From the NCBI GenBank assembly GCA_947489925.1, contig CANLFK010000003.1:1-32054 (forward strand): a DNA stretch of 32,054 bases. Direction: 5' to 3'. This DNA comes from Candidatus Caenarcanales bacterium (GTDB lineage Bacteria; Cyanobacteriota; Vampirovibrionia; Caenarcaniphilales; Caenarcanaceae). Positions 1 to 32,054 of the stretch are shown here, piece by piece. How positions within the stretch are numbered: position 1 is the first letter of the stretch; the number at the start of each line of letters is the position of its first letter. Both the position numbers and the translations under genes were made by a program. The notes below the pieces were generated by a model that did no database searches, had not been told where the DNA came from, and saw only the letters and a list, made by a program, of their open reading frames with translations.

Positions 1-126
1 TTCTTGCAAGGCAATTAGCTCAGCTCCGTCTTGGCTAGCTTTTTCAATCATCGAAATGGTTTTATCAATATTTTCCATTCGATTGCCAGTGCAACTTTGC
101 TGAATGAGAGCGACTTTTAATTTCAT
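1..126 (-). CDS. Carbon-nitrogen hydrolase (nitrilase superfamily, N-carbamoylputrescine amidase-like), 5' part only; runs off the window edge
   Basis: Manual translation from ATG at 126: MKLKVALIQQSCTGNRMENIDKTISMIEKASQDGAELIALQE. This matches the CN-hydrolase N-terminus (VALIQ...GAELIxLQE with the catalytic Glu). Not in the ORF track. Confidence 0.85.
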   Translation of the reverse strand, partial: MKLKVALIQQSCTGNRMENIDKTISMIEKASQDGAELIALQE

Positions 127-154
127 AGATTTTAATTGTAGGTAAGTGAATTAG

Positions 155-451
155 TTAAACTCCATACTCAAAACTTATTTGTAACTTTGCATTAGAAGCG
201 ATAGCCAAGCGATTTAATAATGATAAAGAAGGAATACGATTTAAGTCTTTTCCAGACTCTAAGCGAGCAATAACAGCTTGAGTAGTATGTGCTTTTTTTG
301 CAAGCTCTTCTTGAGTCAATCCAGCCCTTTTTCTCATTTCATAAACTTGTCGAGAAATTTGATTGAGCCTTTGTTCTGCTTCGTATAGCAAAGTGAATTC
401 AGGGTCTTTTTTTTGTTCTTCAATAATCTCATTCAAAGTAATTGGCTTCAT
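155..451 (-). CDS. XRE/Cro-type HTH antitoxin (HigA-like)
   Basis: HTH motif RKRAGLTQEELAKKAHTTQAVIARLESG; lies downstream of and overlaps a RelE-like toxin. ATG at 451 preferred over TTG at 460. Confidence 0.85.
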   Translation of the reverse strand: MKPITLNEIIEEQKKDPEFTLLYEAEQRLNQISRQVYEMRKRAGLTQEELAKKAHTTQAVIARLESGKDLNRIPSLSLLNRLAIASNAKLQISFEYGV

Positions 452-782
452 TTGTTTCAATCTCCTTTTGTCTATTAATTGCTATTTCAATTTCCTTCAT
501 GGGAGCTTTTTGTGATTGTTTTTTATAAGCGTGCAATATAACTAATTTACTTTTCCTAAGTGTTATATAGAAAAATCGATAGCCAGCCGCTTGAGTCCTG
601 ATTTTTATTTCCCAAAGCTTTCCTTCAATCTGCCTGAATTCTACTCGGGGAGTATTAAAACCAAGCTCTTCAATACTTTTCAGACATCCTAAAACTTTAG
701 CCCTATCAGAAACAGTCATTTCATCAATAAAACTTTTGATCGGACTTTTACCATTTGAGAAAGTATAAAAAAGTATTTCCAT
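429..782 (-). CDS. RelE/ParE-superfamily toxin (HigB/Gp49-like)
   Basis: Motifs SPIKSFI, GKLWEIKIR, YRFFY and LVILHAYKKQSQKAP are typical of Gp49/DUF891-type RelE toxins; toxin-antitoxin gene order. Confidence 0.88.
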   Translation of the reverse strand: MEILFYTFSNGKSPIKSFIDEMTVSDRAKVLGCLKSIEELGFNTPRVEFRQIEGKLWEIKIRTQAAGYRFFYITLRKSKLVILHAYKKQSQKAPMKEIEIAINRQKEIETNEANYFE

Positions 783-787
783 TAATA

Positions 788-808
788 ATTATACCCATTT
801 GGATATAA
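788..808 (-). promoter_or_regulatory. Putative -10 box and overlapping palindromic operator of the TA operon
   Basis: Minus-strand TATAAT at 793-788, 5 nt before the toxin ATG. Imperfect palindrome TTATACCCAT|TTGGATATAA at 789-808 (8/10 symmetric). Confidence 0.55.
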
Positions 809-901
809 GACAATATTAAAAAGTTTAACCTTAAAAACAAAAAAGCTCAAGGGCAAAGTATCAACGGGAGTATCCGAAGTGTTAAAGTGGCTCTGGATAA
901 A

Positions 902-2539
902 TTAATGCACAGGTTTCATGGTCGGGAATAAAATGACATCTCTGATTGATTCAGCATTTACCAATAACATAATTAAACGGTCAATTCCAATTCCAACTCC
1001 GCCAGCAGGTGGCATACCATATTCCAAAGCTTCCACAAAATCTTGATCTAAAGGATGAGCTTCTTCATTACCAGCTTGTCTTTGCTTTTGCTGCATTTCA
1101 AAAACTTGCTTTTGTATTTGTCCATCATTCAATTCAGTAAAGCCATTTGCCAATTCTCGCCCACAAACAAATAATTCAAATCGTTCTAAAGTTTGAGGAT
1201 TATTATTGATTTTGTTTTCATTAGCCTTGACTGAATGAGCAGAGCAAAAAGCCAAAGGAGAATTGTCCCTTGGATAATGAGTTACAAAGGTTGGCTGAAT
1301 TAATTTGGCTTCACATTTTTGCTCAAAAAACTCAATTAATATTTCCCCGACCGTCATTTCAGCTTTAATTTCAACTTTGGCTTCTTTGGCAAAATTAACG
1401 GTTTCGCTTAAAGTTGTTTTTTCGGGATCAATTAATTTACCAGTCATTTCATGCACCAAATCAGTCATTTTGACTTTTCGCCAACCGCCAGCAGGTTTTA
1501 AATTAATTTCATGATTTTTATAATGAATAACCGTATTTTCTAAAACTTTTTCGGCTAAATCAATAATTAAATTTTCCGTCAAGCTCATCATATCAGTATA
1601 ATCAGCAAAAGCTTGGTAAATTTCAATTGAAGTAAATTCTGGATTATGCCTTGTTGAAATTCCTTCATTACGGAAAATGCGTCCAATTTCATAAACTCGC
1701 TCAAATCCTCCAACCAATAAACGCTTTAAGTGTAATTCAGTGGCAATACGCAAATAAAGCCCCAAGTTTAAAGCATTATGATGAGTAGTAAAAGGTTTAG
1801 CCGCCGCTCCTCCCGCTTCAGTTTGCAAGACTGGCGTTTCAAATTCCAAAAAGTTTTTTTCATTTAAATAATGTCTAATTTCTGCAATAATTTTGGCTCT
1901 CTTTTTAAAAACCTCACGGCTGTCTGGATTGACCATTAAGTCTAAATATCTTTGTCTGTATTTAGTTTCTACATCGGTTAAGCCAAGTCTTCTTCTTTTG
2001 TTTTCAATAATTTCGGGTGGCGGCTGAATTGCCTTGGAAAGTAACCAGATTGTCTTGCTTTTTAAGCTTAATTCTCCTCTAGGAGTACGATATGGATTTC
2101 CTTGAACGGCAATAATGTCGCCTTTGTCAATTAATTCGAGTAAATGCTTTTCAGATTGCTGATATGAAGCTGGATTTTCTAATTCTGATTTTTCAGTAAC
2201 AATTTGAATTTTGCCATTTTCATCATAAATATCCAAAAACATACCATTATTTCGGTCACTATGAATTCGCCCAGCCACCCAAATTAAATTTTCATTTTTT
2301 TCACCAGCAGGTAAATTTTCAAATTTTTCTTTAAATTCTTGACTTAATAAACGATTTGCTTTAAATTCAGTCCACAAATGTTCTGATTGAGAGCGAGAAT
2401 TATTTTCTTCAGTTGCCTTAAAACCTTCTTCCAAATGCAAAAGATAAGGATTAATTTGAAAATTTTCGAGTAAAAACTCTTTTTTGTGTAATCGTTCTTC
2501 TCTTAATTTATATGAATCAGTTCTTTCATCTTGGCTCAT
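902..2539 (-). CDS. lysS: Lysine--tRNA ligase (class II)
   Basis: YRQRYLDL, GGAAAKPFTTHHNAL, YLRIATELHLKRLLVGG, FRNEGISTRHNPEFT and motif 3 GMPPAGGVGIGIDRL. Confidence 0.98.
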   Translation of the reverse strand: MSQDERTDSYKLREERLHKKEFLLENFQINPYLLHLEEGFKATEENNSRSQSEHLWTEFKANRLLSQEFKEKFENLPAGEKNENLIWVAGRIHSDRNNGMFLDIYDENGKIQIVTEKSELENPASYQQSEKHLLELIDKGDIIAVQGNPYRTPRGELSLKSKTIWLLSKAIQPPPEIIENKRRRLGLTDVETKYRQRYLDLMVNPDSREVFKKRAKIIAEIRHYLNEKNFLEFETPVLQTEAGGAAAKPFTTHHNALNLGLYLRIATELHLKRLLVGGFERVYEIGRIFRNEGISTRHNPEFTSIEIYQAFADYTDMMSLTENLIIDLAEKVLENTVIHYKNHEINLKPAGGWRKVKMTDLVHEMTGKLIDPEKTTLSETVNFAKEAKVEIKAEMTVGEILIEFFEQKCEAKLIQPTFVTHYPRDNSPLAFCSAHSVKANENKINNNPQTLERFELFVCGRELANGFTELNDGQIQKQVFEMQQKQRQAGNEEAHPLDQDFVEALEYGMPPAGGVGIGIDRLIMLLVNAESIRDVILFPTMKPVH

Positions 2540-2690
2540 TTTTATTGTTTTTATTATTTACAAAGTCTAATTTATTTTATAGGACTTAGGCAAAATGAGT
2601 TAAAATAATTAAAAAATAATACAGTTTTATAATCCTTTTAATGTCTTGAAGCTTAAAAGAAGACAATATTTATTCGCTTAAATTTAATTT

Positions 2691-5600
2691 ATGTTAATTA
2701 CTGAAATTGCAATTAAAAGACCAGTCTTTGCCATTATGATTATGGTGGCTTTTGTGGTAATAGGAGCTATTTCTTATTTGGGCTTAGGAATTGAAGAAAC
2801 ACCAAATGTCGAATTTCCAATTGCGGTTGTTAATGTTACTTATCCGGGAGCTAGTCCTGAAGTAATTGAAGAAGAAGTTGTTAAAAAAATTGAAGAGGCT
2901 GTTAATCCGCTAGAAGGTGTTAAACGAATAAAATCAACTTCATATGAAGGTTTAAGTAATATTGTCATTGAATTTCAGCTCGAAAGAAATAAAGATTCAG
3001 CTATGCAAGATGTTAGAGACGCTGTTTCTCGGCTGAGAAGAATTTTGCCTGAAAATATTGAAGAACCCGTTGTCCGAAGTTATGATCCAACCGCTTTACC
3101 GATAATTTCCTTGGCTTTAACTTCTGAAACTAAAAATGTAAGTCAATTGTCTAATATGGCAAAAGAAACCTTAAAAAAAAGACTTGAAAGTTCATATGGA
3201 GTTGGTCAAGTTTCAATTATTGGAGAAGTAAATCGTCAAATTAAAATTGAATTGAATCCAGCTTTGATGAATGAAAAGAAAATTGGTATTGAAAAAGTCA
3301 TTCAAGCTGTTAGACAGTCAAATCAAGAAATACCAGTTGGCGAAATTGAAAAAGATAATATTTCTCAGCAAGTTAGAGTAAAAGGCAAAATCCTTGATCC
3401 AGCCGACTTTTCCAACATTATAATTGCAACTCGTGGTCAAATACCAATTAAATTATCTGATATTGCAACCATTAAAGATGATATCGAAGAGCCAAAATCC
3501 GCTGCCTTGCTGGATACTAAAAGAATTATTGCTTTTGATATTACAAAAATCCGTGGTGCAAACACAGTTAAAACCTCAGAAGGAATTTTAAAAAAAGTTG
3601 AAGAAATCAATAAAACTTTACCAAAAAACACCTCTCTCAAAGTCATTCGGGACAATTCAATTAGCATTAAAGATTCGGTGCATGAACTTACTTCTTCAAT
3701 GTTTATTGGAATTTTATTAACCATTTTAATTGTTTATGTTTTCCTAAACAGTTGGCGTAGTACCGTAATTACGGGTTTAACTTTACCAATTTCTTTAATA
3801 GCCTCTTTTGCGGTTATGGGTGCATTTGGCTTTACGCTTAATATTATGACTTTAATTGCTTTAAGCTTGTCAGTGGGCTTGGTAATTGATGATGCTATTG
3901 TTGTGCGGGAAAATATTGTCAGGCATGTTGATATGGGTAAAAATCATTTTCAGGCGGCTTTGGACGGCACAAAAGAAATTGGTTTGGCTGTTATGGCTAC
4001 TACTTTTACAATTGTAGCTGTTTTTATACCAATTGGCTTTATGGGAGGAATGACTGGTAAATTTTTCACCGAGTTTGGTATTACGGTCGCTTCAGCGGTT
4101 TTAGTTTCACTTTTTGTTTCTTTTACGCTTGATCCTATGTTATCGAGTATTTGGCCAGATCCACGGGGACATAATAGTTTTATTGGTAAATCTTTAGAGT
4201 CATTCAATCAGAGTTTTGACAATTTAGCAAAAGCTTATCGCAATTCGGTTTATTGGGTTTTAGAGCATCCTTTTATTACAAGTTTTATTACGCTTTTACT
4301 TTTTATTGGTAGTTGTGCTTTAGTGCCTCATCTGGGCGGTTCTTTTTTGCCAGAGCAAGATAAAGCTCAAATCCGTGTTTCGCTGAAAGCTTCCGTTAAT
4401 ATGACTTTAGATTATACAGAGCGGAAAGCCAAAGAAGCCATGAAAATTATCAAAAAGAAATATTCTAGTGAAGTTGAATTTATTTATGCTTCGGTTGGTG
4501 GAGGCTTTAGCGGTGAAGTTTCAGAGGGCAAATTATTTGTCAAACTTGTTCCTAAGCAAAAAAGAAATCGAAATCAAGCCGCTATTATGAAAGCTTTGCG
4601 TAGTGATTTAGCTCAATTGGGCGGCATTAAAGCTTTTGTTACTTCCGAAGGAAAAGGTGGCCCTGGCGGTAGTCCAATTCAAATTAGTGTTCAGGGAGCA
4701 GATAATAAATTAATTGAAAAATTATCCAAAGAAATAATGACTTTAGTCAAAGAAAGCTCTGGAGCAGTGGATATTGATACTTCATTAGAAAAAAGTAGAT
4801 TAAATTTAAATATTGATATTAATCGTCAGAAAGCGGCTGATTTGGGTTTGAATTTATCAGATATTTCTTCGGCTTTAAATTATATTTTTACAGGTGATAA
4901 GTCAAATACTTGGCAAGCCCCGAATGGTGAAGAATATGATGTTTTAATTAGATTGCCAAAAACCTTAAGAAATAGCGAAGAAATTCTAAGAAATATTCGT
5001 TTGACTTCTAGCACTGAGTCATTAATTCCTCTTAGTCAAGTGGCAAGTTTAAGTAGTGATTCAGGACCAAGTAAAATTAAACATCAAAGTCTTTTGCGTG
5101 AAATCACAATTACGGGTGATGTTGAGGGTAAATCACCAGGCGAAGTATTAAAAGTAATTAAAACTAAACTCAAACCCATTGAAGAAGGCTTGCCAGTTGG
5201 TTATAAAATTGTTTTTGGTGGAGAAGCAGAAGACCTTCAGGAAGCGGTTTTTTATGGCGTTCAAGCTTTAGTTTTGGTAGTAATTTTTATTTATTTAATT
5301 ATGGCTTCTCAGTTTAATTCATTTATTCAGCCTTTTGCGATTATGTTTACTTTGCCTTTGGCTTTGATTGGGGTTTTTATCACTTTGTTTTTAACTAAAG
5401 ACACTCTCAATTTAATGTCTATGATTGGAGTAATAACTTTGATGGGTTTAGTTACTAAAAACGGAATTTTATTAATTGACTTTGCTAATCAAAAGCGGAA
5501 AGAAGATAATATTTCACTCAAAGAAGCTTTGGCAATTGCGGGGGAAACTCGTTTAAGACCAATTATTATGACTTCTTTGGCGGCGGCTTTGGGTATTTTG

Positions 5601-5777
5601 CCTTTGGCTTTGGGCTTAGGAGCTGGCTCGGAATTAAGATCGCCTATGGCTAGAGCAATTATTGGCGGAATTATCACATCTACAATTTTAACTTTATTTG
5701 TAATTCCAGTTGTGTATAGCTTTTTGGAATATATTTGGGACTTTATTCGTAATTTTGGAAAGAAAAAGAATTTATGA
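2691..5777 (+). CDS. RND efflux permease (AcrB/AcrD/AcrF family)
   Basis: 1028 aa. N-terminal AIKRPVFA, YPGASPE, TM4 VIDDAIVVRENI, TM10 GLVTKNGILLIDF and RLRPIIMTS; proton-relay residues present. Confidence 0.96.
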   Translation: MLITEIAIKRPVFAIMIMVAFVVIGAISYLGLGIEETPNVEFPIAVVNVTYPGASPEVIEEEVVKKIEEAVNPLEGVKRIKSTSYEGLSNIVIEFQLERNKDSAMQDVRDAVSRLRRILPENIEEPVVRSYDPTALPIISLALTSETKNVSQLSNMAKETLKKRLESSYGVGQVSIIGEVNRQIKIELNPALMNEKKIGIEKVIQAVRQSNQEIPVGEIEKDNISQQVRVKGKILDPADFSNIIIATRGQIPIKLSDIATIKDDIEEPKSAALLDTKRIIAFDITKIRGANTVKTSEGILKKVEEINKTLPKNTSLKVIRDNSISIKDSVHELTSSMFIGILLTILIVYVFLNSWRSTVITGLTLPISLIASFAVMGAFGFTLNIMTLIALSLSVGLVIDDAIVVRENIVRHVDMGKNHFQAALDGTKEIGLAVMATTFTIVAVFIPIGFMGGMTGKFFTEFGITVASAVLVSLFVSFTLDPMLSSIWPDPRGHNSFIGKSLESFNQSFDNLAKAYRNSVYWVLEHPFITSFITLLLFIGSCALVPHLGGSFLPEQDKAQIRVSLKASVNMTLDYTERKAKEAMKIIKKKYSSEVEFIYASVGGGFSGEVSEGKLFVKLVPKQKRNRNQAAIMKALRSDLAQLGGIKAFVTSEGKGGPGGSPIQISVQGADNKLIEKLSKEIMTLVKESSGAVDIDTSLEKSRLNLNIDINRQKAADLGLNLSDISSALNYIFTGDKSNTWQAPNGEEYDVLIRLPKTLRNSEEILRNIRLTSSTESLIPLSQVASLSSDSGPSKIKHQSLLREITITGDVEGKSPGEVLKVIKTKLKPIEEGLPVGYKIVFGGEAEDLQEAVFYGVQALVLVVIFIYLIMASQFNSFIQPFAIMFTLPLALIGVFITLFLTKDTLNLMSMIGVITLMGLVTKNGILLIDFANQKRKEDNISLKEALAIAGETRLRPIIMTSLAAALGILPLALGLGAGSELRSPMARAIIGGIITSTILTLFVIPVVYSFLEYIWDFIRNFGKKKNL

Positions 5778-6286
5778 ATTTTAAATATCGTATTTTGGGC
5801 ATAGACCCCGGTTTGGCTTTAATTGGTTATTCATTATTAGGTTTAAACAATAAAATAGACAAACCAGAATTAATTGAATGCGGAGTTATTAGTACTAAAG
5901 CGGGTTTACCAATATCAAAAAGATTAAATACTATTAGACAAGACTTATTAGAATTATTAAACCGTTTTCAACCGACTGCCGCTGTCATTGAATTAATTTA
6001 CTTTACTAAAAATGTCAAAACTGGAATTGCCGTTGCTCATGCCAGAGGAGTTATTCTGGAAGCTATAAATTCATTTGGATTAGAAGATATTCATGAATTT
6101 ACACCAACTCATTTAAAACAAGTTTTATTCGGTCACGGAAAAGCCAATAAAGCCCAAATTCAATTAGTTGTTTCGCAGTCATTAGGCTTGCCAGATATTA
6201 TAAAACCAGATGATGCCGCTGATGCAACTGCTTTGGCTTTGGCTTATTGTCGTGGGAGTTTTCGCTTTACTTCAGAGACTTTATGA
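5774..6286 (+). CDS. ruvC: Holliday junction resolvase RuvC
   Basis: RILGIDPG, catalytic E in VIE, GHGKANKAQI and PDDAADA. ATGA overlap with the RND gene. Confidence 0.96.
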   Translation: MNFKYRILGIDPGLALIGYSLLGLNNKIDKPELIECGVISTKAGLPISKRLNTIRQDLLELLNRFQPTAAVIELIYFTKNVKTGIAVAHARGVILEAINSFGLEDIHEFTPTHLKQVLFGHGKANKAQIQLVVSQSLGLPDIIKPDDAADATALALAYCRGSFRFTSETL

Positions 6287-6287
6287 A

Positions 6288-6466
6288 ATCTTATCATTTT
6301 TGAATCGCAGATTAACACAGATAACACTGATTTCACAGATATTTTATTTACAGTTTTTTAGCCAAAATAAAGCTTTCTCAAAGCCAAAAGACAAATCCTA
6401 AAATCTTGGGTATCCTGATTCAGACAATCTGCGTCCATCTGTGATTCAGAAATTTTAGTGCAAGAT
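6288..6466. repeat. MITE/REP-like intergenic element with imperfect inverted repeats and 9-10 bp subrepeats
   Basis: TGAATCGCAGATTAACACAGAT (6301-6322) is inverted with ATCTGCGTCCATCTGTGATTCA (6427-6448), 18/22 matches. Outer ATCTT (6288-6292) pairs with AAGAT (6462-6466). Reiterated CA(C/G)AGAT-like units inside. Confidence 0.65.
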
Positions 6467-6468
6467 AG

Positions 6469-6777
6469 TTAATGCTGAAATGTCTTTATTAAATACTGAA
6501 TTAAATACTTAAACAAATTGAAAATTAATAAAACAGTCCCCATAATATTTAAAATATGTATAAAAGATGAAACTGCTGCAAATTTCTTTTTACCAATTAC
6601 TTTTATTAAATAGCTCTTTAGAAGAGGCGGGACTATGAAATTGAAAAAATAAAGAATAGGCGGAAGGAAAATAAAAAAAAGAATAATAAGCAAAGGATCA
6701 GAAGATGTTTTCAGCCAAAAAAGAATAAGACCTGCATAAATCAAGCTTAAGAGCGTTATTGCTAAAACTTTTCCCAT
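6469..6777 (-). CDS. Small hypothetical membrane protein (about 3 TM helices)
   Basis: 102-aa hydrophobic ORF starting 3 nt after the purL stop, same strand. Confidence 0.65.
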   Translation of the reverse strand: MGKVLAITLLSLIYAGLILFWLKTSSDPLLIILFFIFLPPILYFFNFIVPPLLKSYLIKVIGKKKFAAVSSFIHILNIMGTVLLIFNLFKYLIQYLIKTFQH

Positions 6778-6780
6778 AAT

Positions 6781-8985
6781 TCACAAATGTCTGTCATTGG
6801 CTTCTTTCATTGTGTCAGCGGATAAATTAACTATTTCTTGATCATTATTTAACTTAACAATTAATTGCGAATTATTTATAACTTTGCCAATTTTCTCAAT
6901 TTTAAGCCTCTCAGATGATTCAAACTCAATGAATTCAGCGGCTGTAATTAAAGCCCTACTTTGTGATTCCCCAATTAAACAAGAATCTAATCTTAAGCTA
7001 AGGTCTTTATTTAAATTAATTTCCGCTCCCAAAGACTTATTAGATGAAGCCATAACTGATTCCATTAAAGTTAATAAAAGCCCATTCTCGCTTAAATCGT
7101 GAGCTGAATGAATATAATGTTTTTTTATTTGTTCGATTAAAAATTCATATAAAGCTTTTTCTTTATTCCAGTCTAGCTTTGGGCAGTCGGTTTCATTAAA
7201 GGTTTCACCAATTAGCCAAATATTATCGCCAGCATTTCTAAAACTTATTGGCGGTGAATTTTTATAATCTTCGACTACTCCGACCATTCCAATAACGGGT
7301 GTTGGCAAAATCTGCTGTCCATCGGCAAATTCATTATACAAACTAACATTTCCGCCCGTTACAGCTAATTCTAATTGTTTGCAACCTTCCGCAATGCCCT
7401 TAACACTTTCTTGCAAAAACCAAAATGACTCGGGCTTTTCAGGATTTCCAAAGTTTAAATTATTAGTTATGGCTAAAGCTTCTGCTCCAATACAAGCTAT
7501 ATTTCTGGCGGCTTCAGCTACGGCAATTTGTGCACCTAAAAAAGGATTTGATTTAACATAATTTGGATTTCCATCAACACTAATAGCCAAGCCTCGTTTT
7601 GAATATTTGCCATCTGGTTTTTTTAAACGCAATAAAGCTCCGCTTCCCATACCCGGTTTTAAAATAGTATTTAATTGTACTTCTTGGTCAAATTGTTTAT
7701 AAATCCAAGCCCTTGAACAACTATTATCAGAACTTAATATATTTAAAGCTAATTTTTCAATAATTTCTTTTTTCGGCTCTAAGTCTGGTTTTCCAAGTAT
7801 ATTAACTGTGTTTTTAGGTGCAATTGCTTCCCGCAAATAAATTGGTGCTTGATCAGTTAAAGCCTTAGGCGGAACTTCAACTACTTTTTCTCCCCGATGA
7901 TAAATAGTAACTAATTTAGTATCAGTAACTTTTCCAATCACGACAGCGGGTAAATTATACTTTTCAAAAATCTTGATTAATTCAGCTTCTTTTCCAGCCT
8001 GAGCCACCAAAAGCATTCTCTCTTGCGATTCAGAAAGCAAATATTCATGCGTCTCTAATTTGCCTCGAGTTGGTACTAAATCCAAATTAACTTCAAAACC
8101 AACTTCGCCTTTGGCACTCATTTCGGTAAAGGCACAAGTTAAGCCCGCCGCCCCCATATCCTGTGAAGCCAAAACAAAACCACTTTTAAAAGCTTCCAGA
8201 CAACTTTCAATTAATAATTTACCTAAAAAAGGATCGCCAATTTGTACGGCTGGTCTGTCTTTATTGCTTTTTTCTGTTAATCCGCTACTAGCAAATGCCG
8301 CACCACCCAAGCCATCTTTGCCAGTTTCCGACCCAACATAAATAATCGGATTACCAATACCAATTGCTCCAGACGGAATCGGATTCTCAGTTTCAAGCAA
8401 ACCAATGCACATGGCGTTTACCAATGGGTTTTCTTTATAAGTTTCATCAAAATATAATTGCCCACCAATTGTCGGAATGCCCGTACAGTTACCATAATGA
8501 CCAATTCCAGCAATTGCATTTGTCAATAAATAATAAGACTTTTCATCAGTCGGTGAACCAAAAAACAAGCTATTCAAAAAAGCAATTGGTCTTGCTCCTA
8601 AAGTCAGAATATCACGCAAAATCCCGCCCACACCAGTTGTTGCTCCCTGAAAAGGCTCAATGGCAGTTGGTCTATTGTGAGATTCAATTTTAAAGGCAAT
8701 TTTAATTCCTTCGCCAATATCAATAATTCCAGCATTTTCACCAGGCCCAGCTAATATTTTGACTTTATTACTTGTGGTTGGGAAAAGCTTTAGAAGAGGC
8801 TTTGAATTTTTGTAAGCACAATGTTCTGACCACATAGCCCCAAACATATAAATTTCATTTTCATTGGGTTCACGCTCCAACAGCTTGACAATCAGCTCAT
8901 ATTCATATAGTGATATTTTAGCTTTACTTAATATATTTCTAAGTTTGAGCTTTTCAGATTTGTCTAGCGTAGAGCTTCTATCCAT
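6781..8985 (-). CDS. purL: Phosphoribosylformylglycinamidine synthase subunit PurL (small-type)
   Basis: MWSEHCAYK, GPGENAG, FKIESHNRP, GATTGVGGILRD, QDMGAAGL, LSESQERM and NFGNPEKPE. Confidence 0.98.
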   Translation of the reverse strand: MDRSSTLDKSEKLKLRNILSKAKISLYEYELIVKLLEREPNENEIYMFGAMWSEHCAYKNSKPLLKLFPTTSNKVKILAGPGENAGIIDIGEGIKIAFKIESHNRPTAIEPFQGATTGVGGILRDILTLGARPIAFLNSLFFGSPTDEKSYYLLTNAIAGIGHYGNCTGIPTIGGQLYFDETYKENPLVNAMCIGLLETENPIPSGAIGIGNPIIYVGSETGKDGLGGAAFASSGLTEKSNKDRPAVQIGDPFLGKLLIESCLEAFKSGFVLASQDMGAAGLTCAFTEMSAKGEVGFEVNLDLVPTRGKLETHEYLLSESQERMLLVAQAGKEAELIKIFEKYNLPAVVIGKVTDTKLVTIYHRGEKVVEVPPKALTDQAPIYLREAIAPKNTVNILGKPDLEPKKEIIEKLALNILSSDNSCSRAWIYKQFDQEVQLNTILKPGMGSGALLRLKKPDGKYSKRGLAISVDGNPNYVKSNPFLGAQIAVAEAARNIACIGAEALAITNNLNFGNPEKPESFWFLQESVKGIAEGCKQLELAVTGGNVSLYNEFADGQQILPTPVIGMVGVVEDYKNSPPISFRNAGDNIWLIGETFNETDCPKLDWNKEKALYEFLIEQIKKHYIHSAHDLSENGLLLTLMESVMASSNKSLGAEINLNKDLSLRLDSCLIGESQSRALITAAEFIEFESSERLKIEKIGKVINNSQLIVKLNNDQEIVNLSADTMKEANDRHL

Positions 8986-9358
8986 TGTTTAATTCAAGTA
9001 AATCAACATTAAAAGTTTTAATTTTTTCATAAAATTCTGGAGTGTGTCCCCAAGGCTTTTTAGTGTTCCAGAGCCAAATATGTGTCATTTCATGAAAAAT
9101 AACTTCGCTAACTTTTTGAATATTTTCTTTGGCTAATAAATGTTTAGAAAGCCTTATAACTGGCTGAAATTGTTTGTCCTGAAAAACGGTAAAATCGGCA
9201 AAACGATGATAATTTTTACCAGTTCCAATTCGGTCAGACCATTTCACACGGCTAAGTGGCACTTCATTATTAAAATGAGTGGAATTTACACGGTCGAAAA
9301 TATTATATAAAACTGATTCAGCTAAAAGATTTTGTTCAGCATTTGTTATGGCAGACAC
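8978..9358 (-). CDS. SprT-like zinc metalloprotein
   Basis: Zincin motif HEMTH followed by GHTPEF; N-terminal 'FDRVNSTHFNN' pattern typical of SprT-like domains. Confidence 0.8.
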   Translation of the reverse strand: MSAITNAEQNLLAESVLYNIFDRVNSTHFNNEVPLSRVKWSDRIGTGKNYHRFADFTVFQDKQFQPVIRLSKHLLAKENIQKVSEVIFHEMTHIWLWNTKKPWGHTPEFYEKIKTFNVDLLELNNG

Positions 9359-9388
9359 TTATTATTTGCTCCTAAAACTTAATTGTTA

Positions 9389-9568
9389 TTATTCTGGTAA
9401 TTTAGATTGAGAGTCATCATTATTGCTTGTTTTCTGAAAAGCTTTTTTAAAATTGACTAAAGCTTCCCCTACAGATTTACCGAGTTCTGGCAATTTTTTG
9501 GGACCAAAAACGACTAATCCGATCACAAATAATATAGCCAATTCTGGTATTCCGAGATTAGGAAACAT
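9389..9568 (-). CDS. tatA: Twin-arginine translocase subunit TatA/E
   Basis: Manual translation, 59 aa: MFPNLGIPELAILFVIGLVVFGPKKLPELGKSVGEALVNFKKAFQKTSNNDDSQSKLPE, with the FGPKKLPELG hallmark. Absent from the ORF track. Confidence 0.95.
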   Translation of the reverse strand: MFPNLGIPELAILFVIGLVVFGPKKLPELGKSVGEALVNFKKAFQKTSNNDDSQSKLPE

Positions 9569-9850
9569 AAATTTGAATGATTTTGATGTTAATAAATTAG
9601 AACAAACATATTTTATAAGTGATTGTACTAATTCAATACAAATATTAGCAGTTAATATAGTTTAGATTCTCTTAAATTTTTTATATCTTTTCTTAATCTA
9701 TAATTTTATATATATTTTTTGCAGGGTGTCGAACTTTATTTATTTGCATTAAATTTTTTAAATAGTAGTTTATTAATAATTTATACAAGATTGAGTATTT
9801 TATCCTATGCTTTTAAAAGTTAAGATTTGATGAAAGGCTTTTTTATTTTT

Positions 9851-10642
9851 ATGGAATTATTATTTTTGGGTGATATTGTTGGAGATAAGTCTTTTAGAGC
9901 GGTTATTCATTTTATGGAAACCAATAAGCTGGATGTAAATTTTGCAAATATTGAAAATGTGGCTGGCGGTTTCGGTATAACCCAAAATCATTATCAGCAA
10001 TTAATAAAAGCTGGATTTGATGGATTAACGGGCGGAAATCATATTTGGGATAAAAAAGAAGTTTTTACTTTTATTTCTCAAGCCAAAATTGCCCGACCTT
10101 ATAATTTCCCAAAAGGCGTACCAGGAAAAGGCTTTCATTTGATTAATAGACCCGAATTAGGCTTGAAAATTGGTTTAATTAATGTTTTAGGTCGGGTTTT
10201 TATGAATATTGTTTCTTTGAGTTGCCCTTTTAGAGCTTGTGATGAAGCAATTGAAGAATTAAAGTCTCAAGGAGCCAATTTGATTATTGTGGATATGCAC
10301 GCTGAAGCTACCGCCGAAAAAATTACTTTAGCTCATTATTTAGATGGAAGAGTAGGGGCTATTGTAGGAACTCATACGCATATACCGACTGCTGATACTA
10401 GCATTTTGCCTAAAGGAACGGCTTATATTACCGATTTGGGGGCTTGTATGTCGGTTAATAGTATGTTGGGTATGTCATACGATTCAACCATTAATAGGTT
10501 TTTGACTGGTATTCCAACCCGCATGGAAATTGATAAAAACCCAGATATTCAAATTAATGGTGTCAAAATCGAATTTAATAATGCTTTCAAAGCTGTTTCC
10601 ATTAAGCGAATAGAAAATAATAATTTAATTAAAGTGAATTAA
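9851..10642 (+). CDS. YmdB/TIGR00282-family metallophosphoesterase
   Basis: LFLGDIVG, ANIEN, TGGNHIWD, DMHAEATAEK and GTHTH. ATG at 9851 preferred over the ORF start at 9827. Confidence 0.93.
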   Translation: MELLFLGDIVGDKSFRAVIHFMETNKLDVNFANIENVAGGFGITQNHYQQLIKAGFDGLTGGNHIWDKKEVFTFISQAKIARPYNFPKGVPGKGFHLINRPELGLKIGLINVLGRVFMNIVSLSCPFRACDEAIEELKSQGANLIIVDMHAEATAEKITLAHYLDGRVGAIVGTHTHIPTADTSILPKGTAYITDLGACMSVNSMLGMSYDSTINRFLTGIPTRMEIDKNPDIQINGVKIEFNNAFKAVSIKRIENNNLIKVN

Positions 10643-10645
10643 GCT

Positions 10646-12520
10646 TTAGATTTTTTGAGTTATTTCAGTTATCTCAGTTTGAAGAATTTTAAAATTGCTA
10701 ATTGCATTTACTGGAGCTCTCAAAACATCTTTTTCATAATCAGCATTATTTCGGCTTTCAGGTACTGTTTTGAGTCCAATTCCTTCCGCTCTATGATTAG
10801 AACCACCCGGTGGAACAATTGGATAAACATTAGCTTCTGGGTGTAAGTCTAAATCAATAATAATTGGTTCATTTAATTTTATAGCTTGTTTGAATATTTC
10901 TTTTAGCTCATCTGGCTTATCGCTACGAATTCCAGTAATTCCATATGCTTCAGCTAACTTGACATAATCTGGCGTGCCACTCCGTAAATCCGAAAAACTA
11001 TAATGACGATTATAAAATAATTCTTGCCATTGACGAACCATTCCCAAATTTCCATTATTCAAAATAATTGTGGTTACTGGTATATTATGCGAAGTCATTG
11101 TGCCAATTTCTTGCTGACACATCTGAAAGCTACCATCTCCGCTTATACAAATAACTGGCTTATCCAAACCTATATCTTGAGCGGCCGCTTTAGCACCGAT
11201 TGCCGCTGGTAAACCAAATCCCATAGTACCTAAACCACCCGAAGTTATCCAACGGCGAGGATTTTCAGATTTTATATACTGAGCCGCCCACATTTGATGC
11301 TGCCCAACATCAGTTGTATAAATTGCATCTTGAGCAACCTCATTGAGAGCTTTAAAAATATCATGCGGTGCAATACGGCTTTTGGCTTCTGAGTCGTCTA
11401 AAGGATATTCTCTTTGCCATTGTTTTACTTTATTTAGCCAGTTTTCAGTAATAGGTTTTTGCTTATTAATAACCTCAATTAGCTCAGTCAGAATAGCTTT
11501 TGCGTCTCCGATTAATGATAAATCGACACCTGGTAAAATTTTACGGTTCTTGCCAATTTCCGCTGGATCAATATCTAAATGAATTACTTTGGCATTTGGA
11601 GCAAAGGCTTCCAGCTTTCCAGTTGCTCTATCATCAAAACGGACTCCTACTGCAATTAATAAATCACTTTCATAAATCGCAAAATTAGCCGCTGGCATTC
11701 CATGCATTCCGAGCATTCCTAAATTAAGCTCATGATTATCTGAAACTGCTCCTTTGCCCATTAAAGTCCAGACTAATGGTATTAAACAGCTTTCAGCTAA
11801 TTGTTGAACTTCTTTATTTGCACCCGAACTTATAATACCGCCACCAATATACAAAACGGGTCTCTCAGCCTGTAAAATCATTTTAGCCGCCAAATTCAGT
11901 TTTTCAGCTGAAGGTTTTAGTTTTTTGGGCAAACCAGCCAATTTCACTTCGGGCATTTTGCCATTCCATTCAAATTTATTATTTAAAATATCTTTCGGTA
12001 AATCAACCAAAACTGGTCCTGGTCGTCCATTAGTTGCAATTTTAAAAGCTTCATTAATGGTTTGTGGTATTTTATCTGAAGATTTAACCAAATAATTATG
12101 CTTAGTAATTGGCAAAGATAAATTAAATAAATCAGCCTCCTGAAAAGCATCTTTACCAATCAAAGCACTAGGAACTTGCCCAGTTAAAGCCACAATTGGT
12201 ATTGAATCCATTTGAGCAGAACAAATACCAGTTAATAAATTAGTAGCACCAGGACCAGAAGTAGCCAAACAAACACCCGGTTTTCCAGAAACCCTTGCAT
12301 ATCCGTCTGCCGCATGAGCCGCCCCTTGTTCATGTCTGACTAAAATATGCCTGATTTTGTTTTGGGCATAAATTTCATCGTAAAGACCAAGTAAAACTCC
12401 ACCAGGATAGCCAAAAATGGTTTGTACTTGATTTTCTACTAAACTTTGAAGTAAAGCATTAGAACCGTTAATACTAAAAAAATCTGAATCTGAACAGGTG
12501 TCTTCTTTTTGATTTTTCAT
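10646..12520 (-). CDS. ilvB: Biosynthetic acetolactate synthase large subunit
   Basis: FGYPGG, RHEQGAAHAADGYAR, TSGPGATN, RFDDR, DVGQHQMW, TPP motif GDGSFQM...NN and GMVRQWQ. Confidence 0.97.
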   Translation of the reverse strand: MKNQKEDTCSDSDFFSINGSNALLQSLVENQVQTIFGYPGGVLLGLYDEIYAQNKIRHILVRHEQGAAHAADGYARVSGKPGVCLATSGPGATNLLTGICSAQMDSIPIVALTGQVPSALIGKDAFQEADLFNLSLPITKHNYLVKSSDKIPQTINEAFKIATNGRPGPVLVDLPKDILNNKFEWNGKMPEVKLAGLPKKLKPSAEKLNLAAKMILQAERPVLYIGGGIISSGANKEVQQLAESCLIPLVWTLMGKGAVSDNHELNLGMLGMHGMPAANFAIYESDLLIAVGVRFDDRATGKLEAFAPNAKVIHLDIDPAEIGKNRKILPGVDLSLIGDAKAILTELIEVINKQKPITENWLNKVKQWQREYPLDDSEAKSRIAPHDIFKALNEVAQDAIYTTDVGQHQMWAAQYIKSENPRRWITSGGLGTMGFGLPAAIGAKAAAQDIGLDKPVICISGDGSFQMCQQEIGTMTSHNIPVTTIILNNGNLGMVRQWQELFYNRHYSFSDLRSGTPDYVKLAEAYGITGIRSDKPDELKEIFKQAIKLNEPIIIDLDLHPEANVYPIVPPGGSNHRAEGIGLKTVPESRNNADYEKDVLRAPVNAISNFKILQTEITEITQKI

Positions 12521-12645
12521 GGCTAATTTGACCTTTGTAAAATAAAGAGCTTAAATTTTATGATACTTACATAATAGCGTAGCTCAAGTTAAGAAAGGAA
12601 TAAATAATAATTATTTTTTAGAATAAATTTAAGAGAGGTCTTTTT

Positions 12646-13398
12646 TTAATGATGCATCATGATTTCGGTGTATTCTTTAACGATTTCTTTGGGTGAGCCT
12701 ACTTTCATTAATTTACTGTTTTGAATCCAAATTACTTTTGAGCAATGTTCCTCAGCCTGTTTCAAAGAATGAGTTACCATAACAATAGTTGTTTCTTTTC
12801 TTTTTTTTATTTCTTCAAATTTCTGTAAACATTTTTCCTGAAACGCTATATCTCCAACTGCCAAAACCTCATCAATTAATAAAATTTCAGCTTGAACTTG
12901 AATGGCAATCGAAAAAGACAGGCGAGCCATCATACCCGAAGAATAAGTACGCACAGGTTGATCAATTTTTTCCCCTAATTCCGAAAACTCAATAATGTCA
13001 GCTGTTCTAGAACTTAAATAATTATTACTCATTCCGAATAAACTGCCATTTAAAAAAATATTTTCACGACCCGTAAAGTCTGGATGTAAACCAGCTCCTA
13101 AAGCTAACATACTGGTAATTTCCCCTTTAATAGTAACTTTACCTTCGCTTGGTCCTGATATTCCAGCAATTAATTTGAGAGCCGTGCTTTTTCCAGAGCC
13201 ATTTTGACCTATTATGGCAACTGTTTCACCCTTGTAAATTTCAAACGAAACATTATCTAAACTTTTAATTTCTTTTGGTTTTGAATCTTTTGGTTGCAAA
13301 ACTCTGGCGAAAATTTCTCTGATATTAAAAGAACGAAGGCTTGAATGATAAGTTTTGCTAACATTTTCAAATTTAATAATAATTTCGTCTTTGTTCAT
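12646..13398 (-). CDS. Polysaccharide ABC exporter ATP-binding protein (Wzt/TagH-like)
   Basis: Walker A GQNGSGKST, signature YSSGMMARL and LLIDEVLAVGD. Confidence 0.92.
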   Translation of the reverse strand: MNKDEIIIKFENVSKTYHSSLRSFNIREIFARVLQPKDSKPKEIKSLDNVSFEIYKGETVAIIGQNGSGKSTALKLIAGISGPSEGKVTIKGEITSMLALGAGLHPDFTGRENIFLNGSLFGMSNNYLSSRTADIIEFSELGEKIDQPVRTYSSGMMARLSFSIAIQVQAEILLIDEVLAVGDIAFQEKCLQKFEEIKKRKETTIVMVTHSLKQAEEHCSKVIWIQNSKLMKVGSPKEIVKEYTEIMMHH

Positions 13399-13404
13399 TG
13401 TGTT

Positions 13405-14229
13405 TTAAATTAAGTCTGAAACTATATATCTAAGGCGATTAAAAATCCAATGACTAATTAAATACCAAATAAGTGTAAATAAGCAAAAGTATAAAAGCAA
13501 ATGCCAATTCGGGTGATGCCCTGCATGAACAATGTCTCGGTATAAAGATATTATACTAGCAAAAGGCTGAGCATTTAAAATCCAAGCGTATTTTTTAGAA
13601 ATTGTTTCGGCTGAATATATAATTGGTGTTAAAAAAAATAAAAGAGACAGCAAGGTGTTTACAATATAGCTTAAATCTCGAATAATAGCTCCTACTGAAG
13701 ATAAAAATAGACAGGTAGCATATAAGAATATTGAGTGCAAAACTACTAAAAATGGAAACCATAATAAATTTAAAGTAATTGAAGCTTTGGTAATTAGCAT
13801 TAAAATAAGTATTAAACTAAATGAAATTAAATAATTAATTGCTCCCGAAGCTATCAAAGAAATTATTAAAATCTCTTGTGGGAAATAAACCTTTGATAAA
13901 AAACCAGCATTAGAAGGAAATAAGTCGCAAGCACGGCCTAAAACCTGAATCGAAAAATTCCAAGCATTAATTCCAATGAATAAAAAAACTAAATAATTAG
14001 GAATAGCAGTTTGAGTAATTCGTGAAAAGACAAAAAAGTAAATAGCCAAAGATAAAAGAGGATTTAAAAAATTCCATAAAATACCCAAAAAAGATCCTTT
14101 ATACCGCATTTCAAGCTCTCTATTGGTTAAGTTCAACAAAAAACTACGATACTTCCAAGTATCAGCATAAATCTGAAAAATATTAAAGGGAGTTTTATTA
14201 GTGGTAATTATTATCTTTGGCTCAGTCAT
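13405..14229 (-). CDS. Polysaccharide ABC-2 exporter permease (Wzm/TagG-like)
   Basis: RYKGSFLGILWNFLNPL, KVYFP and LTPIIY; multiple TM helices; adjacent to wzt. Confidence 0.92.
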   Translation of the reverse strand: MTEPKIIITTNKTPFNIFQIYADTWKYRSFLLNLTNRELEMRYKGSFLGILWNFLNPLLSLAIYFFVFSRITQTAIPNYLVFLFIGINAWNFSIQVLGRACDLFPSNAGFLSKVYFPQEILIISLIASGAINYLISFSLILILMLITKASITLNLLWFPFLVVLHSIFLYATCLFLSSVGAIIRDLSYIVNTLLSLLFFLTPIIYSAETISKKYAWILNAQPFASIISLYRDIVHAGHHPNWHLLLYFCLFTLIWYLISHWIFNRLRYIVSDLI

Positions 14230-14234
14230 ACAGC

Positions 14235-14627
14235 TTATTTGAATCCTTTCATGAAAAATCCAGCAATATCATCAAGAATTTGTCCATCACCATTTTGGTC
14301 AATTAATGAAGTTATATCTTTTTTTTGACTCAAAGCATTCATAACTAAAGGTGCAATATTGCCAATTACTTCAGTCGCTGTTTCTTGATTTAAGTTTAAT
14401 TTTTCTGAAACGGCATTTGTAGCTTCTTGAGTTGGGTCACCCAGTGAACTATTTGTTATTGCTTGTTTTTCAGTTAAACTTTTCAGTCCGCTGACAATTA
14501 AAGGCACTGCTATTTCTAGTATTTGATTAGTTTTAGCTTCATCAATTCCAAACTTTGCAGATAATTGGCGAATAACTGAAGGAGCCACAGTTTGAATTAA
14601 ACTAGAAATTAAATCATTATTTGACAT
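14235..14627 (-). CDS. DUF937-like protein
   Basis: Repeated helical units (AVPLIVSGL / IAPLVMNAL) and C-terminal LIDQNGDGQILDD, typical of DUF937 proteins. Confidence 0.7.
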   Translation of the reverse strand: MSNNDLISSLIQTVAPSVIRQLSAKFGIDEAKTNQILEIAVPLIVSGLKSLTEKQAITNSSLGDPTQEATNAVSEKLNLNQETATEVIGNIAPLVMNALSQKKDITSLIDQNGDGQILDDIAGFFMKGFK

Positions 14628-14643
14628 TTTATTATTTTTTTAT

Positions 14644-15888
14644 TTAAACAGTTTGAAGTTTTATATTTTTTAATTGATTAGCTTTTTTCTTTAAAGCCTC
14701 AACCTGATCAAGTTTTTCCCAAGGCAAATCTATGTCAAAGCGTCCAAAATGACCATATGCCGCCACATTTTTATAAAAAGAACCTTCATTTTTGGCTGGT
14801 AAATTCTTTAAATCAAATTGCTGAATAATTGACCAAGGACGCAAATCAAAATGCTCTTTAACCAAATTAGACAAAGTTTCATCATCTAAAATTCCAGTTC
14901 CTTGCGTAAATACTGAAAGAGAGACTGGTTTTGCCATGCCAATAGCATATGAAATTTGAATTTCGCAAATGGAAGCTAAACCAGCCGCCACAATGTTTTT
15001 TGCAATATGACGAGCCGCATATGCTGCTGAACGGTCTACTTTGGTTGGATCTTTGCCCGAAAAAGCTCCGCCACCATGTCTTCCATAACCGCCATATGTA
15101 TCAACAATAATTTTCCGTCCAGTTAAGCCAGCATCTCCGTGAGGACCTCCAATTACAAAACGACCAGATGGATTAATAATAATTTTAGTTTTATCATCAA
15201 TATTCAAGCTATATCTTTCCAGAACTGGATTTATGACATATTTTATTAAATCAATTTTAATTTTATCAAGATCAATATTGTCTTCATGCTGTGTTGAAAT
15301 CAAAATTGTATCAAGTCTAATGGGCAAGCCATTTTCATATTCAACGGTTACCTGAGTTTTACCATCTGGTCTTAAATATTTTAATGAGCCATTTTTACGA
15401 ACCTCACTAAGTCTTAAGGCTAAACGATGAGCAATTGCAATCGAAATAGGCATTAATTCAGGAGTTTCATTGCAAGCAAAACCAAACATTAAGCCTTGAT
15501 CGCCAGCTCCAATTGAATTAGCAATTTCATGATCATTTAAGCCTTCATTTCTGGATTCCAAAGACTGAGTAACTGTTTGTGAAATATCTGGTGATTGTCT
15601 ATTAACTGCCACCAAAACTGAACAAGTCTCACTGGAAAAGCCCAAAGTCGGATCATTATAGCCGATTTCTTCAATGGTTTTACGAGCTACTTCGGCATAA
15701 TTTATATGAGCATTAGAAGTGATTTCTCCGCTAATTACAACTAAGCCAGTTGCTACTAAAGTTTCACAAGCTACTCTGGCATTTGTGTCTTTGCTTAAAA
15801 TTGCGTCTAATACTGAATCAGAGATTTGATCACAAATTTTATCTGGATGTCCTTCAGTAACTGATTCGGAAGTAAATAAATATTTCAA
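14644..15888 (-). CDS. metK: S-adenosylmethionine synthetase
   Basis: [29 protein letters not shown] and [11 protein letters not shown] start. Confidence 0.98.
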
Positions 15889-15912
15889 TAGAAAAAGCCC
15901 TCTCTTACTTAT

Positions 15913-15938
15913 TTAATACTAAAAATTAATACTAAAAA
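15913..15938. repeat. Tandem 13-bp direct repeat in the metK/aspS divergent intergenic region
   Basis: TTAATACTAAAAA at 15913-15925 and 15926-15938. Confidence 0.5.
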
Positions 15939-16085
15939 ATATATTTTAAAATTTTACCTAAATTAAAAATGTAAATGTAATTATTAAGACAAATTTTTAA
16001 ATAATTTATTCTTCATTAAATTGGTTTTAGGTCTAAAATCCTGAAATAGGTATAATATTTTTACTCTTAAATTTTATTTTTATTT

Positions 16086-17876
16086 ATGCCATTTCGTAGT
16101 CATTTTTGTGGAACACTATCTCAATCCGATGAAGGAGCAAATGTTTATTTAGCTGGCTGGGTTGATGTTAGAAGAGATTTAGGTGGATTAATCTTTATTG
16201 AATTGCGAGACCATACTGGAAGAGTTCAATTAGTCTCAGACCCGAAAGTAAATTCTGAAATACATGAAGTTTTTGAAACTTTAAAACCAGAATTTGTCAT
16301 TAAAATAAAAGGCAAAATTAAAGCTCGCCCAGATGGAACTCAAAATCCTGAATTAAGGTCTGGAGCAGTTGAAATTTGTCCAAGCGAAGTAGTGATTTTA
16401 AATAAATGCAAAACTTTACCGCTTCCGATTGAAAACTTTAATGAAGCTGATGAAAATTTCAGATTAAAATATCGAGTTTTAGATTTGCGTACTGATAAAA
16501 TGCAGAAAAATATCAGAGCTAGGCATAAAATTACGCAGTCAATCAGAGATTATTTGAATAAAGGAGGTTTTCTGGAAATTGAAACTCCAATTTTAACTCG
16601 CTCAACACCAGAAGGTGCTCGTGATTATTTGGTGCCAAGCCGTACTCAAGCTGGTAAGTTTTTTGCTTTGCCTCAAAGTCCTCAATTATTCAAGCAATTA
16701 TTAATGATTTCTGGTTTTGAAAGATATTATCAAGTAGCTAGATGCTTTCGAGATGAAGATTTAAGAGCTGATCGTCAGCCAGAATTTACGCAAGTTGATA
16801 TTGAAATGTCTTTTGTGGAAGTTGATGATGTTATAAAAATGGCAGAAGGACTTTTACAGAAAGCTTTTGCGTCAGTTGGTAGAGAAATTGAATTGCCAAT
16901 TAATCGCATGAGTTATAAAGATGCTATTTCAAAATACGGTTCTGATAAGCCAGATTTGCGTTTTGGACTTGAATTAATAGATTTTAGTGAAATTATGAAA
17001 AATAGTGCTTTTGAATCTTTTGCCGCCATTGCGAATAAAAAAGGCTCTGTCAAAGGAATTTGTGTGCCTAATACGCTTGATTGGTCTCGTAAAGAATTTG
17101 ATGATTTGAGAAATACCTGCATAAATGACTATGGAGCAAAGGGTTTGGCTTGGATTAGTTATAAAAATGATGATGATTTAGGGAATTCCCCAATTAGCAA
17201 ATTTTTTAAGCCAGAAGAATTAAAACAAATAAAACAATTAGCAGGTGCTAAAAAGGGAGATAGTATTTTCTTGATTGCGGACAAGTCTCAGCAAGTCGTT
17301 AATGATATTTTGGGCAAATTGCGTTTATATTTGGCTAATAAATTAAACTTGATTGATGAAAAATTAGATAAATTGGTTTGGATTATTGATTGGCCATTAC
17401 TCGAAAAAGATCCTGAGAGCGGTAATTTTGCTTTTATGAATCATCCTTTTACGGCTGTTAATCCGCAAGATTCGCATTTATTAGCTTTAGAGCCAGAGTC
17501 AGCCAGAGCTTTAGCTTATGATATTGTTTATAATGGTGTTGAACTCGGTGGTGGAAGTATTCGTAATCATCAAGAAGATGCACAGAAGAGAGCTTTGGGC
17601 TTTTTGGGTATGACAGAAGAGGAATCTCAAGAGCGTTTTGGCTTTTTATTGCAAGCTTTGGCTTTTGGTGCTCCTCCGCATGGTGGAATTGCCTTGGGCT
17701 TGGATCGCTTAGTTATGATGCTAACTGAATCTGAATCACTAAGACAAGTAATTGCTTTCCCGAAAGTTCAATCAGCTGGTTGTTTACTAACTGGAGCACC
17801 TTCCGAAGTAGATGATCAACAATTAAGAGAATTATCAATTAAGTCTTTGAAAGTGACTAAAGAGAAAGTTAATTAA
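16086..17876 (+). CDS. aspS: Aspartate--tRNA ligase (bacterial type)
   Basis: RSHFCG, RRDLGGLIF, STPEGARDYLVPSR, LPQSPQLFKQLLM, CFRDEDLRADRQPEFTQ and GAPPHGGIALGLDRL. Confidence 0.98.
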   Translation: MPFRSHFCGTLSQSDEGANVYLAGWVDVRRDLGGLIFIELRDHTGRVQLVSDPKVNSEIHEVFETLKPEFVIKIKGKIKARPDGTQNPELRSGAVEICPSEVVILNKCKTLPLPIENFNEADENFRLKYRVLDLRTDKMQKNIRARHKITQSIRDYLNKGGFLEIETPILTRSTPEGARDYLVPSRTQAGKFFALPQSPQLFKQLLMISGFERYYQVARCFRDEDLRADRQPEFTQVDIEMSFVEVDDVIKMAEGLLQKAFASVGREIELPINRMSYKDAISKYGSDKPDLRFGLELIDFSEIMKNSAFESFAAIANKKGSVKGICVPNTLDWSRKEFDDLRNTCINDYGAKGLAWISYKNDDDLGNSPISKFFKPEELKQIKQLAGAKKGDSIFLIADKSQQVVNDILGKLRLYLANKLNLIDEKLDKLVWIIDWPLLEKDPESGNFAFMNHPFTAVNPQDSHLLALEPESARALAYDIVYNGVELGGGSIRNHQEDAQKRALGFLGMTEEESQERFGFLLQALAFGAPPHGGIALGLDRLVMMLTESESLRQVIAFPKVQSAGCLLTGAPSEVDDQQLRELSIKSLKVTKEKVN

Positions 17877-19084
17877 TGGATTTAACCGAGAAATATTATT
17901 GGTTGGCTTTTGATAATTTGCCTGGTATCGGATTAGGACCAAAACGAATTTTTGCTTTACTGGAATATTTTGGTAATTTAAAAACAGCTTGGGAAGCGGA
18001 TAAGCAAGATTTATTGCAAGTTAAAGGAATTGGCGAAAATACAATTGATAATTTTATAAAATGCCGCTCCGAGCAAGACTTAGAATTAATCCCACGCAAA
18101 TTAGAAAAATATAATATTAAGGCTTTGACTTTTGCTGAAAGTGATTATCCAGAGCAGTTAAAACAATTAAAAGACATTCCTTTGATTTTATATTTTAAAG
18201 GTAATTTTGATTTGTCTTTATTTGAAAAGTCAATTGGCATTGTGGGTAGCCGACAGCCAACTGATTATGCAATTCAAGCTATTAAAAATTTGAGTGGTGA
18301 ACTTTCAGAAATGGGTTTTACAATTATTAGTGGTATGGCTTTGGGTATTGATGCGGCGGCACATAAAGGAGTTTTAGCAAATCAAAATGGCAAAACAGTT
18401 GGTGTTTTAGCAAATGGAGCAGATAAATTTATTCCTTATACAAATAAAAACTTATATGAGTCTGTCTTAGAGCAAGGTTTGCTAATTAGTGAATACAAAC
18501 CTGAAACTATGCCAGAAAAAGGTTATTTCCCCGCTCGAAATAGAATAATTGCCGCTTTGAGTCAGGCAGTTTTAATTGGAGAAGCCGCTGTCAAAAGTGG
18601 AGCTTTGATTACTGCTGAAAGAGCTTTAGAGCTGAAAAAACCGATTTTTGGATTAGCTGGAATACCGAATAAAAGCAATGAAGGAATTAATTTTTGGATC
18701 AGAAAAGGCTTGGCTCGCTTAATTACTTCCGCTGATGATATTATTGAAGAATTAGATTTGCATTTGAAAAATAATATTAATCCAGCTCAACAAGGAAATT
18801 TTTTAAAAGAATTAGAAATTATCAAATCAGCAATAACTGTAAGCTCAAATCCTAGACCTATTAAAGAAAAAAAAGAAAAAATTAATCCAGAAAATTTAGG
18901 TTTAAATGAGCAAGAAAAAACTATTTATAATTTATTAACTTTCGGTGAATTTAAGAGCATAGACAAGCTTTTTGAAGAAACTGAATTATCAATTGCAAAA
19001 ATTAATTCGGTGATTTTGACTTTACAATTAAAAAAACTGATTTCTCGCAATCCAGCTGGAGCAATAGGTTTGACCAATAATTAA
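17876..19084 (+). CDS. dprA: DNA-processing protein DprA/Smf
   Basis: IGIVGSR, IISGMALGIDAAAH, FPARNRIIAALS and AAVKSGALITA; C-terminal winged-helix-like region. TAATG overlap with aspS. Confidence 0.96.
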   Translation: MDLTEKYYWLAFDNLPGIGLGPKRIFALLEYFGNLKTAWEADKQDLLQVKGIGENTIDNFIKCRSEQDLELIPRKLEKYNIKALTFAESDYPEQLKQLKDIPLILYFKGNFDLSLFEKSIGIVGSRQPTDYAIQAIKNLSGELSEMGFTIISGMALGIDAAAHKGVLANQNGKTVGVLANGADKFIPYTNKNLYESVLEQGLLISEYKPETMPEKGYFPARNRIIAALSQAVLIGEAAVKSGALITAERALELKKPIFGLAGIPNKSNEGINFWIRKGLARLITSADDIIEELDLHLKNNINPAQQGNFLKELEIIKSAITVSSNPRPIKEKKEKINPENLGLNEQEKTIYNLLTFGEFKSIDKLFEETELSIAKINSVILTLQLKKLISRNPAGAIGLTNN

Positions 19085-19085
19085 A

Positions 19086-19946
19086 ATGAAAATAAGTGAA
19101 TTAAATGATTTAGTAAAAGAATTCCTTGAATTTCACAATTTAAAGTTCAACTCTCAGAGAGCTTATAAAACGGATTTGAAATTTTTTATTGAATTTATTG
19201 TCTCAGAAAAAACAGAATTAGAAAATTTAAAACGAAAAGATTTATTAAATTGGTTAAAAAATTATAATTCAAGGGTTTCTAATCGGCGTGGAGTGAATAT
19301 TCGTAAATTTTTACTATGGCTAAAAAAAGAAAAACAAATACTTATACCCGAAGAATTTAGTTTACCTTGGCAATTTACTGATCCACAGCCCGTAAAACCA
19401 GACCAAACCGCTGATTTAACTGAAGATGAAATTAATAGTTTGTTTACTAATCGCTATTTAAGCCTAAACAAAAAAGCCATTTTAATTTTATTGCTTAATA
19501 CAGCCGCTCCAATTGAGAATTTGGCAACTTTGACTTGGCAAGATATTTGCTTGGATAAATTATCATATTTAAAGCTTGGATCAGACGGCAATGAAAGAAT
19601 TATTAGCCTCGAAAAACCAATTGTTAATTTGCTAAAAGAATTAAAAGAAAAAAATAATCAAGCCTCTCATGAATTTGTTTTTTGCCAAGAAAATACTGCT
19701 GAGCCGATTAATGCTCCTTACTTGGCTATTTTAATTAAAAGAAGTTTGCAAAAAGCCCTTAATAAAAATATTTCCGCCACTCAATTACAGGAATTAGCCC
19801 AAAAAAGACTAACCGAAAAATATAAATTGCCCATTGCTTTAAATATTTTAGGTCTGAAAAAAGCTCACAGTATTTTAACTTCCTCGCCAGATAGTCAAAT
19901 TGATTTAGTCAAATTAAAAAATATTCATCAGTCAGCTTTTGCATAA
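19086..19946 (+). CDS. XerC/XerD-like tyrosine-recombinase homolog, apparently catalytically inactive
   Basis: Core-binding-like N-terminus (NSQRAYKTDLKFFIEF, NRRGVNIRKFLLWL), LTEDEINSLF, box I-like AILILLLNTAAPIENLATLTWQDI, GNERIISL and box II-like ISATQLQE...ILGL. The catalytic R/K/H/R/H/Y positions are not conserved. Confidence 0.75.
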   Translation: MKISELNDLVKEFLEFHNLKFNSQRAYKTDLKFFIEFIVSEKTELENLKRKDLLNWLKNYNSRVSNRRGVNIRKFLLWLKKEKQILIPEEFSLPWQFTDPQPVKPDQTADLTEDEINSLFTNRYLSLNKKAILILLLNTAAPIENLATLTWQDICLDKLSYLKLGSDGNERIISLEKPIVNLLKELKEKNNQASHEFVFCQENTAEPINAPYLAILIKRSLQKALNKNISATQLQELAQKRLTEKYKLPIALNILGLKKAHSILTSSPDSQIDLVKLKNIHQSAFA

Positions 19947-20512
19947 GCTTCATAAACCTCGGCTGGTAATAAATAACGATAAGCCGCTTTTTCAGCCTTT
20001 AATTGCCGAATTAAACTAGATGAAATTGGTAAAGGTAAATTATTTAGCCAAGCCCAATTAAAACCCAAATTATTTAAACTTTTTTCTTTTGTTTCTGCTT
20101 CAGGTTGATAATTTGGTCTTTTAGCAACTAAAAATTCACAAATATCTTTGATTTCATCAATGCAATGCCAAGTTGATAAACTTAAAAAACTGTCTAAGCC
20201 CAAAATCATTTTAATTTTTTTTACTTTATATTCAGCTTGAATTTCTTTTAGGCTAAAAATTGTATAAGAAATATCTCTGTCTAATTCACGCAAATCAAGT
20301 TTAAAGTTTTTATTAGTTTTCAAAGCTATGTCTAAAAGCTTAATTCTATGCTCTAGGCTTAATGAATTATTTTGATTTAATTTATTGGGCGGATTAGGTG
20401 AAAGTATAAAGACGATTTTATCTAAATTAAATTGAAGCAAAGCAGTCTCTGCCAGCATAAGATGACCAATATGGACTGGACTAAAACTGCCGGGGAAAAT
20501 CGCTATATTCAC
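19928..20512 (-). CDS. nadD: Nicotinate-nucleotide adenylyltransferase
   Basis: IFPGSFSPVHIGH, SYTI, ILGLDSF..L..W and ISSSLIR. GTG start; 3' end overlaps the Xer-like gene by 19 bp. Confidence 0.93.
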   Translation of the reverse strand: MNIAIFPGSFSPVHIGHLMLAETALLQFNLDKIVFILSPNPPNKLNQNNSLSLEHRIKLLDIALKTNKNFKLDLRELDRDISYTIFSLKEIQAEYKVKKIKMILGLDSFLSLSTWHCIDEIKDICEFLVAKRPNYQPEAETKEKSLNNLGFNWAWLNNLPLPISSSLIRQLKAEKAAYRYLLPAEVYEAYAKAD

Positions 20513-20515
20513 TAA

Positions 20516-20716
20516 TTACTCAATTGAAACAACTTCTAAGTTTTCATTATAGGTATAAACTTTGCTCTCATCTTCGTCCGAAAATTTCTTATGTGAGCCA
20601 TCACAAAAAGGTTGTGGATCTTCTTCATTCCATTTTTTGGATAAACCACAACGACAAATCCATTTTTCGCCCACTTTTAAAGGGGTTTTGGATTTTAATA
20701 TTACTTTGCGAGCCAT
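20516..20716 (-). CDS. CDGSH iron-sulfur domain protein
   Basis: CRCGLSK...PFCDGSH motif. Confidence 0.9.
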   Translation of the reverse strand: MARKVILKSKTPLKVGEKWICRCGLSKKWNEEDPQPFCDGSHKKFSDEDESKVYTYNENLEVVSIE

Positions 20717-20878
20717 GAGAATTATTATTTATAAGGTATATTTTGGTAATTTTAAAATAAATTTTAGAACTAATGTACAAAATAAAAATCTTTAACTTAA
20801 AAGTTTTATCAATGAATTTTATAAACCTTGTCGAAAAACATTAGCAATTCCATCAGTTAAAGAGCCACCCGAAGTATT

Positions 20879-21616
20879 TTAATTATTCAGATGAAATCCG
20901 CCGCCACCGCTTCTTTCGGGTATAATTATTTTGCTACCAATCCAAGCTGTAAAAGCTGATGAATTTCGAGAACAAACATAAACCTTACCATTCCCAGAAA
21001 AGCGATTACTAATTCCTTCACCAGAAGTAACACTATTAATCATATCTCCCAAAAAACCTCCACCCTGTGAAGTGGACAAAGTTAATTTATAACTCAAATT
21101 GCTGTCCCAAGCGACCACATGAGCATTATCAACAATAATATCATTTCCAGCCGTAACATCTAAGCCAAAAATAGAACCAAAGCCAGCCACAACTAATTGC
21201 CCACTTCCGCTTGTTTCCATCACAACAAAGCCACCTGTTCCACCAAATAAAGCTTGCCCAATATTTTGCATTTTTATTTTCAAATCAACTGCCCCAGTAG
21301 AAGCGACAAAAGCACCATCATTTAAAATATATTGTTTTTGTCCAATTTCAAGTATTTCTAATGAACCAGGTAAAGTTGGAGCTAATAAAACATCGCCAGC
21401 ACCACGATTTGCTTCAATATGTTGCTGAAAAAATGACTCTCCATTTGTAAATTTACGAGCTAAAGCAGAAAGAAAACCGCCATTCATTTTTCCTTTTAAG
21501 TCTAAAGTGGCATCCATAGTTACCATTGCACCAGATTCACAAAATATTTTTTCGCCTTGTTGCATTGAAATATGAATAAAAGGATCAAATTCTCCAGTAA
21601 TTGTAAGTTTTGGCAT
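20879..21616 (-). CDS. AIM24/TIGR00266-family protein
   Basis: ESGAMVTM, GESFF, LFGGTGGF, VDNAHVVAWD and SGEGISNRFSGNGKVYVCSRN. Confidence 0.9.
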   Translation of the reverse strand: MPKLTITGEFDPFIHISMQQGEKIFCESGAMVTMDATLDLKGKMNGGFLSALARKFTNGESFFQQHIEANRGAGDVLLAPTLPGSLEILEIGQKQYILNDGAFVASTGAVDLKIKMQNIGQALFGGTGGFVVMETSGSGQLVVAGFGSIFGLDVTAGNDIIVDNAHVVAWDSNLSYKLTLSTSQGGGFLGDMINSVTSGEGISNRFSGNGKVYVCSRNSSAFTAWIGSKIIIPERSGGGGFHLNN

Positions 21617-21712
21617 TTTATTTTTATAGGTTAAGCGGCTGATTAAATCAATAACTATTTAAAATATACCAAAAAAGCTTTTTCATTTCACAAAACTTAA
21701 AATTTAAAAAAT

Positions 21713-21785
21713 CGCGCTTGGCAGGACTCGAACCTGCGGCCAACCACTTAGAAGGCGGTTGCTCTATCCACTGAGCTACAAGCGC
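21713..21785 (-). tRNA. tRNA-Arg(UCU)
   Basis: Cloverleaf GCGCTTG TA GCTC AGTGGATA GAGC A ACCGC CTTCTAA GTGGT TGGCC GCAGG TTCGAGT CCTGC CAAGCGC G. CCA not encoded. Confidence 0.96.
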
Positions 21786-21801
21786 TTGATATTGTATTAA
21801 A

Positions 21802-21874
21802 TGCACTCGGTGCGGATCGAACGCACGACCCTTGGCTTCGGAGACCAATACTCTATCCACTGAGCTACGAGTGC
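21802..21874 (-). tRNA. tRNA-Arg(CCG)
   Basis: Cloverleaf GCACTCG TA GCTC AGTGGATA GAGT A TTGGT CTCCGAA GCCAA GGGTC GTGCG TTCGATC CGCAC CGAGTGC A. CCA not encoded. Confidence 0.95.
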
Positions 21875-21953
21875 ATAATATTAGCAAGTATCTTAGCTTA
21901 TTTGCCAAATAAAATTAAATTTAAATTACAAATTTTCACTTTTACCTTATTAA

Positions 21954-23078
21954 TCAAATTCCTATTTTGTTTAAATTTCCATCATAGCCAGTTAATTCTA
22001 AATAGCCTTGTCCAATCTTTTTACCGTTTAAGCGGTCTGTAACACTAACTGCTCCTTCCCAATAATTAACTTGTTCTACTACTTCTTGATTAATCATTTT
22101 AGGTCTAACTTTTAAAGCTAAGCCTAAATCTGGAATAATGATTTCCCAAATTAGAGGATAAATTGCTTTGCTTTTTTTACTTTGCCAATTAGCATTCTTT
22201 TTTGGTTTTAAAAAAAAGTCTTTTTGGTTTAAATGTTTGACTTTTCCTTCCCGTGAAATATAAGTACCATTTGAAAAACTAGATATTTTATTATTTTTTT
22301 CTCGAAGGCGATAAAGCATTAAGGCCGATCCATCATTAAATTGCAGGCTAAACCAATCCCAACCAACTTGATTATTTTGTAATTGATTAGACCCAAATTC
22401 ATGATCCATCCAGCTTTTACCAGTTACTTCGTATATTTGCGAATTAATAGTAATTTGACCTTTAGTTTTTAAATTAGTTAATGAATAATAATGACTTGCA
22501 CAACTTGCACAATTTCCTTTACGGCTTATATTCTCTCCAGGTACGCCATGAATAACTGGTGATTGCGAAGTTTGTAAGTTTAAATTGATCTCAATATCTT
22601 TATCTTGTGCTTTTAATATATGAGTTTTTCCATTATCTTCTAGCTTAACTGACCAAGTTTTATTCCAAATTAAATTCTTTTTAGCCTCAATACCAGCCAT
22701 TTGCAAAAAATCACGATTAATTTTACTAAAATGTTTAAATTCATTATTTTTCAAATCACTTAAAGCAAAATGAGCAATATAAATTGGCTTTGCTAAAGGT
22801 TTAAAGCTAACTTTAAAAAAGGTTAATTCATAACCGAATTCTTTATTACCTTGTTTAGACCTCAAATTGCCCGTATAATACCACCACTCTAAAGCATAAT
22901 TAGCGTGCGAAAAATGATCTTTAGGAAAAGAAAACTGATAATTTGGCTTAGCAATTAAAAATTCAGTTTGAGTTATTTGTTTGGATTTAATATTTTCTTT
23001 TTTGCTTATTGAATAAACGGTATTACTGCCCAAAAGTACAATTATTAAATAAAATGTTAAAAGTAAAGATTTATTCAT
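21954..23078 (-). CDS. Secreted lipocalin-like protein (CrtC/AttH-like hydrolase/hydratase family)
   Basis: Signal-peptide-like N-terminus; FPKDHFSH, EWWYYTGNL, SWMDHEF, GWDWFSLQ, YWEGAV and GYLELTGY. Confidence 0.88.
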   Translation of the reverse strand: MNKSLLLTFYLIIVLLGSNTVYSISKKENIKSKQITQTEFLIAKPNYQFSFPKDHFSHANYALEWWYYTGNLRSKQGNKEFGYELTFFKVSFKPLAKPIYIAHFALSDLKNNEFKHFSKINRDFLQMAGIEAKKNLIWNKTWSVKLEDNGKTHILKAQDKDIEINLNLQTSQSPVIHGVPGENISRKGNCASCASHYYSLTNLKTKGQITINSQIYEVTGKSWMDHEFGSNQLQNNQVGWDWFSLQFNDGSALMLYRLREKNNKISSFSNGTYISREGKVKHLNQKDFFLKPKKNANWQSKKSKAIYPLIWEIIIPDLGLALKVRPKMINQEVVEQVNYWEGAVSVTDRLNGKKIGQGYLELTGYDGNLNKIGI

Positions 23079-23208
23079 TTGTCGGAATCAAAGCTTTTTA
23101 TTAACGAATTTCACTGATTATAAAAGAAATTAAAAAAGTGTTGTATAAAAGTTAATTTAGTATTAATATGAAATTAAGACCTTTAATAAATCTTTATAAA
23201 AAACAATT

Positions 23209-23565
23209 ATGAGTTCAATATCAAGCGGATTCAAAATGAGTAATATGGCTGGTGATTCTAATGGTAATCAAAACTTTTTTATGGGCGGAGATCAAGAACC
23301 AGAAGAACAGGAAGAACAAGAGCCTGAATCTAATGAAAATAGTGCTTTAGCCATTGCTGATCCTTTAACAGTAGCCGAAGCAACTCATGCTAGGCAATAT
23401 TGGGAAAAATTTATTGCTGATAATAATTCTCTCAGTCATTCTTATTCACCATGGCAAGTTCCTCCTATGCAAAATTTGAAAGAAAGAGGACGCAAAGATG
23501 TTATTGTAACTTCCGCTAAAGCTAAATCTAAAAATCCTTTTTATCAATTTTCGGTAAATGCTTAA
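23209..23565 (+). CDS. Hypothetical protein with acidic low-complexity N-terminus
   Basis: 118-aa ORF containing DQEPEEQEEQEPESNE; overlaps the M23 gene start by 8 bp. Confidence 0.7.
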   Translation: MSSISSGFKMSNMAGDSNGNQNFFMGGDQEPEEQEEQEPESNENSALAIADPLTVAEATHARQYWEKFIADNNSLSHSYSPWQVPPMQNLKERGRKDVIVTSAKAKSKNPFYQFSVNA

Positions 23566-24475
23566 AAGAGTAAAATTTGGTCTAATTCTTTTATTGATAA
23601 TTAATTTGCTTTCTGTTTGGTCAGCTCAGGCGGCTTTATGGATTAATCCTTTATCTGTTAAACAGGGCGAAATAGTTTTAGTTAAAGGGCTTTATTATAA
23701 TTTTGGTAATGCTTATTCAATGCTTTCTGATTGTCAAATTGCTTTTGAAGGAAAAAATTATTTATTTGCTCGAGAAATTGTAGATTTTCAGGGCTTTGAG
23801 TCTTCGGGTGGAACATATGGCTTTCAGTATACTTCTCGAATTCCAACTACTCCTTTGACCAAATTAGGAGATTTACCTTTAACTTTGAAATGCCCTTTGG
23901 GTCAAGAAAAATTTAGCTTAAAGGTTTTATCTGGTAATTTTCCTGTGCAAAATATTGTTTTAACTTCCAGTAAAAATTCTTTAAGTGCGACTGAAAAAGA
24001 AACTAATGCGGTTAAAAATGCCATTAATACTTTTACACCATTTAAATTATGGGATTCAAATAAGCCTTGGTTAGCTCCAAATAAAGCCAGACTTTCTTCA
24101 CTTTATGGCTTGCGTAGAACTTATAATGGAGTTTTAGCCCAAAATTATTTTCATAAAGGTTTAGACTTTGCCGCTTTTACGGGTAATCCAATTACTGCTC
24201 CAGCCAAAGGAAAAGTTATTTTATTAGGTAAAGAAAAAGAAGGCTTTGCGGTACATGGAAATTGTTTATTTATTGATCATGGGCAAGGAATTATTAGCGG
24301 ATATTTACACTTATCTGAATTTAATGTTATTGAAGGGCAAATAGTTGAAGCTGGAGAAGTTTTAGGAAAAGTTGGTGAATCTGGAATTGCAACAGGACCA
24401 CATTTGCATTTTGGGGTATATGTTAATGGAGAGAATGTTAATCCAGATAATTGGTTAAAATTTGCAATTCCTTAA
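23558..24475 (+). CDS. Secreted M23-family metallopeptidase
   Basis: Signal peptide; HKGLD, IDHGQG, SGYLHL and ATGPHLHF motifs. Confidence 0.93.
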   Translation: MLKRVKFGLILLLIINLLSVWSAQAALWINPLSVKQGEIVLVKGLYYNFGNAYSMLSDCQIAFEGKNYLFAREIVDFQGFESSGGTYGFQYTSRIPTTPLTKLGDLPLTLKCPLGQEKFSLKVLSGNFPVQNIVLTSSKNSLSATEKETNAVKNAINTFTPFKLWDSNKPWLAPNKARLSSLYGLRRTYNGVLAQNYFHKGLDFAAFTGNPITAPAKGKVILLGKEKEGFAVHGNCLFIDHGQGIISGYLHLSEFNVIEGQIVEAGEVLGKVGESGIATGPHLHFGVYVNGENVNPDNWLKFAIP

Positions 24476-24482
24476 AATAAAG

Positions 24483-25358
24483 ATGAGAAAATTACTTTTT
24501 GTTTTTTTGTTTTTTAATTCGGTTTCCGCCTTGGCAAATATTAATCCTTGGGCAAATGATCCTTTGGCAAAAATAAATTTATTTAATGATTCTGGTTCAA
24601 AAGCTGAAGATGAAAATACAAATACCAATAAAATCCCAGAAATTAAATGTGAAATACCCAAAGTTTGCCCAGTTTGTGAAATTAGTGAAGAATGGCCATT
24701 AGATTTAAATGGTGATGATTTGGCTGAGAGAGCGGAAAAACGGATTTGTAAATCAAATAATGAATTTGGTAATAATGTTTTTTTTGGCAATAAAGCTAAT
24801 ATCAGCCAGCTAATTGAAAAACCAATTGAAATTATTATTATTTATGATAGCCAAATGAAGCCTTTAATTTATAAAGCTAATAATACTGACTGCAAAAACA
24901 ATAAACAAATTACTTATAGTCGCTTTGAGAGAACAGACTTTAATAATGATAAATTAGACGAATTATTTATTGTCGAACATGACTATATTGAAAACACTGA
25001 TTCAGTCAAGATTTTGGGCTATGATTTTAGAGTCAATAATATTGTTAATTTGCCAATTATTGAATATGAAGATGATTTGAGTGAAATAATTAATGGAGAT
25101 ACACAAAATGGTAAAGTCAAATTCTTAAAATCAAATACAAATTCTTTTTCTTTACTTTGGGAAAACAATACTGGAGAGCAAGCTCAAATTAATTATTATC
25201 AAGATTCGTCCGACAAAACTTTTTATCCAGTTGAAATTAAAAACTTAAATCATCAAATTGCTTATAAATCCAAGCTAAGCTCAAGTTCAAATCCGAACCC
25301 AAAATCGAATGAAAAAACTAAAATAACCAATGAATTCGGTATTGAAATTATAAATTAA
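24483..25358 (+). CDS. Secreted hypothetical protein with DxNxD (FG-GAP/Ca-binding-like) motifs
   Basis: Likely start MRKLLFVFLFFNSVSALA (signal peptide; the ORF track starts at 24462). Contains DLNGDDLAE, DFNNDKLDE and CPVC. Confidence 0.7.
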   Translation: MRKLLFVFLFFNSVSALANINPWANDPLAKINLFNDSGSKAEDENTNTNKIPEIKCEIPKVCPVCEISEEWPLDLNGDDLAERAEKRICKSNNEFGNNVFFGNKANISQLIEKPIEIIIIYDSQMKPLIYKANNTDCKNNKQITYSRFERTDFNNDKLDELFIVEHDYIENTDSVKILGYDFRVNNIVNLPIIEYEDDLSEIINGDTQNGKVKFLKSNTNSFSLLWENNTGEQAQINYYQDSSDKTFYPVEIKNLNHQIAYKSKLSSSSNPNPKSNEKTKITNEFGIEIIN

Positions 25359-25640
25359 TGTGAGTTCGATGAAAAGAAAATCTGAAAATGCTGATTGAAG
25401 CGAAACTTTGAAGCAATCACAATTGCAAGTCTCTCGCTAAAGAATTTTGTCTTTTCACCCCCAACCCCCTGAAAGTGGGCTATTAGAGAGTGGAGTTGGG
25501 AATTTAGACCTTGAAGACAGAAAATTTCAAACAGATTTATTGAGTGTCCCCTTCGGGGAATGGCTTAAGCCTAGGGGGCTAAGACTTGAATTCTTGAGAA
25601 GCTTTTTGTGTTTTTTATCTGTCGAACTCACATTAATTTA
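25351..25640. mobile_element. Putative MITE (290 bp) with perfect 19-bp terminal inverted repeats
   Basis: TAAATTAATGTGAGTTCGA (25351-25369) and TCGAACTCACATTAATTTA (25622-25640) are exact reverse complements. The interior is GC-richer with C-run/G-run mini-hairpins such as TCCCCTTCGGGGA. No transposase present. Confidence 0.7.
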
Positions 25641-26519
25641 AGCTTCAAGAGACAAATACACTTTTCCTGAACCACTAAAACGAACCAAATTTCCTTCATC
25701 ATCATTTTTGGCTTCATCTAGTAATAAATCTCCTGTCCAAAAAACTATTTGAGAAGTTTCTATTTCTACCGAATTATTTGGAAATACTTCTAATTCATAA
25801 AAAGAGTCGCATTCGAGTAAGGCAATCGCTTTATTTAGTCTTAATTCGGTATAAGTTACTAAGTTAAAAGCTTTATTTTTAATTGGTGGAGATATTTCAA
25901 AAGTCCCCATTAAGGCTTGAAGATAAGCAATATTATTATTAGGCAAATATAACTTTTCATGCCTAAAGCTTTTGAGTCCCAAAATATTATTATTAGTGGC
26001 TAATCTTAAGCTACCCAAACCTTTGACTTCAGTCATCACAAAAGATTCGCCAGTTACTTGACTTTTAATAAAACCGCTAACTCCTCCACTTCTAACGCCA
26101 TAATATTCAACTGTCATTTTAGGATTTTGTTGTTTATAAGCCAAGCTACCAGGCAAAATTAATAATTGAGTATTTTCTTCTTTCTTTATAATTTCGGCTG
26201 AATAAACCTCAGACTGCTTATTTTTAAAGCGGAAAATAGAAATATGATTTTTACCAAAAGCCAATTCAGAAACTAATTGCATTCTCACACCAAACGAATT
26301 ATTGCTAGCTGGTAAATCTTTTATTTGATTTTGATTAAGATTCTGATTTTGGCTTTGAGACCGTTCTTTCAGAATTTGCGGTAAACTATTATTTTCAATA
26401 GAAGGTGATTGCACAATTATTTGATCATTAATAAGTTCTTGAATAGCTTCTAACTCTTTTGTTGATAGTTCAATATCTGTATTAGTTTTCTGCTGAGCTG
26501 TTTGAAAATTTATATCCAT
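25638..26519 (-). CDS. Divergent AIM24-like protein with N-terminal low-complexity extension
   Basis: PGSLAY, GGVSGFIKSQVTGESFVMTEVKGLGSLRLA, IVFWTG and EGNLVRFSGSGKVYLS parallel the AIM24 motifs of 20879..21616. Confidence 0.65.
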   Translation of the reverse strand: MDINFQTAQQKTNTDIELSTKELEAIQELINDQIIVQSPSIENNSLPQILKERSQSQNQNLNQNQIKDLPASNNSFGVRMQLVSELAFGKNHISIFRFKNKQSEVYSAEIIKKEENTQLLILPGSLAYKQQNPKMTVEYYGVRSGGVSGFIKSQVTGESFVMTEVKGLGSLRLATNNNILGLKSFRHEKLYLPNNNIAYLQALMGTFEISPPIKNKAFNLVTYTELRLNKAIALLECDSFYELEVFPNNSVEIETSQIVFWTGDLLLDEAKNDDEGNLVRFSGSGKVYLSLEA

Positions 26520-26735
26520 AATTAAAAATTTAGCTTAATTAAAATCAAAATCAGTTATTTAAAACATAATTCCCAAAATATTAAAATTTGCGTTCAGGTA
26601 ATTAGTCTAATTAACCAAGAAAAACCTAAAATTTTAGAACTAAAAATCGTATTTCAGATTGTTTATTGTAAATCTTTTAAATAAAGCTTTTTTTTAAGGT
26701 GGCTTTAAGTTAAAATTAATTTCTGTTATTTATTT

Positions 26736-26810
26736 GCGGATGTAATTCAGTGGTAGAATGTCAGCCTTCCAAGCTGAACGTCGTGGGTTCGAGTCCCATC
26801 GTCCGCTCCA
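26736..26810 (+). tRNA. tRNA-Gly(UCC)
   Basis: GCGGATG TA ATTC AGTGGTA GAAT G TCAGC CTTCCAA GCTGA ACGTC GTGGG TTCGAGT CCCAT CGTCCGC T CCA. U73 discriminator; CCA encoded. Confidence 0.97.
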
Positions 26811-26825
26811 GATTAAAATTGTAAA

Positions 26826-27953
26826 ATGCAAATTCCCTTTATAAACTTAAGAGTAGAGCCAGACTTCAATCCAAAAGTTAAAACTCGATGGGAACAATCC
26901 TTAGAAAAAAGCCAATTTATTGCTGGTGAAGCCCTAATTGAATTAAATCATAAAATATTAGACTTTACAAAAGCGAAAAACTTTATTGCTTGTGCTAATG
27001 GAACTGATGCTTTGCAAATTGCCTTGAGAGCGGTTGGAGTTGGTATTAATGATTGTGTTTTATTGCCAGATTTTACTTTTTGGGCAACATATGAAGCGGT
27101 AATTAATGTTGGTGCTAGACCCGTGATGGTTGATATTTGCCCTCAAGATTTTCAGATGGACTTTGATTTGTTTTTAATTGCCATTGAAAAATATTCTCCG
27201 AAAGCCATTATTTTGGTGCATTTATATGGTTGGTGTTCAATTCGTTTGGCAGAATTTAGAGAATTTTGTAAAGTAAAAAATATTTATTTAATCGAAGATG
27301 GAGCTCAAGCAATAGGTTCTTTTTATCAGGGAAAACCGATTTTTGAAAATGCTTTTATTGCTACCACTTCTTTTTATCCAGCTAAAGTTTTAGGAGCAGC
27401 TGGTGATGGTGGTGGGATTTTTACCAATAATGCTGAAATTGCTCAAATCTGTACACAATTATCTAATCATGGTCGCAGTTCACATTATGGACATCAATTC
27501 GTTGGCTGGAATTCTCGTTTAGATGAAGTTCAAGCTCATTATTTAGTTGTGGCTTTAGATTATTTGGCTTTGCGGATTGAATCGAGAAAAAATAGCGAAA
27601 AAAAATATTTAGAATTTCAATCTAATTTTGCAAGTAATAAAGTTTTACCTTTAGAAATGAAAGCCGCTCCATCAGAGATTAATAGTAATGGTTATTTACA
27701 AGTTAGTTTGTCAAAAACTTCATATAAAGAATTATCAGACCAATTAAAAATAAAGGGCATTAACTGCGGAAATGTATATCCAAGCCCAATGTCTGCTCAA
27801 ATAGGTGCTGGTGAGTTAAATGAATTAGTTACCAAAGACAAAATCACTTATGAAATTTGCAATCGTATAATTAATTTGCCTTTATTTCCTTATATGCACG
27901 ACGAAGAAATTAATTATGTTTGTCAAAGTCTTTCTGATTTATGCAAAACCTAA
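26826..27953 (+). CDS. DegT/DnrJ/EryC1/StrS PLP-dependent sugar aminotransferase
   Basis: ANGTDALQIAL, VHLYG, IEDGAQAIG, SFYPAKVLGAAGDGG (PLP lysine) and GWNSRLDEVQA. Confidence 0.95.
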   Translation: MQIPFINLRVEPDFNPKVKTRWEQSLEKSQFIAGEALIELNHKILDFTKAKNFIACANGTDALQIALRAVGVGINDCVLLPDFTFWATYEAVINVGARPVMVDICPQDFQMDFDLFLIAIEKYSPKAIILVHLYGWCSIRLAEFREFCKVKNIYLIEDGAQAIGSFYQGKPIFENAFIATTSFYPAKVLGAAGDGGGIFTNNAEIAQICTQLSNHGRSSHYGHQFVGWNSRLDEVQAHYLVVALDYLALRIESRKNSEKKYLEFQSNFASNKVLPLEMKAAPSEINSNGYLQVSLSKTSYKELSDQLKIKGINCGNVYPSPMSAQIGAGELNELVTKDKITYEICNRIINLPLFPYMHDEEINYVCQSLSDLCKT

Positions 27954-27996
27954 TCATAATCCAGACAATCAAATCATTATTTAATTTATATGGTAT

Positions 27997-28425
27997 TTAA
28001 GGGTGAGCAATTTGCCAGTTATCCAAACTTCCTTGATAAAGATCAAAGGTTAAAAGACTTGCATTTTTTTGCATACTGTCGAATAATTCACCTTGCAGTC
28101 TTTTTCTTTGCTCCAGACTAGACTCAGCATTAGATTTTGATAATTCAGTAAAACCTGTCAATTTTTCAAGCAAAGCCTGTTTTTGTTTTTCTAGTGGCTC
28201 TATTTTCATTGCAATGATTTTTTCTGTCTCTTCTTTTGAGACTTTACCATTTTTTTGTGCTTGCTGTATTATGAGTTTACGAGTTGTTTCAATTTTTGCA
28301 ATTACACTGCCTAGCTCAGCATTTACTTGTGCTAAACCTTGATTATTTTTTGGTCCTGGTGCGGCATTATCTATTGTTTTAGCTATGTCATAATAATTTT
28401 TGGTGTCATAATTTGGGTAACTCAT
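27997..28425 (-). CDS. Hypothetical helical/coiled-coil protein
   Basis: 142-aa ORF preceded by an AGAGGA Shine-Dalgarno-like sequence; heptad-like K/E/Q/L-rich segments. Confidence 0.75.
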   Translation of the reverse strand: MSYPNYDTKNYYDIAKTIDNAAPGPKNNQGLAQVNAELGSVIAKIETTRKLIIQQAQKNGKVSKEETEKIIAMKIEPLEKQKQALLEKLTGFTELSKSNAESSLEQRKRLQGELFDSMQKNASLLTFDLYQGSLDNWQIAHP

Positions 28426-28439
28426 AATAATTTCCTCTA

Positions 28440-28796
28440 TTAAGCAAGGCTTAAGTTTGTTGGAATTAAACCTGTTGCGATCTGTTGAAGGTTTGTGGCT
28501 ATTTTAATATTGTTGTCTAGTAGTCCTTTCACTGTTGCAACAGTGGCTTCAATTTTTTGTTTTAAAATAGCTAAAAGCTCTTGTTTTTCTTTCATTAATT
28601 CAACATCTCGAGGAGCTTTACTATTAGTAAGTTTGCCAATTTCTGCTTCTAATCCAGTGATTTTCGCTATTAAATTTGCCAGCTGAGACTTGGGGTTTGT
28701 GGAATTGTCATCAGCTCTTACATCTGTTTTTTCAGTGGCGGCTTTAGTTCGTTCAATAACTCTAGTCAAATCCCTATCAATAATAGTAGTAGCCAT
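28440..28796 (-). CDS. Hypothetical helical/coiled-coil protein
   Basis: Probable ATG at 28796 (MATTIIDR) with GAGG upstream; the ORF track extends to 28838. Amphipathic helices. Confidence 0.72.
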   Translation of the reverse strand: MATTIIDRDLTRVIERTKAATEKTDVRADDNSTNPKSQLANLIAKITGLEAEIGKLTNSKAPRDVELMKEKQELLAILKQKIEATVATVKGLLDNNIKIATNLQQIATGLIPTNLSLA

Positions 28797-28979
28797 AAAA
28801 TTAACCTCAGTAAAATATATAAGTTTATTAAAATACAATTTTTATCTTTACAAATAGACAAGTAAAAGTCGGGGAAATAATAAATATTAAATGAATTTTT
28901 TTTAAGACAGCTTATAAATTTGACAATATGAGAAACTTTTATTGAAAATTAAAAAATAAAATTAAGTAAATTCTAATAA

Positions 28980-29912
28980 ATGAAAAGCTTTTCACTAATA
29001 AAGAAAAATCAAAATCTAGTTTTCAGCAATTTATTTGATCATTTTTTTTCTAATATATTTAAATTTAGCCTGATTATTACCGTTATTTCATTGGTTTTAA
29101 TTTTGCTTTATGTTTTTTGGAATGGCTTGCAATTATTTGACAAAGTATCACCAATTGACTTTTTCACCAAAATAAATTGGGAGCCAGTTGGTCGAAAAGA
29201 ATTTGGCATTTTGCCTATGATTATTTCCTCTTTTTATATTACTTTGGTTTCAGTCATTATTAGTGCTCCAATTGGTATTTGCTGTGCTATTTATGCTGTT
29301 GAACTAGCAAATGATTCACTGCAAAAATTAATTCAGGTTTCAGTACAAATTTTGGCTGGTACTCCTTCCGTAATTTTTGGACTTTTAGGTTTATCTTTAA
29401 TTACTCCTTGGATTCAGACAATTTCACCAGTACCAGGTTTATCAATTTTGGCGGCTATTATAATTTTGTCTATTATGATTTTGCCAACTATTATTAGTAT
29501 TTCCCAAGATGCGATTCAAAGCGTCCCTAAAGAGTTCAAGCAAGCAAGTTTGGCTTTAGGAGCTACGCATTATCAAACAATTTTTAAAGTTATTTTGCCA
29601 ATTGCTAAGTCTGGTATTGTTACGGCTATTGTTTTGGCTATTAGCAGGGCTTTTGGTGAGGCTATGGCGGTTAAAATGGTAATTGGTAATATACAGACTA
29701 TGCCAAATTTTGATTCTAGCCATTGGTTTGGCTTACTTAGTCCCGCCAGAACTTTAACTACTAATATTATCGGAGATATTGAATATGCTCGTGAGGGTTC
29801 ACATTTGCAAGCTTTATTTGCGACTGGCACAATTTTATTTTTAGTTATTATGATTGTGAATTATTTTGCTTATTTAGTTCGTTATTCCAAAAAACCAAAT
29901 TTACTCAAATAA
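28980..29912 (+). CDS. pstC: Phosphate ABC transporter permease PstC
   Basis: FGILPMI, LAGTPSVIFGLLG, IMILPTIISIS, EAA-like SLALGAT and SRAFGEAMAV. Confidence 0.95.
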   Translation: MKSFSLIKKNQNLVFSNLFDHFFSNIFKFSLIITVISLVLILLYVFWNGLQLFDKVSPIDFFTKINWEPVGRKEFGILPMIISSFYITLVSVIISAPIGICCAIYAVELANDSLQKLIQVSVQILAGTPSVIFGLLGLSLITPWIQTISPVPGLSILAAIIILSIMILPTIISISQDAIQSVPKEFKQASLALGATHYQTIFKVILPIAKSGIVTAIVLAISRAFGEAMAVKMVIGNIQTMPNFDSSHWFGLLSPARTLTTNIIGDIEYAREGSHLQALFATGTILFLVIMIVNYFAYLVRYSKKPNLLK

Positions 29913-29919
29913 AAAAACA

Positions 29920-30831
29920 ATGACAAAAGCATTTTTACAAAAAAGCCAAAATATCTGCACAAAAAATAATAGACTAAAAGAAAAAGTGGCTTTTGGTTTT
30001 CTGTTTTTCTGTGCATTTTTGGTACTTTGTTTATTAGGTTTAACTTTAATTTATATATTTTCTAAGGGTTTAAAAGAGGCTTTTTCTTGGCATTATTTAT
30101 TTTCTGCCCCAATGGGCGGTCGCTCTGATACTGGTGGAATTCTTTATCCTTTAATTGGTACTTTGTATTTAATCTTGGGTGCTTTGGCAATAGCCGCTCC
30201 TATTGGTATTTCATCTGCTATTTATCTTAATGAATATGCTGACCAAAATTCTAAGTATATAAAAACAGCTCGTTTTGCAATTGATAGTTTGGCGGGAATT
30301 CCTTCGGTAATTTATGGTTTATTTGGCTTGGCTTTTTTTGTTAGTTTTTTAAGCTTTAAACATTCTTTGCTTTCTGGCTCTTTGAGCGTTGGTATTATGA
30401 TTTTACCTTTAATTATCAGAACAGCTGAAGAAGCAATTAAAAGTATTCCTCAATCTTACCGAGACGCTAGTTATGCTTTAGGAGCGAATAAAGTTCAAAC
30501 TATTTTTAAAGTAGTTTTGCCAAGTTCAATCTCGGGAATTTTAACTGGAATTATGCTAAGTATTGGGCGAGCTATCTCTGAATCAGCGGTTTTAATTTTG
30601 GCGGCTGGCGGTAGCATAACAGCTTTACCAAGATTATTTGGCTTTGATTTCCCTTTTGTTTTACCAGACTCTGGCAGAACTTTGGCTGTGCATTTATACT
30701 ATCAGGCGACTAGTTATGATGCTGGTGAAAAAGTCTTTGCAACGGCTGTTGTTTTAATTGTTTTAGTTTTAATTCTTAATTTGGTGGCTTTTTTCAGCTT
30801 TGGCAAAAAGTTTTCAATTCGTGGCAAATAA
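29920..30831 (+). CDS. pstA: Phosphate ABC transporter permease PstA
   Basis: GGILYPLIGT, AIYLNEYA, LAGIPSVIYGLFG, IIRTAEEA, ASYALGA and GRAISESA. Confidence 0.95.
   Translation: MTKAFLQKSQNICTKNNRLKEKVAFGFLFFCAFLVLCLLGLTLIYIFSKGLKEAFSWHYLFSAPMGGRSDTGGILYPLIGTLYLILGALAIAAPIGISSAIYLNEYADQNSKYIKTARFAIDSLAGIPSVIYGLFGLAFFVSFLSFKHSLLSGSLSVGIMILPLIIRTAEEAIKSIPQSYRDASYALGANKVQTIFKVVLPSSISGILTGIMLSIGRAISESAVLILAAGGSITALPRLFGFDFPFVLPDSGRTLAVHLYYQATSYDAGEKVFATAVVLIVLVLILNLVAFFSFGKKFSIRGK
30585..30694 (+). repeat. Direct repeat, copy 1 (internal to pstA)
   Basis: 110 bp AGCGGTTTTAATTTTGGCGG...TTGGCTGTGCATT, identical to 31945-32054. Confidence 0.97.
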
Positions 30832-30854
30832 TAAATTAAAGTCAAGGGCTTTCA

Positions 30855-31865
30855 CTAAGCGGGAATTTCTGCATAATCGATTCTCAAAAAGTATTTAGCA
30901 AAATCATTGTAGGTTACCGTTATGGGCTTTTTGGTATCGTGCGGGTCTTCAAGCACAATTTCTTTTTTGTCAGGGTTTACTTCTTTCAGTGCGTACGCAT
31001 GAGCAGTATGAATTTTCTTTTCTGGATCAATAAAATCACCTGAAACAGAAGAAATTCCTTTGCTAGCAACAGTAGCTGGAGATTTTTGATTATTAAAGTT
31101 ATTTAAAAAATCCAAGGTTGTAGGGTTTATTACAAAATTTTTACTACTATCCACGATGATAGTTTCTTTTATGCCCTCTATCTTCTTGCCTATAAAATTG
31201 AAGAGTGAGTTTAATGGATTTACCGAATAAGCCCATAATGGTTTTTCAACTGACTCTACTTGGCTAATTGGGAGAGTATTTGTTTTCCATGGCGTTAATG
31301 CTAAAAAAGCTTCATTGCCCTTTCCTCCCTCTAATTTTTCAGATTGAGTTTTATTTTGATCCCACAAAAAGCGGTCTGGTCGTGTTTTGCTAAATGCTAT
31401 TTCCAAAAGAGATACTAAATTAATTGAAATGTTTCCGCATTGTAGTTCTAGGTTGTCTGTAGCAGAAGCAGTTGGTTCTCCTTTATCGTCTTTGAGGATT
31501 GTCATTACTTCTTTTACTGAAACTACAACGGGTTTTCCAAACATAGTTATATTAAAACTCTCAATAATTTGCTTCTCTGGATGCCTAGGATCTTTTGCAT
31601 AATTAGGTATTATTGAATCTGATAGATGTTTTCTTCCTTCTTCCGAAAAACATAAGGCATTAATTCCCGACAAAAAGAAACAATCTCCAAAGCCCCCTTG
31701 GGTTATTTCCAAATAATCAGTCCCTATTGGTTTTTGAGAGAAGAGTTCTCCAGCTTTGTATAATTTGGGTTTTTCAGTGGGTGTTTTTGATTGCTTAACA
31801 AAAAAGCTAGAGAAATCTGCTTTCTGACTGGAGGTAGAGTTAAGTTTATTGTCTGAAAGTCCCAC
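30855..31865 (-). CDS. Calpain-like (peptidase C2) cysteine protease
   Basis: ITQGGFGDCFFLSGI (Q56, C62), LLEIAFSK, LEGG, HAYAL (H289) and VLEDPH (D307, at the usual NPW position). GTG start with AAGGA upstream. Confidence 0.82.
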   Translation of the reverse strand: MGLSDNKLNSTSSQKADFSSFFVKQSKTPTEKPKLYKAGELFSQKPIGTDYLEITQGGFGDCFFLSGINALCFSEEGRKHLSDSIIPNYAKDPRHPEKQIIESFNITMFGKPVVVSVKEVMTILKDDKGEPTASATDNLELQCGNISINLVSLLEIAFSKTRPDRFLWDQNKTQSEKLEGGKGNEAFLALTPWKTNTLPISQVESVEKPLWAYSVNPLNSLFNFIGKKIEGIKETIIVDSSKNFVINPTTLDFLNNFNNQKSPATVASKGISSVSGDFIDPEKKIHTAHAYALKEVNPDKKEIVLEDPHDTKKPITVTYNDFAKYFLRIDYAEIPA

Positions 31866-31944
31866 TTGATAGTTCCTTACTGCTGGTAATCCCTTTAATT
31901 AAATTATGTATTTTTATAGTTAAGTTTTTGTTAGCTTGGAACTT

Positions 31945-32054
31945 AGCGGTTTTAATTTTGGCGGCTGGCGGTAGCATAACAGCTTTACCAAGATTATTTG
32001 GCTTTGATTTCCCTTTTGTTTTACCAGACTCTGGCAGAACTTTGGCTGTGCATT
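31945..32054 (+). repeat. Direct repeat, copy 2: 5'-truncated pstA fragment running off the window edge
   Basis: Exact copy of 30585-30694, offset 1360 bp. Begins mid-gene with no start codon. Confidence 0.95.

Follow-up and report, generated by a model that had tools for sequence, protein, structure and literature searches.

An order of Vampirovibrionia (Caenarcaniphilales-like), non-photosynthetic relatives of cyanobacteria, maintains, as a core chromosomal gene under purifying selection, a full-length protein derived from XerC/D recombinases that is predicted to be unable to cut DNA, and the other Xer-like protein conserved throughout this order also appears to be catalytically dead. We call the two proteins families A and B. 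The family-A gene described here lies in the window, that is, the whole 32,054-nt stretch of DNA that was analysed, and public sources name the proteins of both families "site-specific recombinase XerD". The explanation that we favor, with moderate confidence, is that family A is a maintained, Xer-derived, non-cleaving protein, probably acting as a site-specific DNA-binding or architectural factor, with no role in dimer resolution.

Profile matches to family A were weak or partial. The PF00589 match reached 38.5 bits (cutoff 27.1), covering only residues 111-224 and profile positions 3-121 of 172, while PF02899 gave 22.8 bits (cutoff 22.3). Scores fell far below every curated Xer cutoff, which separates family A from XerC, XerD, and XerA: 52.9 vs. 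220 for NCBIfam XerA (NF040815), 45.4 vs. 329.6 for XerD (TIGR02225), and 41.4 vs. 335.15 for XerC (TIGR02224). A sister-family control (L021) scored 322 vs. 279 (NF001399) and 253 vs. 220 (XerA). An AF2 model built from a 17-sequence family-A alignment had a mean pLDDT of 86.6 with no segment below 50, and a pTM of 0.56, which leaves the relative placement of the domains uncertain; the inter-domain linker was its least confident part (pLDDT 66-74). The helices of the core-binding domain spanned residues 3-17, 21-40, 50-57, and 62-82 in this model. Foldseek retrieved 81 PDB matches at E ≤ 0.001, with tyrosine recombinases in all rows listed; among these, XerA was the best (4.5e-10), accompanied by lambda Int, Tn1549 Int, IntI, XerH, Cre, and XerD. 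An ESM Atlas model (pTM 0.59) could be superposed along residues 1-286 on XerC/D clusters, with TM scores of 0.78-0.82. The structural search thus recovered the tyrosine-recombinase fold, in the two-domain form (core-binding plus catalytic-type), and the AF2 model, fold searches, and Atlas model together bear out an earlier sequence-only reading of this locus in its view that the core-binding helices and scaffold had been kept. Chain 14 of PDB entry 9i5v, a 401-residue chain in a ribosome structure labeled RaiA, aligned over its first ~290 residues with Xer-type proteins and had the canonical catalytic motifs there; a fusion or an oddity of labeling may account for this.

The catalytic positions of family A were mapped with four independent alignments, all of which agreed: an HMMER profile of the family aligned with structures of XerD and XerA, a MAFFT alignment with 20 canonical proteins, an hhalign comparison (99.5 %, E 7e-23, 269 columns) of the 17-sequence alignment with nine canonical proteins of the XerD-like type from sister families, and a per-sequence tally of active-site residues in 21 family-A members and 20 canonical proteins. 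In the source protein, the first arginine is replaced by P142, the lysine by S166, the first histidine by T232, the second arginine by Q235, the second histidine by E236, and the His/Trp residue by L257. The column of the nucleophilic tyrosine is D269 in the hhalign alignment or a gap, and the last tyrosine is Y246. The residue numbers that the sequence-only reading had given for the replaced positions were all correct, as was its statement that no tyrosine follows residue 246. Accordingly, the R-K-H-R-H/W set plus the tyrosine nucleophile of active tyrosine recombinases is represented by 0/7 residues in the source protein. The same is true of 18 of the 21 full-length members, the other three keeping one or two, whereas all 20 canonical controls in the same alignment kept 7/7. 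The columns of the first arginine and the lysine were among the most variable of the family. From this residue map, the family-A protein is predicted to have lost strand cleavage entirely. The features of the gene and its protein are collected in Table 1.

Table 1. Coordinates of the family-A gene, its domains and replaced catalytic codons, the neighboring dprA gene, and copies of the c1 reading frame. Coordinates refer to the window unless a locus is named.
Feature	Position	Strand	Basis or remark
Family-A gene: XerC/D-derived protein, predicted catalytically dead, 286 aa	19086..19946	+	Pfam, alignments, fold; uninterrupted ORF, ATG start, coordinates include stop codon
N-terminal core-binding (SAM-like) domain, residues 1-92	19086..19361	+	PF02899; conservation
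Inter-domain linker, residues 93-110	19362..19415	+	Subclade motif LPWQFTDPxPxKPD
C-terminal domain, residues 111-286	19416..19943	+	Homologue of recombinase catalytic domain, predicted to lack the active site
Codon 142 (Pro) at first catalytic Arg	19509..19511	+	Column holds 8 different residues in family, never Arg
Codon 166 (Ser) at catalytic Lys of beta-hairpin	19581..19583	+	Column holds 9 different residues in family
Codons 232-236 (TQLQE) replacing HxxRH	19779..19793	+	In family, T 14/21, Q 15/21, E 14/21
Codons 257-258 (LK) replacing LG-His/Trp residue	19854..19859	+	257 is K/R in 18/21; K258 in 19/21
Codon 269 (Asp), aligned with nucleophilic Tyr	19890..19892	+	hhalign
C-terminal helix, residues 274-285	19905..19940	+	Aligns with canonical terminal helix
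dprA (context)	17876..19084	+	PF02481, 225 bits
c1 copy	L081:1501-1785 (G000 C101)		
c1 copy	L072:5722-6039		
c1 copy	L074:5217-5546		
c1 copy	L076:6921-7217		

One intact family-A orthologue was present in each of the nine genomes of the order (metagenome-assembled, 83-92 % complete; 8 genera), at 148-524 bits. Among 5.8 billion proteins, a word-indexed search returned four clusters. When a profile was run exhaustively against 1.84 billion representatives, it gave 13 matches at E ≤ 1e-30, one at 106 bits, and three fragments (P0016, P0020, and P0021), and below these came ordinary Xer proteins, from near 76 bits. In a class-wide sample, 132 of 151 genomes had some match to family A, the best outside the order scoring 80.2 bits, and the translated outside-order matches were canonical (HTLRHSFATH...LGH...Y), save for a truncated, tyrosine-less form in f4 (L023). 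Judged by these searches, family A appears to be a small, lineage-restricted offshoot of Xer-type proteins.

Family B is represented in G000 by a 292-aa reading frame (contig C53, L001:1111-1989, forward strand; PF00589, 52.1 bits), the only PF00589 match in the source genome besides family A. Orthologues occurred in 9/9 genomes of the order, all of them tyrosine-less. The six family-B proteins in the main alignment kept both arginines, had the lysine hairpin deleted, carried G/L and D in place of the two histidines and Phe in place of His/Trp, and had no tyrosine; the remaining three shared the LGFKS...SxEP ending. In five of the nine genomes, family B was followed by a reading frame of 199-269 aa. 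Families A and B were the only PF00589 matches in G000 and G001, and G006 and G008 had only a short fragment each in addition. Canonical-looking integrases were sporadic, with four copies in G002 and one each in G003, G004, G005, and G007. The four G002 copies (~310-347 aa; contigs C5, C36, C57, and C23) lay near contig ends, three of them ~500 bp from contig starts, and look like copies of a mobile element whose repetition interrupts the assembly. The PF00589 search found no conserved active XerC/D among these 83-92 % complete genomes, and the suggestion that family A assists or inhibits XerCD at dif is not supported as stated, the other conserved Xer-like protein being the tyrosine-less family B. 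Both conserved Xer-like proteins of the order are thus, as far as their residues tell, catalytically dead.

Related families of the class had other Xer complements. Pairs of XerC-like (...HPRA) and XerD-like proteins were found in f6 and other sister families. The possibility that f5 is a family without Xer was ruled out by canonical matches of ~140 bits, reaching profile position 170-172, in 19/19 genomes. In f4 genomes (L023, L136, and L137), we observed a truncated Xer-like protein of 265-270 aa that ends before the tyrosine region; it kept the first and second arginines and scored 170 bits to TIGR02225, below the cutoff, and each f4 genome also had one canonical ~340-aa recombinase, a combination reminiscent of streptococcal XerS and YnbA. 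In a maximum-likelihood tree, families A and B each formed a clade with 100/100 support on long stems (1.54 and 1.49), apart from the canonical clades. The grouping of A with B (93/93) may be long-branch attraction, and for this reason neither is assignable to XerC or XerD ancestry.

The lineage also differs from the XerC/XerD/XerA dimer-resolution system in lacking FtsK, with neither PF01580 nor the gamma domain PF09397 found in any of five order genomes searched (0/5 each), while RecA, ScpA, and the SMC hinge were each present in 5/5. Loss of FtsK was considered as the cause of the catalytic loss and rejected: across the class, FtsK was detected in 26/151 genomes, mostly as weak partial matches, with 0/8 in f1 and 0/32 in f6, and given that f6 has canonical Xer proteins, FtsK loss does not explain the lost catalysis.

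A candidate binding site was sought in two ways. A scan with a loose pattern, which we take to represent the dif half-site, gave matches at the rate of the reversed control. Prediction of dif succeeded in 0/5 cyanobacteria in the part of the survey drawn on here (PMC3025954), so that the phylum offers no dif consensus for calibration. The second search was de novo and compared all non-coding DNA of G000 (31 % GC) with that of G007 (distant genus, 47 % GC), yielding 95 matches at ≥38 bits, with 0 in the control. After removal of tRNAs and long matches, the short ones comprised RNAs (the tmRNA 3' end, RF00023, 84.8 bits; SRP RNA; the 23S end), low-complexity sequence, the rpsT reading frame, and a promoter-like element ahead of a gene for HU. 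No Xer-type site was found in this two-genome comparison, which sites with fewer than ~22/28 conserved positions would escape.

Two elements observed during these searches deserve separate mention. The one upstream of the HU-family gene is a 36-nt non-coding stretch, 92 % identical between G000 (C22:1067-1102) and G007 (C4:87162-87197), that has the form TTGCAA-N17-TTTAAT on the gene strand and reads as a conserved promoter-like element. In f6 genomes (e.g., G019, G098, and G146), dif-arm-like 21-mers occurred in multiple copies, as two recurring variants and several per genome, which suggests a repeated element carrying Xer-type half-sites.

In a possible but unlikely narrower form of the explanation that we favor, the order gave up Xer recombination and retained A and B as two proteins that bind DNA jointly and do not cleave it; they would mark a chromosomal, terminus-proximal site for organization or segregation and act there on SMC-ScpAB by unloading or blocking it, a role reported apart from recombination for B. 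subtilis XerD. In B. subtilis, SMC unloading by XerD is reportedly independent of catalysis. One source (PMC12322038) cites XerD as unloading SMC in a sequence-specific manner, and synteny of xerD with scpA and scpB in most Bacilli is described in another (PMC8136486). The co-conservation of A and B in all nine genomes, together with the ScpA and SMC hinge matches given above, is consistent with such a role in a lineage with RecA and SMC-ScpA and without FtsK. Against it, neither A nor B was syntenic with smc or scpA, the nearest being ~15 kb away (G007), and neither the dif-pattern scan nor the G000-G007 comparison revealed a site. If it were true, A and B would offer a naturally occurring case in which what Xer proteins do without catalysis is separated from recombination.

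Reuse of dead tyrosine-recombinase folds as DNA binders is already documented in YnbA, MrpR/YopR, SroF, and TnsF. In the part of the study drawn on here, the streptococcal and lactococcal "XerD", YnbA, is a conserved chromosomal Xer-like protein with no recombination and no dif binding, and it is missing its far C-terminal end as well as two of the R-H-R-Y residues (PMC1914069). Family A is similar, as far as that account goes, in being a conserved chromosomal Xer-like protein without catalytic residues, but it is full length, its terminal helix is conserved, and none of R-H-R-Y is kept. The YnbA model (NF002685, cutoff 178) gave 41.2 bits for the source protein, 54.0 for P0009 (the best), 36.2 for P0014, and 36.6 for P0018, and family B and the truncated f4 form are closer to YnbA in their pattern of loss than family A is. 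TnsF, in the excerpted description, uses an inactivated tyrosine-recombinase domain as the target selector of Tn6022-like Tn7 transposons, with sequence-specific DNA recognition (PMC10293859); there it combines zinc fingers at the N-terminus with tandem core-binding domains and part of a catalytic domain, and it is encoded inside the transposon. Family A, in contrast, has a plain Xer architecture (286 aa) in which one core-binding domain is present and no further domain has been added, and its neighbors are aspS, dprA, and a nadD-like gene, with no transposon genes nearby. The defining features of the YnbA and TnsF families are therefore absent from family A. Crypton-derived eukaryotic genes, as partially described, are a further case for comparison.

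The remaining precedent bears on another reading, in which family A would bind repeated operators and repress or otherwise regulate transcription, in the manner of MrpR/YopR/SroF; we consider this improbable, though worth keeping in view. MrpR/YopR is, in the sections of the source used, an SPbeta repressor with a recombinase fold that has lost catalysis (PMC10516654). MrpR/YopR (SPbeta) and SroF (phi3T) are prophage-encoded, whereas family A is a single-copy core gene without phage relatives; MrpR keeps 3/7 catalytic residues, including the tyrosine position, and family A none; and the structure of family A appears closer to Xer proteins. Searches with family A returned only generic integrase families in PHROGs, no match by tblastn against phages and plasmids, and, for a defense affiliation, 0 PADLOC matches. 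The literature searched contained no paper on Xer-type proteins in Melainabacteria/Vampirovibrionia (supplements aside). The sequence-only reading had proposed an undescribed system, which holds for family A itself, absent from that literature, and fails for the kind of protein, of which the four examples above were known.

Conservation, scored across the 21 full-length members and in the 17-sequence set, points to a DNA-facing role. Most invariant residues lie in the core-binding domain (F13, K20, N22, S23, R25, Y27, D30, L31, R63, R67, N71, R73, and W78), where A26, W56, and F75 are also among the best conserved; basic or polar residues of this domain (K20, R25, R63, R67, N71, and R73), together with R171 and K223, make up most of the invariant and near-invariant set. 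Conserved positions in the C-terminal domain are T139, E144, L149, W151, R171, K223, G256, and K258, and L277, H281, and F285 are near-invariant in the terminal helix. In 19 canonical proteins, 43 columns were near-invariant; of these, 10 are retained in family A and 23 are lost. A lost canonical serine is now Glu144 in 20/21 members, and other lost positions are now Lys/Arg: 239 (15/21), 240 and 241 (14/21 each), 257 (18/21), and 258 (K258 in 19/21). Lys plus Arg exceeded Asp plus Glu in 21/21 members. This pattern suggests that family A is a clamp still facing DNA, in which chemistry would have been swapped for plain contacts.

Under the explanation that we favor, family A would clamp DNA in the fashion of a recombinase without cutting it, and its DNA contacts would be made by the conserved basic core-binding residues and by the Lys/Arg that have become fixed where the catalytic cleft used to be. 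In Xer/Cre recombinase assemblies, the canonical terminal helix docks on the neighboring subunit. The retained C-terminal helix of family A would similarly contact a second subunit, either family A itself or family B. Candidate roles are a chromosome-organization mark or a regulator, and chromosome dimers would not be resolved by family A. A reading in which family A has given up DNA binding and is purely a scaffold for protein-protein contacts appears quite improbable to us: the strong conservation of the C-terminal helix (L277, H281, and F285) and the lack of a DNA site in the pattern scan and two-genome comparison are compatible with it, but conservation is highest at basic positions in the core-binding domain, which contacts DNA in this fold, and the former cleft has gained Lys/Arg.

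Even less credible is that family A is still an enzyme with a non-canonical active site or nucleophile. Conserved polar residues do lie near the old site (T232 in 14/21, S262 in 16/21, and H281 in 21/21); however, no invariant hydroxyl is found near the tyrosine position, S262 being C, A, N, or T in 5/21 members, and both phosphate-binding arginines and the general-acid lysine are gone, from columns that are variable.

Selection on the gene was purifying. We calculated a family-A dN/dS of 0.079 (Nei-Gojobori) between the source and a same-genus relative (87 % amino acid identity, dS 0.90); synonymous sites were saturated in more distant pairs. For comparison, dN/dS was 0.137 for the nadD-like gene, 0.131 for family B, 0.099 for c1, and 0.041 for ribH. 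Neutral evolution, with dN/dS near 1, is at odds with this value. Contigs from four other public metagenome runs covered the family-A gene without indels: the reading frame of X6, in which dprA, the family-A gene, and nadD are in one piece, had 14 nucleotide differences leading to 2 amino acid changes, that of X3 had 20 leading to 4, and X2 and X7 had no differences listed in the gene. In the 90 % cluster of the source protein, 11 of 14 members were full length and the rest came from short contigs. The proposal of a maintained pseudo-enzyme instead of decay is therefore upheld by the intact gene in 9/9 genomes, the low dN/dS, the mostly synonymous variants, and the full recombinase fold. That family A is a decaying pseudogene still open by chance, as the loss of every catalytic residue and the weak Pfam score might suggest, has next to no probability given an intact gene in all nine genomes and 8 genera, this dN/dS, mostly synonymous population variants with no indels, and invariant residues of the family's own.

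The neighborhood of the gene told less about its role. In the source genome, aspS (16086..17876) overlaps the start of dprA, whose stop codon ends at 19084, leaving a gap of 1 nt to the family-A gene; the latter and dprA are probably co-transcribed there. A convergent nadD-like gene (19928..20512, reverse strand) overlaps the 3' end of the family-A gene. The aspS-dprA-xer run emphasized by the sequence-only reading held in the source genome and near-identical strains and was missing from all other genomes of the order: dprA was present in 9/9 but adjoined the family-A gene in only 1/9, with the two on different contigs in 8/8 others. The adjacency is lineage-specific, and a functional link to DprA, as had been proposed, is not supported, given the separate contigs. 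The X3 contig had ~125 extra bases between the dprA end and the family-A start (record positions 8613 to 8738; window ~19075-19089), indicating that the 1-nt spacing varies even among close strains.

No conserved operon partner of family A was found among the nine order genomes. The pair ribH-c1 was a candidate and was rejected: in 4 genera, ribH, c1 (a ~100-aa reading frame), and the family-A gene follow one another, the c1 stop overlapping the family-A start, but ribH-c1 lies elsewhere in the remaining genomes, being away from the family-A gene in 4 other genera, the source genome among them, and in G002 c1 shares a contig with the family-A gene at a distance of ~100 kb and lacks an adjacent ribH. 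The c1 frame itself was conserved in 9/9 order genomes, behind ribH in at least 7, and received no Pfam, PADLOC, or Atlas assignment. Promoter and terminator scans gave no signal above shuffle level. Elsewhere in the window, tRNA-Arg(TCT), tRNA-Arg(CCG), and tRNA-Gly(TCC) genes occupy 21713-21875 (reverse strand) and 26736-26810 (forward strand), a listed 86-aa reading frame (21648..21908, reverse strand) merely reads across the two tRNA-Arg genes, and a 66-aa CDGSH-type iron-sulfur-like frame (20516-20716, reverse strand) scored 26.8 bits, just below the Pfam cutoff of 29.5.

In our study, what is new is a lineage-restricted family A and the observation that both conserved Xer-like proteins of an order appear to be dead. 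Given that families A and B are predicted to be catalytically dead, a dimer-resolution system inferred from their "XerD" label would be wrong. Family A is small and well folded in prediction, making DAP-seq or EMSA on recombinant protein feasible without cultivation. The whole order seems to keep two non-cutting proteins derived from recombinases, together with RecA and SMC-ScpA and without FtsK, raising the questions of how these bacteria cope with chromosome dimers and which non-catalytic activity of Xer proteins has been selected.
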